The notes below the pieces were generated by a model that searched no databases, was not told the origin of the DNA, and was given only the letters and a program-made list of their open reading frames with translations. Below, piece by piece: positions 1 through 64,000 of a DNA stretch of 64,000 bases. Numbering within the stretch: the stretch's first letter is position 1; each line of letters starts with the position of its first letter. Source of the DNA: a virus; the IMG/VR virus record IMGVR_UViG_3300027708_000025, positions 32,001 through 96,000 of that record. The stretch is one strand, 5' to 3'. The position numbers and the translations under genes are program-made.

Positions 1-37
1 GTGTGTTTGTCAGTTTTGGTTTTGCGAGTAACATAAT

Positions 38-310
38 TTATTCCTTATAAACAAGTGATGAGGTACCATCATATCGTGAAATATCTTCGTTCCATGAGGG
101 TGGTTGTCCGCATTCAAAGTGCATCACATCACGCCCTTGAATGTCTTCTTCTATATTCAACATTTCAACTTCATCGGTGTAGTGCCAATCGTGGCACCAC
201 TCACAATAAACTTTGAATCTGTCTTCTGCCATTTTTCGTTTGCTTTGAAAACCTGTCATGTTCACTCCGCAGAAATTGGATCTAAACAAAATTGTGCAAA
301 GTCTTCCCAT
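38..310 (-). CDS. hypothetical protein (CxxC)
   Basis: ORF track; last gene of an early cassette; true start may be downstream. Confidence 0.55.
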   Translation of the reverse strand: MGRLCTILFRSNFCGVNMTGFQSKRKMAEDRFKVYCEWCHDWHYTDEVEMLNIEEDIQGRDVMHFECGQPPSWNEDISRYDGTSSLVYKE

Positions 311-696
311 GTGCCTTCAAACAAAGGCTCTTGGTCATATGGACTTTCGTCATATGGAAAATCGTGATACACAATCACTTTGTCTTTATACACATGATAT
401 TCATAATCTTGGCTGTAGTCACGTCCAGTCATTGGCGCATAGATGTATATTCCACCAACACCATGTTTCAATTGAACAACCAATTGTGCGGCAAGACAAC
501 CCATGCCATTGGCTTCAGCCGAATTTTTATCGCTATACCCATTGACTAGAGTTTTAGAATTCAAAAACTGAGCCAGTTCGTGCCCATGGCACGATGGATA
601 TCCATCGTATTGACGATAGATACACATGATTGGTTCATTAGTTCCGTCATCGGAATTGGAACCATCGTACACAAAAGTTAAAGACCGAGTACCCAT
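262..696 (-). CDS. conserved phage hypothetical protein (MGTRS...YRQYDGYP type)
   Basis: ORF track; SD GGAG; TAATG coupling to the upstream gene. Confidence 0.75.
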   Translation of the reverse strand: MGTRSLTFVYDGSNSDDGTNEPIMCIYRQYDGYPSCHGHELAQFLNSKTLVNGYSDKNSAEANGMGCLAAQLVVQLKHGVGGIYIYAPMTGRDYSQDYEYHVYKDKVIVYHDFPYDESPYDQEPLFEGTWEDFAQFCLDPISAE

Positions 697-884
697 TATG
701 CATTCTCCTTTGCCATATCATAACCATTAATAAAATCAGCATTTGAAAACAACGTATCGTTCCAACGCTTCTCAACTATCACTTCAACCCATTCAACTGG
801 ACAACCAACTTGCGCCGCAATGTCTTCACAAAGCATAACTGTGGTATCCAGCAATTCATTAATTTCAATTTCAATATCGCTCAT
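696..884 (-). CDS. hypothetical protein
   Basis: ORF track; TAATG coupling on both sides. Confidence 0.65.
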   Translation of the reverse strand: MSDIEIEINELLDTTVMLCEDIAAQVGCPVEWVEVIVEKRWNDTLFSNADFINGYDMAKENA

Positions 885-1048
885 TATGCATCCTCACGCA
901 TTGCACTAACACCAGTAAACATCAAAGCAAGTCCAGCAACAGCAAGTGCCATCTGGACAATCAAATCGGCATTGGGATTCACTTCAATGGTACCAACAGC
1001 ACCAAAGACAATCAGAAAACCGACAAGCATTCGAATAGAACCACGCAT
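884..1048 (-). CDS. small 2-TM membrane protein (MRGSIRMLVGFLIVFGAVG..., 54 aa)
   Basis: Hand-translated, not in ORF track; coupled by TAATG at both ends. Confidence 0.65.
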   Translation of the reverse strand: MRGSIRMLVGFLIVFGAVGTIEVNPNADLIVQMALAVAGLALMFTGVSAMREDA

Positions 1049-1233
1049 TACCAACTCCTAACATTAAGTACTTCAATTTCAACAAATTCATCTTCAATAT
1101 CATCAGGTATTTGCTTTTCAACGGTATTAGCAAAATACACGGCGGCATCATTATTATCAAATGCCTTCAAATTGACCCAACCATTCTCAGGACCGAAACT
1201 CTTAACGATATAAACTTCCATTTTAATCTCCAA
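1048..1233 (-). CDS. hypothetical protein
   Basis: ORF track; directly downstream of promoter 1251-1278. Confidence 0.6.
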   Translation of the reverse strand: MEIKMEVYIVKSFGPENGWVNLKAFDNNDAAVYFANTVEKQIPDDIEDEFVEIEVLNVRSW

Positions 1234-1250
1234 TCAACTGAACAAATTCT

Positions 1251-1311
1251 AGTATAGCACAATGGGAAAGAATGTCAACAACTATTTTTGATAGTGTTGT
1301 TTTTATGCTAC
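1251..1311 (-). promoter_or_regulatory. early promoter module: TTGACA-16-TATACT plus upstream palindrome (1 mismatch)
   Basis: -10 at 1251-1256, -35 at 1273-1278, box at 1296-1311. Confidence 0.8.
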
Positions 1312-1515
1312 ACCAGCCATTTTGCTGTATATTGCTGGATAAACTGTTGCAATGGCTTTGGAAACTGTTGATTCTTTCTTACCATAAATCATAGCCACCA
1401 TTTGGATTTCAGTACTGACCGAACCATATCCACCACTCAAGTAAATTCCAGCTTTCATCTTTGCTAATTTAACAATCATTGTTTCGTATTTTAACATTTT
1501 TAACTCCTTTTTCAA
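1303..1515 (-). CDS. hypothetical protein
   Basis: ORF track; probable start MLKYET after SD AGGAG. Confidence 0.6.
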   Translation of the reverse strand: MKKELKMLKYETMIVKLAKMKAGIYLSGGYGSVSTEIQMVAMIYGKKESTVSKAIATVYPAIYSKMAGVA

Positions 1516-1526
1516 TCTATGAATCT

Positions 1527-1587
1527 ATTATACCAAAGTGCGACTATATGTCAACAACTATTTTCAAGGCTGTTGTTTTCTTGCAAC
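1527..1587 (-). promoter_or_regulatory. early promoter module: TTGACA-16-TATAAT plus GTTG-N8-CAAC
   Basis: -10 at 1527-1532, -35 at 1549-1554, box at 1572-1587. Confidence 0.85.
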
Positions 1588-1812
1588 ACCAGAAATTTGC
1601 CACAATTTTTCTTCACCTTCATAATCGTGTGCATAAACAGAAAGTTTTTGCCCATATACTTCAATAGTGCCCCAATTATCATAAACATTATACGGGTCTG
1701 GTTCTACAGTAACGTTCCGCATAATTTCACAATAACCATTTCGCCACGTAGGCAATTTCTGTTTAAAATACTTATCATTCTCACGCTGGATAATAAAGAT
1801 TTTAGATTTCAT
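1564..1812 (-). CDS. hypothetical protein
   Basis: ORF track. Confidence 0.6.
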   Translation of the reverse strand: MKSKIFIIQRENDKYFKQKLPTWRNGYCEIMRNVTVEPDPYNVYDNWGTIEVYGQKLSVYAHDYEGEEKLWQISGVARKQQP

Positions 1813-1844
1813 TTTATTTCACTTCAAAAAAAAGGGGGAAAACA

Positions 1845-2015
1845 TTACGCAACACAAGTCCGCCTAGCGGTAGGGCTAGTTTTCCCCTCAAGGATATTCT
1901 TTACAATTTTATCTGTCATAATTACACCACCATATGCACGGCGATAAATTTCAGCACATTCTTTAATTCCAAAAACTAAAACTTTACCAGTTGGCATGAG
2001 GAGGGTGTAATTCAT
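1845..2015 (-). CDS. hypothetical protein (MNYTLLMPTGKVLVF..., 56 aa)
   Basis: Hand-translated; ATGA overlap with the upstream ORF. Confidence 0.55.
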   Translation of the reverse strand: MNYTLLMPTGKVLVFGIKECAEIYRRAYGGVIMTDKIVKNILEGKTSPTARRTCVA

Positions 2016-2212
2016 TTTAAAACAGTCACAATTTGAATTTGTAAACCTTTACGCACAGCAACCTTTAAAGTCACTCCGTATTTTTTACAAGTACGTTTAG
2101 GTAAATCCATTCCATAAGGAACAAGAAAATTGGTGCCGTTTGCCGCCTTCAGAAAAACAGCGGTGCTACGACCAACACGATTAAGAACAGAATTTTTAAA
2201 TGCTTTTTTCAT
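2012..2212 (-). CDS. basic hypothetical protein
   Basis: ORF track. Confidence 0.55.
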   Translation of the reverse strand: MKKAFKNSVLNRVGRSTAVFLKAANGTNFLVPYGMDLPKRTCKKYGVTLKVAVRKGLQIQIVTVLK

Positions 2213-2213
2213 T

Positions 2214-2963
2214 TTAAGCCGCCATCAAAATAAGAGTAGGATACTTTACAAAACCAGTGGTGTCTTTTTTAGCTTTGCCTTTTGCATACAAGCCAACCAC
2301 AACACCTTTGGGATCAAGGAAACGCAAATCGGATTCGTCACCATTGAAAACTGGCATACCCATATAAGTCTCAGGCATTGGCAAAGTTTTCTTAATACCG
2401 AACACGGTAGCAACATTATAACCTTGTTGAATTGCTTTTGTAACATCGGAATCATTGCCGTCAGCGGCAGAGAATGTCAAATGGTAGTTAGCGATATCAA
2501 CAACTTTACGACCAAGAACCTTGGTGTAATCATAGAATTGGACTTCAGGAAAAGCGGTGAACATGTTACGGAACAATTGACCGTTACGGACAACTTCATA
2601 CTTTTCAAACGCAAGGTCGGAAGTACCATTCAAACGAAACACGGGAACAAGGTTCATCCGTTTGCTTTGTTTAATTGCTAATTCAATATCAGCAACAAGC
2701 AAAGTCATAAAATAATTACGGGTTTCAAAAAACATTTTGGTTTTGCGAATACGTGCTTTTTGAATAACGTTAGTGGTCTCGCCACGCTTAAACATACCAC
2801 CACGACCAGCGGTATTCAAACAGGCGGAAGTACAACCAGCGGTACGTTTAGGGCAAGTTTCATAACCACTCAAGTTAGCTGGCGCAAGGTGCAGAATGTA
2901 GGTATTGTAACCTTGTGACATTCCTTTAAGAACCTTGGGATTTCCAGTAGATAGTAGTTTCAT
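2214..2963 (-). CDS. GP88-family protein (Cys-rich, radical-SAM-like CxxxxxxCxxxC)
   Basis: Motifs CPKRTAGCTSACLNTAGRG, RLNGTSD, FYDYTK, GDESDLRFLD. Confidence 0.7.
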   Translation of the reverse strand: MKLLSTGNPKVLKGMSQGYNTYILHLAPANLSGYETCPKRTAGCTSACLNTAGRGGMFKRGETTNVIQKARIRKTKMFFETRNYFMTLLVADIELAIKQSKRMNLVPVFRLNGTSDLAFEKYEVVRNGQLFRNMFTAFPEVQFYDYTKVLGRKVVDIANYHLTFSAADGNDSDVTKAIQQGYNVATVFGIKKTLPMPETYMGMPVFNGDESDLRFLDPKGVVVGLYAKGKAKKDTTGFVKYPTLILMAA

Positions 2964-2997
2964 AAATTTCCGTTTCTTTTCTTAATCTCTAGACTCT

Positions 2998-3058
2998 AGT
3001 ATATCACAGTCGGAACACATGTCAACAACTATTTTCAAGGTTGTTGTTTTTCTGCAAC
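2998..3058 (-). promoter_or_regulatory. early promoter module: TTGACA-16-TATACT plus GTTG-N8-CAAC
   Basis: -10 at 2998-3003, -35 at 3020-3025, box at 3043-3058. Confidence 0.85.
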
Positions 3059-3219
3059 TATTTTGCAGAATTCCACAGGTCACAATAGTACTTGGCATCC
3101 CGCCTGAGGTCACATGCGTCTACCACAAAGTCACCGTCCATGATGTACCAAACAGCCTTCTCTAGACCAGTCTTGGTCATCGTGTAGGATTTCTTGATAG
3201 TGTAAGTCGGTTTGTTCAT
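3058..3219 (-). CDS. hypothetical protein (MNKPTYTIKKSY..., 53 aa)
   Basis: Hand-translated; lies between two promoter modules. Confidence 0.6.
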   Translation of the reverse strand: MNKPTYTIKKSYTMTKTGLEKAVWYIMDGDFVVDACDLRRDAKYYCDLWNSAK

Positions 3220-3239
3220 AATTTCAATCTCTAGACTCT

Positions 3240-3300
3240 AGTATAGCAGAATAGGTAAACATGTCAACAACTATTTTTAAAAATGTTGTAGAAAAACAAC
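3240..3300 (-). promoter_or_regulatory. early promoter module: TTGACA-16-TATACT plus GTTG-N8-CAAC
   Basis: -10 at 3240-3245, -35 at 3262-3267, box at 3285-3300. Confidence 0.85.
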
Positions 3301-3302
3301 GC

Positions 3303-3330
3303 AAAAAACCGCCTTGTGGGCGGTTTTTTT
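3303..3330. terminator. bidirectional intrinsic terminator
   Basis: AAAAAACCGCC-TTGTG-GGCGGTTTTTTT. Confidence 0.8.
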
Positions 3331-3384
3331 AGTCTTGGAGGGGTAAGAGTACAGTCTATAGCGGAAAGTCGCCCAAAAGCCTGA

Positions 3385-3801
3385 TTATGGTGTCACTTTA
3401 CGCCAGTTTTTAAGTGCTTTTTCTAAGTCCCTGAATGCTTCATCCTCTTCTGAGGTTGCAGGATCATAAGAATAACTTGTAGTACTTGGGTATTCAGTAT
3501 ATGTGCCGTATGTATTCACATCCATGTGGCGCTCGCCATCAAAATTAAATTCAAATTCATCCTGTTCTGGTTCTTCATCATCGCCTTCATCCCTAACACA
3601 ATCCCATACAGTTTGAAATTTTTCATACAATGTAGAATCAATATCATCAATCATGCCTTCTAGTGTGTAGATTGCAGATTGCAATACTTTAATGTCCACA
3701 TCATTCTCTGTACCAGCGACAAGAAGTTTAAATAGATTTTTAAATTCTCCAACCCGAATGATTGCAGATTCTAGTTCAGTTAATTCGTTCCAATGTTTCA
3801 T
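3385..3801 (-). CDS. acidic hypothetical protein
   Basis: ORF track. Confidence 0.65.
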   Translation of the reverse strand: MKHWNELTELESAIIRVGEFKNLFKLLVAGTENDVDIKVLQSAIYTLEGMIDDIDSTLYEKFQTVWDCVRDEGDDEEPEQDEFEFNFDGERHMDVNTYGTYTEYPSTTSYSYDPATSEEDEAFRDLEKALKNWRKVTP

Positions 3802-3989
3802 AATGACTCCATATATTTGTTACGTTGCTGAATGTTCTGCGGTTGTTGTTCACGCACAGATTCTTTGATAGTGTTTTGAAATTTACTAACACTACTATCT
3901 ATAAGCATTGCTATTCCGGAAGTGCCCGCTGTTGCAAGAAAGATTCCAACAGCACACCCAAATAAAAATTTCATCATGCTATAATCCAA
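3798..3989 (-). CDS. small membrane/secreted protein
   Basis: ORF track; hydrophobic N-terminus. Confidence 0.55.
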   Translation of the reverse strand: MDYSMMKFLFGCAVGIFLATAGTSGIAMLIDSSVSKFQNTIKESVREQQPQNIQQRNKYMESL

Positions 3990-4282
3990 TCAATGTCATC
4001 ACGAATTTCTACAGATTCAGCACCATCATATTCGTGAATACGAAAAGCAGTACCGACAGGCAACCATTGAACTTTTAAATCACCTGCACCACCACAGTAT
4101 GTGTCTGGATATTTGGCTTCGCAATATTGTGTAATTGTTTCAGAATTTGTTCCGTCTTCAATCATCTCTACAATAGTTGGATCAAACAACAATTCTGAAT
4201 CAGAATTCCATGTTGACCAACCAGCACCAAATCCTGGAGATACAAGTACTGCAACTTTTCCATCACGAATAACTTTGTCCAT
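3974..4282 (-). CDS. conserved phage hypothetical protein
   Basis: VAVLVSPGFGAGWSTW and EYDGAE motifs. Confidence 0.75.
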   Translation of the reverse strand: MDKVIRDGKVAVLVSPGFGAGWSTWNSDSELLFDPTIVEMIEDGTNSETITQYCEAKYPDTYCGGAGDLKVQWLPVGTAFRIHEYDGAESVEIRDDIDWIIA

Positions 4283-4893
4283 TAGTCCACCTTCATCGCA
4301 TTCAATTCATTAATTTTCTGTGTTTCAATCTTATCTGTTTGTTTATCTAACTCACGAAAAGATTTTGAAGAACGTAATTGTGCATAGAGTCCAGCATTAC
4401 GTTGAATCTCAGCAAGCATAATCTTGTTTGATTCGTCAGCAGAGAAACGCAAACGAACGAATGCTCTAAAACCACCATTCTCTTTAACTACCATAAAGTT
4501 TGTACGTTGCACACCAACTAAATTTACTTTAGCAACAATCAATCGTGTGGTACGTTCAATGTCAGCATTAGCAACACTTTTGCCAAGTACACCAGATTCA
4601 ACTGCAAAGTCTTTCATCATAGCACTAGTGTATGAAGAATAGTTAGATGCTAATTCACGTTTAGCAGACAACATTGCTTTGTCTACAGAGAACTGAAAAT
4701 CGTTTGAGTATTCAGTACCAACACCATAGATAGCAGAATCATCTTTCTTCGGCGCATCAGCATACCACTTAGGATAGTCAACTTCGTTACTAAACATTTT
4801 CGTTTCACTCACACTTGGACCATCTTTGATAGTACTACATGCACTCAATGAAATTACAAACGGCAATACTGCATAACATAAAAACTTTTCCAT
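4282..4893 (-). CDS. LPP20-like lipoprotein
   Basis: Lipobox LSAC; PKWY...IYGVG...A..ELA pattern. Confidence 0.65.
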   Translation of the reverse strand: MEKFLCYAVLPFVISLSACSTIKDGPSVSETKMFSNEVDYPKWYADAPKKDDSAIYGVGTEYSNDFQFSVDKAMLSAKRELASNYSSYTSAMMKDFAVESGVLGKSVANADIERTTRLIVAKVNLVGVQRTNFMVVKENGGFRAFVRLRFSADESNKIMLAEIQRNAGLYAQLRSSKSFRELDKQTDKIETQKINELNAMKVD

Positions 4894-4895
4894 GA

Positions 4896-5024
4896 TTATT
4901 TTCCTACATTCTTAATGTATTGACCTGCTTGATTCAAGTCTTGTCCAGCACCTTGCAGAGTGCCACCCACAGTACCACAGCCAGTTAAGACTACCAGTAC
5001 ACCCATAATAAAAAGAGACTTCAT
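4896..5024 (-). CDS. entericidin EcnA/B-like lipoprotein (42 aa)
   Basis: Hand-translated MKSLFIMGVLVVLTGCGTVGGTLQGAGQDLNQAGQYIKNVGK; lipobox LTGC and G.G.D...G pattern. Confidence 0.7.
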   Translation of the reverse strand: MKSLFIMGVLVVLTGCGTVGGTLQGAGQDLNQAGQYIKNVGK

Positions 5025-5028
5025 TTCA

Positions 5029-5751
5029 CTACCTTTCAATGCTTACATGATGATTAATAACTTTCCGACTGTCAAAAGGAATATCCTTTACCAGCGAATC
5101 AAACTCCATTGTACTGTACTTATCTCTAAAAGTCAAATTCTTATCGGTAAACAAAAACACCAGCAACTCATTAGAATGACTTTTGCCGATTGGCAATTCA
5201 GCTTGCATTTTGTATCTAGTAGATGGAATTTGAATCTGTTTATTAATCTCCAGTACTTTGTCAGTATAGACTAATTGATACTGTTTGTCAACTAAGTTAA
5301 AAATACCAACGGTACCTGTAATCCCAGAGACAGCTTGAAACACAAATCGTTCTCCAACTTTAAGTTGATTCTTGCCATCAACATGGAATTTCATTGAATT
5401 GACAATTTTATGAACATCAACTTCAATGTCAACTTCACATACTTGTCTGTCTCTATTTGGGTAGATTTGTTTATCTTTTTTATAAACAGTTTTAATCTCA
5501 CCACTCACTTCAGTATAAAGAGTAGAAAGCACGGTACATTTCTCATCTTTACAATTTTCGTTTTGTGCGGCTTCAATCATTTCACCCACAAAATTTGTAA
5601 TTGCATTTTGTTTTGCTTTTTCTTCAGCAAGTCTACATGCAACATTTTCAGCAGTATCAGGACCGAATGAGTATTCACCAGTACCTTTTACACGTTCAGC
5701 ATATGCAAGGCTACTCGCACAAAGCAAAGTCATAAAAAATAATTTACGCAA
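5029..5751 (-). CDS. secreted protein
   Basis: Signal peptide; ORF track. Confidence 0.65.
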   Translation of the reverse strand: MRKLFFMTLLCASSLAYAERVKGTGEYSFGPDTAENVACRLAEEKAKQNAITNFVGEMIEAAQNENCKDEKCTVLSTLYTEVSGEIKTVYKKDKQIYPNRDRQVCEVDIEVDVHKIVNSMKFHVDGKNQLKVGERFVFQAVSGITGTVGIFNLVDKQYQLVYTDKVLEINKQIQIPSTRYKMQAELPIGKSHSNELLVFLFTDKNLTFRDKYSTMEFDSLVKDIPFDSRKVINHHVSIER

Positions 5752-6214
5752 CTTTCAATCCTTTCAGTCTATCTGCCGCATAAGAAGCGGCAAATGCATT
5801 TGGTTTAACCATAGGCACAACATTACATGTTCCTTTGATGTAGCCAATTGCTTCGTTAATAACACAAGAACTACCATGCATTTCATTTGGATTAATATCC
5901 AAATGAACTTCAACATCTCGCCCCTCTAATACATCTGCAAGTTTGATATATAACTCAGAAAGTTTATATACCTCTGTCATCAGACGATATCTTGGACGAT
6001 TCACTTTTTGGTCATAGTCACGTTCACGCTGTACTTCACCAAACAATTTGCATCCATGTCTTCCGTCAATGTGAACTACAATAGCAAGAACATAATCTGC
6101 GTACCAAAGCCCACCAATGTTAAATCTTTCAGAATCACAACCAATATAGATTTTAGTATTAGGTGTTTGATCTTCTATGAATTGCCTCACCTCTTCTAAA
6201 TCTAATTTACGCAC
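5744..6214 (-). CDS. RNase H-like YkuK (DUF458) family protein
   Basis: IYIGCDS, VEVHLDIN and KPNAFAASYAAD motifs. Confidence 0.8.
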   Translation of the reverse strand: MRKLDLEEVRQFIEDQTPNTKIYIGCDSERFNIGGLWYADYVLAIVVHIDGRHGCKLFGEVQRERDYDQKVNRPRYRLMTEVYKLSELYIKLADVLEGRDVEVHLDINPNEMHGSSCVINEAIGYIKGTCNVVPMVKPNAFAASYAADRLKGLKVA

Positions 6215-6233
6215 AACTTACTCCTTAAAAACC

Positions 6234-6308
6234 TGGTGGGCAGAGAGAGAATTGAACTCCCACTCAAGCGATTATGAGTCGCCTGCTTTACCATTAAGCT
6301 ACCTGCCC
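6234..6308 (-). tRNA. tRNA-Ile2(CAT), probable lysidine substrate
   Basis: Anticodon arm GGCGA-CTCATAA-TCGCT; encoded CCA. Confidence 0.8.
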
Positions 6309-6315
6309 TAAAACT

Positions 6316-6399
6316 TGGTATGAGAGGAGGGACTCGAACCCTCAATCCTTGCGGCGGGAGATTTTAAGTCTCCTGTGTATACCATTCCACCACTCTCAC
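6316..6399 (-). tRNA. tRNA-Leu(TAA)
   Basis: GGAGA-CTTAAAA-TCTCC; long variable arm; CCA. Confidence 0.92.
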
Positions 6400-6404
6400 A
6401 TAAC

Positions 6405-6481
6405 TGGCCTGACTGGAGGGATTCGAACCCCCGACCGACGGATTAGAAATCCGTTGCTCTATCCTACTGAGCTACAGTCAG
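6405..6481 (-). tRNA. tRNA-Arg(TCT)
   Basis: ACGGA-TTTCTAA-TCCGT; CCA. Confidence 0.92.
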
Positions 6482-6530
6482 AATTAATTTCTATACATGT
6501 AGTATAGTTTATATTGATTTGTGTGTCAAG

Positions 6531-6604
6531 TGGAGCGGGGTAGGAGAATCGAACTCCTGACTTCAGTTTGGAAGACTGAGGTAATACCATTTTACGAACC
6601 CCGC
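6531..6604 (-). tRNA. tRNA-Gly(TCC)
   Basis: TCAGT-CTTCCAA-ACTGA; TCCA end. Confidence 0.92.
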
Positions 6605-6610
6605 ATTTTT

Positions 6611-6684
6611 TGGCATCTCCTGAGAGACTCGAACTCCCACTTACGGTTTTGGAGACCGCAGTACTGCCATTATACTAAGGAGAC
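6611..6684 (-). tRNA. tRNA-Trp(CCA)
   Basis: GCGGT-CTCCAAA-ACCGT; GCCA end. Confidence 0.92.
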
Positions 6685-6689
6685 ATTTG

Positions 6690-7223
6690 TTACGGATTCT
6701 TTGCAGAATGTGGTACATCAAACACGAATGTAATCCTGTCTACTGTACCATTGTTCCACGCAGAATGATATTTCTTATTGTCAAACCAGAAAAATGTTCC
6801 TGGTTCTATTTGTCTTTCTTCACCATCTACTTCATACAAGTAAGTGCCTTGCAATGATAAATGATATCTATCTCTTGTCTCATAATATGTACCATCGTCA
6901 ACGTGGCGACCAACACTATCGTTTGGATTTAATTTAAAGAAAGCGGCTCTTGAAGTTTGCGTAATGTCGTGCTTCTTAAGATACTTTCTCACTTCAGTAT
7001 ACTTATCATAAAGCGGTGTGCGTCTTTGCAAATCAGAATTTTTAGGATTCTCATCTGGACTACGAACCATCGCCATCACTAGAGGAAGAAACCCATACGG
7101 ATTCTTTTCCCCACCAATCTTAGAATAAGTAGAAACTGCTTGCCAATCTGTATCGTCAATCTGCCCTAGAATTTTACTTATGTCAATTCCAGTTTCAATG
7201 AATCTAAAATTACTCATCATCAT
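6690..7223 (-). CDS. aspartyl/asparaginyl beta-hydroxylase-like 2OG-Fe(II) oxygenase
   Basis: HVD...RYHL...WFDNKKYHSA.N...RI motif. Confidence 0.8.
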   Translation of the reverse strand: MMMSNFRFIETGIDISKILGQIDDTDWQAVSTYSKIGGEKNPYGFLPLVMAMVRSPDENPKNSDLQRRTPLYDKYTEVRKYLKKHDITQTSRAAFFKLNPNDSVGRHVDDGTYYETRDRYHLSLQGTYLYEVDGEERQIEPGTFFWFDNKKYHSAWNNGTVDRITFVFDVPHSAKNP

Positions 7224-7869
7224 ATTCCATCAATTGCATACTTCCCGTATGCGGAAAATCGTATCTATCAAAGTGGTCAAAATTTGTTTTACCAATTGGC
7301 ATAATATTCACACCAACAATGATTCTATAATTGCAATCAGTAGGACTTGTTTGATGCGTTGCCCATGCGGGAAACATAACTAACGTACCTGCGACAAAAG
7401 GTAACTCTTCTTGAGACTTCAACATCAATTCATTTTTATCTGAAATTGCAGGTTGTATTACATATTTCTCTGCACCTAGATTTGGAAATACTGTTCCGCT
7501 TGCATTACCATCAGCATCAAACAAATGAAATGAACCACCCAAGAAACTATTCGCATGACTGTGCATGTGATGAAAGCCACCAGCTTTTTGTCTAGTCGCC
7601 CACATACTTGTAATCCCACACTCATCATAATAACCCATATCATCCATTGCATACTTACCACAACTGTGAATGAAGTCTGTTAACTTTTTAACTTTATCAT
7701 CTTTGTGTAAGTTTGCTCTAGTGATTTGAAGCCCATTCCTTTCACGTTCAGAAAGATATAGATTATCCTGTGCAAGATATCGCACTAAGAATTCTTGGTC
7801 ATTCTCAAAGTTTGGATAATGAAATCTCCAAACTGGTGTGTAGAATAGTTTATGTAATTCGACTTTCAT
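7210..7869 (-). CDS. 2OG-Fe(II) oxygenase (TIGR02466-like)
   Basis: HSH.NS...G.LVMFPAW..H...RI motif. Confidence 0.8.
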   Translation of the reverse strand: MKVELHKLFYTPVWRFHYPNFENDQEFLVRYLAQDNLYLSERERNGLQITRANLHKDDKVKKLTDFIHSCGKYAMDDMGYYDECGITSMWATRQKAGGFHHMHSHANSFLGGSFHLFDADGNASGTVFPNLGAEKYVIQPAISDKNELMLKSQEELPFVAGTLVMFPAWATHQTSPTDCNYRIIVGVNIMPIGKTNFDHFDRYDFPHTGSMQLMEYDDE

Positions 7870-8045
7870 TTGTTTTCAAACTCATCATCATACAAACCCA
7901 TCTCTTGGCTGATACGAACCATTTCATCCAATGCGGCTTCTTGGCGTTTTTTTGCAAATGCTCTTTGCTCTTCTTCGGTTCCTAATTCATATCCTTTATC
8001 AGAATGAATCTCTTCGGCTGCCGCAATATTCTTTTTGTCTATCAT
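7866..8045 (-). CDS. hypothetical protein (MIDKKNIAAAEE..., 59 aa)
   Basis: Hand-translated; ATGA overlaps on both sides. Confidence 0.55.
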   Translation of the reverse strand: MIDKKNIAAAEEIHSDKGYELGTEEEQRAFAKKRQEAALDEMVRISQEMGLYDDEFENK

Positions 8046-8515
8046 AAAATCACCCTATGATATTCGTAATTAACTGTATCTTCATTTTCTCTAAAAACAA
8101 CTGCACCATTACGCAAATGAAAACGTCTAGCCAATTCAGTCTTTGGACTTAGCGTAAGGTATCTTTGAATTTCTGGTTTGTTTTCTTTGATGTGACTAAC
8201 AGCATCAAAAATTAATGTACGACCGGCACCTGGAGCATAACTCCAAATGGTATAAAAAATTGCAACAATAGGTTCAGATGAAACTTGAAATAACTCTGTT
8301 TCTTTTGTTGGAATTTCTGTCTGATAACTTACGCATGTGATTGCTTTCACTTTGTCATCTGGATCACGCAACACAAAGATATCTTTGTTGTCGCCAACCC
8401 TATCAACATGTGGAATATGAGGGCGCACAGGATCCTCACTTAACATACTCATTACACTATCAGTAAAAGATTTTATTAGATATAACATTTTTTTATTCTC
8501 ATTTTTTATTCTCAC
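8042..8515 (-). CDS. GNAT-like hypothetical protein
   Basis: YTIWSY.PGAGR.L...A.RFH..NG resembles acetyltransferase motifs A/B. Confidence 0.5.
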   Translation of the reverse strand: MRIKNENKKMLYLIKSFTDSVMSMLSEDPVRPHIPHVDRVGDNKDIFVLRDPDDKVKAITCVSYQTEIPTKETELFQVSSEPIVAIFYTIWSYAPGAGRTLIFDAVSHIKENKPEIQRYLTLSPKTELARRFHLRNGAVVFRENEDTVNYEYHRVIL

Positions 8516-8528
8516 TTCTCTACATTAA

Positions 8529-8603
8529 TGGTGGAGGATGGGAGGATCGAACTCCCACTTCAGACTTGCAAAGCCCATGTGCTCCCATTATCACTAATCC
8601 CCC
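8529..8603 (-). tRNA. tRNA-Ala(TGC)
   Basis: Loop TTTGCAA; G3:U70; CCA. Confidence 0.9.
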
Positions 8604-8605
8604 AT

Positions 8606-9130
8606 TTAACTCGGTGTTATGGTGTTAAACGAAATCACCGTTTTTCTTTTATGTCCTAAGTTTATAGGAGAACGATGCCACAAAGTTGCTGGCATCGTTA
8701 AAATATAACCTTCTTCGACATTAGGAATTACAATAGATTCTGTTTTTTGATTCCTAATTTGAGTCTTAACATCATCACTTGGTAACTCCAGATAATAAAC
8801 ATTTGTCCAATTTGCTGTGCCATGAACATGCCAACCATGAAAACTATTGTTATAGTACTGTTGAAACCAACAATTTAAATATCCAAATTGGGTAAATCCT
8901 AATTTTGAATATACATTTTTCATATGCTCAGTTAGAGAAGGACGTAAAATATTCCAATATTTTCTCTCGACATTCTCTTCAACATACCAATCAGTATTAG
9001 TAATTTTTTTGTCATCATTGATAAAAATTGACATACTATCAATGCTTTTGAGAAGAACATTTTTTAAATTGTCATGTTCTTCAAATTTAGATACCGCATA
9101 TGGACAGTCAATGTAATTGATATCAATCAT
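8606..9130 (-). CDS. 2OG-Fe(II) oxygenase
   Basis: WFQQY...H.WHVH...VYY...PATLWHRS...KTVISFN. Confidence 0.8.
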   Translation of the reverse strand: MIDINYIDCPYAVSKFEEHDNLKNVLLKSIDSMSIFINDDKKITNTDWYVEENVERKYWNILRPSLTEHMKNVYSKLGFTQFGYLNCWFQQYYNNSFHGWHVHGTANWTNVYYLELPSDDVKTQIRNQKTESIVIPNVEEGYILTMPATLWHRSPINLGHKRKTVISFNTITPS

Positions 9131-9145
9131 TATTTTTCAATAAAT

Positions 9146-9349
9146 TTATTTTAGCATTTCTACAACTTCTTCTAGTGTCTCACTTACTTCCCATGTGCCA
9201 TGAGGAGGTCCATAAACAAATGTTACATCTTCAATTACTCCATCTTCACGGGTAACAGTATTTCTGTGTATCGTAACAATTAAATCTTTTCTGATTGAAA
9301 CTTTGTGTCCTCTAAACTCTGGACTTGAATTCGTTAGTGTTATAAACAT
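9146..9349 (-). CDS. small FlbD-like hypothetical protein
   Basis: FI.LT...I...V.ETLEEV pattern. Confidence 0.5.
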   Translation of the reverse strand: MFITLTNSSPEFRGHKVSIRKDLIVTIHRNTVTREDGVIEDVTFVYGPPHGTWEVSETLEEVVEMLK

Positions 9350-9375
9350 GATATTATCCTTTAAAATTATTAAAC

Positions 9376-9449
9376 TGGTCTCGGTAGCAGGAATCGAACC
9401 TACGCTCTATCGTCCCAAACGACAAGTGATACCATTTCACCATACCGAG
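9376..9449 (-). tRNA. tRNA-Pro(TGG)
   Basis: TGTCG-TTTGGGA-CGATA; CCA. Confidence 0.92.
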
Positions 9450-9450
9450 T

Positions 9451-9458
9451 TATTTATA
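9451..9458 (-). promoter_or_regulatory. possible T4-type late promoter TATAAATA
   Basis: Exact consensus between tRNA-Thr and tRNA-Pro; a start site would fall inside tRNA-Pro, so function is uncertain. Confidence 0.3.
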
Positions 9459-9459
9459 C

Positions 9460-9533
9460 TGGTGCCCCATGACAGAATCGAACTGCCGTTACCTGAGTAC
9501 AAAACAGGTGTTCTACCATTTAACTAATAGGGC
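9460..9533 (-). tRNA. tRNA-Thr(TGT)
   Basis: CCTGT-TTTGTAC-TCAGG; CCA. Confidence 0.88.
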
Positions 9534-9538
9534 GAAAC

Positions 9539-10282
9539 TTAAATTGCTTTCTCAATTATATTCTTAGCTAAATTATCCACATCGGCTCTTATGGTGCCTC
9601 CGAGAATAACAATTGCATACTGCTCACCATTCTTATGTACTATCATAACAAGACACTTACCAGCCGCATTCGTTGTGCCAGTTTTGGATACTTCAATGAT
9701 ATCAAATTTATTCATCAACTTCACGTTAGTGTTATTGACTGAAATGTGTTTTTCTTTATTCTTCTTATCTACAACAGTTAAATCGTATCTACTCAATGCT
9801 GATATCTCACGTATTTTATCATGTCTATACGCATCTGTCAACAAGACAACCAAGTCCCTTGCGGTACTGGTATTCCTTGCGCTTAGACCAGACGTATCAT
9901 CAAATTTTGTATTGTACATCTCTAGCGCAATTGCACGTTTATTCATTTGGTAAACTGTCCACAATTTACCGCCCATGCTTTCTGCTAATGCTTCTGCGGC
10001 TCTGTTGTCACTTTTGATTAACATTAAATTTAATAATTCTTCTCTAGTAAACTTATTGTGTGAATAAAACATTCCTTTGTATGGAACTTTCTCATTCAAT
10101 GGAACTCCACTTTCAATTATGACAAGTGCGGTCATCAATTTTGTAATGCTTGCTATTGGTCTTATTGTATCAATTTCAGAATCAACAATTGGATACTGTT
10201 TAGTGATATTGTATGTGTAGACTGTAATCGCACTAGCACTTAATGCCGACAGCAATACTAAAGATAAGATTATTTTTTTCAT
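9539..10282 (-). CDS. D-alanyl-D-alanine peptidase, S11 family (PbpG-like)
   Basis: Signal peptide MKKIILS; SxxK (ASITKLMTA), SxN (SDN) and KTG motifs; start corrected to 10282. Confidence 0.85.
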   Translation of the reverse strand: MKKIILSLVLLSALSASAITVYTYNITKQYPIVDSEIDTIRPIASITKLMTALVIIESGVPLNEKVPYKGMFYSHNKFTREELLNLMLIKSDNRAAEALAESMGGKLWTVYQMNKRAIALEMYNTKFDDTSGLSARNTSTARDLVVLLTDAYRHDKIREISALSRYDLTVVDKKNKEKHISVNNTNVKLMNKFDIIEVSKTGTTNAAGKCLVMIVHKNGEQYAIVILGGTIRADVDNLAKNIIEKAI

Positions 10283-10296
10283 ATGATTCTTTGTAA

Positions 10297-10371
10297 TGGC
10301 TCCAGAGGCAGGGATCGAACCTACGACCAATTGATTAACAGTCAACTGCACTACCGCTGTGCTACTCTGGA
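10297..10371 (-). tRNA. tRNA-Asn(GTT)
   Basis: GTTGA-CTGTTAA-TCAAT; GCCA. Confidence 0.93.
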
Positions 10372-10379
10372 ATAGAAAA

Positions 10380-10455
10380 TGGTTGCGGGTGAAGGATTCG
10401 AACCTCCGTCCTTTAGGTTATGAGCCTAATAGTCTGACCTCTGACGTAACCCGCT
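10380..10455 (-). tRNA. tRNA-fMet(CAT)-like
   Basis: CAT anticodon; 1:72 mismatch; ACCA. Confidence 0.78.
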
Positions 10456-10469
10456 ATAATATATATGTA

Positions 10470-10545
10470 TGGAGTGAGTGACAGGACTCGAACCTGCATT
10501 ATACGGACTTGCAAACCGTTGCCTAGCCTTTCAGCGCACACTCAC
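10470..10545 (-). tRNA. tRNA-Cys(GCA)
   Basis: Loop TTGCAAG; U73 discriminator. Confidence 0.88.
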
Positions 10546-10552
10546 ATAAATT

Positions 10553-10680
10553 TGGCGCTCTACAGGATTCTCACCTGTTCACTGGAGACCCTATAATCAG
10601 GGTTTTTATCCCTCTACTGCCATGAATTGCGAATTCATCGTAGAACCCAAGTTGCGAACTTGGCGTGGAAATATCAGAGC
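10553..10680 (-). ncRNA. tRNA-like structured RNA with CCA end and twin TTCGCAA hairpins
   Basis: GCTCT/AGAGC-GCCA acceptor-like stem; T-arm ACAGG-TGAGAAT-CCTGT; three further hairpins. Confidence 0.7.
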
Positions 10681-10687
10681 ATAAACT

Positions 10688-10762
10688 TGGCGGTCTGTAG
10701 GAGAATCGAACTCCTGTAAGTGGATAGACAATCCACAGTAATAACCTCTATACGAACAGACC
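10688..10762 (-). tRNA. tRNA-Asp(GTC)
   Basis: GTGGA-TTGTCTA-TCCAC; GCCA. Confidence 0.9.
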
Positions 10763-10768
10763 AAAACT

Positions 10769-10853
10769 TGGTGGAGATGATAGGGATCGAACCTATTGTG
10801 ACTTAAGTCGGAAGATTTACAGTCTCCTGCCATACCATTACGGCGGCATCTCC
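10769..10853 (-). tRNA. tRNA-Tyr(GTA)
   Basis: GGAGA-CTGTAAA-TCTTC; long variable arm. Confidence 0.92.
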
Positions 10854-10854
10854 A

Positions 10855-10980
10855 TGGTATTAGATTAGTTGACGCACTATTTGCTACGCTCAACGGAATT
10901 AGTGGCCACCTTACCGTTTATGTACGCAGTTACTCAGGCGTTACGATTGCCCATGGCTTACGTCAACTAATCTAATACCA
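10855..10980 (-). ncRNA. putative structured ncRNA closed by a perfect 20-bp stem
   Basis: TGGTATTAGATTAGTTGACG (10855-10874) / CGTCAACTAATCTAATACCA (10961-10980). Confidence 0.65.
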
Positions 10981-10981
10981 C

Positions 10982-11183
10982 ATTTAATTACACTGGATGA
11001 TTGACAAAAATAACAGTTTTGAACCTGCCCTACCATGTCGTCCATGGATTTGCTTGTCAACCACATTACAGACCAAGTTGTTCCAGCGTGATTCGCTCGT
11101 TCATGTAATCTAGAAGTGCCAGTCCGTCAACTGGTTCTCACTTGTTAAATTACCTACTGGCTTGGTAACCAATGTAATTAAAT
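10982..11183 (-). ncRNA. putative multibranched ncRNA closed by a 15-bp stem
   Basis: ATTTAATTACATTGG / CCAGTGTAATTAAAT (one G-U on minus strand) plus several internal helices. Confidence 0.6.
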
Positions 11184-11184
11184 C

Positions 11185-11260
11185 TGGTACACCTAGGGGG
11201 AATCGAACCCCTCGTTTGCGCCTTGAAAGGGCGCCGTCCTAACCGTTAGACGATAGGTGC
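11185..11260 (-). tRNA. tRNA-Glu(TTC)
   Basis: GCGCC-CTTTCAA-GGCGC; CCA. Confidence 0.92.
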
Positions 11261-11266
11261 ATAATT

Positions 11267-11278
11267 TTTTAAAGAACA
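11267..11278 (-). promoter_or_regulatory. boxA-like antitermination site TGTTCTTTAAAA
   Basis: Matches rrn boxA (TGCTCTTTAACA); lies between the promoter and the next tRNA. Confidence 0.7.
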
Positions 11279-11306
11279 TTTGATTGATTTCTCAATCTAT
11301 GAATAG

Positions 11307-11369
11307 AGTATAACACTCTAAACATTTCCTGTCAACAACTATTTTTGGTAACTGTTGTTTTTTATTAAC
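11307..11369 (-). promoter_or_regulatory. internal tRNA-array promoter: TTGACA-17-TATACT plus degenerate palindrome
   Basis: -10 at 11307-11312, -35 at 11330-11335, box at 11354-11369. Confidence 0.8.
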
Positions 11370-11371
11370 AC

Positions 11372-11459
11372 TGGCAGAGAGTATGAGATTCGAACTCATG
11401 CACCGCTTTCGCAATGACAGTTTAGCAAACTGCTCCTTTAACCACTCAGGCAACTCTCT
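11372..11459 (-). tRNA. tRNA-Ser(GCT)
   Basis: GCAGT-TTGCTAA-ACTGT; long variable arm. Confidence 0.92.
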
Positions 11460-11462
11460 ATA

Positions 11463-11552
11463 TGGCGGAAGCGGTGAGATTCGAACTCACGGAACATTTC
11501 TGTTCGCTAGTTTTCAAGACTAGTGCCATAAACCGGACTCGACCACACTTCC
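11463..11552 (-). tRNA. tRNA-Ser(TGA)
   Basis: CTAGT-CTTGAAA-ACTAG; long variable arm. Confidence 0.92.
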
Positions 11553-11558
11553 ATAACT

Positions 11559-11633
11559 TGGTGCGCCCTGAGAGAATCAAACTCCCACTTCAACGTTCGT
11601 AGCGTTGTGTAATATTCATTTTACTAAAGGCGC
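11559..11633 (-). tRNA. tRNA-Arg(ACG)
   Basis: CAACG-CTACGAA-CGTTG; CCA. Confidence 0.88.
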
Positions 11634-11644
11634 ATAAAAACATT

Positions 11645-11721
11645 TGGTGCCCTCTCTCAGATTCGAACTGAGACTTTACGGCTTCTAAGACCGATCTCTC
11701 TACCAATTGGAGTAAGAGGGC
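11645..11721 (-). tRNA. tRNA-Leu(TAG), short variable arm
   Basis: TCGGT-CTTAGAA-GCCGT; 5-nt variable region; A73. Confidence 0.82.
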
Positions 11722-11724
11722 ATT

Positions 11725-11798
11725 TGGTTCCCAGAGCAAGAATCGAACTTGCGATAAAGGCTTATCAAGCCTACGTTATACCATTTAACTATCCGGGA
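11725..11798 (-). tRNA. tRNA-Ile(GAT)
   Basis: TAGGC-TTGATAA-GCCTT; CCA. Confidence 0.9.
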
Positions 11799-11804
11799 TT
11801 AATT

Positions 11805-11958
11805 TCGATTTTCATCTCCCACTACTAACTATTGCTTCCCAATTTATCGTCCATTGGCACCCGTGGTAGGGCTTTCAATGCTCATCGGCCTTGCGTTCTA
11901 GCGCAAGTGATCCTTGGGATAGGACTGCTAGGCCTTAACTTGCCTAGCATCAAGTGAA
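11805..11958 (-). ncRNA. putative structured ncRNA between tRNA-Val and tRNA-Ile
   Basis: Hairpins TGCTAGGC/GCCTAGCA, GTCCT/AGGAT, CTTGCG/CGCAAG, CATTG..GCCC/GGGT..CAATG. Confidence 0.5.
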
Positions 11959-11959
11959 T

Positions 11960-12034
11960 TGGTACCTTGTGACAGGATCGAACTGCCGACCTTCTCCTTG
12001 TAAGGGAGACACTCTACCGCTGAGTTAACAAGGC
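11960..12034 (-). tRNA. tRNA-Val(TAC)
   Basis: TCTCC-CTTACAA-GGAGA; CCA. Confidence 0.93.
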
Positions 12035-12043
12035 AATTTTCTT

Positions 12044-12119
12044 TGGGGTGACCTATGGAATTCGAATCCATGCTATCGGAATCACAATCCGAGGTGCTAA
12101 CCGCTGACACTAAGGTCAC
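12044..12119 (-). tRNA. tRNA-His(GTG)
   Basis: TCGGA-TTGTGAT-TCCGA; C73. Confidence 0.9.
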
Positions 12120-12131
12120 ACCAAAGAAAAC

Positions 12132-12206
12132 TGGTAGGGGCACCGAGAATTGAACTCGGATTTACTGGTTAAAAGCCAGCTACTCTAGCCGTTGAGTTAT
12201 ACCCCC
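12132..12206 (-). tRNA. tRNA-Lys(TTT)
   Basis: GCTGG-CTTTTAA-CCAGT; CCA. Confidence 0.92.
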
Positions 12207-12210
12207 AAAT

Positions 12211-12285
12211 TGGTGGTGACAGTTGGATTTGAACCAACGACCGATTGCGTATGAAGCAATTGCACTACCGCTGTGCTATGTCACC
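12211..12285 (-). tRNA. tRNA-Met(CAT), elongator
   Basis: ATTGC-TTCATAC-GCAAT; CCA. Confidence 0.85.
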
Positions 12286-12292
12286 TTTTATT

Positions 12293-12366
12293 TGGCAGAG
12301 GGTACAAGGATCGAACTTGTGCTAACAGAGTCAAAGTCTGGTGTGCTACCGCTACACTAACCCCCA
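12293..12366 (-). tRNA. tRNA-Gln(TTG)
   Basis: CCAGA-CTTTGAC-TCTGT; GCCA. Confidence 0.9.
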
Positions 12367-12389
12367 ACATAAAAAATATGGATGCAAAT

Positions 12390-12401
12390 TGTTAAAGAAC
12401 G
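12390..12401 (-). promoter_or_regulatory. boxA antitermination site CGTTCTTTAACA
   Basis: Near-consensus rrn boxA about 24 nt before the first tRNA of the array. Confidence 0.8.
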
Positions 12402-12426
12402 TTTGTAATATATTCGATGATATACA

Positions 12427-12467
12427 CAAAGAAAAACCCCCTAGAGTTTTCAGTCTCTAGGGGGCTT
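12427..12467 (-). terminator. intrinsic terminator of the putative attenuator
   Basis: CCCCCTAGAG-ACTGAAAA-CTCTAGGGGG followed by TTTTTCTTTG. Confidence 0.85.
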
Positions 12468-12516
12468 GTCTTTGTATTCTCTTTGGACTTATGGTCCTCA
12501 GGTATAACAAGCCCCC
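12460..12516 (-). promoter_or_regulatory. antiterminator helix
   Basis: GGGGGCTTGT (12516-12507) is perfectly complementary to ACAAGCCCCC (12469-12460), which overlaps the terminator 5' arm. Confidence 0.75.
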
Positions 12517-12614
12517 ATCACTGGTGCGTGGCAATCGGATTTCTCTGAGCGAGAAATACTCTGCCACGTAATCGGCATATAATTTCTTGTTGAGAGTTTC
12601 GATATTAAATTCAT
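12498..12614 (-). CDS. putative attenuator leader peptide MNLISKLSTRNYMPITWQSISRSEKSDCHAPVMGACYT (38 aa)
   Basis: Hand-translated; ATG 1 nt after the upstream stop; 19 different amino acids; overlaps the antiterminator strand. Confidence 0.7.
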   Translation of the reverse strand: MNLISKLSTRNYMPITWQSISRSEKSDCHAPVMGACYT

Positions 12615-12615
12615 T

Positions 12616-12897
12616 TTAGTTTACTGTTTCTTCGTTAAAAATATTAGACCATTTCTGGAGTTTTGCTTTCTTGTTTGCGGATGCTTTATCTACGTCATCA
12701 ATGTTAATGATACCTGTTTCAATCATCAACTGAATCATACAAAATAAATCACCAACTTCTTCTGTCAATCTGTCTCGGTTAGATGCACCATTGTGTTCAC
12801 CATCTAAACCAAATCTAAAAACTTTACTGATTGCCTGTGTCACTTCGGCACATTCTTCTTGTGCAATTAGTAAAACTTCTTTTTCAACACTATTCAT
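12616..12897 (-). CDS. MazG-like NTP pyrophosphohydrolase
   Basis: EECAEV..AISK...EEVGD motif. Confidence 0.8.
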   Translation of the reverse strand: MNSVEKEVLLIAQEECAEVTQAISKVFRFGLDGEHNGASNRDRLTEEVGDLFCMIQLMIETGIINIDDVDKASANKKAKLQKWSNIFNEETVN

Positions 12898-12919
12898 TAT
12901 TTAACCTTTTAAATCACTT

Positions 12920-13270
12920 TTACGTATTCTGAATGAATTGCTTCACCAAGAATCGTTTCACTTCCCATGCGTTAGTCATTCGCACAGTTTTATCTTTACT
13001 GTTCAATCTATATGTAATATATAGCCTTTTTGGAGCAGAAATTACTACTGCACCAAATAATTTTTTATTGAGTCCAAATGGTACCACATAAGCATCACCG
13101 TTGTCAAGTTTTTTCTTGGCATACCCATTAGCACCTTTGATCTTGTCTAGTCCACCAAATCGAACTGTATCTAAAATTTCAACAGCCATCGATTGTCTTG
13201 GACCCATACCATCAATATACATAATGTTCCTTGTACTTAGGTTCTCTCTTACGTTTGTCTTCAACCACAC
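12920..13270 (-). CDS. hypothetical protein
   Basis: ORF track; start probably MYIDG. Confidence 0.55.
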   Translation of the reverse strand: MWLKTNVRENLSTRNIMYIDGMGPRQSMAVEILDTVRFGGLDKIKGANGYAKKKLDNGDAYVVPFGLNKKLFGAVVISAPKRLYITYRLNSKDKTVRMTNAWEVKRFLVKQFIQNT

Positions 13271-13335
13271 GCATACGATACTTAGGGCTACGCAAGTCCT
13301 TCGCTACCATGTTACGTGGTTTTGTTTTTGACAAT

Positions 13336-13572
13336 TTAAAATTCAGGCTCTCCATAACTTCCATAATCCTCATCGGTTCCATATCCTGCTGAAGCCATAG
13401 CGGAATCAAAATCTCCGTCCATGCTATCATTATAATCTATATCTGAAAAATTTGCAAAAAAACCATCTACCAATTCTACTGGTATACTAAGCATTGTTGC
13501 AATCGTGAATTCATTGTAGCCTTGTAAATACAACTCTTCAATCTCCATAGCCAACTCGCTCATTTTACTCAT
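13336..13572 (-). CDS. acidic hypothetical protein
   Basis: ORF track; DGD.DSA.ASAG.GTDEDYG motif. Confidence 0.65.
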   Translation of the reverse strand: MSKMSELAMEIEELYLQGYNEFTIATMLSIPVELVDGFFANFSDIDYNDSMDGDFDSAMASAGYGTDEDYGSYGEPEF

Positions 13573-13913
13573 GCTAGTTCCTTTTGTTTATCCAAAACTT
13601 GTTGATACGTCATTGTGGGTTCTTTGCTGGTGATAGCACCATCAAACTGTAACTGAGATTTCTCAAACCACGAAAGGTAATCGTCACTTTCCATAGACCA
13701 ATCAGTCATGTACTCACTAGAATAATCTGTATCAGTTTCAATACCACTCAATGCAAACTTCACAAACTCATTATAGTCTATGTTAAGGGGAACGTCAAGT
13801 ATCTTATACTCGGAACCGCCTTTTGCTTTCCAATACTGAGGGCACTCACCTTCACCATCCCAATCATGTGCGCCATAATTTTCGTGGTACTGAGTGCGGA
13901 TAACTATCATCAT
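13569..13913 (-). CDS. conserved phage hypothetical protein
   Basis: TQYHENYGAHDWDG.GECPQYWK.KGG motif. Confidence 0.75.
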   Translation of the reverse strand: MMIVIRTQYHENYGAHDWDGEGECPQYWKAKGGSEYKILDVPLNIDYNEFVKFALSGIETDTDYSSEYMTDWSMESDDYLSWFEKSQLQFDGAITSKEPTMTYQQVLDKQKELA

Positions 13914-13924
13914 ATATTTATTCC

Positions 13925-14197
13925 TTAGCGAGGTGTAAAACCCAATTCAAATTCCATCATCAACATTTTTGCAATATTGATATACTGCCGTGCATCATTC
14001 AACGCACGTTCACTACCAGACTGCATCACTTCCTGTGCATCGGAAAGATAACTTGAAATCACCATGCCAGGACCAGAAAATTTGAAACTGATTGAATCTG
14101 TTACAGACTCAAGAATTTCGGATTTCTTAGCACCGTATGCTTGGATTTCCCAAAGGGTTTGTTCGTTTGCTGTTTTCATTTCAATGTCCTTTATCAA
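13925..14197 (-). CDS. hypothetical protein
   Basis: ORF track; follows promoter at 14210. Confidence 0.65.
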   Translation of the reverse strand: MIKDIEMKTANEQTLWEIQAYGAKKSEILESVTDSISFKFSGPGMVISSYLSDAQEVMQSGSERALNDARQYINIAKMLMMEFELGFTPR

Positions 14198-14209
14198 TCA
14201 ACAGACTCT

Positions 14210-14270
14210 AGTTTAACAGGTTGGGTGGATAAGTCAACAACTATTTTTGGTAGTGTTGTTATTCCGCAAC
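14210..14270 (-). promoter_or_regulatory. early promoter module: TTGACT-16-TAAACT plus GTTG-N8-CAAC; nearest promoter upstream of the leader/tRNA array
   Basis: -10 at 14210-14215, -35 at 14232-14237, box at 14255-14270. Confidence 0.8.
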
Positions 14271-14537
14271 AGGTGCAAACATCTTGCGACCATCAACCAT
14301 GAACCGCTCGAATGCTTCCATAGTCTTTTCAGAGTAAATCATCTTACCATACTTCTGGATATCTTGCAACAACTCCAAGAAACCCATACCTAAAAATTCA
14401 CGCTCTTTATTCAGAATACCAATTGCTGTTTCGATTTTCATATTAAGCACCATAAAAGTCAGAAGTAAAACCACAAGTATTGTAGACACATTCACGAACT
14501 GTAGTGTCCATCGCTTCACCAAATTTGTTGTAATCAT
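14259..14537 (-). CDS. hypothetical protein
   Basis: ORF track; real start probably MKIETA. Confidence 0.5.
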   Translation of the reverse strand: MITTNLVKRWTLQFVNVSTILVVLLLTFMVLNMKIETAIGILNKEREFLGMGFLELLQDIQKYGKMIYSEKTMEAFERFMVDGRKMFAPVAE

Positions 14538-14679
14538 TTTTGGCTAACATGTTGAGACACTTGTAAGTTTCTGGCCATGTCAGGTTCATTGTTACTGCGG
14601 CAACAACAATACCGTGAACGGCTAAGTTGCCAACTTCGCTAAACATTCCGTAAGATATATCATGTGTCAATGTAGTCAT
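14443..14679 (-). CDS. hypothetical protein
   Basis: ORF track; SD AGGA. Confidence 0.65.
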   Translation of the reverse strand: MTTLTHDISYGMFSEVGNLAVHGIVVAAVTMNLTWPETYKCLNMLAKNDYNKFGEAMDTTVRECVYNTCGFTSDFYGA

Positions 14680-14688
14680 TTTATTTCC

Positions 14689-14982
14689 TTAAATCAAATC
14701 AATTTGAACTTGTGTACCAACTTGGCTGGTATTGTAACTTGTCATACCAAGACCAGTGGGAACTAACGCACCATCTTTTTGCGCCATGTAACGCATGTAA
14801 GACAAACGGAGCAAAGCATCATTAGCCGCTTGTGAATGGGTGTATGTAGCAAACACACTAGCAACACCAGCAACGGTGGTGTAGACACCAATTCCGTCAA
14901 ACATCACACGAATTTTTTGTGAATTCTTGAAGCCCTGAATGTAAGTCTTTGTACGCATTTCAAATTTCCTTTTCTTTTTCAA
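14689..14982 (-). CDS. hypothetical protein
   Basis: ORF track; start probably MRTKTY. Confidence 0.6.
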   Translation of the reverse strand: MKKKRKFEMRTKTYIQGFKNSQKIRVMFDGIGVYTTVAGVASVFATYTHSQAANDALLRLSYMRYMAQKDGALVPTGLGMTSYNTSQVGTQVQIDLI

Positions 14983-14994
14983 TCTCTAGACTCT

Positions 14995-15055
14995 AGTATA
15001 ACAGAATCGGCATACTTGTCAACAACTATTTTCGATTCTGTTGTATTTTTGCAAC
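14995..15055 (-). promoter_or_regulatory. early promoter module: TTGACA-16-TATACT plus GTTG-N8-CAAC
   Basis: -10 at 14995-15000, -35 at 15017-15022, box at 15040-15055. Confidence 0.85.
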
Positions 15056-15070
15056 TGAATACTTTGGTAT

Positions 15071-15421
15071 TCAACAAGCACCAGTCCAACGAACGTTTTG
15101 GAAAGTCCGTGCCATCGTGTTTCCACGGGCAAAATTCTTAGCAGGACTTGCCCAACCAGCGGCTTTCAAAATGTCGCCTTTGGTGAACTTGCCCATGTCA
15201 CGGAGACACACAAAGGAATGAACGGAACGACCGCTACCTTTGCGACCACTAATCACTTTAATATATTTTGATCCAACTTCGAATGTCAGACCATCGCAAA
15301 AATCTTGCGCCATTGCCTTTTGGTTTTCGGAGGGTGTTGCACCTTGCCACTTGATGTAGTCAGCTTTGATGCATTCGAGGTATTCGTTAAATCCGTCAAT
15401 CATTTTCATTTCCTTTATCAA
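15071..15421 (-). CDS. conserved T4-like hypothetical protein
   Basis: G.KYIKV...SVHSFV...GDILKAAGW..PAKN.ARGN motif. Confidence 0.75.
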   Translation of the reverse strand: MIKEMKMIDGFNEYLECIKADYIKWQGATPSENQKAMAQDFCDGLTFEVGSKYIKVISGRKGSGRSVHSFVCLRDMGKFTKGDILKAAGWASPAKNFARGNTMARTFQNVRWTGAC

Positions 15422-15538
15422 TTAACCGAGGGTCTTAACAGAACCACTAACAGCGGCACCGAACAAAACCATTACTGCAAAAATCATCAAAACTGTAAGC
15501 ATTTAAATCTCCTATTAATCTCACTCGCTACAGAATCT

Positions 15539-15617
15539 ATTATACATGGTTTGGTGGGTACGTCAACGGTTATTTTCACTTTGTGCAAAAATACAACACT
15601 TGTGGGGAAAAAACAAC
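15539..15617 (-). promoter_or_regulatory. early promoter module: TTGACG-16-TATAAT plus two degenerate palindromes
   Basis: -10 at 15539-15544, -35 at 15561-15566; boxes at 15582-15597 and 15602-15617. Confidence 0.7.
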
Positions 15618-15703
15618 AGCCCTAGAACCGGTTTTGGGCGGTTTTTAAGGCTGTGGAGGGGTGTCAGTACACCGAACGGTCTACGCCGTCCCAGACGGCG
15701 GTT

Positions 15704-16306
15704 TTAGGCGTCTTCTATTTCATCTTCCTCGTTTTGCGGCAAGTCTTCGCCACGTTCCAGTCGGTGTGTATCGCACAATGTTGAAATCCATCCGTAGTTA
15801 TTTGAACGACCAGGATTACCACACACTTCACATGTGCGATATGACATGGACTCAGCCATGCTAATCATTCCACTAATCACATCGTTATAACCATTTGTGT
15901 AGAATCGCAATCCGCCAAACTTCTCTTTCACTTGACTTGCTGTGATGTATGGTATGTATGGAGGAACTTCTTTGAACTCTGCGTTTTCAATTGCTTTATT
16001 TGCCCATTCAATTCCAAAACTATCGGGTTCTGATTTATTACCAAAGGTGAAATGCATTTGAAGTGGACGTATGTCGCCAGCCAATGCACGTTTCAATGCA
16101 CGATTAAATCGTAATGCTCTTGCACGGGTTTTACGTTTTTGATCTACATGATGTTGAATGTTTCCACACAATACATCAACGATGTTGTACCAACCATCAC
16201 CACAATCAAAACCCCAACACATAGCAGTATGTGTCATCGGTGCATGACGATACTTAAAAATCTTTGGGTACTTTGCAACTAGTGCTTCATCCAATTCATT
16301 TTTCAT
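15704..16306 (-). CDS. conserved phage hypothetical protein (QVKEKFGGLRFY, Zn ribbon)
   Basis: Motifs CGDGW, KEKFGGLRFY, CEVCG. Confidence 0.75.
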   Translation of the reverse strand: MKNELDEALVAKYPKIFKYRHAPMTHTAMCWGFDCGDGWYNIVDVLCGNIQHHVDQKRKTRARALRFNRALKRALAGDIRPLQMHFTFGNKSEPDSFGIEWANKAIENAEFKEVPPYIPYITASQVKEKFGGLRFYTNGYNDVISGMISMAESMSYRTCEVCGNPGRSNNYGWISTLCDTHRLERGEDLPQNEEDEIEDA

Positions 16307-16309
16307 AAT

Positions 16310-16918
16310 TTACTCACAAAATTTTAAAATACTAGGCGAACTCATTATACGATTTGAATATGAATTTCTTTGACGATCCGATTCATATATCTGATCGAAA
16401 TTTAACAAAGGCAAATTATCAAAACGGTTTATATATTCTAAAGTATATCGTTCTTCAACAGTACGCACATGTGATTTTAGTGAAACAGTTTTACAATCTT
16501 TAGGTGGAAGAGTAATGCTAACCCATCTTTGACATTGAGGATACAATGGCGGAGAAAAATGTTCAAAATACATTTTAGATTTTTTTATTTCTAATTTGTT
16601 TTCCTTTGACAATTTATCCATATTGAGAGGTTCTTCAAGTAACGTGGACAAATATGCATTGTGATCCAAGAGTCTTTTTTGTAAATGTTTTTTTCTCACT
16701 CCATTCCAAGTTTTTCTATTTTTTATATCGTGGTATGATCCACACGCCATACCAATATAGAATGTGTCTTCTAATTCAAAAGGCATAACATCTTTGTCTG
16801 GTTTATCTTCACCAAAGTAATAAGCATATATTCCCTCGCTTATACAGTCCATACGATCATATGCGTTAGACCATGAAAACCAGCCTAAATGTTCTCCAGT
16901 ATCAATACTCAAAATCAT
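16310..16918 (-). CDS. hypothetical protein, weak GIY-YIG-like
   Basis: GIYAY...FYIGMA...KRL..H. Confidence 0.45.
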   Translation of the reverse strand: MILSIDTGEHLGWFSWSNAYDRMDCISEGIYAYYFGEDKPDKDVMPFELEDTFYIGMACGSYHDIKNRKTWNGVRKKHLQKRLLDHNAYLSTLLEEPLNMDKLSKENKLEIKKSKMYFEHFSPPLYPQCQRWVSITLPPKDCKTVSLKSHVRTVEERYTLEYINRFDNLPLLNFDQIYESDRQRNSYSNRIMSSPSILKFCE

Positions 16919-16932
16919 AATATATTACTCAG

Positions 16933-17121
16933 TTATTTTAATTCATCAAATTCTTCAAATTCGTCCCAATCATCTTCTTTAAGATTTTGTGGGTCGATAA
17001 ACTTTGTTTGGTGCTTGAACTTATCTTTTTGTTTTTTAGATTCGTTCAACTTCGGTTTCCTTGCTCTATCCTCGTCTTCATAGAAGTCACGGAAACTGGA
17101 ATATTTCTTTGTCTTTGCCAT
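16933..17121 (-). CDS. small charged hypothetical protein
   Basis: ORF track. Confidence 0.6.
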   Translation of the reverse strand: MAKTKKYSSFRDFYEDEDRARKPKLNESKKQKDKFKHQTKFIDPQNLKEDDWDEFEEFDELK

Positions 17122-17125
17122 TTTG

Positions 17126-17569
17126 TTACTCTGATTCTCCCTGCAAGATTTCAGGCAATGCTTCTTCGATGAGTTTTCGATTGATGCCTTTGTACGTAAG
17201 TTTTTTATCTTTCATCATCAAAACTAGTTTAGCCTCTTCTGGAGAAACTGTTTCAAGAACCTCAATAAAAATTGATTCACGTTTGATGGGATTCAAAGTA
17301 CTACCTTTTAGAAAATACTGAAACTTTCTCAATTCTTTTGGAAGACGATTGTGTCCCCAATTACCTGGAGTTTCCATAGGTTTGTATGGAGGTACTCCAG
17401 CTGGTAATTCAAATACAATGTTTTTGTGAAACGTGTATTGCAACACCGTTTTCAATTCTGGTGTCAAGTTTGCAATCTGCTTTAATGAGTTTGCTTTTTT
17501 AGCCGCCGGTAATTCTGCAACATGTTGTAGCAACTCGGGCAAAGTCATCTTACTAATATCAATAGCCAT
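17126..17569 (-). CDS. conserved T4-like hypothetical protein next to rnh
   Basis: LP.G.PPYKP...KRE..FI..LE...EA.L...KDKKL. Confidence 0.75.
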   Translation of the reverse strand: MAIDISKMTLPELLQHVAELPAAKKANSLKQIANLTPELKTVLQYTFHKNIVFELPAGVPPYKPMETPGNWGHNRLPKELRKFQYFLKGSTLNPIKRESIFIEVLETVSPEEAKLVLMMKDKKLTYKGINRKLIEEALPEILQGESE

Positions 17570-17570
17570 T

Positions 17571-18437
17571 TTAAAATTCCTGTATATGTTCCATCAACTG
17601 CTTCATGCGGTTTTGGATAAAATAGTTAAGTAGTTTTTCCCTACCACGTTTAGGGGTATTTTCATAGGCATCAAGAATCTTCTCTTGATACTCAGTCGGA
17701 ATCTTAGATAGGTCAATCAGTAATTCGTTTCGTTTGTAATTACGCCACATCACATCATCACAAAAAGACCTTGGTTCTTCTTCTAACCACTTATTTAGCT
17801 TTTTCTCAGTTACAGGTTTTTGTCTGGCTTCTACGACAAATGTATCATCGGAAGACATGAAATTGGGAATGCCATCACTTCTGTCGCCTCGAATAATGTG
17901 TTCTTTCAGAAAGGCTTCTGGATTGTTAGTACGCAAGAACTTCTTACCCATTGGGCTATACTGTTCTACATTAGCGAACTTCTGCAATTGCATAAAGTCT
18001 TTGTCGCTAGACAGAATCAGAATCTTTTCGGTAGTACTGTTCTTAAGCGGAACACCGAACTTGTGTGTCAACGTAGCAATAACATCATCGGCTTCTGTCT
18101 TATCAACTTGAATCACTTTGTACGGAAAGTATTCTTTGATTTCGTCACGCACTTTGTTTAGCGTTTCAAAAATTAAATTCCAATTAAACGGAGATGCCTC
18201 TCTGTCTTTCTTACGACCAGCTTTGTAGTATGGAAAGTAATCACGGCGCCAATACTTTTTGTCATCGCAACAGATAACAATGTCACCATAGTCATCTTTG
18301 AATTTCATATTGTACATGCGAATGCTATTCAGCACCATATGCCGTACCATATTTTCATCAATTACATTTGATGCATTTGAATTTATCTGCATCATCAGAT
18401 TGGAAATCATCACTTGATTCAAGTCAATCAAAATCAT
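17571..18437 (-). CDS. rnh: T4-type RNase H / 5'-3' exonuclease
   Basis: ILIDLNQ, YWRR...YKAGR, EADD, SSDKDF.QL, GDRSDGIPN. Confidence 0.93.
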   Translation of the reverse strand: MILIDLNQVMISNLMMQINSNASNVIDENMVRHMVLNSIRMYNMKFKDDYGDIVICCDDKKYWRRDYFPYYKAGRKKDREASPFNWNLIFETLNKVRDEIKEYFPYKVIQVDKTEADDVIATLTHKFGVPLKNSTTEKILILSSDKDFMQLQKFANVEQYSPMGKKFLRTNNPEAFLKEHIIRGDRSDGIPNFMSSDDTFVVEARQKPVTEKKLNKWLEEEPRSFCDDVMWRNYKRNELLIDLSKIPTEYQEKILDAYENTPKRGREKLLNYFIQNRMKQLMEHIQEF

Positions 18438-18446
18438 TTTATATTC

Positions 18447-18629
18447 TCAATAGTTCTGAACAATCCAACTGGATAGTTCCTTGACTCTGGATTCAAGCAC
18501 CGAGATTGCGGTATGAATATTTCCAGTATCATGTTCTTCTATTCGACTCTTCAAGATTTCAATTTCATCTTGAAGTGCCTCACAATGACTAACACGATCA
18601 TGCACCTCACTTGTAGTAACGATTGCCAT
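18447..18629 (-). CDS. small coiled-coil hypothetical protein
   Basis: ORF track. Confidence 0.55.
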   Translation of the reverse strand: MAIVTTSEVHDRVSHCEALQDEIEILKSRIEEHDTGNIHTAISVLESRVKELSSWIVQNY

Positions 18630-18639
18630 ACAGTCTTTC

Positions 18640-19758
18640 TTAATTTATTAATCTAACAATAATTGTATCAGAGTTAATGCGCCCTGTCAACTCGGAAGGC
18701 TTGGTAGACAATCCATCTAACAATTTTTTCAATACGATCTTACCACCATCAAGTACTTGTTTAATAGTCACTTCAGGTTTACGCAAACGTTTGCCAATGG
18801 ATGTTTCAGCATTGAAGTTTTGAATTGTTGTACCTTTGATTGTCAGACCTTTTGCATTGTCAGCATTGTACATACCAAGCAATTTTGTTTTGGTATTGTA
18901 CAACCACACTTGATTTGCACCAATAATCTTTTCAGGTAGAACACTCTTTAAATTCAACTCAGCGAAATCTTTCATGTATTGCACTTTAGCGGCAATCACA
19001 CTTGCAGGTTTCTCTTTTACTTTACGTGCTTTACGTGTAGGTTTCTTTTCTGCACCACGATTTGTTTCAGCAACAATCGCATCGTAGAATTCTTTAATCT
19101 TACGCAATTGTACTTTACTGAAATTAGAATATGCCTCTTTGATATCAGCATCGGATGTATTCATAACGTCTTCAAATTCTTTAGAACGTTTAATGAACAC
19201 TTCACACATTTTTTTCTGCACAACGGAAGATAATTCTTTACCTTTTAGATATGATTCCATGTCTGGTGCAAACTTACATCCACCAGCAATAAACTCATCA
19301 ACAAGTCCTTCAATCTCTCCGACTTCTTCCGATGCCTTTTCACGAATTCTGTCTTGAATAGACACGATTGGTGCAGTTGATGCAACAATAGGTGCTTTTG
19401 TTTTTTTGGTTTTCTTTGCGGTCTCAATGACAGTTTTAAACTCTTTGACAAAGAAATTTTTGAATGTGTCGGATGGATTATATCCCATGCACATCATACG
19501 TGCTACCCAACCAAGTTGTACTGGAATAGATGCGTCACTTGATGCGACTAAAGAAATTTCTTCCTTTGATCGACCAATGCTAGCCATGTATTCGACAACA
19601 AATGTTTTTGCTTGCTTGCTATCACAAAAATAATTATACCAATTCAATGCACGAATTTCAGCAACCTTAAGATTACTGATTTCATCTTGATTGGTCCAAG
19701 AAGGTTCTGTGCCAAAGGCTTGTGCGTCAGCGCCAGGATTGATCTTGGAAAATTTCAT
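18640..19758 (-). CDS. conserved T4-like hypothetical protein
   Basis: ALNWYNY...KGTT...K.LRKP...GRIN. Confidence 0.75.
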   Translation of the reverse strand: MKFSKINPGADAQAFGTEPSWTNQDEISNLKVAEIRALNWYNYFCDSKQAKTFVVEYMASIGRSKEEISLVASSDASIPVQLGWVARMMCMGYNPSDTFKNFFVKEFKTVIETAKKTKKTKAPIVASTAPIVSIQDRIREKASEEVGEIEGLVDEFIAGGCKFAPDMESYLKGKELSSVVQKKMCEVFIKRSKEFEDVMNTSDADIKEAYSNFSKVQLRKIKEFYDAIVAETNRGAEKKPTRKARKVKEKPASVIAAKVQYMKDFAELNLKSVLPEKIIGANQVWLYNTKTKLLGMYNADNAKGLTIKGTTIQNFNAETSIGKRLRKPEVTIKQVLDGGKIVLKKLLDGLSTKPSELTGRINSDTIIVRLIN

Positions 19759-19761
19759 AAT

Positions 19762-20094
19762 TTATTCACCTATTGTAAATGATACAGATTTAACAGAATC
19801 GTAACGGAAAGAACGCCATTCGTTTTTCTCTAAGTCAACCACAGAGATTGCCTCGTCAGTTGAAGTATTGCGAACACGTTCGGTTTTCTTTTCGTATGTT
19901 GGGATTGCAGATTCCTGCAATGTGCATTTCATAGTACGCATTGTACCATCTTTTTTCAGAAAGTCAACAGTCACAGGACCAAATTTGAGGTGGCTAACAA
20001 GCCACTTGCGAAATGCTTTTTGTTCTTTTGGCGTAGTTGTTGAATAATTAAAAGTTGTCATATCAAAGTTCTCCATGTTAAAAATGTCTTCCAT
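19762..20094 (-). CDS. SH3-like (WYL_2-type) protein
   Basis: V.F.KKDGT.R.M.CT...V.DLEKNEWRSFR. Confidence 0.75.
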   Translation of the reverse strand: MEDIFNMENFDMTTFNYSTTTPKEQKAFRKWLVSHLKFGPVTVDFLKKDGTMRTMKCTLQESAIPTYEKKTERVRNTSTDEAISVVDLEKNEWRSFRYDSVKSVSFTIGE

Positions 20095-20137
20095 TCAATG
20101 TCTCTAGTATACTCATAATCCAATCAATTGTCAAGTT

Positions 20138-20404
20138 TTATTCTCGGGTTTCGTTTTGAAATTGTTTTTCCATTTTTACTTCACTATACAAATAATCGTA
20201 TAGTTCTTTAATACCGCCAATGTATTTTGCATCGTGATATATGTGAGGAACAAAATTAGTTTCTGGAACTAATATCCTCAATTGTTCTATTGAATAATCT
20301 TGACCCAATATGAATAATTTATATTGGCGTCTACAGACTGTCAACAGCGTTTCAACTTTATTGGTTGTTCTGCTTCCCTCTGCACCATAAACATAATACG
20401 TCAT
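20138..20404 (-). CDS. glutaredoxin-fold protein lacking CxxC
   Basis: VP.I....YIGG..EL motif. Confidence 0.6.
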   Translation of the reverse strand: MTYYVYGAEGSRTTNKVETLLTVCRRQYKLFILGQDYSIEQLRILVPETNFVPHIYHDAKYIGGIKELYDYLYSEVKMEKQFQNETRE

Positions 20405-20805
20405 GGGGCATTATACACCTGCACAAATTCACTTGGTTCATTATTTAAAATTGCAGTTTTAAGTGTACCCTTAAAATCATATGTTACTTGATATCCTTTG
20501 ACAACACTTTGATATACTTGCTCATTGACAAGTTTACATATAGGGGTTGAAAGCGGAGGCGTCATACCCAAGACTAGAGTATTAGTTCCTGGTCCCGAAT
20601 AGTGTGTTATTCCATATTGTTTTTGACAATAATTTTTTGTAGTCATGTACGGTACCTTTTCTATAATAGGTTTCACATTTATCACTTTTGCCATATAGTA
20701 GCCGTCTTTGATTGACGAATCTTCTACAAGAACAACTCCAGCTTGTGCAAAATTACACAAAAATAAAGTTGTCACTATACTATGTAGCGTACATGTTTTT
20801 TTCAT
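20401..20805 (-). CDS. secreted YcfJ-like protein
   Basis: Signal peptide; AKV..V.P...C...C...GY.VTY.F.G. Confidence 0.55.
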   Translation of the reverse strand: MKKTCTLHSIVTTLFLCNFAQAGVVLVEDSSIKDGYYMAKVINVKPIIEKVPYMTTKNYCQKQYGITHYSGPGTNTLVLGMTPPLSTPICKLVNEQVYQSVVKGYQVTYDFKGTLKTAILNNEPSEFVQVYNAP

Positions 20806-20808
20806 AGT

Positions 20809-21168
20809 TTATTCTACAGCATAAACTTTCGTTACTGTCTTGATTCTAATTGCATTACCAGGATCGTAATTCATTTTAACTGTACGAATTTGTCCTTGAT
20901 ATTCAAATGTCACATTGAATGCAGTAACATTATAGCGAAACTCTCTGTCACTATATGTTACACATTTTTGTTGTTGCGTTTGAACGGGCGCACCCGCACC
21001 TTCAATTGGTTCAACGTTGGTACATGACATTCTAGGCATTGAAATTGCTTTCATACTTCCAATTGGATCAACTTTAATGACTTGCACAATTTGATAATTA
21101 ACAATATCATCGGCAAATGCACATGTTGCAATTAATGCAGTAACTGCAACCGCTAAGATTCTTTTCAT
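20809..21168 (-). CDS. secreted YcfJ-like protein, paralog of the neighbour
   Basis: Signal peptide; V..V.P...C...C...F.VTFEYQG...YDPG. Confidence 0.6.
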   Translation of the reverse strand: MKRILAVAVTALIATCAFADDIVNYQIVQVIKVDPIGSMKAISMPRMSCTNVEPIEGAGAPVQTQQQKCVTYSDREFRYNVTAFNVTFEYQGQIRTVKMNYDPGNAIRIKTVTKVYAVE

Positions 21169-21377
21169 TGTTTACTTCCTTTCATTACTCCACCAACTGC
21201 AATAGTCAACCAAGTAATTGCAGAAATAGTTTCCATACTAACTGGAATATTAGTTCCGAAAATTACATTGATTGACATGATGGTAAAAATTGAACCAATC
21301 GCAACCGCAGTTACAATGGCAAATAATATACCAAAAAATAATGCAAGATTATCGGTTTTGAAATTTGTCATAAGCAC
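21165..21377 (-). CDS. 2-TM membrane protein
   Basis: ORF track; hydrophobic. Confidence 0.6.
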   Translation of the reverse strand: MLMTNFKTDNLALFFGILFAIVTAVAIGSIFTIMSINVIFGTNIPVSMETISAITWLTIAVGGVMKGSKQ

Positions 21378-21422
21378 TCCTATATGTTACTTTAAACAGT
21401 ATAACACACCATATATGGCATG

Positions 21423-21740
21423 TCAAAATGTATTCAAAGATGGTTCAAACTCGGCAATCAATTCTCGTTCACGTTGGTGTGCGGGTTTACGCCCACGAAT
21501 CACTTCAAGGACTTCATATTGCCATGCGGCACCAGCCAACTCACGCAATGCATTACACATTGCCCAGTTTTTGTTTTCGCACTTCGCACGACTCACATGT
21601 TTTTGCCAACGGATTTTGACCGAACGGACGTAGGCTTGTCCCTGTGCAACAGTCAAGCCAACATATGAATCGCCAGTATCTACACATGTAACTTTATACA
21701 GCACATGGTTTCTGTCGGATCGTTTCTTTCTCAATGTCAT
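21423..21740 (-). CDS. GIY-YIG nuclease-domain protein
   Basis: VLY...SYVG.T...RW.KH...E.ELI...LN; start corrected to lie just after the -10. Confidence 0.75.
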   Translation of the reverse strand: MTLRKKRSDRNHVLYKVTCVDTGDSYVGLTVAQGQAYVRSVKIRWQKHVSRAKCENKNWAMCNALRELAGAAWQYEVLEVIRGRKPAHQRERELIAEFEPSLNTF

Positions 21741-21746
21741 ATGACT

Positions 21747-21806
21747 AGTATACCACAATGGGACAGCAAGTCAAGGGTTATTTTGGCTTTGTTGCTCAAA
21801 AACAAC
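21747..21806 (-). promoter_or_regulatory. early promoter module: TTGACT-16-TATACT plus GTTG-N8-CAAC
   Basis: -10 at 21747-21752, -35 at 21769-21774, box at 21791-21806. Confidence 0.8.
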
Positions 21807-21878
21807 AAAATCCGCCTCTGATAATTGCCGAAAACTTGGTTTACCATAAATATGTTGACACATTAGAAGGAGGTTGTC

Positions 21879-22619
21879 GTGGTAACAAAAAAAGTTATAG
21901 CAAAGCCAGCAACAAAAAAAGCAACACCTGTTAAAAAGGCACCAGTAAAAAGAACAGTTAAAAAAGTATCACCTGCACCAGCATCAGTAATTAGTGTTGA
22001 TGTGAGTGGTGCTACAAAATCCGCATCGTCAATGTTAGATAAAGCTATTGATCTAATTAAGTGGGTTGATACACCTTTTAAATTGTTTGAAGTAATCTTA
22101 CTTGCAAGTGTATTCTTTTTTGGATACTTTGCATGGGATAGTAGAACAGTTATTCTAAATGCAATTACTCAGTCAAGTAAAGTAACTAATCTCAAAGAAG
22201 TAAATCATCTTATTCCTGTTGCTGTTACTCTACAAAAAGATTTGGAGGCTGTATCTGTTGTAGTACACAAAGCAAGTTTAGTAGTTAATACAAGAACAAC
22301 AATGTTGGCCTTCGGTGCTAAAGGCAGAGACAACTCTTTAGACGGATTAATTTCTAGTTTGTTTAATAAAGATCCTGGCCGTAATGCCGCAATTATTGGT
22401 ATGCTTAACGGAGAGGTTATTTGCGATAAACTAGATGTAACTAGTAAGTCCTCAGAGTGGGAAGCCAAGCAAGGTGCTACATTTATTTGTCGTGGTGGTA
22501 TTCCTCCAGAGATTGGAGACTTTGATGGATATGTTGCAGTTGGTTTTAAAACAGAACCCGCAGACTTAAATGTAGTGAAAACTAGAATTAATCTAGCATC
22601 TTCTGAAATGTCACGATGA
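21879..22619 (+). CDS. single-TM protein with Lys/Ala/Pro-rich N-terminus (possible T-type holin)
   Basis: SD GGAGG; one TM; C-terminal two-Cys domain. Confidence 0.55.
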   Translation: MVTKKVIAKPATKKATPVKKAPVKRTVKKVSPAPASVISVDVSGATKSASSMLDKAIDLIKWVDTPFKLFEVILLASVFFFGYFAWDSRTVILNAITQSSKVTNLKEVNHLIPVAVTLQKDLEAVSVVVHKASLVVNTRTTMLAFGAKGRDNSLDGLISSLFNKDPGRNAAIIGMLNGEVICDKLDVTSKSSEWEAKQGATFICRGGIPPEIGDFDGYVAVGFKTEPADLNVVKTRINLASSEMSR

Positions 22620-22957
22620 AATGGATAATAGCATTTATATTATCATTTCTGAGTATATCAAGTTTAAGTGAACAATGTGATGATTGCATAGGCAATATTG
22701 TTGCTACAGATACCAACACCTGTTTGGTATCTAATTTTTATAAAATTGCATATTCAATACATGATCCCGGATTACGACATCAACAATTATCATCATGGTT
22801 AACAACAAATGGAAACAAGTGTGACAGTAAACAACTTGTTATAATTTGGAATCGTCTTGCCGAATGGGGTGGTGCATCCGACTCAGCAGAATTGCGAGGG
22901 AAACTTCTTTATTATTTTTCTAGGGCTGAGGAAAGAGAACGAAAAGAAAAATCATAA
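22616..22957 (+). CDS. secreted Cys-containing protein
   Basis: Signal peptide; ATGA overlap. Confidence 0.6.
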   Translation: MKWIIAFILSFLSISSLSEQCDDCIGNIVATDTNTCLVSNFYKIAYSIHDPGLRHQQLSSWLTTNGNKCDSKQLVIIWNRLAEWGGASDSAELRGKLLYYFSRAEERERKEKS

Positions 22958-23190
22958 TGGACGGAATAACATGGTTTCCGATAGTACCACCAAGTTACTC
23001 AAATGTAGATGGCATATTAGCCGATGTTCATGCGAAAAAAAATGAACAAAAGTGGGAAGAATACAATAAACAATTAATTGAAAAAATACATCTTAGAGAT
23101 TATTTGTATGATTTGTATTCAAAAAGATCACATGAGAATCACATACGCATGGAAATATACAATGTCAGCACTATAGATTTTTACGTTTAA
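22957..23190 (+). CDS. hypothetical protein
   Basis: TAATG coupling. Confidence 0.55.
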   Translation: MDGITWFPIVPPSYSNVDGILADVHAKKNEQKWEEYNKQLIEKIHLRDYLYDLYSKRSHENHIRMEIYNVSTIDFYV

Positions 23191-23195
23191 TTAAA

Positions 23196-23969
23196 ATGGA
23201 TCCAATCACACTATTTGCCATGGCTAATGCCGCTGTGTCAGCGGTTAAAAAAGGATGCCAACTATACAAAGATATTAAAGGTGCGGCTGGTGATATTAAA
23301 GCAGTACTCAAAGATTTAGATGAACAATTTCATAACAATCATAAAGACAAGCCAGCAACAATTACGCAACGTAATGCTTACATAGGAGAAAAAAATCGTG
23401 TTATAGAATTAAACAAACGTGATGGTGAAACTGTTGGCATCTATACAGAAATTGGAAATCATCTTGGCACATACTATGATAACTTAAATAAATGCATGGC
23501 TATCTTTGCAGAAGAAGAACGTAGAAGTAAAGAGGAGTTATATGAAGGTGATGACAGTTTAGGTAAACGTGCGTTACAGCGTGTTCTGATGAAAAAACAA
23601 TTGGAACAAATGGGGACCGAATTACGTGAATTGATGGTGTATCAAAGCCCACCTGAGTTAGGTGCTTTGTATACTGAAGTAGAAGAGATGATGAAAGTTA
23701 TGGGTAAAGAACAAAAAATACTTATGACAATTAAGATGAGAGCAGAAGAAGTGCAATCAAAAAGAAGAGCCGCACAGATGAAACAGTTAAGGCAAGATGC
23801 TATAATAGGTCTGGTTATTTTAATAGTAATATTTACTATGGGCGCAATGTTTATGTGGGTTGCATACGATAGACAACAAAAATATCCTCAATACGGTGAT
23901 GAGTTATTTCCTAAGAGTGAACGTCAACGACAGCGAGAAAGAGAACCAAAGGTATATATAGGCAGATAA
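23196..23969 (+). CDS. coiled-coil protein with C-terminal TM
   Basis: ORF track. Confidence 0.7.
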   Translation: MDPITLFAMANAAVSAVKKGCQLYKDIKGAAGDIKAVLKDLDEQFHNNHKDKPATITQRNAYIGEKNRVIELNKRDGETVGIYTEIGNHLGTYYDNLNKCMAIFAEEERRSKEELYEGDDSLGKRALQRVLMKKQLEQMGTELRELMVYQSPPELGALYTEVEEMMKVMGKEQKILMTIKMRAEEVQSKRRAAQMKQLRQDAIIGLVILIVIFTMGAMFMWVAYDRQQKYPQYGDELFPKSERQRQREREPKVYIGR

Positions 23970-23977
23970 CAGCGCAT

Positions 23978-24280
23978 TTATTTTGGCGCTGGTTTTCTTC
24001 TCTTAGGTGCAGTAACTGCTTTAGCAGGCTGTTGCTTTTGCCTATTGGGTTTAGCAATAGCCGCAGGAGGATTCTTAGTCCATGCTTGTTCTTTTGCTGG
24101 CGCAGATGTTGCTTCTGCTACTGGTGTTGTGGCTGGTGTAACTTGAACCGTAGCAGTTATTGACTCTGTAGTTTCTTTGATGTTTTTAACTGCAACATCT
24201 ACCACAGTCAAAGGAACTTCTTGAGTTGCCTCTACTGCTGGTTTGCTATTTGTGAAAAATTCTTTAATTTTTTTAAACAT
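23978..24280 (-). CDS. low-complexity hypothetical protein
   Basis: ORF track; Thr/Ala/Pro-rich with basic tail. Confidence 0.6.
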   Translation of the reverse strand: MFKKIKEFFTNSKPAVEATQEVPLTVVDVAVKNIKETTESITATVQVTPATTPVAEATSAPAKEQAWTKNPPAAIAKPNRQKQQPAKAVTAPKRRKPAPK

Positions 24281-24293
24281 GATTATCGCCCTT

Positions 24294-24914
24294 TTAAGTT
24301 AAAATTTCAATCGCATGATTGTAATGATTGATTCTGTCTTCTAAGCCAATGAACCCACCATTGATTCGTTTTGTCATTGTCTTCATATCTCCAATATCTG
24401 CTAGTTCATTTAGTCTAGCGGCAGACCAAAACCAACAAGCAGAGTGAGTAGCATACTCTGTTTCAAGTAACAAATCAGGATTCTCAACTAACACATTGCT
24501 TTCAAACAATGATTGCGAACACTTAGTGTAATTGTTCTTTCCTGTAATCTGTACAATGCCTCTACCACGAAAGTACCAACCTTCTCCAGATGCTTCATCT
24601 CCATTGCCCATACGATTAGCATATACACGATTAGCAATCATTTCTGGTCTACGTTCATATAACTTTGCTTGGGCTTCAGTAGGAAAGTATTTCTTAAATG
24701 TGCCAACTAAACCTTTAGCAGAGTAATTCAAATTCTCTTGCATCAAAGTAAAGCCACCAGACTCATGTCCACATTGTGCCATGAATGCCGCAACTCTATG
24801 CGGTGTATCTATATCGTATTCTGGCAATATATTCAGTAAATTATTATACCATTCGTCAAAGTTTTTTACTTTAGGTATCAACTGTCTTACTGCATCTTCC
24901 GTAAAAAAGTCCAT
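24294..24914 (-). CDS. GH19-family endolysin
   Basis: AQCGHESGG, ENLNYS, FRGRG.VQITGK.NY, INGG..GL..R. Confidence 0.9.
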   Translation of the reverse strand: MDFFTEDAVRQLIPKVKNFDEWYNNLLNILPEYDIDTPHRVAAFMAQCGHESGGFTLMQENLNYSAKGLVGTFKKYFPTEAQAKLYERRPEMIANRVYANRMGNGDEASGEGWYFRGRGIVQITGKNNYTKCSQSLFESNVLVENPDLLLETEYATHSACWFWSAARLNELADIGDMKTMTKRINGGFIGLEDRINHYNHAIEILT

Positions 24915-24950
24915 TGCTATCTCCTATGATTATCATAGGAGTATTTAGCA
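24915..24950 (-). promoter_or_regulatory. late promoter (CTAAATA) with RBS-sequestering hairpin
   Basis: CTCCTATGA-TAA-TCATAGGAG covers SD AGGAG. Confidence 0.7.
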
Positions 24951-24955
24951 TAGAA

Positions 24956-25627
24956 TTAATCCCAAAGTGCTTGATAGTATTTGCCGAATAGTTTAAAGCC
25001 ATTTTGAATACGATCTTCAACAACTTTCATACCTTCATAATCACACTTGTATGTGTGATTCGGACCATCTTCTAATTTGAACATTTTAGCTTTGCCGTTT
25101 TCATACCACTCACAAGCAACTGATTTATGATCCATAACACCGCTACGATATGCTTCTTCCCACTCTTTATTGATGTGATGTTCAAAAGCAAAAATCATTT
25201 CATCCATGACCCAATCCCAACGCTTGAAATGATTATCATCGGTGTCCCATTCATTTTCTTTTGTTGGTGCTGAAGTAGACTTTAATTCTTCTGGCACATC
25301 TTCATCATCAACAAAAGGCGCACCATGCTTTTTATCTTTCAACTGTTTCAACATAGGCAAAGCAATTTGACCGAGAGTGTGATCCATAGACCAAGTATCC
25401 CAATAGTCAATCTTCACATAGTCAATCTTAGGATCAAAAAAATCTGCAACTTTTGCCATAACTTTACAGATAGGATCTAAACGATTAACCCACTTTTCGT
25501 AAGGTGCATCAGGTTTATCTTCAAGATTGTAAAAGATGCTATCATCTTTTTCCCAAAAGCAAACAAACTTTAGAATGTGATATGGGGAAAGCCAATGATG
25601 CTTGTAATTGTTGATGTATACTTTCAT
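24956..25627 (-). CDS. conserved phage hypothetical protein
   Basis: DTWSMDHTL...P.LKQL...HGAP...EMIFAF...LFGKY...LWD. Confidence 0.75.
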   Translation of the reverse strand: MKVYINNYKHHWLSPYHILKFVCFWEKDDSIFYNLEDKPDAPYEKWVNRLDPICKVMAKVADFFDPKIDYVKIDYWDTWSMDHTLGQIALPMLKQLKDKKHGAPFVDDEDVPEELKSTSAPTKENEWDTDDNHFKRWDWVMDEMIFAFEHHINKEWEEAYRSGVMDHKSVACEWYENGKAKMFKLEDGPNHTYKCDYEGMKVVEDRIQNGFKLFGKYYQALWD

Positions 25628-25947
25628 GCTATAGTTGATTTTCTAGTGTAAATGTATGGATGCGGGTTAGGACGATCACGAATTGTTTCGCCAGATATAA
25701 ATGGATCATCATTATGTAGTTGCCCAAATTCTTTCTCCATATAATATCTTCCCATTGCTTTAATACATTGATCCATCAAACTATTAGAACCAGATGAATC
25801 ATCTTCTGCCCAAAAACAAATTGGCGATCTACCCCAAGTCCGATACTGCATTACATCATGGAAAATCTTTCTATGTTTTTTGTTGCCAGGGTCAAACGTT
25901 TCATGCGGTCTGCCGAATTGTTGAATCTTGCTCATTGCTACTTTCAC
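25624..25947 (-). CDS. hypothetical protein
   Basis: ORF track. Confidence 0.6.
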   Translation of the reverse strand: MKVAMSKIQQFGRPHETFDPGNKKHRKIFHDVMQYRTWGRSPICFWAEDDSSGSNSLMDQCIKAMGRYYMEKEFGQLHNDDPFISGETIRDRPNPHPYIYTRKSTIA

Positions 25948-26057
25948 TTTCTATCATAATTAAAAGACGTTTTGATTCTCTACTAATCTCAGAGGTTACT
26001 GCCCATCCAAATCCTTCGGGATGCAATAACTCTTTTAGAAAATGTACAACTTCATTT

Positions 26058-26291
26058 TCAGTTTTCGTTTTCATTCGTCACCTTCACAAATTGACTAGAG
26101 ACTGCATAGTCTTCAGGCAATCTTTCTACGATCTTTGTAAAATCATATGAACTTGGATAATGCCTTAGAACACCATATGCACGTTGACGAATGTACTTTG
26201 GAACTTTAGGCGTTATTTTGGGGTTCAACAAATCTAAAAGCATTTGATGCCCACATCGTAACGCACGATATCTTTCATCAGGTAGCGTCAT
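26058..26291 (-). CDS. hypothetical protein (MTLPDERYRA type)
   Basis: ORF track. Confidence 0.7.
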   Translation of the reverse strand: MTLPDERYRALRCGHQMLLDLLNPKITPKVPKYIRQRAYGVLRHYPSSYDFTKIVERLPEDYAVSSQFVKVTNENEN

Positions 26292-26763
26292 AATTATTCT
26301 CCCGAATATGTTCTTCCATTGTTGTGAAAAACGTTTTAACTTTCAATTCATCATTCCATACTCTTGCGTAGTCATTGTCTTTATCGCACAATGCAAGTGC
26401 TTCTTCTTTAGTCACGACACGATGTGACACGATAGTTTCGCCTAAGTGTTCTTGCGAAAATTCTTTGGCTTCTTCTAGTGTAACTGTATCAAGTGCCCAA
26501 TCTGTTTTGTCTTTACCGTATTGGTCTGTGCCAACAGGTACTTCTACCATGTATCGTTGACGAAACATAGATACAGTTTCAACAAGCACCCATTGTGTTT
26601 CAATTTTCTTCATAGTCCAACTTCCATCTTTATTGTCAATCCATTCAAGACTATCACCAGTTTGCCAACCAGTTCCTTCTAGTATATCATCATTCAATGG
26701 AAGAATCAAGTCACCTGTCTCAGGATCTTCTTGCAATTCTATAGTCCAAGTTTTGTTTTCCAT
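26278..26763 (-). CDS. hypothetical protein with AbrB-like N-terminus
   Basis: GDLILPL...GW..GD.LEW. Confidence 0.65.
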   Translation of the reverse strand: MENKTWTIELQEDPETGDLILPLNDDILEGTGWQTGDSLEWIDNKDGSWTMKKIETQWVLVETVSMFRQRYMVEVPVGTDQYGKDKTDWALDTVTLEEAKEFSQEHLGETIVSHRVVTKEEALALCDKDNDYARVWNDELKVKTFFTTMEEHIRENNYDAT

Positions 26764-26813
26764 GTTTACTCCTTAAACGAATACATTCATTATAACTCAA
26801 GTTTTATGGAAAG

Positions 26814-27149
26814 TCAAACGGTAAGCATCCTCACTAGTCCTATGGTATCAATTGTAGTCAACAGTAGATAGTTAGCCAACATGCCAAAAGATTTCCTAGT
26901 CCAAGAAGCCCAAGCATACAAAGCACAGCCAGTGATCCAAACGGGATAAAGAGCAAGAAGCGGAGGGTTTGGGACTGTGATTGCCATAGTAATACTGCAA
27001 CCAACACTAATAGCCCAAGCAAGCAACTCAATAAAAAAGCGAATCCTGTTAGACTTAAAGTCATCTTTTATCCATTCTATAGTAGGGCGAAACAAATCAA
27101 TAATCATAAAACTAATCCAAGTTAAACAAATCAGGATGCGTCTTTGCAA
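26814..27149 (-). CDS. 3-TM membrane protein
   Basis: ORF track; start probably MIIDLF. Confidence 0.6.
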   Translation of the reverse strand: MQRRILICLTWISFMIIDLFRPTIEWIKDDFKSNRIRFFIELLAWAISVGCSITMAITVPNPPLLALYPVWITGCALYAWASWTRKSFGMLANYLLLTTIDTIGLVRMLTV

Positions 27150-27930
27150 AATACAATCTTAATAAATTCCAATGTTCAAAAAGTTCTTGTGATTGTCGTT
27201 CGACAATCATGCGCTTGATACCATACAATGATTCTAATACTTTGCTAAAATCATTAATTTGATTTTGATACACGCTATAATCGTATGGCTGACTATAGAC
27301 TTTATATTCTTTCATTTGAAGAAACGTAGAGAATAGTCGTTCAACAATAAACGGAAACATATTCAGATTTGGGTCTCTGCTATAGTTTGCGCTACCATGA
27401 TAAATTTCTGCATCTTCACCAGTTAATTCTTCAAGATGTTTTTTAATATCTTTTAAGAATGCAATGTATTCTATCCAAAATGCTTTTGTTGCAACAAAGT
27501 AACTGCAATAGCAAGTTGAATCTGTCATTACATTATCAAGTGCATTGGTATCATAGCCACCGGCAATAAATGCAGAACGAACAACTTGTTTAATTCCTGG
27601 ATGAAAATAATCACCTTGTTCCCACACGTTCGCAGTTAGTGCATTCTGTACTCTAGCATGATTGAAAATGTAAACATCAAATCCTTCATTTTCATCAATA
27701 GCATCTTTGATTACGTTAGCTTCATAACGCATCTTGCTTTGCCACCGAGGACCAAACACACCCCATGCGTCTAAGTCATCTGCAAAGCCTTCGTCAATGA
27801 TACGATTGAACGAATGAAACTCACGCAACTCTGGATGTTCATTTGAAGTATTATCAAATGGTGTTAACAAAGAATCAACTAAAGCAATCTGTCTGTCTTC
27901 AAAACAAATCTGAAAAATCTTATAGTTCAA
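27112..27930 (-). CDS. glycosyltransferase-like hypothetical protein
   Basis: IFQICF...PFIVERLFS; ORF track. Confidence 0.5.
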   Translation of the reverse strand: MNYKIFQICFEDRQIALVDSLLTPFDNTSNEHPELREFHSFNRIIDEGFADDLDAWGVFGPRWQSKMRYEANVIKDAIDENEGFDVYIFNHARVQNALTANVWEQGDYFHPGIKQVVRSAFIAGGYDTNALDNVMTDSTCYCSYFVATKAFWIEYIAFLKDIKKHLEELTGEDAEIYHGSANYSRDPNLNMFPFIVERLFSTFLQMKEYKVYSQPYDYSVYQNQINDFSKVLESLYGIKRMIVERQSQELFEHWNLLRLYFAKTHPDLFNLD

Positions 27931-28637
27931 TCTGATACCCTCGCTCCATTTGGCGCAATGTTTCCTTCTACACCAAGTTTACCAATGTTCTCAATCAGTA
28001 TGGGATCAAGATGATGAAACAATAAATGTTCAATATCAATATACCCCTTTGCGTTCAATCGCTCTGTCATATGATTAAACATGTCAGTATAAAGGTCTCT
28101 AACGTATGGAAGCAAGAATGCATCAAAACTCCACAAACGACTCATATATTGTAGTGATACACCACCTGTGATTTCTTGTCTGAATTGACTTGTGAATGGA
28201 CCACGAACAATAATTTTATCTACCGCTTGCATGTGTTTATCATAATTGAAATCATCATTCAATATATAACGCCCACTCATCTTAAAGATACGTTTATACT
28301 TTTCACGCCAACCATCGTCAATAGCTTTATCAAAGAAAGAACCATACATAATAATTTCAATCATGTTCTTAACAATGTCGTGATTAGGAACTTGTTGAAG
28401 TTGTTGAATGTTTTCAGCATCAGAAAAAGTATAAAATCTATCAATGTATTGTGATAGTATCTCACGTTCTTTTTCTGTGATATCTTCATAGCCACCATCT
28501 AGTACAATGATATCTGCATCACATTTGTTTCTAATAGACTTACATGTTTCAATAGTTTGTTCAAGTCTTGTTTGAGTATCATACACACCATGCTTTGCAT
28601 GAATTGCTGACGATACTAAAAATACACCATCACTCAT
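27927..28637 (-). CDS. glycosyltransferase-like hypothetical protein
   Basis: R..QT..T..SIR...FKMSGRY...DIEH. Confidence 0.5.
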   Translation of the reverse strand: MSDGVFLVSSAIHAKHGVYDTQTRLEQTIETCKSIRNKCDADIIVLDGGYEDITEKEREILSQYIDRFYTFSDAENIQQLQQVPNHDIVKNMIEIIMYGSFFDKAIDDGWREKYKRIFKMSGRYILNDDFNYDKHMQAVDKIIVRGPFTSQFRQEITGGVSLQYMSRLWSFDAFLLPYVRDLYTDMFNHMTERLNAKGYIDIEHLLFHHLDPILIENIGKLGVEGNIAPNGARVSD

Positions 28638-29286
28638 TTGTCTTCCTCACTTTTTTAACGGGCGCCTTCTTAGGCACAGGTTTGGCTCTAGGCTTTTTAG
28701 GCGCAGATGCTTTCATTATATCTTCACCACGTTTATTTAAACGTTTGAATACTTCTTCGGGATCCATCCAAATGTCTTTATTCTCTAACATGGATTTGAT
28801 TTCATCGTCTGTTAAGAATCCAGAATAGACACTTCGCATGAATTTATCTGACCACTTGCGTTCATACATGATATTATCATACATTTCACCACCCTTGCCG
28901 ATAGTGCCACCAGAGTAATTGTGAAACATGAACATGGAGTTTTCTGATATTTCAAAACCATCTGCGGCTAAGAATATCATTGTTGCGGCTGACATACATG
29001 CACCTTCTACTGATGCAATGATGTTTGCTTGAGACTCTGCCATAACACGCATCAACTGCACAGCAGTAAATAAATTACCACCAGGAGAATTGATGTGAAT
29101 TTTAATTATGTCAGTTTCATTTGCGTTTCTAATAACTTCAAACCACTCTACGTATTCATTAGGCGAATTTAATTCGCCACACAAATATAGTGTGTGTAAT
29201 TGTCCAATTATTTTTGGTTGTCTAGGTTTTTTGTCATCATCTAGACCAAACAACGAACTAAGTTTTTCTTCTTCCATGATTATCAC
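28630..29286 (-). CDS. ClpP-like protease
   Basis: INSPGG, ACMSAAT.I, FMFH. Confidence 0.85.
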   Translation of the reverse strand: MIIMEEEKLSSLFGLDDDKKPRQPKIIGQLHTLYLCGELNSPNEYVEWFEVIRNANETDIIKIHINSPGGNLFTAVQLMRVMAESQANIIASVEGACMSAATMIFLAADGFEISENSMFMFHNYSGGTIGKGGEMYDNIMYERKWSDKFMRSVYSGFLTDDEIKSMLENKDIWMDPEEVFKRLNKRGEDIMKASAPKKPRAKPVPKKAPVKKVRKTNE

Positions 29287-29311
29287 TTTCTATTATAATA
29301 TAGAGTATACT

Positions 29312-29881
29312 CTACTTTGTTTCGGATGTCAACTTGTCAACCCCATATTTGCATAACCAATATGCATCAATTAAGTCGGAAGAAGGATTCCATTGCTTCT
29401 CAGTCATATGTAGTTCGTCTTTTAAACGAATGTCATTAAATTCCTCAAAGACTTCTTGCATTCGTTCTTTATTTGCATTACCTTTACCAGTAGCATATTT
29501 CTTAAGTACTGTTGGTGGTATCTCTGTACACTCTACGGCAAACAACCATAGTCTGTATTTTAGAATACCAGCATTCTCGGCAATGTTAAACACTCTGCCT
29601 TTTGATCCCATGGAATAACCTTCTAGGAATACATGGCAGTCTTTATCTGTTTCTAACAATCTGTCAATGAAGAAATTTGAAATACCATCGTATCGCAATA
29701 CGTCAGTCATTCCTTCGTGGTCAAAAAATCTACCTGTTATATTTTTAAATTGCACATCGTATTTTCTAGATTGAGTCAGAAAATAAAAATGACACTTTTC
29801 AAAACTAAACTCACCATCTTCATCATCAAATACACACATTGCAGGACATGTTAGAGAATAATCTACTCCTGCGATAATCAT
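29312..29881 (-). CDS. RuvC-like Holliday junction resolvase
   Basis: AGVDYS, LEGY, KK.ATGKGNA.K, SDLIDA. Confidence 0.8.
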   Translation of the reverse strand: MIIAGVDYSLTCPAMCVFDDEDGEFSFEKCHFYFLTQSRKYDVQFKNITGRFFDHEGMTDVLRYDGISNFFIDRLLETDKDCHVFLEGYSMGSKGRVFNIAENAGILKYRLWLFAVECTEIPPTVLKKYATGKGNANKERMQEVFEEFNDIRLKDELHMTEKQWNPSSDLIDAYWLCKYGVDKLTSETK

Positions 29882-30090
29882 CTATCGTCTTCCGAGGACC
29901 ATTCATCATCTTCTATTAATTTGTCCCAATCCTCATCTGTCCAATCTTCGTCTTTTTCTGAAATTGTTTCTTCGGTTATTGTTGAACCGCAGTATGCACA
30001 ATTTGTTGGTGTTGTTTTATCTCCGCCTACTAATGGAGTTACTGAATATTCAGCCTCGCATGTGTCGCAGAATACGTTATATGTTGTCAT
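29878..30090 (-). CDS. small Zn-ribbon protein
   Basis: CDTC...CAYC. Confidence 0.6.
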   Translation of the reverse strand: MTTYNVFCDTCEAEYSVTPLVGGDKTTPTNCAYCGSTITEETISEKDEDWTDEDWDKLIEDDEWSSEDDR

Positions 30091-30098
30091 TTTTCTCC

Positions 30099-30722
30099 TT
30101 ATTCGTACATTACCGTACTTGTGCTTCCAAGTGCCCATTTTGCGTCAGTCTCTACAGACCAACGCTTTGTTGCTACTTTGAAATCAGGAACTTTTAATTC
30201 CTTGGGGTTGCTACTAGGTTCTAAAATCAGCATTCTATTGTTCGGCTGTGCCGCAAACTGACCATTGTCACATTTAATAAAGTTATAAGATTTATGGTCT
30301 TCAATATCTTCGCTGAATCCCGTATCTAGTATATTGAAATCTGGATGTGCAGAATCGACAGTAAACAAGTACTCGCCGTATCTCCAGTCACCAGCCTTAC
30401 TTTTAAATTTACATTTTTGAGATTGCAACTGCGCTTTTTTAATTACAGTAATGTCATATGATAAACAATCCCACAATTGTAAATGATCTAAAGGCATTTC
30501 TTCTGTTATTTTTTTCCAACAGAATGCGTGTAAAGGCAACTTGTCGTATAGTGCGCCGTATTCATTTAAATATGCTTCTATACGAAATGCTTGTCCCCTC
30601 AAACTCTTTATACTTATCCACCAGCAAGGAACTAATTCTCCGTGACCTTTTTCAAAGTCATAGAGAAATTCTTTGCGTACAAAGCATTTAACTGCGGGAA
30701 GATTTGCTACTATGTGTGCCAT
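30099..30722 (-). CDS. conserved hypothetical protein
   Basis: ORF track. Confidence 0.7.
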   Translation of the reverse strand: MAHIVANLPAVKCFVRKEFLYDFEKGHGELVPCWWISIKSLRGQAFRIEAYLNEYGALYDKLPLHAFCWKKITEEMPLDHLQLWDCLSYDITVIKKAQLQSQKCKFKSKAGDWRYGEYLFTVDSAHPDFNILDTGFSEDIEDHKSYNFIKCDNGQFAAQPNNRMLILEPSSNPKELKVPDFKVATKRWSVETDAKWALGSTSTVMYE

Positions 30723-30725
30723 GTT

Positions 30726-30875
30726 TTACCAATGCCTTATAACGCCTGCTATAATAAACAGGTTCGTTATTATATAGCAAAACACAATACATGTTCTGAT
30801 GATTGCAACTTTGTCCGACTCTTTGTCACATGTACTAGATTTGTGTCCTAGTGCTTTTGCCCACAGCCGCCACAT
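30726..30875 (-). CDS. small membrane protein (MWRLWAKALG..., 49 aa)
   Basis: Hand-translated. Confidence 0.6.
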   Translation of the reverse strand: MWRLWAKALGHKSSTCDKESDKVAIIRTCIVFCYIITNLFIIAGVIRHW

Positions 30876-30877
30876 GG

Positions 30878-31174
30878 TTATTGAGTGCAAGTTCTTTCAC
30901 GATAGATTCTTCCATCGGATTGTTGAATTTCTTTCCAATCAGTACACACTTGAGGTGACTGTTGAATTATAACAGGCTGTTGCTGAACATATATTGGTTG
31001 CTGTTGAACATATATGGGTTGTTGTCGTGCGATTTCGTACCCAATGACACCACCTATAATTGTAGGTCCAATCCAACTGTATGGTCTAAGTCCATAACCG
31101 TGATGATAACCATGGTGCTGTGCAAATGATGAAGCAGACACCATTAACAAAAATACAGTTAATATTTTTTTCAT
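30878..31174 (-). CDS. secreted His/Gln/Pro-rich protein
   Basis: Signal peptide; QQPIYV repeats. Confidence 0.65.
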   Translation of the reverse strand: MKKILTVFLLMVSASSFAQHHGYHHGYGLRPYSWIGPTIIGGVIGYEIARQQPIYVQQQPIYVQQQPVIIQQSPQVCTDWKEIQQSDGRIYRERTCTQ

Positions 31175-31186
31175 TTGTTAATCCTT

Positions 31187-31987
31187 TTATCCACACTTTT
31201 TACGTTTAACATTAGTTAGTGCACCAAAATCAACTGGCCATTCTTGACCAGGTTCTAACTCTTTTGCTTTAGATGGAAATAAGTACTTTACACCAGCTTG
31301 TTTTTCTATTTCTGAGATTGGCACACGATATACACGCATGTCATTTCCGAGATTTGGATATGGTGGTACATGCGGAAATTTCCATCCAGCAACCTCATGT
31401 GTTGTATTATTGATTACAATTTTATAATAACCATGTGGAACAACAACACCATTCCCAATTGTTTTATCACCAGCACCATAAAATGCACCAACGTATATAG
31501 TAAAAGGTTGATTTAGCTGAACTGCCCAACCACGAACAGAAGTTTCGAGTAATTTCCAAACACCACGATTTAGTGAACCTGCTTGTGGATACATGTTTGT
31601 CATTAGGAAAGATTCATATTCAACTTGAACATCCCAAGACAAATCACCATCTGGTGCCGCATGACCTTTGTCGTAACCCGTGCCAACATAATCATCTGGA
31701 CGTGGACCATTAGGTACTGATTGATCTGCAACAAATGCATTAGTACGTGCTACACAACCCAATGCATTCGGAGGAGTTAATTCGTATGTTACAAACTTTG
31801 GAATCTTTGCTTGTTCATCATATCCAACAAGATATGCTTCTCTGCAAATTGGCTGAACATTTTGCACAACAGGGAATCCATAAGGCGCATGAACCGCACA
31901 TGCTTGAGGTGATAAAGGCGCACGTTGAGTCCATGCAAATGCATTAAATGATAATAAGATGAATAACGATACTAATATTTTTTTCAT
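31187..31987 (-). CDS. secreted DNA/RNA non-specific endonuclease (Serratia NucA family)
   Basis: Signal peptide; YDKGH, N..PQ...LN.G.W..LE. Confidence 0.88.
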   Translation of the reverse strand: MKKILVSLFILLSFNAFAWTQRAPLSPQACAVHAPYGFPVVQNVQPICREAYLVGYDEQAKIPKFVTYELTPPNALGCVARTNAFVADQSVPNGPRPDDYVGTGYDKGHAAPDGDLSWDVQVEYESFLMTNMYPQAGSLNRGVWKLLETSVRGWAVQLNQPFTIYVGAFYGAGDKTIGNGVVVPHGYYKIVINNTTHEVAGWKFPHVPPYPNLGNDMRVYRVPISEIEKQAGVKYLFPSKAKELEPGQEWPVDFGALTNVKRKKCG

Positions 31988-32979
31988 GCCGCTTTCCCCC
32001 ATACATCTGCCCAATCACCTTTTGTAGCACCCTTTGCATAGTCGGTTGCTCTGTTCTCAAAGAAATTAGTATGCGTTGGTGCATTAATCATTTCTTCAAC
32101 CCAAGGTAATGGATTTCTTTTTACTTTAAAAATACCTTTCAATCCAAGACTGATAAGGCGCCTGTCTGCAATATAACGAATGTATTTCTTAACTTCTTCT
32201 GAAGTAAGTCCTTCCATCTCATTGATGCCGAATGCTAAGTCAATAAACTTGTCTTCAAGTTCAACCATTCGTTCTGCTATAGTATATATGCGTGATTTCA
32301 ATTCATCATTCCAAATCTCATTGTTTTCTTGAATGAATGATCTGAATAGTTTAATCATAGATTCACAATGTTGTGTCTCATCTACAATAGACCAAGTAAC
32401 GATCTGTCCCATGCCTCTCATTTTACCCATGCGTGGAAAGTTCAAAAGCATGATGAATGAAGAGAACAACTGCATACCTTCTGTGAATGCGGAGAATACT
32501 GCAATGTGTGTAGCAGTAGATTGCAAGTCACCATTTGCATTTGAAATGTCTAACACATAATCGTGTTTGTCTTTCATTTCTTGATATGCTAAGAACTCAT
32601 TGTATGTTGTATCTGGTAGACCTAATGTTTCAATCAGATGCGAATATGCGGCAACGTGCAACGCTTCTCTAGCGGCAAAGCCAAGCAACATCATACGCAC
32701 TTCTGGTTGCTTGAAGTATGGCAGATAGTTCTTTACATAACCACCAGCAACGTCAATGTCACCCTGTGTGAAGAAACGAAAAATGTTTGTGAGAAAATGT
32801 TTCTCTTCTGCTGTTAACTTTTTCTTCCAATCTTTTACATCTTCAGCCATTGGAACTTCTGTATGTAACCAATGACTCTGTTCATGCTTTAACCATGCAT
32901 CATATGCCCACGGATAGTTGAATGGCTTGAATGCATCTCTGCTATCCATTAAATTACTTTTTATTTTTGTTATACTCAT
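31984..32979 (-). CDS. nrdB: class I ribonucleotide reductase beta subunit
   Basis: EALH..AY, EG.QLFSSF, DE..H, NFFE. Confidence 0.95.
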   Translation of the reverse strand: MSITKIKSNLMDSRDAFKPFNYPWAYDAWLKHEQSHWLHTEVPMAEDVKDWKKKLTAEEKHFLTNIFRFFTQGDIDVAGGYVKNYLPYFKQPEVRMMLLGFAAREALHVAAYSHLIETLGLPDTTYNEFLAYQEMKDKHDYVLDISNANGDLQSTATHIAVFSAFTEGMQLFSSFIMLLNFPRMGKMRGMGQIVTWSIVDETQHCESMIKLFRSFIQENNEIWNDELKSRIYTIAERMVELEDKFIDLAFGINEMEGLTSEEVKKYIRYIADRRLISLGLKGIFKVKRNPLPWVEEMINAPTHTNFFENRATDYAKGATKGDWADVWGKAA

Positions 32980-32982
32980 TTG

Positions 32983-33282
32983 TTATTCTTCTCCGAAATG
33001 TATTCTTTGGCCAGGATAGTTATTCATAAAGTACGTGAATGTACTTTCGATGGTTGGTTGTTGTGTGATGAACACATTTGTTTTTCTTTCGTAAATAAAG
33101 ATTTGGTTATCATGCACTTCAGTTTTACAAATTAATATATCCATGTTTTTATATTTGACTTGTTCAGCTTCTCTCATCACTCTGTCAATTTCATTTTCTG
33201 CTTTATGCATTCTGTTTCTAATGAAAATGATTATGCAACTAACAAGAAAAATTAATTCCATTACACCAAAATTCCAATCCAT
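32983..33282 (-). CDS. membrane-anchored hypothetical protein
   Basis: ORF track. Confidence 0.55.
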   Translation of the reverse strand: MDWNFGVMELIFLVSCIIIFIRNRMHKAENEIDRVMREAEQVKYKNMDILICKTEVHDNQIFIYERKTNVFITQQPTIESTFTYFMNNYPGQRIHFGEE

Positions 33283-33525
33283 TTAAGCACCCAACCATTC
33301 TGTTAATTCATTTTTCATTTTCATGCCAGAAAATCTTTTAACTTCAATGTCACCATCTAACATGACTAAAGTGGGAACACCACGAATGCCATAGTCTACT
33401 GCGAGTTGTTGATTCTCATCAATGTCAATAACTTCAATTGGAATTTGAGTATCAACATCTTCTAATGTTTTTGCTAACATCTTACATGGCTGACACCATG
33501 ATGCTGTAAATCTAAGTACTTTCAT
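33283..33525 (-). CDS. thioredoxin
   Basis: WCQPCK, IRGVPT. Confidence 0.92.
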   Translation of the reverse strand: MKVLRFTASWCQPCKMLAKTLEDVDTQIPIEVIDIDENQQLAVDYGIRGVPTLVMLDGDIEVKRFSGMKMKNELTEWLGA

Positions 33526-33528
33526 TTT

Positions 33529-35328
33529 TTATCCTTCACATGCAAGACATGCATCACCATCAATAAGTGCTTTCATATCTAGTTCTTTAATTACTTCACG
33601 TTCAATACGTTTAGATACTTTATCTGCTTTACCAATCTTTTCTGAACGACAATAGTACAATGTTTTGAGTCCTTGCTTCCATGCTTGAAAGTGTACTGCA
33701 TGTAGATACATAATGTTCACATCAGGTCGAAAAAATAGATTCAATGATTGTGCTTGGTCAATATACACTTGTCTATCTGCGGCATGATTAACTAACCAAC
33801 GTTGGTCAATCTCCATAGAAGTCTTGAATACATCTTTTGTCCAATCGTCCATCCATGTTAGATGTTGTACAGAACCATCGTTTGCAATGATTGAAGACCA
33901 AATATCATTGTAATCATTTTGTGATACTGTATCTCCATCACCTGAAAGATATTTTTGAATAACTCTATCTAACCATTTGTTTTTGGCTAACGATGACCCT
34001 GATAAAGTGTCCTGACGATAAGCATTAGCACGATAAGGTTCGATACTAGGGCTAGTATTTCCCATGATGATAGACGAAGAAGCATTTGGAGCAATAGCCA
34101 TAAGATGACTAAAACGTTGGCCAGTGCCAACAGCATCAATAGCTTCACCTCGCTCTTTACCCAATTTAAGATTCGCATCATTGAGTTGTTCCCTTATGTG
34201 TGAGAAGATTTGTTTGTTTCTTCCGACTGCAAGTGCGGATTCAAATGGGACGTTATTTCGTTGTAGATAAGCATGAAACCCCAAAGCACCGATGCCAATA
34301 CTGCGCTCACGTATGGCAGAGAACCTTGCACGTTCAACGGCGGCAGGAGCATTATCAATAAAATACTGAAGAACATTGTCGAGCATTTCAGCAATATCAG
34401 CAAGAAATAAAGGATCAGTTTTCCAATCATCAAAGTACTCCAAGTTAACTGAAGACAAACAACATACTGCTGTTCTATCTTTATCTGTAGGTAAAATAAT
34501 TTCAGAGCAAAGATTACTCTGCTTAATACTTAGTCCCAAATCTTTTTGAAACTGTGGCATAGCACGATTGCTTGCGTCAATGAAATGTAGATATGGCTCA
34601 CCAGTCTGCATACGGATGTCAAGTATACGTTGCCACAAGTCTTTTGCAGAAACCACTTCTCGCACTTCATTACTATGTGGGTCTTTTAATTCCCAAGAAT
34701 CATCTGCATCTTTGTCTTGCATACATCGTTCAACGATTTGCATAAATGAATCTGGAATGTTGATGCCATGATGTAGATTGAGTGTACGCAGATTAGGATC
34801 GCCCGTAGGCTTTCTCATTTCAAGAAATAGAAGAATATCAGGATGAGAGATATCAAGATATGTAGCATAAGAACCACGGCGGGTGCGCCCTTGACGATAT
34901 GCAAGACTTGATGCGTCATATGTGCGAAGGTGGGGCATGACTCCAACCGACTTATCATCCGAACTGCGAATGCTGACACCAATACCGACACCACCTCCCA
35001 ACATAGACAACCAATTTACTTCCGCAAGACAGTTAACAAGCCCTTCTGCGCTATCGTGTAGATATGGAAGAAAACATGAAATAGGCAGCCCACGGCTACT
35101 GCGACCAAAAGAAAGAATGGGAGTAGAATAAGACAACCAATGTTTACTGCTGTATTCGTATAATCGCTGTGCGTGTTCTGGATTGGAACCAAATGCTTTT
35201 GAGACATGAGCAAACCTTTCTTGTGGAGAGGTTTCATCCTCCTTCATATAACTTTCTTTCAATCTTTTAATACCTAACTCATCAAATAATGAGTCTCTAC
35301 TGTAGTCAATTACAATATCAGTTGACAT
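33529..35328 (-). CDS. nrdA: class I ribonucleotide reductase alpha subunit (no ATP cone)
   Basis: SNLCSEI, APNASSS, DQAQS, LYY, C-terminal CLACEG. Confidence 0.95.
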   Translation of the reverse strand: MSTDIVIDYSRDSLFDELGIKRLKESYMKEDETSPQERFAHVSKAFGSNPEHAQRLYEYSSKHWLSYSTPILSFGRSSRGLPISCFLPYLHDSAEGLVNCLAEVNWLSMLGGGVGIGVSIRSSDDKSVGVMPHLRTYDASSLAYRQGRTRRGSYATYLDISHPDILLFLEMRKPTGDPNLRTLNLHHGINIPDSFMQIVERCMQDKDADDSWELKDPHSNEVREVVSAKDLWQRILDIRMQTGEPYLHFIDASNRAMPQFQKDLGLSIKQSNLCSEIILPTDKDRTAVCCLSSVNLEYFDDWKTDPLFLADIAEMLDNVLQYFIDNAPAAVERARFSAIRERSIGIGALGFHAYLQRNNVPFESALAVGRNKQIFSHIREQLNDANLKLGKERGEAIDAVGTGQRFSHLMAIAPNASSSIIMGNTSPSIEPYRANAYRQDTLSGSSLAKNKWLDRVIQKYLSGDGDTVSQNDYNDIWSSIIANDGSVQHLTWMDDWTKDVFKTSMEIDQRWLVNHAADRQVYIDQAQSLNLFFRPDVNIMYLHAVHFQAWKQGLKTLYYCRSEKIGKADKVSKRIEREVIKELDMKALIDGDACLACEG

Positions 35329-35355
35329 TCAAATTCCTTCTTATTAATTTTACGT

Positions 35356-36378
35356 TCATCTCATCTTCCATATGTTGAATTCAAGTAGTGCTTTAGGACC
35401 ACGAAAGGTAAATTTATTTATTGTATCCAAGATTTCATTCTGCGCTTTTCCGGCTAGTATCATATCATTTATATCTTTTTCTTGATATGATTTAGGCCAG
35501 ATTGCTACATTTGCACCTGCACTAATTGCGTCACCTATCTCTCTTACGATTTCTTTATTACGTGGTTCATTATCATAGATCAATACCAACTTATCTTTCG
35601 GTAAGTGATTGAGTGCATACTTCAGATTTGAATTTCCAACTGCAACTGCATTGGGTAAGAATAGACTGTCAATTGGTCCTTCAGTCACAAAAATAGTCTG
35701 TGTTATATCTATCCCGTTCATGTTGAAAATCATAGGCGAATCATCTTTTATTTTCATCACGATGTATCGCAACTTCTCACCACGAATACCACGTGCCGTT
35801 AGTCCAACCAATTCATCATCGCTATCATAGAACGGCAATACAATTCTAGGCTCGTCAGTTACAATCTTCTCTTCATACTCTGGCGAGAAAACTTTTAACT
35901 TTTGAACATTGTCAACATAGTATAACGACTTTAATCTATCCTCAGGAATCTTTCGTAAACGTGCATATACAATCGCTTCATGCGTATCGCTGAGTTTAGA
36001 TAGGGGAGTTAGAACACCTTTTAGATTGTCCGTTTTGTTGCTACCGAATACAACAGGCTTAAAAACGAATCCGTGTTCTTTGTGTGCTTTACGACCAGTC
36101 TCACCTTCTTTGTATCGCTCTAAGCAATACTCTTTGTAGAGATTGGGATCAACTGCTTTGATTAGACTGCCAAGCGAAATGCTGACAGCACAATTGTGGC
36201 ACTTGTAGAATAGCCCACCTTTTTGTGCAAAGATGTATCCACGTGCCTTGTTTCTATTTGTTTGGGAATCACCACAGATAGGGCATCTGAAGTTATAGGT
36301 GTAGTCGCCTTTGCGAACAAATTTGTCCAAGCGAACTGAAAGTGTACCAATATACTTTTGGTCTATCCAAATACTCAT
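35356..36378 (-). CDS. gp61: DNA primase (T4 gp61)
   Basis: CPICGDS...CHNC, EGPIDS, DNEPRN, KDIND. Confidence 0.95.
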   Translation of the reverse strand: MSIWIDQKYIGTLSVRLDKFVRKGDYTYNFRCPICGDSQTNRNKARGYIFAQKGGLFYKCHNCAVSISLGSLIKAVDPNLYKEYCLERYKEGETGRKAHKEHGFVFKPVVFGSNKTDNLKGVLTPLSKLSDTHEAIVYARLRKIPEDRLKSLYYVDNVQKLKVFSPEYEEKIVTDEPRIVLPFYDSDDELVGLTARGIRGEKLRYIVMKIKDDSPMIFNMNGIDITQTIFVTEGPIDSLFLPNAVAVGNSNLKYALNHLPKDKLVLIYDNEPRNKEIVREIGDAISAGANVAIWPKSYQEKDINDMILAGKAQNEILDTINKFTFRGPKALLEFNIWKMR

Positions 36379-36445
36379 AAATGTTTCTCATAATATACAA
36401 TGTCAATTGAATGTCTATTATATCAGACATTCAGACGGAAGTCAA

Positions 36446-36877
36446 TTAGTTAAATATTTTTGATAGTGCGGTTAAGTTTACGTTAGAGATTACCCAAGCA
36501 AGAACAACCATACCACCAGCTACCATCCATTTCCATTGAAGAATTTTTTGCAAATCATTTTCTTCTTTTTTATTATGTTCTTGAATTTCTTCACGGAGTG
36601 CTTTAATCTCATCCATAATTCTACGTTCCGTCAATTCAACTTTATCCGATACCTCACGACTAATTGTAGTAATTCTGGAATGTAATTCCTTGATATCTGT
36701 ATTGGTATCGTTTTTTCTTTTTTCCATATCGTTATAGATTTGATTAACCATGCGGTCGTGGTTGTCCACCAGCTTCTCAATAACTGAGTCCATTTTACCA
36801 CAAAGCTGTGTGATAGTCAATACTTGATTCTTTAAGACTTCCACATCAACTTTTAATTCTACCGTAGCATCACTCAT
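36446..36877 (-). CDS. coiled-coil protein with C-terminal TM
   Basis: Start corrected to MSDATV. Confidence 0.65.
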   Translation of the reverse strand: MSDATVELKVDVEVLKNQVLTITQLCGKMDSVIEKLVDNHDRMVNQIYNDMEKRKNDTNTDIKELHSRITTISREVSDKVELTERRIMDEIKALREEIQEHNKKEENDLQKILQWKWMVAGGMVVLAWVISNVNLTALSKIFN

Positions 36878-37143
36878 TTGTTTAACTTCTCGAAAATTAT
36901 TTTTTGGGTCTCGTACCATTCCGTCCAAGCATCGTGTTTAACTGCACATTCGTAATACGTTGTATAGTTTTCGGTTATTGTTTTGGCTATGTCAGATAAC
37001 TTAGCCTCTTCGCTTAGAGTTTTTAACTGAGGGCATCTGATTTTTATTCTATCTGGTGCATCAGGAAACTTGACTGTCACTGGAACGACAGTTGAACAGC
37101 CTGCTATTAATATAAGCAATAAAGGTGCAAGGTATTTAATCAT
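36874..37143 (-). CDS. o-spanin-like lipoprotein
   Basis: Lipobox IAGC; Pro-rich; follows i-spanin-like gene. Confidence 0.7.
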   Translation of the reverse strand: MIKYLAPLLLILIAGCSTVVPVTVKFPDAPDRIKIRCPQLKTLSEEAKLSDIAKTITENYTTYYECAVKHDAWTEWYETQKIIFEKLNK

Positions 37144-37586
37144 CTTGAATCCTTAGCCGAATCATTATGTGCTATGAAAAATTCTTTAGGTATCTCACAT
37201 ATACCACCTGGCGCAAATTTAATGTCATACTTGACAACTTCTCTGTCAACATATTTTATGACTTCGTTGCCTTGCACTCTAACAATTTCAAGTTTCTTGA
37301 CAACTTTTTCTACTATCTTTATATTTTCTTTAGCAGACTGTACTTGAACTTCTGCTACTTTTGCTTCAACATCTTTTACTTTAGCAAGCCATGACTCTTC
37401 ATTTGATATTGCTCCAGCCATGTATGTGCCAACAACAATAGCAATAATAGATATTACTTGAATAGGAATTTTATATGCAGAAAGAAAAGGAATGAATCCT
37501 AGTACGTATGTTGCAATAACTCCTAATATTCCTGCAAAGAAAATTGCATAGAATATCCAATTGGGAAGCCATTCCAAAATCCACAT
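37140..37586 (-). CDS. i-spanin-like protein
   Basis: N-terminal TMs, coiled coil, C-terminal Cys. Confidence 0.65.
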   Translation of the reverse strand: MWILEWLPNWIFYAIFFAGILGVIATYVLGFIPFLSAYKIPIQVISIIAIVVGTYMAGAISNEESWLAKVKDVEAKVAEVQVQSAKENIKIVEKVVKKLEIVRVQGNEVIKYVDREVVKYDIKFAPGGICEIPKEFFIAHNDSAKDSR

Positions 37587-37591
37587 AACAA

Positions 37592-37711
37592 TTACTCTTT
37601 ACTTGCAAATGCTGAACGCACTTTAGCTTCTATTGTTTTCGCCCATGAAGGTTGCGGAAAGTGCCAACCAACAAATGCACCGATTAAAATCCAAAAAATT
37701 GTTTCTAACAT
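37592..37711 (-). CDS. small membrane protein (MLETIFWILIGAFVGW..., 39 aa)
   Basis: Hand-translated; SD AGGA. Confidence 0.6.
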   Translation of the reverse strand: MLETIFWILIGAFVGWHFPQPSWAKTIEAKVRSAFASKE

Positions 37712-37720
37712 ATTGTTTCC

Positions 37721-38761
37721 TTATACTGTGAATTTCTGATTATGCGTCATAAAGTTTTTCTTACGCATAACTGTCTTTGCTACTAAATCTAACTCTTCCG
37801 CATCTCTATCCCACTTCAATACAAATGGCAAATTGATTTGCGTCTTCATGTCATTCAATACTGCTTCAGCATCAGGTCCCAATGCGGGAATCTTTTTACC
37901 ATACTTTTGAATCGTCTTTTTAAATAACAACTGCAATTCATCTACTGTGATAGGTTTACCATTGCGTGAATCGTTAACTCTATCTAAAAAATGTTTAGTG
38001 AATGCAACATCAACATTTAACACTTTGAACAATTGATCTAGGTATTTTTCTAATTCATTTAATTGCGCCTGAGAAACTTCTTCAATTAATTGCTCTTTTT
38101 CAAATTGTTCTGTAAACATTCCACTACGCCCATGTCGTAAGAAAATCATTGAGCCAGTCTTTTCATCTTGTAGAATGATTGGCTTCTTAGGATACTTTCT
38201 GCCGTAGGTTCGTATTGCATTTCCAACTTCATCACTACCAACATACTTTTCATACTTAAGATATTTCTTTTTACCTGTACGTGCTTTGTTAAAACGCTCT
38301 GTGTCAACAACAAATACATCATTCTTTGCGAATCTACGTAAGAATGTTCTGCTTGCTGGAGGATTACCATCTAAGCCTGCAATGCCACTAGTTCCATTTG
38401 CAACATCTTCTTCTACGCCTTCAGACAAATATGTCTTGCCATTGTAATAGTCTAAGAATTGTTCTTCTAACGTTTCTTCTTTAATGTTCTTTTCTTCTTT
38501 GAGAAGGAACAATGCGGCCGCATAGGACGCAAGTTTGGTTTTACCAAATGGCAATTTTTCCAAAACTTTTTTAAGTTTTAGAATCAATAAGTCAAACTTA
38601 GTGAATGAATCATCTTGTGCTATTGTTCTTTTATCTGAAGGTACGACAATGTTTCCTTCGTCATCAATAACACCAGTTTTGTATGCTTCCCACTCTCCGA
38701 ACGGAGTAGTAAACAATCTTAAAATTCTATACACTAAGTATAAGTCTACTAAATTTGCCAC
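37721..38761 (-). CDS. conserved T4-like modular protein (probably virion-associated)
   Basis: PF..W.AYK.GVID..GN; internal xxE junctions. Confidence 0.65.
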   Translation of the reverse strand: MANLVDLYLVYRILRLFTTPFGEWEAYKTGVIDDEGNIVVPSDKRTIAQDDSFTKFDLLILKLKKVLEKLPFGKTKLASYAAALFLLKEEKNIKEETLEEQFLDYYNGKTYLSEGVEEDVANGTSGIAGLDGNPPASRTFLRRFAKNDVFVVDTERFNKARTGKKKYLKYEKYVGSDEVGNAIRTYGRKYPKKPIILQDEKTGSMIFLRHGRSGMFTEQFEKEQLIEEVSQAQLNELEKYLDQLFKVLNVDVAFTKHFLDRVNDSRNGKPITVDELQLLFKKTIQKYGKKIPALGPDAEAVLNDMKTQINLPFVLKWDRDAEELDLVAKTVMRKKNFMTHNQKFTV

Positions 38762-39118
38762 TTATATACTCTTCTTTAATTTGTTGTACAATGCTAAATC
38801 TAAAACTCTTACGTCTTCTAATTTAACATACTCAAGATAAACTAAAAATGCATTCAATACATCATGGTTTTTTATATCTATCTTGAACCGTAACATATTG
38901 ACAGCCGCTTCAGCACCAAACACATTTGAAAGAGAAATTATGTGATTCAAAATCAATCTCTCTTTCAACTCACTCTTATCTACATATTTGTTTATAAGTC
39001 TTTTGATATACTTGATAATTTTCAGATCATCTAAAAACTCTAAAACTGATATGCAATTAGGATTAAAGTAGTTGCTTACTGCGTACTCATCAAAGTTATC
39101 ATCATTTAATGTAGACAT
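38762..39118 (-). CDS. conserved T4-like hypothetical protein
   Basis: Y.NP.C....EF.DDL...ERLILNHII.L.NVFG. Confidence 0.75.
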   Translation of the reverse strand: MSTLNDDNFDEYAVSNYFNPNCISVLEFLDDLKIIKYIKRLINKYVDKSELKERLILNHIISLSNVFGAEAAVNMLRFKIDIKNHDVLNAFLVYLEYVKLEDVRVLDLALYNKLKKSI

Positions 39119-39654
39119 TAGAACGTGCTTAGTGCCACTCGCTTAATATGTGTCGTATTTGCCGCAATGTAAAGATAATTTGCATCCCAAGCAATTGTAC
39201 CTACTCCCCAACCAACTGCTGTATTGTTTGAACTTGCTGGTGTTCTAGCGGTACGCAAACGGACTGCATCAGAATTAATGTCGAATACTTCTGTTGGTGC
39301 ATTTGTTAAGAGACCAATTTTATCTGTAGTAGCATTAACATAAAACATGTTTGCCTGATTGTCAGATGAAATTCGTGTATCGGATGCAGAACCACTACTA
39401 TTGATAGTGATACCAGTATTGACTGTAAGTCCGTTTACTGAATTGATTGCAAATGTATTAGCTGAGAGTGTGCTTGTGCCTGATGCGCTAATGCTAATTG
39501 CGTTGACGCTGACTGTTGAAGTTGCGCCAAAGAAATTGTCTACAGTAATTTTTTTGCTTACTGGTGAACCCAATGGATCATCAATAACTAATAATAAATC
39601 TTCTTTTGTTGCTACAGTTAATGCTGTTAACTGCGTTACTTTTTTATCTGCCAT
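39118..39654 (-). CDS. virion structural protein
   Basis: [10 protein letters not shown]; G.IAWD.NYLYI. Confidence 0.65.
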
Positions 39655-39712
39655 TTTTCTTCCTTAATGTAAACCCAATTGAATGGGAATGCTACTTCCG
39701 GGACTCGGACCA

Positions 39713-39742
39713 AAAGGGGCAATGGTTTTACCCATCACCCCA
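39713..39742 (-). terminator. intrinsic terminator
   Basis: GGGGTGATGG-GTAAAA-CCATTGCCCC-TTTT. Confidence 0.65.
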
Positions 39743-39749
39743 TATAAGA

Positions 39750-40550
39750 TTAAACTGTTGTCAATGTTGCGTTTGCAGACACGACATTCGCTGAAATTCC
39801 AGTAGAAGACATTGTGACACGGTAGAGTGAATTTGAAAGTCCACCACCACCAGCCGCAATTGTATTGTTTGCAATCGTCAATGTTGTATTTGTTGTATTG
39901 CTGTATGTACCAGCGTTTGTCAAGTCCACGAATGCCGCATTTGAATTTGCGGCACGTTGCCAACGATAGTTGATCGTATTGCCAACTGGACGAATGCTTG
40001 CAACAATTGTGAATGTAGCGGCTGAGTTATTAGCGGCGCTATTAGCACTTGGTTGTGTGGTGATTGTGATAAAGCTATCACCGAATATTGCATCTTCTGC
40101 GTCACCAGTAATGGATCCCATTGAAACTAGAGTTTCAGTTTTTCTACGGCTGTTACCATGCATGTCAGTATACGTGTTTGTAAACTTCCAACCTGGTATT
40201 TCGTTGTAAGCTGTTGCTTCGTTTGTGTCAACACCAAATGTGTATGCGGTATTTGAAACTTGTGAACTTTGAACAGTTGCGCTGTTAGCGGCTAACCACT
40301 TTGGTGTGTCTTGTCCAGTAACTGTGCCTGCAACGTTAGCCGCAGTCCATGCTGGTTCAAAAGTCAATACTGTATTGCTTGTGATTCCAACAATTTTGCG
40401 TCTTGTTCCAGCAAGAACAAATGTGTCACCAACATCTAGTTCTGTTGTAAACACGGTTGATGTGCCTGTTAATATTGTAGTGTTAACAGTACTGTTTGCA
40501 AATGCAGTTCCTGTTACTGCGAATGTATCTCTGCTTCCCCATAGTGCCAT
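39750..40550 (-). CDS. Ig-domain head decoration (Hoc-like) protein
   Basis: MALWG; ITITTQP...Y.WQ...YRV...S..ATLT Ig-like motif. Confidence 0.7.
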   Translation of the reverse strand: MALWGSRDTFAVTGTAFANSTVNTTILTGTSTVFTTELDVGDTFVLAGTRRKIVGITSNTVLTFEPAWTAANVAGTVTGQDTPKWLAANSATVQSSQVSNTAYTFGVDTNEATAYNEIPGWKFTNTYTDMHGNSRRKTETLVSMGSITGDAEDAIFGDSFITITTQPSANSAANNSAATFTIVASIRPVGNTINYRWQRAANSNAAFVDLTNAGTYSNTTNTTLTIANNTIAAGGGGLSNSLYRVTMSSTGISANVVSANATLTTV

Positions 40551-40565
40551 GGTGTTCTCCTTTAA

Positions 40566-41060
40566 TTAATATCCGATTTTTCGTAATTGTGAAATAGTGT
40601 TAATACTATTTATATGTCTTATTCCTATTCCGCCCTTCGCAACCCACTCTTTTATGTTTTTTTCATAGTCATCTATTAAAAGATTAGGGGTTCCATCGCT
40701 AGTTACAGCGAATTTTTGTTTTTCTTCTCTTGGAACAAGATAAACATGCTCTACATTACCTAAATGTTTTCTAATCCATTCAAGTTTTTCTGGTTTACAA
40801 GTAGCCATACGCTTAGAAGGCGTAGACAATATGTAAGGCTGATGAGGCTTGATGTATCTCCATAACATCATAGCGTCAGACATAGGCTCTAAGTTAGCCC
40901 AAAACTTTGGTACTGAACGTAGTGCTTCCCATTTGACATCTTTTTCTCCTTGCTGAAAAGGCTGTAGACCTTTTGCCATTAATACTTTATTTGCGCCGCC
41001 CATAAAGTTGACTAGCACTTGGTCCATGTCACAATAAATTTGTGGCAATTCGTTATTCAT
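40566..41060 (-). CDS. HAD 5'(3')-deoxyribonucleotidase (NT5C-like)
   Basis: IYCDMDQVL, K..W, LIDD...N..EW. Confidence 0.85.
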   Translation of the reverse strand: MNNELPQIYCDMDQVLVNFMGGANKVLMAKGLQPFQQGEKDVKWEALRSVPKFWANLEPMSDAMMLWRYIKPHQPYILSTPSKRMATCKPEKLEWIRKHLGNVEHVYLVPREEKQKFAVTSDGTPNLLIDDYEKNIKEWVAKGGIGIRHINSINTISQLRKIGY

Positions 41061-41061
41061 T

Positions 41062-42909
41062 TTATTTTGCCGTATCTTTCAATTCAGGATTGATTTCAAT
41101 TGGTTCTCTTTTACCTGTCAATTGATCGCCTTTTTGAACTGTAGCCTTGTTAGGTGCTTCTTCATTCTTTGTTTTTTTTCTCATGTCTTTCCATGACTTC
41201 TTTTTAGCTTCAGTTACAATTTCAGTTTGTTCTTTGTTTAGAAGATTGTGATAGCGAACTGCTTTCTTCAAGTCTTTGCTTGCGTTTGCATTCTTTGGAT
41301 CACCTGCTTTGTCAAAATGATCGTCTGCTTTTTGTTGTGCTTCATTACCACGTTTGAGTTTATTAAGTTTGTCTTTAATAGTGGCTATGATGCTTTCAGA
41401 CATTTTTGGTTTCTTACCAGCCTTCTTCATTGCGATAGCGATAGCCGCTTGCTGTGCTGGTGATGCCGCTTCTTTAGCCAAACGCTTTTCTGCTCTGTCT
41501 TGTCCAATGCTTCTCATTGAAAATTTGTGTCCCGCTTTATTTGCAGACTTTGGATCGTTGTCTCTAATTCCTTTACCAATCTTGTTGAACTGATCGCCCT
41601 GATCTTTTTCAGATTTCTTAGCATAAGAGTGCAATGTGTCTTTGTTCAATTCGTCTAACTGAATCTCTTCGATGTACATGTTCAACTCATACTTGTGATT
41701 GTCCATATTGTACACTTGAAGGTGTAATTTCTTTTTAGATTCTTTGCCATCTTTCATTAGATTGACAGAGAATGAATTTGTTTTACCAGCAGATGGTTTC
41801 TTAGGACCAGTAGCAACTTTATCGTGCCAATCGTCCATGTCTACTTCAAAGCCACGCTTCTCTGCTTGTTTGATTGCTGTCTGTACTGCTGTGGAATAAT
41901 CTTTATGATAAACTTCGTAGTCAGATTTTGCTTCATCCATACGCCCATTAGATGCAAGTCTTTCTTTACGTCTTTGTGCGGCAAAGTCAGCACCTTGTGG
42001 TTTCTTTTTATTGCGAATTGCGGCTAAGTCAAAGCCATCAATCTTGCCGTTCTTGTTCTTGTCAAGTGCTTTTTGTTTTGGTGATAATTCTTCACCACGC
42101 AACTTTGCTAAATCAGAACCATCAATCTTGCCGTTCTTATTTTTATCTAATGCTTTTTGTTTTGGTGACAACTCTTCATTCTTTCGTTTTGCATAGTATG
42201 CGGCAAGAGCCATTTTCTTTCTCATCTCTTTAGACTTACCAGCAAACTTAGGATTATCAGAGTGTACAAAATCGTGAATAAAATCACCGGCGGTTGCATC
42301 TTTAGCAAGAACTTCAGCCAATTCAATATCTAATTCTTCATTTGTTTTCTTAGCATCATTGTCAAATTGCTTTCTAGTTGCTTTGATAATGCCAGAGAAA
42401 CGCTTGTTACCTTTTTTGATATCGCCTGCTTTGTCTGCGGCTGATGCATCAGCGCCAGCTTTCTTTTTGTAGTCTGCTAGTTTGTCGGTTGACAACTCAT
42501 CAATTTGCACTTCTTCTTTTTTCATGCTCTTTCTCATAACACGATTCTGTGCAAGTTTAGATACAAATTTTACATTTGCATCAGCAAGAGATTTTAAAGA
42601 TTTTAAATCTAATTTATCAAGCATAGCAATTAATTTCTTGTATGTGTCGCTATCCGGATCGATTGTATTAATCTTAGAGTACTCTGCTTTCAAAGCGGCA
42701 ATTTGAGATGCGCTAAATGATTCTGTCATTGTTTCTTCCTTCTGTAAAGATTTTTTTTGTGCTGAAAGTGCTTGACGTTCTTTATCTTGTTTCATACGTA
42801 ACTGAATCATTTTCAATGATAATTGGGCACGTTTTTCAGCAGTTTTATCTGCAATCGCTGTACCTGATCCAACTTTTGCTTCTTCTATATTTTTCATGCG
42901 TATCTCCAC
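41062..42909 (-). CDS. modular Lys-rich internal/head protein
   Basis: Many xxE junctions; EF-hand-like duplication. Confidence 0.6.
   Translation of the reverse strand: MEIRMKNIEEAKVGSGTAIADKTAEKRAQLSLKMIQLRMKQDKERQALSAQKKSLQKEETMTESFSASQIAALKAEYSKINTIDPDSDTYKKLIAMLDKLDLKSLKSLADANVKFVSKLAQNRVMRKSMKKEEVQIDELSTDKLADYKKKAGADASAADKAGDIKKGNKRFSGIIKATRKQFDNDAKKTNEELDIELAEVLAKDATAGDFIHDFVHSDNPKFAGKSKEMRKKMALAAYYAKRKNEELSPKQKALDKNKNGKIDGSDLAKLRGEELSPKQKALDKNKNGKIDGFDLAAIRNKKKPQGADFAAQRRKERLASNGRMDEAKSDYEVYHKDYSTAVQTAIKQAEKRGFEVDMDDWHDKVATGPKKPSAGKTNSFSVNLMKDGKESKKKLHLQVYNMDNHKYELNMYIEEIQLDELNKDTLHSYAKKSEKDQGDQFNKIGKGIRDNDPKSANKAGHKFSMRSIGQDRAEKRLAKEAASPAQQAAIAIAMKKAGKKPKMSESIIATIKDKLNKLKRGNEAQQKADDHFDKAGDPKNANASKDLKKAVRYHNLLNKEQTEIVTEAKKKSWKDMRKKTKNEEAPNKATVQKGDQLTGKREPIEINPELKDTAK
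42020..42180 (-). repeat. 84-nt tandem duplication encoding EELSPKQKALDKNKNGKIDGxDLA twice
   Basis: Seen in DNA and protein. Confidence 0.85.
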
Positions 42910-42910
42910 T

Positions 42911-45793
42911 TTAATCTAATTCGCTTACGCTTTTGTCTGAACGCCACATTTGGCAAGACCAGTAGTTTGCTTTCCACTTTGGTCCAGGATTGTCGCAACC
43001 GTGTCTAGCACGATAACTTTTTAATCTTTCAGGATCGTCACGTTTGATTTCCATATTAGGATCACCAAAACGAACGACAACAACTTTACCATTTGGTCCC
43101 ATAGTGTATACACCAAACTTCTTTGGACCATCAGGTGTTCTGAATGGATCATTTAACTTAACAGATTTACCTTGATATTCTGCTTCATTGACAACTTGTT
43201 CCCAATCAACTTCTTCTCCAATTGAATCTTTTTCGCAATCACCGCAACAAGATTGATGATCTGCTGTTTGAATTTCTGTAGGTTGACCTGGAGTATCTGA
43301 GGCATATGCTTTACGCATCGCATCTGTACCCCATTCTAATGCTTCAGCAAATTTAGAAAACGCTTCATTCTTGTTAACCTTAGATGCTAGATCACTATCC
43401 GCACCACCCCATGTTCCTTTACCTTTTGTGATAAAAGAATTCACTCTAGCGAATGCCCATTGTTGTGATGTTGTTCCAGGACGATGGCCACCTTGCCATG
43501 CCGCCATGCCACGATTATATACTGCTTTTAGAATGCTATATGGTATACCAGATTTTTCTGCTTTCTTTTTCAATCCTTCGATTTCTTCTAAGATTGGTTT
43601 GAATTCTTCGTATGCATCACCAAACTCATCTGGTTGCATTTGACTTAGATGCATATCCATTTCTGCACCAGAAAACTCGCCATCATCTTCTTCACCATTA
43701 TCATCAATCTCAAAATTATCATCAAATTCTAGATAGTCACGAACTGTAGCAATGTAATCTTCTGCTTTAGTAATCTTAGATAAAACCCACTCATCAGGCT
43801 CTTCATCCATGTCATCTAACTGTTGGATTAAATCTTCTGCATCATCAATAATGTTAGACAATTGAATTTGTGCCATAGAGATTCCATCCATCTCTGCGGA
43901 ATCATCATATTCATCATCATATTCATTGTCTTCATTCATACCGACAAGTTTCATGCCAGTAACGTCTTGAATTAATTTCCAAGCGGCAGATTGATTTTTA
44001 TCTGCAATAAGTTTTTTAAGTTTTTCTTTTTCTTCTTTTGTTGCAACTTCAAAGAACTTCATCATTTCCATCATGCCAATGTTGCCTTTGTATGCGGCTT
44101 CATCAATAGACTCTTTTACAGTATTGAAATATGCTTCTGCTTCTCTTTTGCTTTTAAATGTCTTAGTCTGACTTGCAACAGAACCAGTTACTTTCCACTC
44201 AATGTGGTCTGTCGTTCTTCCAGCAGGCATTGAAATCTTTTCTATTTTTGGTGTTGTTTTTGTTGCAGGAATAATGTACTTTTTAAATCTATCGTCCACA
44301 GCCTCTTTTTGCAACTGTGTCTTTGTCATTCTAAACAATGCATCGCTTGAAGTTACCATATCAAGTAGCGTTGTCAACAAATCATTTGTGACATTGCGCT
44401 CTGAGGGACTTAACATGTCACCAGATTTTAATTTATCAACAGAACGTTTGATAACTGCAAGAGATTTAGTGTCTGCTAATCCCAAACGAACCAATTGGTC
44501 TAATCTAGAAACTTCTTTTCTTTGCTCTGGAGTTTTTACGCCTTCACCATACATCTGTTTGAATTTTTTTGTAAATTTAGATTGTGGTAAACCTTTTTCT
44601 CTAGCCTCTTTATCTCCAGGTGCATCTTTGTATGCGCTCTTATCTGAATCCGATTTCGGTCCATTTGTCGCAAAGTGTGATGCTCTAGCGTCTTTTGTAT
44701 CTTTGTCTAAACCAACATAATACTTCTTAGGTTGTGTTCCGTCTTTCTTTGCAACATCTTTGTCTTGTGGTAGAATTGGTTTTTCGATAATGAATTCTGC
44801 AAAGATATGATTGATATCTTCTTTGTTCATCATCATGGTTGCTTTACGTACAACTTCAGCGGATCTTGCTTTTGGAAATAAACGAACTGCAAGTTTTTTA
44901 ATAGCAGGTAAAGATTTTTGTAATCTCTTATCAACTGCAATTTTCTCTCCAGTACTTAAGTCTGCATAGTTTTTACCACCAGCAAGTCTTGATCTAAAGA
45001 ACTTGTATGCCATTTTAGTGGCACGACCTTTTAAATGTTTTGTATCTGCAAATCTTTTCATTTGCAATGCTCTAGCACGTTGAATGCGTTTTGACATTCT
45101 ACGTAACTGTTGCGCTCTCTGTCTACGTGCAGAGAAACTTAATACCGCTTCGTCTTGTTGTTCTATTTCTTCGTTCATGCCACCGCCTATGTATTTGTCT
45201 AAAAGTTTTTTCACCTTAGCTTTGTTTTTAGCTTTTGGATATAAATCATCAATGATTTTATCTCTACCTTCTGAGTCTGCGTCTGAATACATTTTTCTAA
45301 CTTGACTACCAGAGAATGCTTCTTTGCCATTAACTTTAAAGTCATGTTTCTTAGTCACAAAAATATATGCGTGTGTCTCAAATGATTCACACTTATCAAT
45401 GCTGACAAATGGTTGATAGTATGCTGGTGAACCATCTTTCTTTGTGTACTTCATGGGATCACGTTCAGAACGAATAAGAATGAGAACATCTTTCTTTTCG
45501 TCATACTTCTTCATAATCTCTTCTGGATTAATAGGCGAAACTGTTTGAACGAAATCGTCTGTAACTCCTGCTTGTTGTGCTAGGAATTCTTTGTCTTTGA
45601 ATGGGATTGGGCGGACTTTTGTGTCATTGCTAGATGCAACATAAAAGTCTGGAGTGTGGAATTTTTGTTTGGCTTGAGTGTAACTACTCAAATGACCGGC
45701 GTGAAATGGCTGAAAGCCACCACCGTATACGACAATTACTTTGCCCTTGGCTTTTGCTTCATCAAGCAATATTGATTCTTTAAACGATTTCAT
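42911..45793 (-). CDS. large modular protein with N-terminal HxGH nucleotidyltransferase ('cytidyltransferase')
   Basis: GGGFQPFHAGH, SGSQVR; N-terminus MKSFKE..LDE. Confidence 0.75.
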   Translation of the reverse strand: MKSFKESILLDEAKAKGKVIVVYGGGFQPFHAGHLSSYTQAKQKFHTPDFYVASSNDTKVRPIPFKDKEFLAQQAGVTDDFVQTVSPINPEEIMKKYDEKKDVLILIRSERDPMKYTKKDGSPAYYQPFVSIDKCESFETHAYIFVTKKHDFKVNGKEAFSGSQVRKMYSDADSEGRDKIIDDLYPKAKNKAKVKKLLDKYIGGGMNEEIEQQDEAVLSFSARRQRAQQLRRMSKRIQRARALQMKRFADTKHLKGRATKMAYKFFRSRLAGGKNYADLSTGEKIAVDKRLQKSLPAIKKLAVRLFPKARSAEVVRKATMMMNKEDINHIFAEFIIEKPILPQDKDVAKKDGTQPKKYYVGLDKDTKDARASHFATNGPKSDSDKSAYKDAPGDKEAREKGLPQSKFTKKFKQMYGEGVKTPEQRKEVSRLDQLVRLGLADTKSLAVIKRSVDKLKSGDMLSPSERNVTNDLLTTLLDMVTSSDALFRMTKTQLQKEAVDDRFKKYIIPATKTTPKIEKISMPAGRTTDHIEWKVTGSVASQTKTFKSKREAEAYFNTVKESIDEAAYKGNIGMMEMMKFFEVATKEEKEKLKKLIADKNQSAAWKLIQDVTGMKLVGMNEDNEYDDEYDDSAEMDGISMAQIQLSNIIDDAEDLIQQLDDMDEEPDEWVLSKITKAEDYIATVRDYLEFDDNFEIDDNGEEDDGEFSGAEMDMHLSQMQPDEFGDAYEEFKPILEEIEGLKKKAEKSGIPYSILKAVYNRGMAAWQGGHRPGTTSQQWAFARVNSFITKGKGTWGGADSDLASKVNKNEAFSKFAEALEWGTDAMRKAYASDTPGQPTEIQTADHQSCCGDCEKDSIGEEVDWEQVVNEAEYQGKSVKLNDPFRTPDGPKKFGVYTMGPNGKVVVVRFGDPNMEIKRDDPERLKSYRARHGCDNPGPKWKANYWSCQMWRSDKSVSELD

Positions 45794-45857
45794 GTGTAAT
45801 AGAGTTTTCCGTAGACTTATCTGTACAGGTTTGCCTTAGCCTAACTGCGTTATAGTT

Positions 45858-45865
45858 TATTTATA
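45858..45865 (-). promoter_or_regulatory. T4-type late promoter TATAAATA
   Basis: Exact consensus upstream of the virion gene block. Confidence 0.8.
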
Positions 45866-45883
45866 ATAATATCAAATTACATT

Positions 45884-46942
45884 TTAATGTGGTGCATAAA
45901 TGCCTTTGCCGACTTCCAAATAAAATTTAGCTTCATTTGCTGGAGGTGGTCTCAATTTCGTTCGAATTTGAAATATAGGAACATCAGTTTTTTTGTCTTT
46001 AAATACTAAATTATTTCCATTTGATACTGCGGTTAGCTGAACCGTTTTTCTTAAATTATTAAAATACTCTACGGTAATTTCTTTCAACCCTGAGGAATTA
46101 ACATCAACTACGTCAGACAAATCAGAACCAAAAATACTCTTAGATAAAAAGTCCAAGGCATTTTTTGTGAACTGAGGTTTATTAGATTCTTTTATGATTT
46201 CTGTTTTTAAATCATTATACAGAGATGTTATCAATTCAAACTTTGCTTTTTGTTCTACGGGACCGAAAAATGGTTTTGATAATCTAACGTAATCTTCTTT
46301 GGCTGTCCATTTTATACCCAATGCGTCTGCTATGTCTAACATGCCGTTATACGGAGATAAATTTGCTACAGTAACACTTTCTGATTTTAATGAAAATGGT
46401 AATGATCCAGCAATTAGTTTTTTAGTGGAACCTTTTCTAACTGCATGTACTTCTAATGTAACATCGCCCTTAAGTTCTCCTCCGCTAGCCTCTCCAGCAA
46501 TACCATCTGATATTACCATAAATGTAACCACTTCTCCATAATTATTATCTAAAAAGTAATTTACAGCACCAGCGGCTCTTTTAACAAAGTTTGCTGTAGT
46601 TGTGGCTTCGATAAGTTTGTCAATTTTTTTATTAATATTACCAATGTCTTTAGATGATTTATACAGGACTTCATATTCTTTGTCGAATGCTCCAACAACG
46701 GACTCTGGCTTCAAACGCATTTCAAATCCAACATTAAAAAAGTCTGGAGGGTTTTGGCCCTTCTGCCTCATGTGATTTTCAACTACGGAATATTTAAATC
46801 TTCCAGTACTAAATATTTTGGTGTCAATTTTAGTACGAATTTTATTCAATTCATTCTTATCAACTTTTCCATATGCAAGATATAGAGACAAGGCAATAGT
46901 AAAAATTCCCTCAATAACATCACCTTCATTTAATTTAGCCAC
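45884..46942 (-). CDS. hypothetical protein, possible PD-(D/E)XK nuclease
   Basis: N.GD..EG...KGDV...SLK. Confidence 0.5.
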   Translation of the reverse strand: MAKLNEGDVIEGIFTIALSLYLAYGKVDKNELNKIRTKIDTKIFSTGRFKYSVVENHMRQKGQNPPDFFNVGFEMRLKPESVVGAFDKEYEVLYKSSKDIGNINKKIDKLIEATTTANFVKRAAGAVNYFLDNNYGEVVTFMVISDGIAGEASGGELKGDVTLEVHAVRKGSTKKLIAGSLPFSLKSESVTVANLSPYNGMLDIADALGIKWTAKEDYVRLSKPFFGPVEQKAKFELITSLYNDLKTEIIKESNKPQFTKNALDFLSKSIFGSDLSDVVDVNSSGLKEITVEYFNNLRKTVQLTAVSNGNNLVFKDKKTDVPIFQIRTKLRPPPANEAKFYLEVGKGIYAPH

Positions 46943-46964
46943 ATTACTCTCCTTCTTTTAATTA

Positions 46965-47288
46965 TTATACACTAAAACTACTGCCACAACCGCAAGTGTG
47001 TTTTGCATTTGGATTAGTAATTACAAATTCTTTTCGCATAAACTCATCTTTGTAGTCTATGTTTGCATCTTGTAAATATTGCATACTCATTGCATCAATT
47101 AAAACTCTAAATTCGTCTAGAGGAAATTCAAAATCATCATCATTCTTAACTTCGTCCATTGTAAATCCGTAATTGAATCCAGAACATCCACCACCCACAA
47201 CAAACGTTCGTAGTGAAATGTTTGGATTGTTTTCTTCTCGTAACAAGTCTATGATCTTAGACTTTGCAACATCTGTTATTGTAATCAT
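46965..47288 (-). CDS. erpA: A-type Fe-S carrier (ErpA/IscA)
   Basis: GGGCSGF.Y, NPNA..TCGCGSSF. Confidence 0.88.
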   Translation of the reverse strand: MITITDVAKSKIIDLLREENNPNISLRTFVVGGGCSGFNYGFTMDEVKNDDDFEFPLDEFRVLIDAMSMQYLQDANIDYKDEFMRKEFVITNPNAKHTCGCGSSFSV

Positions 47289-47640
47289 TTATGGCCGCCT
47301 TTATAGCATCTTCTGCAAGTATTGAACAATGAATTTTAACCGGTGGTAAGGCAAGTTCTTCAGCAATTTGTGAATTAGATATCTTTCCTGCTTCGTCAAG
47401 TGTTCTGCCCTTGACCCACTCTGTGACAAGACTGCTGGATGCAATTGCACTTCCACAGCCGTATGTTTTGAATTTTGCATCTGTAATTATTCCTTCTTCT
47501 ACTTTAATTTGAAGTTTCATAACATCGCCACATGCTGGCGCACCCACCATACCAGTGCCTATGTTATCAGCATCTTTATCAAATGATCCCACATTTCGTG
47601 GATTTTCGTAATGATCTAAAACTTTTTGAGAATATGACAT
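47257..47640 (-). CDS. iscU: Fe-S scaffold IscU
   Basis: DHYENPRNVG, APACGDVM, GCGSAIASSS, LPPVKIHCS. Confidence 0.95.
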   Translation of the reverse strand: MSYSQKVLDHYENPRNVGSFDKDADNIGTGMVGAPACGDVMKLQIKVEEGIITDAKFKTYGCGSAIASSSLVTEWVKGRTLDEAGKISNSQIAEELALPPVKIHCSILAEDAIKAAINDYNNRCCKV

Positions 47641-47704
47641 ATTTGCCGTTAAAAATAGTTACCCGATGTATACATAAAGGTGTCCGGTTTCAATTTAAAC
47701 CTTA

Positions 47705-48931
47705 TTACCTCTGCCAACCTTTAATGATATCAGGTGAGAAGTTTGCATAGCTGAATTGCATTCTGTCAACTAACTTGACTGCATTGCCTTTGATCTTGTC
47801 AATAGCAACATACCCCTCAACACCAGTTACTTCGTAACCTTTTTTAGTCAACAAGAAAGTATTCAACGTCTTAACTTCATCCATTTTCTTAATCAAAATC
47901 AACTTCGCTTCTGCTAATAGATTCATCATTGTGAAAATGTCTTCTAAATGTGATTTGTTTTTTGGCGAGAAGAATTTAAGTACTTTGCTTTTCTTTAGCA
48001 TCTGAGTAGCACGACCACGTTCACCTTTACCTTCAGCCTGTTTCTCGTAGTAATCTTCAATGTATGTAATCAATTCTTTAACGTGCGCTTTGACGTTTGT
48101 GATTTTCAACTGTTGACGTACTTTTGAATTGTTGAATGTCTTAATGCGTTCAATCAAATCTTCATCTGTATTAATGTAGTTTAGAGTAGCGGCATCTAAT
48201 TTTTGGAATATCTTTCCAGCATCAGATAGAATTGCTGTCACTTCGTCACTCTCTGCTTGTGTCAACGTAGCTTTACCAGACACATCGTGATAGACTGCAC
48301 TTGTCATCCAAACGTTTGAATTTTTTGTAAGTGTGCTTAGAATGTCTTTACCAAAGACTGCTGATAGTGTCTCAAACGAATCACCTTCGTAAATTGTATG
48401 CCAAACGATACCAATCTTTGCTTTTTGTATCTCTTTAGCAAGTTCAGTTTCTGTCGGTACTGCATAGACTAAAGTATTTGGATGAAACGTAACATACGAT
48501 TCACCTTCAATTGTTTCTGTCTTTAAGTCTGCTTGTGTGAATAGCAAGTCGCCTTGAATGACACCTTTGATGTTGATCTTAGGCAAATACATCAAACATG
48601 CTTTGAGTTTGTCTGCTAAGTCGCCAGATGTGTCTGCATCAACTTCTGCTGGAGTTTTATACACTTTGGGATTTTTATTGAAGACGCCTTTTTTCGCAAC
48701 AAAGAATTTGCCGTCTGTTGGGTCTTGTCCTGCAAAGACTGCTGGCGCACCATCCCACTTGACTGAAATGTCAACTTTGCTTTTGGAATGTCCAGCAAGC
48801 ATATCACGCACCGCTCTGAGTGCGTTTATGCTATCTCTAGTACCTTCAACACCACCATTGAGAACATCGTCTTCCGCATGTTCCATGTGAGTGTTTTTCT
48901 TTTCAATAAGGTATTCTTTAAATTTAAACAT
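47705..48931 (-). CDS. DUF6267-like protein with ligase-type motifs
   Basis: KWDG, QGD, EGYV, VKLVDR..FS..NF. Confidence 0.7.
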   Translation of the reverse strand: MFKFKEYLIEKKNTHMEHAEDDVLNGGVEGTRDSINALRAVRDMLAGHSKSKVDISVKWDGAPAVFAGQDPTDGKFFVAKKGVFNKNPKVYKTPAEVDADTSGDLADKLKACLMYLPKINIKGVIQGDLLFTQADLKTETIEGESYVTFHPNTLVYAVPTETELAKEIQKAKIGIVWHTIYEGDSFETLSAVFGKDILSTLTKNSNVWMTSAVYHDVSGKATLTQAESDEVTAILSDAGKIFQKLDAATLNYINTDEDLIERIKTFNNSKVRQQLKITNVKAHVKELITYIEDYYEKQAEGKGERGRATQMLKKSKVLKFFSPKNKSHLEDIFTMMNLLAEAKLILIKKMDEVKTLNTFLLTKKGYEVTGVEGYVAIDKIKGNAVKLVDRMQFSYANFSPDIIKGWQR

Positions 48932-48964
48932 AATAGGTCTGTCGTTGCAATAGACCTATTTATA
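48932..48964 (-). promoter_or_regulatory. late promoter TATAAATA with start-sequestering hairpin
   Basis: TATAAATA at 48957-48964; 9-bp stem 48952-48960 / 48932-48940. Confidence 0.7.
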
Positions 48965-48965
48965 A

Positions 48966-49304
48966 TTATCTTCGCATCAATGCTTGATCTTTTGCGTCAT
49001 CATTAGAAAAAATAGGAACTGCATTGCTTTTGTGCAACGTGCCGATGCCAATCATCTTGTCACCAGTGTAAACTTTTCCATAAACAGGCTTAGTGCAATT
49101 GTCGCCAACTGTAGCTAAACTGGGATAGTTGGGAGTTTCACGAATGTTTGCTTTTGGGGGTTTGTATGCTTCTACTATCTTAGGCTTTTTGAAACCTTTA
49201 GAAAATGAAGTTGTCGGAAGATTCTTTAGCCAAGTTTCATACTCTGCAACTTTCTTTGCAGGAGTTTTTTTCTTCTTTGATTTTTGATATGTGTAAATTA
49301 ACAT
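48966..49304 (-). CDS. conserved T4-like hypothetical protein
   Basis: YTG..MIGI.T.HKSNAVPIF. Confidence 0.75.
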   Translation of the reverse strand: MLIYTYQKSKKKKTPAKKVAEYETWLKNLPTTSFSKGFKKPKIVEAYKPPKANIRETPNYPSLATVGDNCTKPVYGKVYTGDKMIGIGTLHKSNAVPIFSNDDAKDQALMRR

Positions 49305-49945
49305 GATGTAAGTTCGTCAACAAAGTTTAACAATAATTTATGGTTTCGTTCTTCGTGCCAATGTTTTGATATATACCCTCTAGGCTTTTCATACCAATAC
49401 TTCTGACTCTCAGGATGACAACCAATCACACCCACACGATTTTGAATGATTGCCATAGCGTCACCATTCGCATAAGTAGATACTATTTTAGCACGTTCTA
49501 GATTGCCTGTCAATGCACATCCATCGTAAAAAAACAACGTTTCAGGTTTGCCGTTCCAAGTAACATTTGCTACAGTAGAATATGATCTACGAATATCTGC
49601 TGTATTTTGTTTAATATACTGAACAGGTTCAATATCATCTAGTATATCAAAATAGTGACTGCCAGCCCAATATGCACCCATACATATTCCGAGATAATAT
49701 CCTTTAGATTCAACAAAATCTGCTATCATATTAGCACGTTTGCGTCTAAAGAATTTATCATAAGAATCTGCATCTCCGATACCTCCAGGAAATGCAACAA
49801 TATCTGTATTGTTCAAAACTGTCAGTAAATCACTATCTGTATTGAATAAATTAATCTTGTAATTTGACGATAATGCTTTAATCATTCCATCACAACAATC
49901 CGTAGAGCATTCTGGATGATTAACAAACAATGATATAGATTTCAC
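49298..49945 (-). CDS. class I glutamine-amidotransferase-like (BPL_N) protein
   Basis: FPGG, YLGICMGAY, HPE. Confidence 0.75.
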   Translation of the reverse strand: MKSISLFVNHPECSTDCCDGMIKALSSNYKINLFNTDSDLLTVLNNTDIVAFPGGIGDADSYDKFFRRKRANMIADFVESKGYYLGICMGAYWAGSHYFDILDDIEPVQYIKQNTADIRRSYSTVANVTWNGKPETLFFYDGCALTGNLERAKIVSTYANGDAMAIIQNRVGVIGCHPESQKYWYEKPRGYISKHWHEERNHKLLLNFVDELTSC

Positions 49946-49946
49946 T

Positions 49947-50147
49947 CTATGCCATTCTGTCTACATTCTGTCCATTACGATTCATCATACGATTATTTTC
50001 AATTCGTGCTTGTTCTGCCACTTCACGTATTTGTTTAGTTCTGCGTTCTTCTAGTCGTAACTCGTCAAGCCTGCGTTCTGCATTTTTAATCTGCATGTTA
50101 CGATATATCTCAGCATTGTATTCTGCAATTCTATTGATAGTTGTCAT
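49947..50147 (-). CDS. hypothetical protein
   Basis: ORF track. Confidence 0.55.
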   Translation of the reverse strand: MTTINRIAEYNAEIYRNMQIKNAERRLDELRLEERRTKQIREVAEQARIENNRMMNRNGQNVDRMA

Positions 50148-50539
50148 TTTAACACCAAGAATGCTAACATAATACTTTGCAAGAAAAACCCAATACCGTT
50201 TGATAGCATATAGAGTTTATCTTTTGTAATTGCTGAACGAATAAAGAATAACAGTAAACCACTCCAGATTAATATAACCATACTTAATGGGGGCAATACT
50301 GTTGGTTCACCTTGAATTGCTAAGTATGTTACTGGTACTGTAGAGCCATGAATTAGAATCAATCCAATCCAACCACAAATCTCACCAAATTGAAGTACAA
50401 CCCAGTTATACCATTCTGTAATTTTAATCATTTCAAATGTCTTTCTTAAGTAATCTAAGAGTAGGTTTAAATTTTTGATAAAGGCCAATTTCACGTCCAT
50501 ATGCTTCAATCTCCCATAATGATTCCCAATATTCATCAC
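50144..50539 (-). CDS. 3-TM membrane protein
   Basis: ORF track; start probably MIKITE. Confidence 0.6.
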   Translation of the reverse strand: MMNIGNHYGRLKHMDVKLAFIKNLNLLLDYLRKTFEMIKITEWYNWVVLQFGEICGWIGLILIHGSTVPVTYLAIQGEPTVLPPLSMVILIWSGLLLFFIRSAITKDKLYMLSNGIGFFLQSIMLAFLVLK

Positions 50540-50912
50540 CTTGATATTGTTCTCGTTGAAACGTTACCAAGTTCCTTTTTTCATGGAATTTTAATTCACC
50601 TTTTGCATATTGCTTTATGTGAACCATTTCATGTGCAAGACATTGTAAAACACGCTTGCCCATTTTATTCCATTCCAAATTTATTACAAATTGTTTATTG
50701 CTTGGTAGTCCTAGAACATCATCTTTAGGAAACGCTTCACCAAGTATTTTGTTTTTTGTATAAAAATCTTTTATGACGTTTACGTTGATTTCTAAAGAAT
50801 CCGACAATCGCTCGCTCATCAAACGGCTTGCATAAAAATGCGTAGCCATCTTTAAAATCTTTCTATCCCTTGGCGTCAAGGTTACCCCTTTTGTCCTGAG
50901 AATGAGTTTCAT
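50433..50912 (-). CDS. HExxH metallopeptidase-like protein
   Basis: LAHEMVH.KQY...WEIEA. Confidence 0.75.
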   Translation of the reverse strand: MKLILRTKGVTLTPRDRKILKMATHFYASRLMSERLSDSLEINVNVIKDFYTKNKILGEAFPKDDVLGLPSNKQFVINLEWNKMGKRVLQCLAHEMVHIKQYAKGELKFHEKRNLVTFQREQYQGDEYWESLWEIEAYGREIGLYQKFKPTLRLLKKDI

Positions 50913-51006
50913 TTTTGAGTTCCTTTCCTAGCATATCTATTGTAATGCAGTTACGGCATCTTGTCAAGGGATATTTAGGGAAAGGAGTATATTTCACATT
51001 ATGAAA

Positions 51007-52422
51007 TTATACCTTTAGATTGCCAAAGTCTCGGTTTTTTTGCATTCGTTTGCCGAATCCAGACTTATCAAATGCGGGTTTGTCATCTTCAATTTGTCCA
51101 CTATCGGAAATGTTAGTTTGTGCTGACTCTTCTGCATCATAGAGTTTCATTTTTGCTCTGTCAACACCAATCACAAAACGTTTGTTTGTTGTTGGATCGC
51201 TGTAACGATTCTTCAACTGCTTGACCATGATCTGATTTAAGTCTGCAAGTTCTTCGGTTGAAATCAAAGCAAACATCAAATCTGCTGTAGCTGGCAGACC
51301 AAACGATTCTGAAGTATCTTCAAGCCCAACGTCAGAGTTTGTGAAACCACTTCTTGTTGTTTGTGTAGCTGATACGACAGGCACTTTATGCTCAACTGCA
51401 AGTCCACGCAATTCTTCTGCAATTGCTTTAATATATGTGTAAGAGTTTATAGAAGAGCCCATCTTCATACGTGCGGAAGAACAGATGTTTAGATAGTCAA
51501 TGTAAATGATATCAGGAACAAATTGACGTTTCAATTTCAACTCATTCAACAAATGTGCAAAGTGATTTACGTTTGCACTAGCGGTTGGATATTCTTTGAT
51601 GATTAACTTACCTTTAGTCTTCTCACGTAGAGTTTCAACTTTCTTCAAGTATACGTCTTTAGGCATACCAATCAATCTGTCAAGTTCAACATTCATCAAG
51701 TTAGCATCAATACGTTCTGCAATACGTTCTTCAGCCATTTCCATTGTGATGTAGAGAACGTTCTTGCCCATTGTCAGATTGGCTGCCGCACAATGACACA
51801 TGAACAAAGATTTACCAACACCAGTACCAGCAAGAACGATGTTCAGAGATTTTTCTGCAAGCCCACCTTTAGTGATTCTATTCAAATAGTCGAGATCGAA
51901 TGGGATTCGTCTTTCAACTTTATGATAGAAATCATATCGTGTTTCTGCGTCATCAATAAAATCGTGCCCAATGTGATTGTCAAAAGAAACCGAAAGCGCA
52001 TCTGCTAGGATTTTAGGGATTGAACCTTTATCAAGTTTTTCTGTATTGTTCTTATTCTTGTCATCAAGAATCTGAATGCTTTGCATGATGCCATTATAGA
52101 TAGCTTTCTCTTGGCAGAAATCTTCTGTGGCGTCAATCAACCATTTGGTGTCGGACACCTCAGGATCAATTGTGATTTGTTTGACTAACGCAATAGTTTT
52201 CTTGTGTTGGTCATCTGTTAGATTAACTCTCTTGTCAATCTCAATAGCCAATGCTTCTTGCGTTGGCATTGTGTTATACTTATTTACATAACTTTCAATT
52301 TCAGAAAACAATAATTTTTCTGAAGAATCTTGAAAATACTCTCCTCTAATGAATGGTAAAGTCTTTCGTGTATACTCTTCATCCAATATCAGGTGTTTCA
52401 GTATTTTTTGTTCCAAGTTCAT
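51007..52422 (-). CDS. gp41: replicative DNA helicase (T4 gp41)
   Basis: AGTGVGKS, IDYLNI, ATQTTR, KQLKNRY. Confidence 0.96.
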   Translation of the reverse strand: MNLEQKILKHLILDEEYTRKTLPFIRGEYFQDSSEKLLFSEIESYVNKYNTMPTQEALAIEIDKRVNLTDDQHKKTIALVKQITIDPEVSDTKWLIDATEDFCQEKAIYNGIMQSIQILDDKNKNNTEKLDKGSIPKILADALSVSFDNHIGHDFIDDAETRYDFYHKVERRIPFDLDYLNRITKGGLAEKSLNIVLAGTGVGKSLFMCHCAAANLTMGKNVLYITMEMAEERIAERIDANLMNVELDRLIGMPKDVYLKKVETLREKTKGKLIIKEYPTASANVNHFAHLLNELKLKRQFVPDIIYIDYLNICSSARMKMGSSINSYTYIKAIAEELRGLAVEHKVPVVSATQTTRSGFTNSDVGLEDTSESFGLPATADLMFALISTEELADLNQIMVKQLKNRYSDPTTNKRFVIGVDRAKMKLYDAEESAQTNISDSGQIEDDKPAFDKSGFGKRMQKNRDFGNLKV

Positions 52423-52723
52423 TCTTATACCTTTTTTCTGCTTCGTCTAATGAGTGTCTTAGAAGATCATTTAAAATTTCACCGAGGTGCGCTTCAAAGT
52501 CATTGTTACCATGTAACGCTTTGTGTTCTTCATCTATTATATCATAGTTGAAGCCAATTGAATACGTTCCGTCAGGATTTTCTTCTTCGGAGAAATTAAT
52601 TTCACCAAAAGTAAATTCAACATCTTTATATTTACCAGAATTAATTTTAATAGATGCGACTGTATCTTTGTCTTTATATTTGATATCACGCTGTGTGATT
52701 TCATAATCTTCATCAATCTTCAT
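52379..52723 (-). CDS. acidic protein in the T4 gp40 position
   Basis: Synteny between uvsX and gp41. Confidence 0.5.
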
Positions 52724-53795
52724 TTGCTAACTCCAATTCTACTTCATCATCAACAACACCCTCAACTGCATCTTGTCCGTACATGAATTCTTTTTTACAT
52801 GCTTCATCGATCAAGTCTAGAATTTCTTTAGTGAAATACTTTTCTGGTTCAGCATTAATGTTCTTACCAAAGACTTTCACACCATTCGACAATACGTATT
52901 GCGTAGACACTTTCTTAATAATGCCATACTTTTCTGCAATGTCAAGCAATCCGTAATAACGATCTAAGCCTTTGCTGTATGTGATTTTGATTTCAACAAA
53001 TTTATTTTCTTTTGTTAAACGGCTCTTGTGCAATTTTGCTTTAACAATGTTACCGATAACTTCAGTACCATCTTTGTCTTTCTTCTTAGACAGATATACG
53101 ATTGTAGATGCTGTGTACTTCAAACCAGAACCACCAGACATTTCTTTCATTGGCACATATGAACCAACAACATCATAAACGTGATTTGTTACGATCAAAG
53201 GCACACCAATCTTAGCAAGTTTCAAATTTAACACACGAAATGTCGCTTTGAGAATTGCACTCTTAGTCATGTCTTTTGTTTCTTTGCCTTCAGCAGTATC
53301 TTCCATTTCTTTTGTAGAAGATAACTGACCAAGAGAATCGAGAACCATCATCATTGGCTTACGTGCTGATTCTTTTTGTGCTTGATACTTTTCAATGATT
53401 TGCAATGCAGTATGACGAAACTTTTGAATCGTATCTGGTTCAGAGATAACAACTCGTTTAGTGTCTACACCACGACTGTCCATCATAGACTTTGTGACTG
53501 CCGCTTCGGTGTCAAAGTAGATAACACCGCCATCAGGATTTGCATCAAGAAATTGTTTGATAACACCAAGCACAAAGAAAGTCTTACCCGTTGAAGACTC
53601 GCCAGCAAATGCTGTCACTTTGTTGTTTGGTACACCACCATAGATGCTACCACTCAGTAGTGCATTAAGTGCATAAGAGCCAGTGTCAATGCTACCACTA
53701 AACTCTGCCGATGCGCCACCATCAGAAAGAATCTTTGTGTCATCATCTTTCAATTGCTCAACTAAATCTGTAAAAAAATTACTCATATCAATCAC
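52713..53795 (-). CDS. uvsX: RecA-like recombinase UvsX
   Basis: [21 protein letters not shown]. Confidence 0.95.
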
Positions 53796-53845
53796 CTTTT
53801 ATATTATTACACAATAAATTATTATAACATTAATCGAACGAAAAA

Positions 53846-54832
53846 TCAAGTGTCTGCGTACTTTGCAAATTTTGATCTACCATCTCTGGTGTATTTGCGT
53901 TTAAAATCTTCCAGTTCTTCTTTTGTCATGGGTATGGGTTCCATGAGTGATGCATTCAAATTTTCATCACCAGTAGATTGTTGTGCCGTTTGTGTTTTTT
54001 GTTTTCTTTTTTGTTTTGGTGCAACTTCAGCAGATGGAATATCAATCTGATATCCACCAGACTTTTCTTCTTTTTTTCTTGCTATTTGCCTCAGAGAAAA
54101 GTTACCAGCGATAACAAGCAAGACTGCCATTGGGTCAAACACAAGAACCAAAAGAATAATAACGAATCGTACAGACTTATCTAGTAAACTGGAATCAACG
54201 CTGTCGCCGTAGATTAGCGCCGCAATATATTTAATCGGACCAACTTCTGCTTCCACTTTACGAATTTCGGTGGCGATAGGTGCTCTTTCTTCATTAAGAG
54301 TCGAAACCCGCTTGTTATATGTTTCGATTTCTTTAAGTAAGCGACCACGTTCAGCCTGTTGGGCTTTGCGTAGACTTGCCGCTTTTTCTGCACCCTTTTC
54401 GTTTGTTGAACGAACCATAACTTGGTCCACAGCTTCATCCATCTGTTTGAGAGTTTTGCGATTAACATCTATATTATCCTTTTCAACTTTAATCTTCTCA
54501 TCGATAAGTGCAATCTGTGCTTGTACATCACCACTTACTAAATTTTGATCGTTGTGTGCTTTAGAAAGATATCCAAAGATTCCCAATGATGTAATGAACA
54601 TTAAAATTATAACTGCTATTGTAAAATAGTACTTCAAAAATCTTGGTGCAATTGTCCAATTCTTATATGCCCATGATGCGGCAATGAGTTTAGAAAATTC
54701 AAGCGCACCACCCATGATTGCAATTGGAATGGGGCTAGCCGCAAAGATAGCCATTAGACCAATAACAGAATAGTATGCGGCAATAGCAGAAAGAGATATT
54801 GCACTCAATAATGTAATCAAAGCAAATAGCAT
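53846..54832 (-). CDS. membrane protein with coiled coil
   Basis: 4 TM; GIFGYLSKAH, EVGPIKYIA, FDP. Confidence 0.7.
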   Translation of the reverse strand: MLFALITLLSAISLSAIAAYYSVIGLMAIFAASPIPIAIMGGALEFSKLIAASWAYKNWTIAPRFLKYYFTIAVIILMFITSLGIFGYLSKAHNDQNLVSGDVQAQIALIDEKIKVEKDNIDVNRKTLKQMDEAVDQVMVRSTNEKGAEKAASLRKAQQAERGRLLKEIETYNKRVSTLNEERAPIATEIRKVEAEVGPIKYIAALIYGDSVDSSLLDKSVRFVIILLVLVFDPMAVLLVIAGNFSLRQIARKKEEKSGGYQIDIPSAEVAPKQKRKQKTQTAQQSTGDENLNASLMEPIPMTKEELEDFKRKYTRDGRSKFAKYADT

Positions 54833-54834
54833 AA

Positions 54835-55284
54835 TTATCCTCTAGTTAACAACAACACCTTATCAATCTGTTCTTGAATCTTTGCAGTACGATTCGGCCA
54901 ATAGATATATTCTTTCTCTGGATTCTTCATCAGGTTAACAAGCAAAGGCATAATGAGTTGTTCTAATTCTTTTAGATTCTTTTTTACATCTACTATCATG
55001 TTCTGACGTTCTGCATCAAGTCCAAGTTTACCTTGATTGTATAGTGATAACATCGAATCTAATTTTTCTTCTACACGTTGTAGAGATTCTGAAGATTGTG
55101 CTACCGTTTGTTTAACAGTAACCGTATCTTCTAATGTATTTGGATCTGTGAGTCTAGTTAACGTTGATTCGTCAACTGCACTAAATCCAAAATCATCTTC
55201 TTTTCTAAACGCTAGGTACTCTGATGGTATTTTTGTACTCATGTGAAAAAGTTCTCCAATGAAGAAACACGTTCTGTCTTCCAA
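54835..55284 (-). CDS. conserved hypothetical protein
   Basis: DFGFSAV, NL.KNP.KEYIYWPNR; start probably MSTKIP. Confidence 0.7.
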   Translation of the reverse strand: MEDRTCFFIGELFHMSTKIPSEYLAFRKEDDFGFSAVDESTLTRLTDPNTLEDTVTVKQTVAQSSESLQRVEEKLDSMLSLYNQGKLGLDAERQNMIVDVKKNLKELEQLIMPLLVNLMKNPEKEYIYWPNRTAKIQEQIDKVLLLTRG

Positions 55285-57737
55285 CCAATTGTGTTTACGA
55301 TTGTTTTTAATGGCTCAAGATATGCTTTATCAAACTGCGTATCGTAGTCGATATATTTTTCTACGCCAAACTCTTTTGGTAAGACTGTCAGAATAGAAAA
55401 TACATTTTCTTGAACGGGATTTGGAACTTTCATGTAACAGAATTTAGTCTTATCGCCATCCTGAATAAGCTGATACTTCTTAGTCAGTTTATACTTTTTC
55501 AGAAACGTATTAAACATTATCGCACCACGCACATGCATAGGTGTGCCTTTTGAATATAGTTCCGAACTGCTCATGTATTTAGATAGATCACTAACACCAC
55601 GTGGGAATGCAATGTCTTCGAATGGAAGAGTTTTGAATTCTTGTTTGAATGCTTCAACGAAAGATTGAAAGTCTGTTTCATTACCATTCATCACAATCTT
55701 CAGAGACTCTTTAATCTTATCTCTACATGACATTGGTGTGGAAGACTTGACAGCTTCGATGCCCATCATCTTTAGCTTTGGCTCTGCGAATCGAACACCT
55801 TCAGAATCATACACGTTTAGAATGTAACGCTTCTTTGCAGTCCAGATGCCTTTGTTGGCAATCACTTCACGTTTCATCTGCATCTTCTGGTCGAATGCAT
55901 TCATGTAGTCTGCTAGTTCTTGGTACGACTTGTCGATGAATGGTTCGAATTTTTCTGTACATGCTTTGTTGACGAAATCGACAATCGTTTCAACTTTCGT
56001 TTCACTCTTCGATCCATAGACCATATGTACCAGCGGACCAAGATTGACGTACACCGAGTCTGTATCTGACGCAATAACATAATCAATATCCTTAGTCTTC
56101 AATAGTTTGTTTAGATAACCATTCAACTTCATTTCAATCCATCGAATGGCTAGTTGACCAGACAGAGTAATTGCCTCTGCTTGGCGAATGTCAAAGAACC
56201 TAAAGTATTGATTACCAAGTGCGCCATAAGCGGAGTTCAATTGTACTTTCTTTGCGAGTTGTAAGTTCTTGTACTTTGAAATCTGATTTGTTATTTCACG
56301 TTTACGTTCTTTGTCTGTTTCTTTTTCGTAAGCCTTTTGAGCCTCAATCATTTTCTTTTTGTACAATGACCGATCATCATACATGCGTTGCATCATAGCA
56401 GGCAGAAAGCCTTGCTTGTCACGCTTGAAGTAATGCCCATTGGCTGCCATGCAATATTCACCCTGTGCTTGATATTCGCTGTTCAGCAAATTATCAATAG
56501 AGATACTTGTGTGGCGACCTTCAATAATTGTTTCAGGTGAAACATTGTACTGCATAATCAAGTGTGGATACAATGAGTTCAAGTCAAACGACACAACCCA
56601 TTCATGCATACCAACAATTGGATCTTTTACATAAGCGCCAGCATACTGTTCATCTTTTGGTGTACGAACATTCTGCGGAACAACAATCTTCTGTTCAATC
56701 AATTCATTATGAATCAAAGTATCCCACATGCGTACTTGCGTGAACACATCGGTGTAATTAACTTTAGCATCATATGCAAGTGCAAGTGCCATGTCAATCA
56801 ATTGCATCTTAGCATCAATACGATCCACAAGTTCAACGTCATGGATGTTATACTCAATAAACTTTTGAAAGTTTGTTCGGTACAACTGATGCAGACTTTC
56901 AACTTCAGAGTAGTCTAATTTCTTTTCACCAAGTTCAAGATACGCAATGTGATTAAGACTAAAACTTTCTTGTTGTGAGTATGTAAACTTCTTGTATAGT
57001 TCAATGTAATCAAGAATAGCAATACCCACCAAGTCAAATGCTACTTGCTGTTTGTTATGGATCGTAGTTGTACGTTCACCGATTCTACGAAATGGTGATA
57101 GACGTTTTGCAGTATTGTCGCCCATGAGTTTTGTGATACGATTGTTCAGATATGGAATATCAAAGAATTGAATGTTCCAACCAGTTACAATGTCTGGAGA
57201 TGTTTCTTCCCACATGTCAAGGAAGCGCATGATAAGATTATTCTCATCACGACACTTCATGTACGTTACGTCATCACGATTGGTTTCAAAGTCACCACAG
57301 CCAAACACATAGAAGTGTCCAGCTATCTTAAACGTGATTGCTGTAATTGGCTCAGTCGCAGACGCAGGTTCAGGAAAACCATTTTCAGAACCAACCTCAA
57401 TGTCAATATTTGCAATCTTAATTTGTTCTGGATCATAATCTACTTTACCAGGATACGCCTCATTGATATAAACGTAAGGGAAATTTGTTGAGCCATACAC
57501 TTTGAAGTTGTCAACGTCTTCATATCGTTTCATAAACTCAGTAGCATCACGCATGGTGCCTTGTGATACAGGCGCAACCGCTTGCCCGTCTAGTGTTTTA
57601 TAATCAGAGTCTTTACCACTAGCAGATACGTACAATACTGGATTGTATTCTATCTTATCATTGAATCTCTTGCCATTGTTATAACCACGAACAAGAATAT
57701 GATTTCCGAGTTTAGAGAAGTGTGTGTAAAATTTCAT
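55239..57737 (-). CDS. gp43: family B DNA polymerase (T4 gp43)
   Basis: DIE, DLNSLYP, K..LNSAYG, DTDS, KKRY. Confidence 0.97.
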   Translation of the reverse strand: MKFYTHFSKLGNHILVRGYNNGKRFNDKIEYNPVLYVSASGKDSDYKTLDGQAVAPVSQGTMRDATEFMKRYEDVDNFKVYGSTNFPYVYINEAYPGKVDYDPEQIKIANIDIEVGSENGFPEPASATEPITAITFKIAGHFYVFGCGDFETNRDDVTYMKCRDENNLIMRFLDMWEETSPDIVTGWNIQFFDIPYLNNRITKLMGDNTAKRLSPFRRIGERTTTIHNKQQVAFDLVGIAILDYIELYKKFTYSQQESFSLNHIAYLELGEKKLDYSEVESLHQLYRTNFQKFIEYNIHDVELVDRIDAKMQLIDMALALAYDAKVNYTDVFTQVRMWDTLIHNELIEQKIVVPQNVRTPKDEQYAGAYVKDPIVGMHEWVVSFDLNSLYPHLIMQYNVSPETIIEGRHTSISIDNLLNSEYQAQGEYCMAANGHYFKRDKQGFLPAMMQRMYDDRSLYKKKMIEAQKAYEKETDKERKREITNQISKYKNLQLAKKVQLNSAYGALGNQYFRFFDIRQAEAITLSGQLAIRWIEMKLNGYLNKLLKTKDIDYVIASDTDSVYVNLGPLVHMVYGSKSETKVETIVDFVNKACTEKFEPFIDKSYQELADYMNAFDQKMQMKREVIANKGIWTAKKRYILNVYDSEGVRFAEPKLKMMGIEAVKSSTPMSCRDKIKESLKIVMNGNETDFQSFVEAFKQEFKTLPFEDIAFPRGVSDLSKYMSSSELYSKGTPMHVRGAIMFNTFLKKYKLTKKYQLIQDGDKTKFCYMKVPNPVQENVFSILTVLPKEFGVEKYIDYDTQFDKAYLEPLKTIVNTIGWKTERVSSLENFFT

Positions 57738-58042
57738 TAAATAATAATAGATTGTGTCTTAGGCATAACTATACCTGAGCCGTATATCTCATTATACTTG
57801 TTTTCAATCTCGGGCGCAACTGTTACATCATAGATTACGTTGGCACGATTGATATCTACCTTCTTTTGTTCAGAGAAGATAAGCATAGGTTGCATTTGAA
57901 GACTTGCTTTGCCATTTGGTCCCATTGCAATTGCAAGTAAGCATGGGTTTTCAATTGAAAATATAGCACCATTACGTTCTGTAATGTTACCAACAATTTC
58001 TTCACCAGTGCTTAATTTTAAAATTCTAAGTTCATTTTGCAT
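57737..58042 (-). CDS. Sm-like hypothetical protein
   Basis: LKLSTGEEIV...Y...YGSGIV. Confidence 0.65.
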   Translation of the reverse strand: MQNELRILKLSTGEEIVGNITERNGAIFSIENPCLLAIAMGPNGKASLQMQPMLIFSEQKKVDINRANVIYDVTVAPEIENKYNEIYGSGIVMPKTQSIII

Positions 58043-58059
58043 AATATATCTCCATAATT

Positions 58060-58086
58060 AAAAATGGGTGCCATTGCGGCACCCAT
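58060..58086 (-). terminator. intrinsic terminator
   Basis: ATGGGTGCC-GCAAT-GGCACCCAT-TTTT. Confidence 0.8.
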
Positions 58087-58090
58087 GGTG

Positions 58091-58156
58091 TTATTTAAAA
58101 CGCTCTGGGAAGTTTAAACGTTCCCACTCTTCATCGGATACTGGCCACCAGTTCAT
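58091..58156 (-). CDS. microprotein MNWWPVSDEEWERLNFPERFK
   Basis: Hand-translated; ATGA overlap. Confidence 0.5.
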   Translation of the reverse strand: MNWWPVSDEEWERLNFPERFK

Positions 58157-58239
58157 ATCCAACCTTTTAGATCAATAATTGGATGTACTTCCCAACCATC
58201 TCTCTTCCATCTTAGAAGCATTAGTAGCGCATCAATCAT
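58153..58239 (-). CDS. microprotein MIDALLMLLRWKRDGWEVHPIIDLKGWI
   Basis: Hand-translated; ATGA overlap. Confidence 0.5.
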   Translation of the reverse strand: MIDALLMLLRWKRDGWEVHPIIDLKGWI

Positions 58240-58397
58240 AGCATACCTTTGCGTACTAATTCTTGCTGTTTGTTTTCCAAATCTTTATGGTCTACAGATT
58301 GCGATAGATAGTATTCAGCAAAACCTTTTGCTTTATAAGATTTTGCTTCTTGAATACCTTCAAGAATTGCCATGAAGAATTTTTTTACTGATTTCAT
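58236..58397 (-). CDS. DUF3563-like small protein (53 aa)
   Basis: YLSQSVDHKDLENKQQEL motif; ATGA overlap with hsp20. Confidence 0.6.
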   Translation of the reverse strand: MKSVKKFFMAILEGIQEAKSYKAKGFAEYYLSQSVDHKDLENKQQELVRKGML

Positions 58398-58897
58398 AAT
58401 ACATCATCCTCAGTTAAATATTCTTTAGAAGTTTTTTTAGTTTTAGATTCAGCATCCTTAACTTCAATCTTCTTTGGCTTCTTGTGTTCTGGAATGATTC
58501 GTTCCAAAGCAATCTTCAACATGCCATTAATCAAAGCGGCATCTTGAATTTCGATTTGGTCATCAAGTGCAAATGTGCGAGTGAATGCACGATTGGCGAT
58601 TCCTTTGAACAAGAAATTATCGTTATCGTCTTGTGTATTACCAGAAACAATAAGTTTATTGGCTTCTAATGTGATATCGATTTCTTGTTTACCAAAACCA
58701 GCAACAGCAATTTCAATGACATAAGTGTTGTCACCAGTCTTGCGAATGTTGTAAGGTGGGTAGTTTGGAATGTTTTTAGTTAAATCGTCATGCATCTTTG
58801 CCATGCGATTAAATTGGTCATCAAAGCCGACAAAGAATTTGTCAAAATCTTTAAAACCTGTTCCACCAAAGATAGTGGGTAATGGTGTGTGTCCCAT
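58394..58897 (-). CDS. small heat-shock protein Hsp20
   Basis: NYPPYNI, IAVAGF, GIA.R.F.R.F, NGML.I. Confidence 0.93.
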   Translation of the reverse strand: MGHTPLPTIFGGTGFKDFDKFFVGFDDQFNRMAKMHDDLTKNIPNYPPYNIRKTGDNTYVIEIAVAGFGKQEIDITLEANKLIVSGNTQDDNDNFLFKGIANRAFTRTFALDDQIEIQDAALINGMLKIALERIIPEHKKPKKIEVKDAESKTKKTSKEYLTEDDVL

Positions 58898-59054
58898 AGT
58901 TTTTCTCCTATTAAGCGAGTTTAAAAAATTTGATACCCCGAAGGCATATCATTAAAATCCTGCTTACTGAATACAGGGGTACCATAACGTTGTACCAGCG
59001 TTAGACGCTCCTAAGGTAGAAGAGCCATTAACGTTCCCATCCCTGAGATACGTT

Positions 59055-59062
59055 TATTTATA
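59055..59062 (-). promoter_or_regulatory. T4-type late promoter TATAAATA
   Basis: Exact consensus upstream of the hsp20 leader. Confidence 0.7.
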
Positions 59063-59067
59063 ACAGA

Positions 59068-59295
59068 TTAAGCCTGTCCAACCATTCTGCGTGAAACAAA
59101 ATATGTTGTGTTACCTTCTGTGTTCATATCTTTACGAACCTTGTAGCCGCTTTGGCGCAAGTCGCTGATACGGGCACGAAGGTTTTTAATGCCAAACAAA
59201 GACCTTGCTTGGGGTGCAGAGATTCCACGACCTGTACCACGCAAGTACGATACCAAGAGTTCTGTCTGTGTTTTGCTAGAATTTACAAATGCCAT
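59068..59295 (-). CDS. winged-helix HTH protein
   Basis: FGIKNLRARISDLR..GY. Confidence 0.75.
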   Translation of the reverse strand: MAFVNSSKTQTELLVSYLRGTGRGISAPQARSLFGIKNLRARISDLRQSGYKVRKDMNTEGNTTYFVSRRMVGQA

Positions 59296-59338
59296 TTTAA
59301 ATACCTCATCAATTAATGATAAAAAAGAATGCTAAGAA

Positions 59339-59563
59339 TTATTTCTTAGCAGGTGTTTCAGCCTCTGTTTTTTTTGCGGCTTTCTCTTTTGGAGTAATCA
59401 CTTTAGGATGTGGTTTCTCTTTAGAGTCTGCTTTAGCGGCAGGTGCTGATGCTGTTGTTGCAGGTTTGTCAGCAGGTTTTGTTTCTGCTGGTTTGTCTGC
59501 CGCAACGGCAACTAGGGAGAGAGTAGTAAGTGCTACTGCTGTCAATACTTTAATGGATTTCAT
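59339..59563 (-). CDS. small secreted Lys/Ala/Pro-rich protein
   Basis: Signal peptide MKSIKVL; SD GGAG. Confidence 0.65.
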   Translation of the reverse strand: MKSIKVLTAVALTTLSLVAVAADKPAETKPADKPATTASAPAAKADSKEKPHPKVITPKEKAAKKTEAETPAKK

Positions 59564-59616
59564 AGAATCTCCTAATTTGTTTTGAGATAACATTATCTCA
59601 TAATATATAACGTTTG

Positions 59617-60054
59617 TCAAGCCTTTAAGGTTGACCTAATCATCCATGCGTGTTTACCAAATGCATCTTGGCGATCAGCCATAAAATTACTTATGTTGTG
59701 TGCATGATTTTGTTCGGCAAGTTCGTATGCACGTTCAATGCTTGCTAACATTACTGGAATGTCTTCTGATAATCTTTGTAACATTACTTCTGCTGGTGAC
59801 ACAGTTTCATCACCTTGAATTTGTGATAACTGAATAAATCGATTAAAACTTCCTGGTGCATATGAATCCAATGAACGAATTTCTTCTGCAATTTTATCCA
59901 CAACGCCGTAAACTTCAGTATAAATGTTTTCTAAGAATTCGTGATACTGAGGAAAGTTAGGACCAGTTATGTTCCAATGATAGTAATGTGCCTTCAAATA
60001 AAATGCGTAATGATTTGCCAAAACTACTTTTAATGATTGTACTAGTTCTTCCAT
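59617..60054 (-). CDS. dps: Dps / ferritin-like protein
   Basis: K.H.YHWNI.G..F..YH, D.IAE.IR, K.AWM. Confidence 0.9.
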   Translation of the reverse strand: MEELVQSLKVVLANHYAFYLKAHYYHWNITGPNFPQYHEFLENIYTEVYGVVDKIAEEIRSLDSYAPGSFNRFIQLSQIQGDETVSPAEVMLQRLSEDIPVMLASIERAYELAEQNHAHNISNFMADRQDAFGKHAWMIRSTLKA

Positions 60055-60468
60055 TTAATTTTCTTCCCTCTTTTTGCTTCCGATGTTATACTTTGCTGTT
60101 AATAACCATTCATCTTTTTCTTTATATGAAATAATTTTAATCTGTGATAAAGGTGCAATTGGTTGTTCGGTATCTGTTGCTTTAGGAACAATTTCAATCA
60201 GTCCCCATTCAGCTAATAGTTTACCTATCGTATTACGTCTTGCTAAATCGTTTTCTTCAAAGTCAGTTGGTTTGCCATCTAATGCAAATAACTCTTTAAA
60301 ATGTACAATATAATATTTTCCTTTTTTATGTAAAATATGACACGATTGATATAGAGTTTTATCTTTTCTAGATGCTACACCTATTCTTGTCAATGTTTCT
60401 TTTACCTTAAGAAAATCATCATCTTGCTTTAATCTTACTTCAAGTAAGTCTTCAATGTTCACCGCCAT
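60055..60468 (-). CDS. regA: translational repressor RegA
   Basis: DDFLKVKETLTRIG, LYQSCHILHK.G.YYIVHFKE. Confidence 0.96.
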   Translation of the reverse strand: MAVNIEDLLEVRLKQDDDFLKVKETLTRIGVASRKDKTLYQSCHILHKKGKYYIVHFKELFALDGKPTDFEENDLARRNTIGKLLAEWGLIEIVPKATDTEQPIAPLSQIKIISYKEKDEWLLTAKYNIGSKKREEN

Positions 60469-60871
60469 TCTTTTTCTCCTTAGACTTCAATCCACCTTTT
60501 TCTAGTTTTTGTCGCATGATTTTAAGTTGATCGGAGGTTATGAGATTCTGTACTTGTTTAGCTTTAGCATAACTATAGCCAAAATATTCTGAAATCACAT
60601 TAATGTCCTCAACTATTTCATTCTTAAACCATTTGCTGAACCTTTTTCGTGGTCTGATGGTATTTAGTAAATAGAGAAACTGAGGTTTGTTGTCTAAGAG
60701 ATGACGGCTGTTCATCTCATTTGCATATAAGATTGTGTCTGAAAAGTAAGATAGTCCTTTATTAACGATGTACGCATTGTACGATTTTTCGGATAAGTCA
60801 TCATTGTCAGTACCAACCATCATGTTTTCTTTTGATTGGTTGATAGCGTTTAAATAGTCAAATGGTGTCAT
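60452..60871 (-). CDS. gp62: clamp loader small subunit (gp62)
   Basis: Synteny; ANEMN, R.RKRFSKW. Confidence 0.9.
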   Translation of the reverse strand: MTPFDYLNAINQSKENMMVGTDNDDLSEKSYNAYIVNKGLSYFSDTILYANEMNSRHLLDNKPQFLYLLNTIRPRKRFSKWFKNEIVEDINVISEYFGYSYAKAKQVQNLITSDQLKIMRQKLEKGGLKSKEKKNGGEH

Positions 60872-61806
60872 TTGAATTCACAGTCAACCATTACTTCGGT
60901 TAAGAAAGCGACAAAGTTGATTTCTTGGTCAACGACAAATGCAGACTTGTATTGATAGTCAGCAAGCAATAGAACCATACGTGGAATAGAATCGGGTTTC
61001 AAACATTCGTTGCTATTGTCAAAGATTCGTTTGAATAATACTGATGGTTCATTGTCTAGATTTTCTGCAACCCACTTACGCATACCCGTGAAGTCTTTTG
61101 CTTTCAATCTTTCAACCAATGTCTTGAAATTGTCACTTGAGATATTTGCAAGAATTCCAGTATCAATCTTACCCGTAGCAGAGTAACGTTGCAGTTCATT
61201 GAGAACACGCCTCCAATCAGGAAAGTGTTTCATAATAAGTTCAGCAACAACTTTTTCTTCAAACTCTACATTTTCTTTTTGCAGAATGCCAGTCATGCGT
61301 TTCATAAAACGACCAGCAAGTTTTGGCTTGTCTGCGGCGTTTATCTTAAATTGTACAACAGAGCACCGGCTATGAAGTGGGGCGATGATACGATTAAGAA
61401 AGTTGCAAGTAAGGATAAAACCACAGTTAGCAGAAAACTCTTCCATGAAGTTCCTGAGTGCGGGTTGAGTAGATTGAGGGTTAAGGTAATCAGCCTCATC
61501 AAGTATGACATATTTTCTTCCACCAGAGAATGATACAGTTGATGCAAAGTTTTTAATTTCATTGCGTAGCGTATCAATGTTGCCGTTCATTGATCCATTG
61601 ATAACAATATAATTACATCCAAGTTCTTCAAGCATAGCCTTTGCGATAGTAGTTTTACCTACACCAGGACCGCCTGTAAGAATTAGATTGGGTACGTTCT
61701 TTTGCTCAACGAATTGTTGGAACGTAGCCTTTAAGTCTGCTGGAAGAATTGTGTCTTCAACAGTTTTTGGTCGATACTTCTCGACCCACAAAAAATCTTG
61801 TAGCAT
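60868..61806 (-). CDS. gp44: clamp loader large subunit (gp44)
   Basis: WVEKYRP, GPGVGKTT, DEAD, SRC. Confidence 0.96.
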   Translation of the reverse strand: MLQDFLWVEKYRPKTVEDTILPADLKATFQQFVEQKNVPNLILTGGPGVGKTTIAKAMLEELGCNYIVINGSMNGNIDTLRNEIKNFASTVSFSGGRKYVILDEADYLNPQSTQPALRNFMEEFSANCGFILTCNFLNRIIAPLHSRCSVVQFKINAADKPKLAGRFMKRMTGILQKENVEFEEKVVAELIMKHFPDWRRVLNELQRYSATGKIDTGILANISSDNFKTLVERLKAKDFTGMRKWVAENLDNEPSVLFKRIFDNSNECLKPDSIPRMVLLLADYQYKSAFVVDQEINFVAFLTEVMVDCEFK

Positions 61807-61871
61807 GTGTTCACCTTATCATAACATAAAAATATATTCTAACACATTGCATGTTAGAATGCAAGCGAGTG

Positions 61872-62135
61872 TTACTTAGCCACACTCTCATAGAGGGTCT
61901 CAACATCATCTTGTTCTTGTTGGACCTCGGTGAAGTTTTGTTTGTGATAAATCTTTGCAAGTTTGCGAGTATACTTTTTAGGCAACTCAAATTTATCTTC
62001 CACGCTAGTAAGAATGTCTTTAATCAAATCACGTTCTGCTTCAATGCGAGTAAGTGAGTTTGAAATTTCAACAAGTGCATCCAGAATCTTTTTACGATCC
62101 TCTGGAGAAGACGGAACAATTACGTTACTACTCAT
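61872..62135 (-). CDS. T4 DsbA-like dsDNA-binding protein
   Basis: E.S..L.RIE.E...IKDI...KL.KIYHKQ; start corrected. Confidence 0.7.
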   Translation of the reverse strand: MSSNVIVPSSPEDRKKILDALVEISNSLTRIEAERDLIKDILTSVEDKFELPKKYTRKLAKIYHKQNFTEVQQEQDDVETLYESVAK

Positions 62136-62139
62136 TATA

Positions 62140-62811
62140 TTAACCTTCGTACTTAGAGCCAGCTTCAGTAGCAATCCAATATTCAATTTGGTCAGTCGCA
62201 TGTTTGAAATGCGAAATGCCTTTAGATGAAATAGATACATCATATGTACCTGGAACCATCTTAAGATTTTCTGTATTGAAAATCATTTTGAAATTAGATG
62301 TAGTCTCACCAACTTTAATTGAGAAGTTGTCAGACTCATCATTCTTAACATCTAGTGCAGAGATAGAGATTTCAGTACCATCACCAACAACAGCAATGTT
62401 TGGAAGACCCAAGATACCAGACAACTTCAATACTTGATTCATATCGTCTTTTGTCAGTTTGAAATTCACTTCGGAGTTTTCAACCTTGATCTCTTTTGCT
62501 GGTGGTGCAACAATCATAGATTCATCAGCAAGTCCGTATGTAGTTTTAGATGTGCCAGATTTAACTGTAAGATTATTTGCATCAGTATTGATAACAATTT
62601 CTGGATCAGTTAAAGAACTGCAAAGAGAAAGGAATCGATTCAAGTCATAAATGACAAAATCTTTTTCAAATGTTTCTGTTACAGTTGCTTTGCCTAGTAC
62701 GTTCTGTCCTTTGGAGATAGTTCGCACTACAGAGCCTTCTTTGAATTGCATACCAGCATTAATGGTTGCAAAGTTTTTGAGAACGTTAATTGTTGATTCG
62801 CTTAATTTCAT
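62140..62811 (-). CDS. gp45: sliding clamp (gp45)
   Basis: MKLS..T..VLKNFATIN, IYDL..FL, Y.IA.E. Confidence 0.93.
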   Translation of the reverse strand: MKLSESTINVLKNFATINAGMQFKEGSVVRTISKGQNVLGKATVTETFEKDFVIYDLNRFLSLCSSLTDPEIVINTDANNLTVKSGTSKTTYGLADESMIVAPPAKEIKVENSEVNFKLTKDDMNQVLKLSGILGLPNIAVVGDGTEISISALDVKNDESDNFSIKVGETTSNFKMIFNTENLKMVPGTYDVSISSKGISHFKHATDQIEYWIATEAGSKYEG

Positions 62812-63085
62812 TTTGTTTTCCTTCATTCAAGTCGTGTACGTGTAGCATGATTATAGCATAGTGTAAAATTTTTAGCAAGTCTTTACGATTTCGTCCGTCT
62901 TTCTTGCCATATCTTTGTGCATATTTCAGCACATTCCCAATACAGAATCCTTCACCATGTCCACCATCAATGATGAATTCTGTTGCTTGAAATTTGTCAC
63001 GGGAATAATGTTGCCCGTATGTTGAGTCAATGTAAGACTTCAATTCTGTTAAAGTCTTATCTTCATTGTATCGATAATCCGTCAT
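62786..63085 (-). CDS. DUF3310-like protein
   Basis: TY..HY, GFC.GN..KY..RYGKK.G...DL.K. Confidence 0.8.
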   Translation of the reverse strand: MTDYRYNEDKTLTELKSYIDSTYGQHYSRDKFQATEFIIDGGHGEGFCIGNVLKYAQRYGKKDGRNRKDLLKILHYAIIMLHVHDLNEGKQNEIKRINN

Positions 63086-63939
63086 TTTAAATCCGAATCA
63101 CCACGCTTCATAACATCATCACCAGCAGTAGGTGAAACATTAATAGATGCAAGTGCTTGCAAAGAACCACCAAAGATATAACTACCAGCGTGTTTCAAAC
63201 GCAACCATGGAAGCAACCATACCTTACCACCAGCCTTACGCATCCATTGGCAGAACATGTAATCTTCTGATAGATAGCGTTTTGTGTCTGGACAAATAAC
63301 GCAATCAAAGTAAGCCATGATTTCTCTGCTACCATCAAAGTTTGCGGTACGCACATGATCTGGTTTATAACTTTGTGCTGGAAACGCTTTGTCGTATTTT
63401 TCAAGTCCGTCACGGGTAATGAGCATGAAGCCAGTACCGCTTTCTTTCACTTCAACTGGTTCGTCAACTCTGAATTTAGTTACACCATCTGCTGGATTGA
63501 AAACAAAGTCGCCAACAAATTCTTCCAAATTATTTGGATTCTGATCTGCATAGCCTTTGTCAACTGCAACTTTAATCTTCTCCCAAGAAATTGCTTTCTT
63601 TGGATATGGACCACAAACAACATCCATGTCATCACGGGTTGCCGCAAAGTGCATCATAACCAAAACATCCTGCGCCTCAAAATGAATATCACTATCAATA
63701 AAAATCATGTAGTCCATACCACTTCGGACAAATTCATCTGTTAGATAATTTCTAGCACGTTGCACTAGTGATTCATTAAAGATAAAAAATAGTTTTGCTT
63801 CAATACCATATTTGGTACAAAGAATCATAAGGTCTGTGATTGCCTTAGTATACGAACCATGACATTGCCCACCATACATTGGGGTTGCGACAAAAAGTTT
63901 TTTGGTTCTTAGTTTTTGAATATCAATTTCAAATTGCAT
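63082..63939 (-). CDS. GT-A glycosyltransferase-like protein
   Basis: ATPMYGG, ESLVQRARN, FIDSD, GTGFM, LSEDY.FC. Confidence 0.75.
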   Translation of the reverse strand: MQFEIDIQKLRTKKLFVATPMYGGQCHGSYTKAITDLMILCTKYGIEAKLFFIFNESLVQRARNYLTDEFVRSGMDYMIFIDSDIHFEAQDVLVMMHFAATRDDMDVVCGPYPKKAISWEKIKVAVDKGYADQNPNNLEEFVGDFVFNPADGVTKFRVDEPVEVKESGTGFMLITRDGLEKYDKAFPAQSYKPDHVRTANFDGSREIMAYFDCVICPDTKRYLSEDYMFCQWMRKAGGKVWLLPWLRLKHAGSYIFGGSLQALASINVSPTAGDDVMKRGDSDLK

Positions 63940-64000
63940 AATCTCTCCATGTTTAATAAAATTATCTCACTATTATATATAAAAAAAGAGGCTACGTCAA

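Follow-up and report, generated by a model that had tools for sequence, protein, structure and literature searches.

We think it probable that a 38-codon open reading frame (ORF) lying between a MazG-like gene and the tRNA array of a lake phage serves as the leader in a ribosome-mediated transcription attenuator, which would gate the passage of transcription from the MazG operon on to the tRNA genes, and that the absence of Phe from this leader reflects a relaxation of selection. The leader encodes the same 19 amino acids as are served by the tRNA array, and Phe alone is missing from both. Coordinates are positions in the window, the stretch of 64,000 nt that was analysed, which is part of a complete virus record of 150,107 bp. 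The features of interest, all on the minus strand, are as follows.

12616..12897, minus strand: gene for a MazG-like NTP pyrophosphohydrolase (Pfam PF03819, E 5e-6; annotated homologues in cultured phages)
12498..12614, minus strand: leader ORF, 38 codons, 19 kinds of residue and no Phe; homologous ORFs in about 30 variants
12528..12567, minus strand: hairpin P1 within the leader ORF, codons 16-29
12546..12548, minus strand: leader codon 23, TCA (Ser) in this phage, in the 5-nt loop of P1, placed by alignment
12507..12516, minus strand: region 2, GGGGGCTTGT, leader codons 33-36, ending 6 nt ahead of the stop codon
12460..12469, minus strand: region 3, ACAAGCCCCC, the perfect complement of region 2 over 10 bp
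12424..12467, minus strand: strong intrinsic terminator (stem of 13 bp, loop of 8 nt, then a T tract)
12389..12401, minus strand: boxA-like element, CGTTCTTTAACAA, conserved in all relatives and situated after the terminator, ahead of tRNA-Gln, the first gene of the array
6234..12366, minus strand: tRNA array, 24 genes for 19 amino acids with interleaved ORFs (ARAGORN, Rfam)
11553..11558, minus strand: junction of tRNA-Arg(ACG) and tRNA-Ser(UGA), the slot of tRNA-Phe(GAA) in relatives
6234..6308, minus strand: tRNA with a CAU anticodon, probably tRNA-Ile2 reading ATA (by elimination, weak)

The stop codon (TAA) of the MazG-like gene is separated by one base from the ATG of the leader, a spacing which suggests that translation of the two may be coupled and that transcription reaches the leader from the MazG operon. 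No clear Shine-Dalgarno sequence was found at the leader ATG of this phage. The array itself supplies Q, M (three genes with CAU anticodons), K, H, V, I, L (two), R (two), S (two), E, Y, D, C, N, T, P, A, W and G, and has internal promoters at about 11335-11307 and 6529-6501. The original prediction had stated that tRNA-Phe is absent from the window, which is what ARAGORN returned, and the absence extends to the whole genome of 150,107 bp: neither the Rfam tRNA model nor ARAGORN, including at a lowered threshold, finds the gene, and that of a relative used as a BLAST query has no match. ARAGORN misses some non-canonical tRNA genes, as we have seen in relatives. The deletion at the slot that tRNA-Phe occupies in those relatives is precise and falls within a short direct repeat, GCACCAAG.

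Translation of the ORF at 12614-12498 bears out the predicted content of 19 kinds of residue without Phe. Its codons include TTA and CTC for Leu, TCN and AGT for Ser, AGA and CGC for Arg and ATA and ATT for Ile, so that the further claim, that both codon boxes are represented wherever the phage has two isoacceptors, stands for Leu, Ser and Arg; for Ile the codons are present and the second isoacceptor is probable. Of the three CAU tRNAs, that at 10380-10455 is initiator-like (1:72 mismatch) and that at 12211-12285 resembles an elongator tRNA-Met. By comparison with the annotated Met, fMet and Ile2 tRNAs of phage T5 this leaves the gene at 6234-6308 as the probable tRNA-Ile2, the identity of the three to the T5 tRNAs being suggestive. 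Each tRNA species of the phage has a cognate codon in the leader, that of Leu-UAG solely through four-way wobble on CTC. There are 31 distinct codons among the 38 and no run of any codon.

Such coverage is rare. At least 19 kinds of residue occur in 1.7% of 38-codon windows in the long ORFs of this genome and in 2.7% of simulations from its codon usage, and exactly 19 kinds with only Phe missing are expected by chance in 0.03-0.09%. When all four split boxes are also demanded, the simulated chance is about 7e-6 (of the order of 1e-5), a nominal value that overstates the significance because the features were picked post hoc; relatives do, however, show that the coverage is selected. The genome contains 796 ORFs of 30-50 codons, and the leader is the single one among them that qualifies.

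About 30 divergent variants of the leader with the same layout are found in uncultured freshwater T4-like phages. All 20 amino acids are present within 37-43 codons in 21 of 29 variants, where the chance is about 0.2%. Both Leu boxes are used in 28 of the 29 (19 expected), both Ser boxes in all 29 (23.1 expected), both Arg boxes in 21 (12.5 expected) and ATA together with ATY in 21 (8.5 expected). Fourteen representatives sharing 16-82% identity are all complete at 20 of 20, Phe included; the joint probability of 14 complete leaders is about 1e-20 when residues shared with the nearest relative are counted as inherited. These data support selection on codon content at the level of the tRNA species, and it is this selection on amino-acid content that suggests that the ORF is translated.

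The RNA elements are conserved as well. Nearly all related arrays have a terminator ahead of them, and in 30 of 30 variants the 3' end of the ORF pairs with the 5' arm of the terminator, at a distance of 0-25 nt from the stop codon or overlapping it. The pairing energies (-16 to -26 kcal/mol, compared with about -10 kcal/mol in shuffled sequences; mean z -4.7) strengthen the attenuator model that the original prediction had invoked. The sequence of this switch helix differs from family to family, which constitutes covariation at the level of the helix. Distant relatives carry the same cassette with its own promoter and away from MazG.

In our phage, region 2 forms the upstream strand of the antiterminator and region 3 shares 8 nt with the 5' arm of the terminator. 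A ribosome at the leader stop codon would cover region 2. In constrained folding the nascent RNA of this phage adopts the antiterminator, and once a ribosome is set on the stop codon only the terminator forms; for two relatives (L037 and L071) the antiterminator is the lowest-energy fold with the ribosome at codon 30 or earlier. At equilibrium the full-length leader RNA of this phage prefers the terminator in every state and the antiterminator never, so switching must be kinetic and thermodynamics alone does not show it. Hairpin P1, of which region 2 is not part, is conserved across the clade, where L015 shows a single compensatory change of a pair, and may be an RNA polymerase pause hairpin. 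From the terminator to the boxA-like element and the tRNA genes we found no good promoter in this phage. In many relatives one or two strong promoters lie between terminator and boxA, and there the attenuator would not be the sole input. Pieces of 12424-12845 occur in metatranscriptome contigs from four lake studies, which shows that the sequence is present there; strand, ends and level cannot be read from contigs and carry-over of DNA is possible, so they speak neither for nor against termination.

Our model is that a ribosome arriving promptly at the stop codon would cover region 2, allow the terminator to form and stop transcription. A ribosome delayed at any earlier codon, or absent altogether, would leave region 2 exposed and able to form a helix with region 3; with this helix in place no terminator would form, and RNA polymerase would continue past boxA into the tRNA genes. 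We infer this stalling logic and the direction of regulation. Since leaders are kept with every amino acid, with both boxes for Leu, Ser and Arg and with AUA, the device would gauge decoding per tRNA species and not the supply of one amino acid. Not all 19 residues can be sensed, because in the clade of this phage Val32 and Gly34 fall within region 2 or at its edge, where a stall should favour termination; Val is indeed missing from the leaders of several relatives. In this lineage the tRNA-Phe gene has been deleted and the single Phe codon converted to Ser.

Codon 23 bears on this last step. In relatives carrying tRNA-Phe it is TTT, the only Phe codon of the leader, and in lineages without tRNA-Phe it is TCA (this phage, L006/7, L162 and L176) or CTT (L101, L195 and L222). 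Across the 22 contigs in which both states are known, Phe codon and tRNA-Phe are concordant in 20, with 13 leaders that contain Phe beside the tRNA gene and seven that lack both. The exceptions are L010, which has tRNA-Phe yet no Phe codon (ATT), and L235, which keeps TTT with no tRNA-Phe at the slot. Independent contrasts number two that are well supported, both concordant (sign-test p 0.5), or four on all branches of the best tree, too few for significance and leaving the sign test without power. The match points the predicted way and is statistically insecure so far. The two absences co-occur; that loss of the tRNA gene brought about loss of the codon is our reading of them, the latter most likely reflecting relaxed selection now that the array can no longer supply that tRNA.

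The original prediction went further and held that the sensor monitors only those tRNAs that the phage can replace, so that the leader would be an exact mirror of the array. The 19-to-19 correspondence obeys this rule, as do relatives with complete-set arrays (L002, L012, L016 and L102), whose leaders are 20 of 20. The family does not: arrays of L006/7, L015 and L043 lack tRNA-Asn and their leaders still contain two or three Asn codons, while Val codons are missing from the leaders of L106, L167 and L190, Cys codons from those of L105 and L121 and Gln codons from that of L123, in each case with the corresponding tRNA present in the array. Together with the two contigs discordant for Phe, these cases make strict mirroring very unlikely. 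The joint loss of Phe codon and tRNA-Phe we regard as a tendency that falls short of a fixed rule of design. Some apparent counter-examples were dropped: L002, L004 and L013 had seemed to lack tRNA-Ser(UGA) and L006/7 tRNA-Cys, until alignment and BLAST revealed non-canonical copies.

It is possible, if on the unlikely side, that the attenuator is real and the Phe match a product of coincidence and linkage. Codon 23 would then be the least constrained of the leader and drift freely because of its position in a hairpin loop, which tolerates change at little cost; it shows four states among near-identical sequences. It also lies about 1 kb from the tRNA-Phe slot, with which it is co-inherited, so that variants of one ancestor travel together. 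The three separate losses of the Phe codon fall in one shallow clade, one of them (L010) beside an array with tRNA-Phe, and the retention of TTT in L235, the dropping of Val in the same clade despite tRNA-Val, the failure of leaders to mirror an absent tRNA-Asn and a sign test that cannot reach significance all fit such an account. Against it stand the concordance itself, the occurrence of both replacement codons on backgrounds without tRNA-Phe, which are scattered on the tree among Phe-containing backgrounds, and the tight hold on the Phe codon in the rest of the family (14 of 14 divergent representatives). That there is no sensor at all, the ORF being an ordinary small protein gene or untranslated, the hairpin the terminator of the MazG operon and the tRNAs expressed from their own promoters, strikes us as most improbable. 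The strong promoters just past the terminator in many relatives would suit this explanation, as would some peptide motifs that are conserved within families. Neither RNA structure nor a folded protein of 38 residues, however, accounts for all-20 content across 16-82% identity; the stop codon invariably falls on or next to the strand competing with the terminator, the cassette accompanies the tRNA array and not MazG, and no Pfam family matches the leader peptide.

The proposed attenuator has in common with the enterobacterial leaders (trpL, hisL, pheL, leuL, thrL, ilvL and the pheM of pheST) a short leader ORF and competition between antiterminator and terminator, with ribosome position predicted to decide the outcome here as it does there. 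Sensing of more than one amino acid has a precedent in the thr and ilv leaders, and the target of pheM is a gene of the translation apparatus. Of the attributes of the trp/his/thr class, an intrinsic terminator and a mutually exclusive antiterminator with a strand coverable by a ribosome at the stop codon are present; clustered regulatory codons are absent from the leader. In place of such a run there are single codons for every amino acid (19 in this phage) and for the two boxes of each split family, which makes this a variant design of the leader-peptide attenuator. The regulated genes are phage tRNA genes, no region 1:2 anti-antiterminator is evident and, in many relatives, the leader starts almost at the 5' end of the transcript, all unlike the enterobacterial cases. 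The best match among Rfam leader families was His_leader (RF00514), at 28.5 bits against a gathering threshold of 49; a comparable match below threshold (27.2 bits) lies across the terminator on the other strand, from which we conclude that the terminator hairpin accounts for the score.

The upstream ORF of whiB7 in Mycobacterium smegmatis contains 19 of the 20 amino acids, and stalling within it leads to antitermination (PMC10274678). Many knock-downs induce it, of tRNA, synthetase and biosynthetic genes alike; its single Trp codon is required for sensing Trp starvation and absent amino acids are not sensed (PMC10274678). The whiB7/wblC ORF of mycobacteria and other Actinobacteria is like the phage leader in broad composition, and in it one codon suffices for sensing, as would be the case in the phage. 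It differs in belonging to a host stress regulon, in controlling a transcription factor, in being enriched in Ala and in not being kept complete across species; having neither sequence relation to the phage leader nor linkage to tRNA genes, it works alike without being a member of the same group. T-box riboswitches also sense the state of tRNA through a terminator/antiterminator switch ahead of translation-related genes; they differ in binding uncharged tRNA directly, need no ORF and respond to one tRNA each, and Rfam gives no T-box match in this region. In rrn operons boxA, the site of NusB/NusE antitermination, precedes rRNA and tRNA genes. The putative boxA of the phage, which resembles the rrn consensus, comes after the terminator and is likewise placed ahead of untranslated RNA genes; it is separate from and downstream of the switch.

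A full-text literature search returned no description of such a leader in front of phage tRNA arrays. With the leader region and an L120-type cassette, blastn found no match among 50,697 cultured-phage records, and tblastn with a leader peptide gave chance-level matches only, so that no cultured model phage with the leader was identified; in the tRNA region of phage T5 no annotated small ORF is a short all-20 leader.

Why phages carry large sets of tRNAs, and how these are deployed, is a long-standing question. Recent papers connect the tRNAs of phages with evasion of defences that cleave tRNA (PMC10264068, PMC11464382, PMC11555353). If our model is true, leader and terminator would together act as an internal gauge of decoding capacity, through which the phage regulates the supply of its own tRNAs. 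The Phe case offers a first handle on whether this gauge is tuned to what the phage supplies, and the model predicts that with TTT restored at codon 23 the leader should become sensitive to limitation of Phe-tRNA as well. We regard it as doubtful that leader codons actively track the array, such that the matching test codon follows each gain or loss of a tRNA gene. Were they to do so, the device would be a feedback controller resolved to the tRNA species, turning on the phage's own tRNA supply whenever a tRNA that it can replace runs short, for instance through the action of host anticodon nucleases, and the leader sequence could amount to a record of the tRNAs that matter to the phage.

The record is complete (150,107 bp, with terminal repeats), and the window comprises its bases 32001-96000. 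The encoded DNA polymerase is T4 gp43-like and shares about 54% identity with its counterparts in T4-like cyanophages, and the DNA runs containing the stretch are mostly freshwater metagenomes, which makes the source an uncultured T4-like phage, mostly of freshwater. In the window ARAGORN assigned 24 tRNA genes for 19 amino acids, none for Phe, all on the minus strand at 6234-12366. Towards this array the following elements are encountered in order.

12897-12616, minus strand: MazG-like gene
12614-12498, minus strand: leader ORF of 38 codons, one base after the MazG-like gene
12467-12424, minus strand: intrinsic terminator with a 13-bp stem and a T tract, after the leader ORF
12401-12389, minus strand: boxA-like CGTTCTTTAACAA, after the terminator and followed by tRNA-Gln

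The leader contains 19 kinds of residue, with Phe the sole one missing, and its codons include TTA and CTC, TCN and AGT, AGA and CGC, and ATA and ATT. The original prediction held that leader and array share these 19 amino acids, that both lack Phe and that the leader covers the split boxes (the two codon boxes of Leu, Ser and Arg, and ATA with ATT for Ile); each of these observations is correct as judged by ARAGORN and the leader codons. The absence of tRNA-Phe extends to the whole genome, where neither ARAGORN with its threshold lowered nor the tRNA model of Rfam detected one and the tRNA-Phe gene of a relative gave no BLAST match. By standard wobble every tRNA species of the phage has a cognate leader codon except Leu-UAG, for which CTC would have to be read by four-way wobble.

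Such content is uncommon. At least 19 kinds of residue occur in 1.7% of 38-codon windows from the genome's long ORFs and in 2.7% of codon-usage simulations; exactly 19 kinds with Phe alone missing occur at 0.03-0.09%. Adding all four split boxes to the 19 kinds without Phe lowers the chance to about 7e-6, and among the ORFs of 30-50 codons in the genome only the leader qualifies (1/796). The features scored were picked after looking, and the comparative evidence therefore carries most of the weight.

Relatives were gathered in three ways, by the MazG gene, a conserved tRNA-Gln stretch and the leader motif, giving about 30 distinct leader variants 5' of tRNA arrays; a single pattern for this freshwater T4-like clade retrieved more than 119 metagenome contigs. 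Since selection on composition was to be avoided, the leader was defined by position alone, as an ATG ORF of at least 20 codons ending no more than 95 nt upstream of the terminator. All 20 amino acids are present within 37-43 codons in 21 of 29 variants; the remaining eight have 19 each, or 18 in one case (L005). All 14 representatives that share only 16-82% identity have the complete set of 20 amino acids, with a joint probability of about 1e-20 when residues identical to the nearest relative are counted as inherited. Val, Ile, Lys and other residues shift position between families while coverage is retained, and our reading of the family rule is 'all 20'. The both-box coverage claimed for the leader of WIN, the phage sequence of the window, also generalizes to the relatives.

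Codon-box coverage in 29 leaders, observed and expected from residue counts and codon usage
Both Leu boxes: 28/29 observed, 19 expected
Both Ser boxes: 29/29 observed, 23.1 expected
Both Arg boxes: 21/29 observed (21/23 with at least two Arg), 12.5 expected
ATA plus ATY: 21/29 observed, 8.5 expected

On these sequence comparisons, coverage of all residues and of the split boxes is strongly supported. Amino-acid starvation would affect all isoacceptors alike; the both-box coverage therefore points to a leader that senses tRNA species. In L118 (9852-9929, minus strand), and also in L104 and L122, the array begins with tRNA-Ile and is preceded by a 25-codon ORF with 18 residue kinds, the 3' end of which pairs with the 5' arm of another terminator. 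Such an ORF may represent a shortened form of the leader device, or its real start codon may be located further upstream.

An amino-acid-level property is selectable only through translation and we therefore read the element as a putative ribosome-mediated attenuator. In the last leader codons GGGGGCTTGT (12516-12507, region 2) perfectly complements ACAAGCCCCC (12469-12460), which overlaps the 5' arm of the terminator by 8 nt. Pairing of the ORF 3' end with the terminator 5' arm is found in 30/30 variants, the paired ORF segment either overlapping the stop codon or lying 0-25 nt from it, with energies of -16 to -26 kcal/mol against about -10 in shuffles (mean z -4.7). The paired sequences vary between families, so the helix as a whole covaries. 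In constrained folds the nascent WIN RNA adopts the antiterminator, and a ribosome at the stop codon leaves the terminator only; for two distant relatives, L037 and L071, the antiterminator becomes the lowest-energy fold when the ribosome stalls no later than codon 30. These models match the attenuator logic, in which slow or absent leader translation would let transcription continue into the tRNA genes. A ribosome that stalls no more than about 12 nt from region 2 should mask this strand and thereby promote termination. In most families all residues have already been represented just upstream of region 2. In the WIN clade, region 2 abuts or includes Val32 and Gly34, which are therefore probably not sensed; Val is missing from the leaders of several relatives. 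Contigs from RNA libraries show the presence of the sequence only; leader translation and RNA 3' ends are predicted.

The WIN leader lacks an obvious Shine-Dalgarno sequence, and its translation may depend on coupling to termination at MazG, whose TAA is separated from the leader ATG by a single base. The cassette goes with the tRNA array rather than with MazG, lying 7-9 kb from the latter in distant relatives. There it has its own promoter, the -10 box of which ends about 10 nt before the ATG (L037, 10700-10901; L071, 19860-20048; L076, 18550-18740); the leader mRNA would thus be nearly leaderless, which would couple the start of translation tightly to transcription. Many relatives (L001, L003, L005-L007, L010, L012, L015/L016) carry, between terminator and boxA, an insert of about 70 nt with a near-consensus sigma-70 promoter (TTGACA, 17 nt, TATACT, with TG), so the attenuator is not always the sole input. 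The corresponding WIN interval is 12402-12433 (minus strand); no good promoter was found between terminator and boxA in WIN, L002, L004 and L013, where transcription of the first tRNA block seems to require read-through. In every related array (L001-L130) the stretch from terminator to first tRNA contains a boxA-like motif, CGTTCTTTAACAA in WIN and TTCTTTAA[C/A]AATT in the other phages. We take the WIN copy to resemble the rrn boxA, and the motif suggests Nus-factor antitermination of the rrn type acting on the untranslated tRNA transcript.

The leader's only Phe codon in relatives is codon 23, TTT, where WIN has TCA (12548-12546). The ancestral array order, for example in L012, is Arg(ACG), Phe(GAA), Ser(UGA), Ser(GCU); the WIN array lacks exactly the Phe gene, with the junction within a short direct repeat. 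Among clade contigs with both states known, 13 have Phe codon and tRNA-Phe, seven have neither and two are discordant: L010 has ATT at codon 23 yet keeps tRNA-Phe in a rearranged array, and L235 retains TTT but has the Arg gene directly followed by Ser. On Phe-less arrays the codon is replaced by TCA (WIN, L006/7, L162, L176) or CTT (L101, L195, L222). These are not easily interderived, implying at least two losses of the Phe codon on backgrounds without tRNA-Phe, as relaxed selection would predict. A tree of 25 distinct sequences gives two well-supported independent contrasts, both concordant (four if all best-tree branches are used), with which a sign test is unable to reach significance. 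The case is weakened because leader and tRNA-Phe slot lie about 1 kb apart and are inherited together, and because codon 23 falls within a conserved hairpin, in its loop of 5 nt, where a change costs the leader least. We consider that the co-loss probably reflects relaxed selection, at chances of even or slightly less, and that Phe-specific tuning of the leader is suggestive.

Other residues do not follow the same pattern. BLAST and covariance scans of whole contigs found no tRNA-Asn in L006/7, L015 and L043, the leaders of which keep two or three Asn codons. This is weak counter-evidence, because one substitution removes the single Phe codon but not an Asn codon that occurs two or three times. 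Leaders without Val (L106, L167, L190), Cys (L105, L121) or Gln (L123) accompany arrays with the respective tRNA. An exact mirror of leader and array is refuted by these cases, together with L010 and L235 for Phe. The original prediction that the sensor monitors only replaceable tRNAs is partly supported: the Phe pattern agrees with it in the two supported contrasts, short of significance and with two discordant contigs, and as a rule it fails for Asn, Val, Cys and Gln.

The arrays include non-canonical tRNA-like genes that ARAGORN did not call, namely a divergent Ser(UGA)-type gene between tRNA-Arg(ACG) and tRNA-Ser(GCU) in L002, L004, L013 and L101, and a Cys homologue 88% identical to that of WIN in L006/L007 (11774-11850); single-caller inventories are therefore unreliable here. 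Arrays of L110, L112 and L123 have stop-codon anticodons, TTA (reading UAA) and CTA (reading UAG, 'Pyl' according to ARAGORN), and these are possible suppressor tRNAs. In our phage ARAGORN called a candidate permuted tmRNA (tag ANDSRFALAA) at genome positions 24378-24767, which lie outside the window on its upstream side; lowering the threshold added a weak match resembling tRNA-Gln(CTG) at window positions 20232-20307 (plus strand). Gaps without an ORF occur among the tRNA genes at 11799-11959 (161 nt), 10854-11184 (331 nt) and 10546-10687 (142 nt), all on the minus strand, and protein genes interleave with the array at 5744-10351 on the same strand.

5744-6214, minus strand: RNase H-like protein
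6690-7223, minus strand: Asp/Asn-hydroxylase-like cupin
7210-7869, minus strand: 2OG-Fe(II) oxygenase
8606-9130, minus strand: 2OG-Fe(II) oxygenase
9539-10351, minus strand: S11 D-Ala-D-Ala carboxypeptidase with a signal-peptide-like N terminus

The element matched no Rfam family, no homologous leader was found in cultured phages and no analogue in phage T5, and we found no description in the literature of such control of phage tRNA genes. It would work in the same way as the leader-peptide attenuators of amino-acid operons and the pheM leader; unlike the classical examples it has no run of regulatory codons. Functionally, the nearest precedent is the uORF attenuator of whiB7. In M. smegmatis this uORF contains 19 of the 20 amino acids, Trp starvation sensing needs its single Trp codon, and residues it does not contain go unsensed (PMC10274678). 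In the light of that work, the original idea that the sensor monitors only tRNAs replaceable by the phage is physically reasonable.

Follow-up and report, generated by a model that had tools for sequence, protein, structure and literature searches.

In an uncultured freshwater T4-like phage, a 38-codon mini-gene lies directly ahead of 24 tRNA genes and is followed by an intrinsic terminator, and this arrangement probably forms a transcription attenuator, worked by ribosomes, that gates the phage tRNA array. Comparison of about 90 leaders, which represent five sequence types (A-E) and occur with and without a downstream promoter, indicates that slow translation of the mini-gene would let transcription continue into the tRNA genes. 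The elements of the switch are listed in Table 1; the window is the whole 64,000-nt stretch of viral DNA that was analysed, and all six features named in the first-pass annotation were located on its minus strand.

Table 1. Features of the tRNA-array leader and its surroundings in the window
Feature	Position	Strand	Description and basis
MazG-like nucleoside triphosphate pyrophosphohydrolase ORF	12616..12897	-	93 aa; PHROG 4856, E 1.8e-24
Leader ORF	12498..12614	-	38 codons plus UGA stop; TAA-A-ATG junction with the MazG stop
Hairpin H1	12527..12568	-	Within the leader ORF, codons 16-30; in MFE fold
R2, antiterminator 5' strand	12506..12516	-	Codons 33-36; 10 nt perfect, 11 with a terminal G-U
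Small post-stop hairpin	12485..12497	-	4-bp stem, 5-nt loop; incremental folding
R3, antiterminator 3' strand	12460..12470	-	6 nt of 5' flank plus first 5 nt of the terminator 5' arm
Intrinsic terminator	12428..12464	-	10-bp G+C-rich stem, 8-nt loop, U-tract; terminator scan and folds
Promoter replacement	12401..12427	-	Short sequence where most family-A variants have a promoter and hairpin; alignment
BoxA-like motif	12389..12400	-	28 nt past the U-tract
First tRNA block	11372..12366	-	Gln, Met, Lys, His, Val, Ile, Leu, Arg, Ser, Ser; ARAGORN
Remaining 14 tRNAs	6234..11260	-	Downstream of internal promoters, reiterated cassette type; ARAGORN and promoter scan

The MazG-like ORF, whose counterparts in T4-like phages are annotated MazG or NTP pyrophosphohydrolase (tblastn), ends in a TAA that is separated from the leader ATG by a single nucleotide, as the first-pass annotation had described, and from this junction the leader is predicted to be translationally coupled to the MazG stop. 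A recount returned the 31 distinct codons in 38 that had been claimed; they encode 19 amino acids, with Phe absent. The tRNA-Gln gene starts at 12366, 132 nt downstream of the leader ORF on the same strand, and an ORF upstream of the tRNA genes is common to all relatives. Database searches gave zero Pfam or PHROG matches for the leader peptides and zero matches to GenBank phages for the region as a DNA query in near and distant searches, and tblastn of family A and family B peptides found no cultured phage.

The segment GGGGGCUUGU (12516-12507, minus strand), which makes up most of R2, is perfectly complementary to 12469-12460, and R2 ends 6 nt before the stop codon. The complement had been placed in the 5' arm of a terminator at 12427-12467; the perfect match stands, but the complement starts 2 nt outside that interval and only its five C residues are inside the terminator stem. 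The strong intrinsic terminator itself was confirmed, with a 5' arm (12464-12455), a loop (12454-12447), a 3' arm (12446-12437) and a U-tract (12436-12428), in addition to an upstream A-rich tract able to pair with the U-tract. It is kept in all relatives, with varying sequence. The leader stop codon precedes the terminator stem by 33 nt, so that a terminating ribosome should not repress the terminator (PMC4824070). The complementarity between R2 and R3 exceeds chance: the duplex between the leader 3' end and the terminator 5' flank and arm has an energy of -22.8 kcal/mol, with a z of about -4.4 to -5.1 against shuffles, and the window's two remaining strict terminators show z values of +0.2 and -0.3 for upstream complementarity. 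The region as a whole folds with a z of -6.9 against dinucleotide shuffles.

Two further hairpins belong to the leader transcript. H1, present within the ORF where it had first been noticed, is a candidate pause or synchronising hairpin for RNA polymerase that would be melted by a mid-ORF ribosome; its outer stem carries a G-C to A-U double change in L002-type relatives, and an analogous mid-ORF hairpin is found in family B sequences. The small post-stop hairpin is located in the loop of the antiterminator, and its own 3' arm can alternatively pair with R2. Its position is kept in the L113 and L095 types despite altered arms.

Incremental folding showed that the 11-bp antiterminator helix, which shares 5 nt with the terminator 5' arm, is the MFE structure for transcript ends 12464 to 12441, until the terminator 3' arm emerges. 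With the transcript cut before the 3' arm, 40 of the 47 variants have the antiterminator in their MFE structure; the terminator and antiterminator states differ by a median of +1.0 kcal/mol. Masking by a ribosome with its A site at codons 15-29 leaves the 11-bp antiterminator in place even with the whole hairpin transcribed; with the A site from codon 32 onwards, including the stop, R2 is covered and the 10-bp terminator forms. In this thermodynamic model a structural switch between codons 29 and 32 is feasible, and folding with and without masking of R2 thus behaves as the first-pass annotation had predicted, including its caveat that stalls past about codon 29 would probably mask the antiterminator. 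Before R3 emerges, R2 may pair with a nearer partner (12492-12485), and the naked full-length RNA slightly prefers the terminator; the kinetic outcome in the absence of a ribosome is therefore uncertain.

Alignment of related tRNA-array leaders revealed an intact ORF in 35 distinct sequence variants encoding 25 distinct peptides, whereas the other frames have stops. Insertions and deletions inside the ORF are all multiples of three (+3, +3, +6, +6 and -3), and those past the stop are of 1-2 nt. The leader start always overlaps the MazG stop or is at most 4 nt from it, with three overlap configurations. Changes are distributed 48/39/68 over the three codon positions, and the dN/dS is 0.64 in frame versus 1.19 and 1.68 out of frame. 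The invariant residues are a Trp, Gln, Arg, Glu, His, Pro and the last five, all within about 22 residues of the conserved UGA, and there are also conserved non-coding bases between the leader stop and the terminator. The synonymous sites of R2 are invariant across all family-A variants. Taken together, the conserved frame, the 3n indels and the coupled start suggest that the leader layout has been selected and that the ORF is probably translated.

R2 and R3 are both invariant inside family A, and covariation comes from the other families. The layout recurs in family B and in the three minor families (C, D and E), where the terminators differ and the antiterminator strands match them and covary. 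Profile comparison found no similarity between family A and family B peptides, and homology between them was dropped. The family B ORFs have 34-44 codons, a mid-ORF hairpin and a promoter of their own; they are either leaderless or start with TTG or GTG behind a GGAG. Their R2 is also in the last codons, their stop (TAA, TGA or TAG) is 24-36 nt ahead of the terminator, and their peptide has a strongly conserved 14-residue core. The dedicated promoter of family B and D leaders yields only the leader and the switch as its product, and in leaderless members of both families the ATG is 6-7 nt past a -10 box.

Over 21 distinct R3 types, cognate R2:R3 duplexes have a mean energy of -18.2 kcal/mol compared to -13.0 kcal/mol for non-cognate ones; none of 20,000 permutations reached the cognate value. 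When 30 family-B leaders were aligned by sequence only, 81.7% of the cells of the R2:R3 helix paired, versus 37-57% in slid registers; five pairs are changed on both sides, and the covariation score was reached by 1 of 500 shuffles. Compensatory changes between terminator and antiterminator, named at the outset as a mark of such a switch, are thus found across the R3 types and within family B. One of them, a G-C to A-U replacement between L257 and L266, is in the flank outside the terminator stem. The complementarity is also specific in its location, with a median upstream z of -4.5 at 53 strict terminators followed by boxA, compared to 0.0 at 109 other terminators of the same phage DNA. The predicted R2 ends 0-8 nt ahead of the stop, inside the footprint of a terminating ribosome, in 50 of the 56 tabulated variants. 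Three outliers, L203, L044 and L145, have an R2 that ends 11-22 nt ahead of the stop and would be poorly covered by a ribosome there; an exact 17-mer search for relatives of the L044 leader gave only unrelated chance matches. These comparisons point to a mutually exclusive antiterminator helix that is under selection and specific to the heads of tRNA operons.

Downstream of the terminator, the boxA-like motif is identical at 11 of 12 positions to the E. coli rrn boxA, and it is present after every tRNA-operon promoter cassette in the relatives. Both this motif and the array of 24 tRNAs (ARAGORN) had been correctly read in the first-pass annotation, and the promoter scan likewise predicts the internal promoter placed there at 11307 (near 11335-11307), after the first ten tRNAs and ahead of the distal 14. 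A strong sigma-70 promoter, with a hairpin, lies between the terminator and the tRNAs in 27 of 34 family-A variants, so that in these phages the switch adds to transcription of the array and is not its sole gate. In the window, the sole match between the terminator and tRNA-Gln (9/12, with a -10 hexamer ending at the first tRNA base) was rejected as a promoter, and the alignment indicates that the promoter after the terminator is deleted in this lineage. Since the first ten tRNAs precede the internal promoter, they would depend on read-through.

We propose that early transcripts of the MazG operon carry the 38-codon leader and that ribosomes would enter it by termination-reinitiation at the MazG stop. 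A ribosome that reached the last codons or the UGA before the terminator was made would cover R2 (12516-12506), upon which the terminator hairpin (12464-12437) would form and the transcript would end. A ribosome that was late, or stalled up to about codon 29, would leave R2 to pair with R3 (12470-12460); this pairing would remove half of the terminator 5' arm, and the polymerase would read through, pass the boxA-like motif and transcribe the tRNA genes. The first ten tRNAs in the window's lineage would rely on this read-through. As the leader contains many different codons and no run of a single one, the switch would respond to a general slowing of decoding, and in the window this multivalent response would cover about 16 amino acids. 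The anatomy of the locus, its conservation, the covariation, the confinement to tRNA-operon heads and the thermodynamic feasibility are demonstrated by the analysis, and we infer from them that the ORF is translated, that a kinetic race takes place and what physiological signal is read.

The breadth of sensing appears to be narrower than first claimed. Most leaders encode 19-20 amino acids in 34-42 codons (range among relatives 18-20), and all 20 are present in 14 of 25 family-A peptides and in most family-B peptides. By chance, all 20 would be found with a probability of 0.001-0.003 in related phage proteins (windows of 34-38 residues) and of 0.0025-0.05 in shuffled open frames. A tree-aware simulation gave no significant selection for keeping all 20 in family A (P 0.12-0.19), and family A is therefore counted as a single observation for amino-acid coverage; selection for such retention was dropped, as descent suffices to explain 19-20 among close relatives. 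In the window leader, a stall would free R2 within a stretch of 29 codons that covers 16 amino acids, an ordinary diversity (P 0.28); Ala, Val and Gly occur only in codons 30-35, in the masked part. No amino acid has a run of codons, in contrast to the clustered regulatory codons of classical leaders. The amino acids missing from the leader do not match the tRNAs missing from the array in five family-B phages. A view of the leader as a mirror of the tRNA repertoire was also rejected as a rule: the Phe link in family A is loose, with very few independent events and with exceptions in L011, L125 and L120. Of the 'pan-tRNA-sensing' attenuator put forward in the first-pass annotation, the attenuator core is thus supported by ORF conservation, covariation and folding, whereas the universal sensing is not, given that stalls at only 16 amino acids would free R2 in the window, that leader gaps do not track array gaps and that descent explains the retention of 19-20.

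Several other readings of the locus were weighed against the attenuator. It is unlikely that the element is a translation-coupled insulator or leak-setter without tRNA sensing, in which codon content is irrelevant and either R2:R3 sets a fixed read-through or termination depends on upstream translation (early or late infection, coupled or uncoupled polymerases). The strong promoter after the terminator in most relatives would fit insulation between two units, and two nearly isoenergetic RNA states would be as expected for a partial terminator; the absence of a one-to-one match between leader and array repertoires and the ordinary diversity of the window's sensing zone agree with it as well. 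Such a device, however, would not need a conserved ORF, frame and coupling, nor an R2 in the last codons across dissimilar leader families. It also leaves the recurring content of 19-20 amino acids unexplained and sits poorly with dedicated promoters in families B and D that make only the leader and the switch. A reading in which the ORF encodes a small functional protein of the early operon, the terminator is an ordinary operon end and the complementarity is incidental or serves 3'-end stability appears very unlikely to us. Some purifying selection, the invariant residues and the conserved core of family B would be accounted for, but not the covariation of R2 with different terminators, the contrast with the 109 other terminators or the invariant synonymous sites of R2; moreover, two dissimilar peptide families share one position and one RNA layout, and neither Pfam, PHROGs nor cultured phages contain a match.

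The position of the invariant residues, which would be inside the exit tunnel with a ribosome at the UGA, could also suggest nascent-peptide arrest as in TnaC or SecM, in which a ligand or condition holds the ribosome at the stop and decides whether the terminator forms. We give this little credence, since the H1 arms and R2 explain much of that conservation at the RNA level, the family B peptide differs and its stop codons vary; to our knowledge, the leader peptides contain no known arrest motif. The 3' ends of mRNAs are a common origin of small RNAs, and the last roughly 100 nt of the MazG message with its terminator might act in trans through a conserved single-stranded seed. The strong terminator with its U-tail and the conserved non-coding bases between stop and terminator are compatible with this idea, yet it is highly improbable, as it does not explain the conserved reading frame, the R2:R3 covariation or the exclusive tie to tRNA-operon heads, and no Rfam family matches. 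A permissive Rfam search gave a hit to His_leader (RF00514) of 28.5 bits against a gathering threshold of 49, which was rejected as a generic terminator-like hairpin, the opposite strand scoring 27.2 bits.

Beyond the window, we tentatively suggest, as a possibility that we hold with less than even confidence, that freshwater T4-like phages have a class of 'all-amino-acid' leaders of about 35-40 codons that race RNA polymerase and act as a general meter of decoding speed. Shortage or cleavage of almost any tRNA, by starvation or host anticodon nucleases, would delay the ribosome and open the gate to the full phage tRNA set, and several dissimilar leader families would share this design. The purpose of large tRNA sets in phages, and the circumstances of their use, have long posed a question; codon compensation and evasion of host defences that cleave tRNAs are the current proposals (for example eLife 2023, PMC10264068). 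If the attenuator is real, some phages, at least, would produce replacement tRNAs as the need arises, when decoding is slow, and the switch would offer a portable and simple readout of translation stress. Leader-peptide attenuation, known from amino-acid and resistance genes, would then include tRNA genes as targets and a sensor with no tie to one particular amino acid. The roughly 90 leaders with covarying strands, with and without a promoter, are ready natural mutants of such a switch.

In full-text literature searches, no account of phage tRNA genes under attenuation control turned up, and the Rfam leader models have no above-threshold match to the phage leader; related designs are known elsewhere. 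In the antibiotic-sensing leader ORFs of vmlR (Bacillus), streptococcal msrD and mef/mel, ermK and yxjB, a leader stall reportedly frees an antiterminator and turns on a relief gene, and polymerase pausing helps to synchronise ribosome and polymerase (PMC9226507, PMC10314930, PMC4335068, PMC6851288). These leaders respond to a ribosome-bound drug at a particular peptide context, whereas no drug is implied for the phage leader and its output is tRNA. In pyrBI and pyrE of E. coli, the distance between ribosome and polymerase decides the action of the terminator, without a specific regulatory codon. The sign is opposite in the two systems: a close ribosome blocks the terminator of pyrBI, but in the phage leader it would block the antiterminator and lead to termination. 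Coupling-sensitive attenuation of pyrBI/pyrE is mentioned in PMC4824070. Leaderless polycysteine short ORFs of mycobacteria, in which translation speed controls downstream genes (bioRxiv 10.1101/834739), are comparable to the leaderless leaders of families B and D; the window leader is not leaderless, and the polycysteine ORFs sense a single amino acid through Cys runs by a mechanism unlike that of the phage leader. The boxA-like motif resembles the rrn-type boxA, a loading site for NusB/NusE, in heading a long untranslated structured transcript, and is one position off the E. coli rrn boxA. Unlike the latter, it precedes phage tRNA arrays, after the attenuator or a phage promoter cassette, and is putative as judged from its sequence.

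There is a close likeness to the enterobacterial attenuators trp, his, leu, thr, ilvGMEDA and pheA. They share with the phage leader a short upstream ORF, a terminator and an alternative helix that takes the 5' arm, as well as a leader hairpin that could pause polymerase; a ribosome at the ORF end favours termination and an earlier stall favours read-through, as is predicted for the phage leader. The thr and ilv leaders are already multivalent, as that of the phage would be. By contrast, the phage leader has no run of regulatory codons, with its 31 distinct codons and, in many relatives, all 20 amino acids, and it has no separate region 1, as the antiterminator strand itself is in the last codons. 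As a further difference, the family A leader is coupled to an upstream gene, and family B leaders are leaderless or have their own ribosome-binding site and promoter. Finally, the proposed switch is located in a phage and would regulate tRNAs instead of biosynthetic enzymes.

The locus lies in a 150,107-bp IMG/VR virus record with terminal repeats, of which the window covers bases 32001-96000. The phage has a T4 gp43-type DNA polymerase that shares ~53% identity with cyanomyophage polymerases; among the GenBank phages searched, no close relative was found. The features listed by the first-pass annotation were borne out, the sole correction being a 2-nt shift of R3, the complement of the putative antiterminator 5' strand (R2). 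The leader ORF uses 31 distinct codons for 19 different amino acids, and the window carries 24 tRNAs in total. Mid-array, between tRNA-Asn and tRNA-Thr, lies an ORF of 270 residues (9539-10351, minus strand) whose PHROG match is peptidase-like.

Features at the head of the tRNA array (window coordinates)
Feature	Position	Strand	Remarks
MazG-like ORF	12897-12616	minus	93 residues, ends in TAA
Leader ORF	12614-12498	minus	38 codons, UGA stop; starts one base past the MazG-like TAA
Hairpin within leader ORF	12568-12527	minus	
R2	12516-12507	minus	10-nt G-rich stretch in codons 33-36
R3	12469-12460	minus	perfect R2 complement; five flank bases plus the first five of the terminator 5' arm
Strong terminator	stem 12464-12455 with 12446-12437; U-tract to 12428	minus	
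boxA-like motif	12400-12389	minus	between terminator and tRNA-Gln
tRNA-Gln	from 12366	minus	first of array
First ten tRNAs	12366-11372	minus	

Leaders of the window type (family A) were gathered with the MazG protein, with a DNA pattern and by peptide alignment. The viral and metagenome contigs that supplied them were almost exclusively freshwater and yielded 35 distinct sequences, which encode 25 distinct peptides. The leader frame is open in all 35 sequences, and stops are present in both other frames. In every case the start codon is linked to the MazG stop by one of three arrangements (stop-1 nt-start, or two kinds of overlap). Every indel within the ORF is 3n in length (two of +3, two of +6 and one of -3), those directly past the stop are of 1-2 nt, and a 1-nt insertion right at the stop adds three codons in one sequence. 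Parsimony places 48, 39 and 68 changes at codon positions 1, 2 and 3, respectively, and dN/dS is ~0.64 in frame but 1.19 and 1.68 out of frame. Altogether, there is good indirect evidence that the family-A leader is translated and its peptide weakly constrained. R2, R3 and the stop-codon context are unchanged throughout the family, and this invariance, which includes synonymous sites, points to an additional constraint at the RNA level.

A search that used the promoter-cassette hairpin described below, and then a conserved 18-mer, located a second type of leader (family B) in further T4-like phages from freshwater. Family-B ORFs span 34-44 codons, have a promoter of their own and are either leaderless (ATG 6 nt past the -10 box) or equipped with GGAG and a TTG or GTG start codon. 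Each has a hairpin in mid-ORF and an R2-like stretch in the final codons, and its stop lies 24-36 nt ahead of a terminator unlike that of family A in sequence. Profile comparison found no similarity between the peptides of the two families. In six contigs (L258:870-983, minus strand, L260, L203, L259, L164 and L240), the ATG lies 6 nt past a TATAAT box, which itself has TTGCCA upstream at 17 nt; such messages are probably leaderless and made solely to carry the leader ORF and switch, and sister variants have GGAG with TTG or GTG. Three more leader types share the layout. In contig L044 the family-A N-terminal part is fused to another 3' half, with another terminator behind it. The type of L167 (~1390-1540, plus strand) and L210 (~7850-8000, plus strand) is a 30-codon leaderless ORF with a terminator that abuts the first tRNA without a promoter; it has a 10-bp R2:R3 complement and just 16 amino acids. 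L185 (~2600-3050, plus strand) has an ORF of 44 codons ahead of a terminator, in which each of the 20 amino acids is represented. Its candidate antiterminator strand lies directly past the stop codon, and past the next promoter a structured stretch ending in a T-arm-like sequence precedes the next cassette.

The pairing between leader and terminator was scored over 21 distinct R3 sequence types, as the duplex of the last 15 leader codons with the flank and terminator arm. The mean duplex energy is -18.2 kcal/mol for cognate versus -13.0 kcal/mol for non-cognate pairs, a cognate mean reached in none of 20,000 permutations, and z against shuffles ranges from -2.0 to -7.8 for every type. In 30 family-B leaders under a plain MAFFT alignment, not fitted to structure, a 13-pair helix is paired in 81.7% of cells versus 37-57% in registers slid by 1-3 columns; both sides have changed in five pairs, and the covariation score was matched by one of 500 shuffles. 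Between L257 and L266, which are closely related, a G-C pair has been exchanged for A-U in the part of the flank beyond the terminator stem, a change explained only by the predicted R2:R3 helix. As a control, strict terminators were scanned across all phage DNA collected: the median z of upstream complementarity is -4.5 for the 53 with a boxA-like motif next, versus 0.0 for the 109 others, whose few outliers are mostly additional leaders. The two other strict terminators of the window have z near zero.

Minimum-energy folding of the window transcript base by base showed R2 pairing initially with a near partner (12492-12485). The R2:R3 helix is then present from a 3' end at 12464, with R3 out, to 12441, with the 3' arm nearly complete. 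Once the full hairpin is out, the antiterminator and terminator states lie within ~1 kcal/mol, and the terminator is clearly favoured only when the U-tract pairs with an upstream A-rich tract, past the decision point. Among 47 distinct leaders, the antiterminator is present in 40 when the transcript is truncated before the 3' arm, and the two states differ in energy by a median of +1.0 kcal/mol. When a ribosome is modelled as a 28-nt mask, an A site at codons 15-29 keeps an 11-bp antiterminator even with the full hairpin available, and an A site at codon 32 or beyond, or at the stop, lets the 10-bp terminator form. In E. coli, terminators more than 30 bp past a stop codon are fully efficient and nearer ones are repressed by the ribosome (PMC4824070); given the 33 nt from stop codon to terminator stem in the window, a terminating ribosome should mask R2 without disturbing the terminator.

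We consider a ribosome-operated attenuator the best reading of the locus, and a reasonably probable one. A ribosome keeping pace would cover R2, and the transcript would terminate; a delayed ribosome would leave R2 free, and the polymerase would continue past boxA and transcribe the tRNA genes. A rival in which the locus is a translation-coupled insulator, or sets a fixed leak, and senses no tRNA is unlikely in our judgement; it differs from the attenuator solely in what the switch responds to. The covariation, the specificity for heads of tRNA operons and the conserved place of R2 in the final codons all oppose three further explanations. Of these, an ordinary gene for a small protein, followed by its terminator, appears very improbable, a nascent-peptide arrest element less probable again, and a small RNA from the 3' end the least probable.

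In amino-acid composition, whole leaders come strikingly close to a full set. All 20 amino acids occur in 14 of the 25 family-A peptides and, with the initiator counted as Met, in most family-B peptides; leaders short of this have 17-19. The chance of all 20 is 0.001-0.003 in 34-38-residue windows of proteins from these phages and 0.0025-0.05 in open frames from dinucleotide-shuffled leaders. In a tree simulation of family A, retention of 19-20 amino acids does not exceed the level expected from descent and site conservation (P 0.12-0.19). With the count restricted to codons at which a stalled ribosome would leave R2 unmasked, this sensing zone holds all 20 amino acids in 31 codons in the L114-type subfamily (P 0.0002) and a median of 17 in 26 in family B (P ~0.05). 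The first-pass annotation had proposed "pan-tRNA" sensing; a broad multivalent sensor is plausible and statistically hinted at, but "pan" is too strong for the window, whose zone of 29 codons encodes 16 different amino acids (P 0.28), Ala, Val and Gly being confined to the masked tail.

The window lacks Phe in the leader and tRNA-Phe in the array. The most variable leader codon (12546-12548, minus strand), in the inner-hairpin loop, encodes Phe, Ser, Leu, Ile or Thr. In a comparison of leaders and arrays of L003, L013, L014 and L118 with those of the window, L007 and L098, Phe leaders mostly accompany a tRNA-Phe after tRNA-Arg, and Ser/Leu alleles accompany arrays without it, with exceptions and few independent events. 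Arrays without tRNA-Phe accompany two different non-Phe alleles; L011, L125 and L120 are exceptions to the association. In family B, five phages mismatch leader and array for Tyr, Cys, Val or Ala. These exceptions and mismatches leave the leader as a one-to-one mirror of the tRNA set unsupported. The arrays of L270, L286 and L259, behind family-B leaders that contain Tyr, have 24-28 tRNAs, which cover every amino acid but Tyr; those of L257, L268, L269 and L305 cover all 20.

Of the 34 distinct family-A variants, 27 carry directly 3' of the terminator a strong sigma-70 promoter with a consensus -35, a 17-nt spacer and an extended -10; a short hairpin, the boxA-like motif and the first tRNA come next. 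In most relatives, read-through would only supplement this dedicated promoter. The cassette is found again within tRNA arrays. In many freshwater T4-like phages it stands at array heads and inside arrays (window 11307-11335, minus strand, L164, L190, L193, L194, L222, L245 and others), in the order short GTTGTA...ACAAC hairpin, promoter, conserved 16-nt hairpin, boxA-like motif and tRNA. The window lineage, a minority, has ~70 nt including promoter and hairpin swapped for 22 nt, with boxA retained, and L145 has a separate, independent deletion past the terminator; promoter and hairpin were lost at least twice in family A. Natural promoter-less variants are the window (12401-12427, minus strand), L003, L005, L014, L118, L121 and L134, and separately L145; in all of these the first tRNA block would depend on read-through. 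A promoter scan of the window turned up nothing credible from the terminator to tRNA-Gln, so its first ten tRNAs need polymerases that pass the terminator. The boxA-like motif is of rrn type and stands at the heads of phage tRNA transcripts; its conservation in every cassette suggests that Nus-factor antitermination was borrowed to shield long untranslated tRNA arrays from Rho.

A full-text literature search found no description of attenuation of phage tRNA genes. By mechanism, the window element would belong to leader-peptide attenuation, a known kind of control, from which it differs in having no run of regulatory codons, in the tRNA genes it would control and in its location in a phage.
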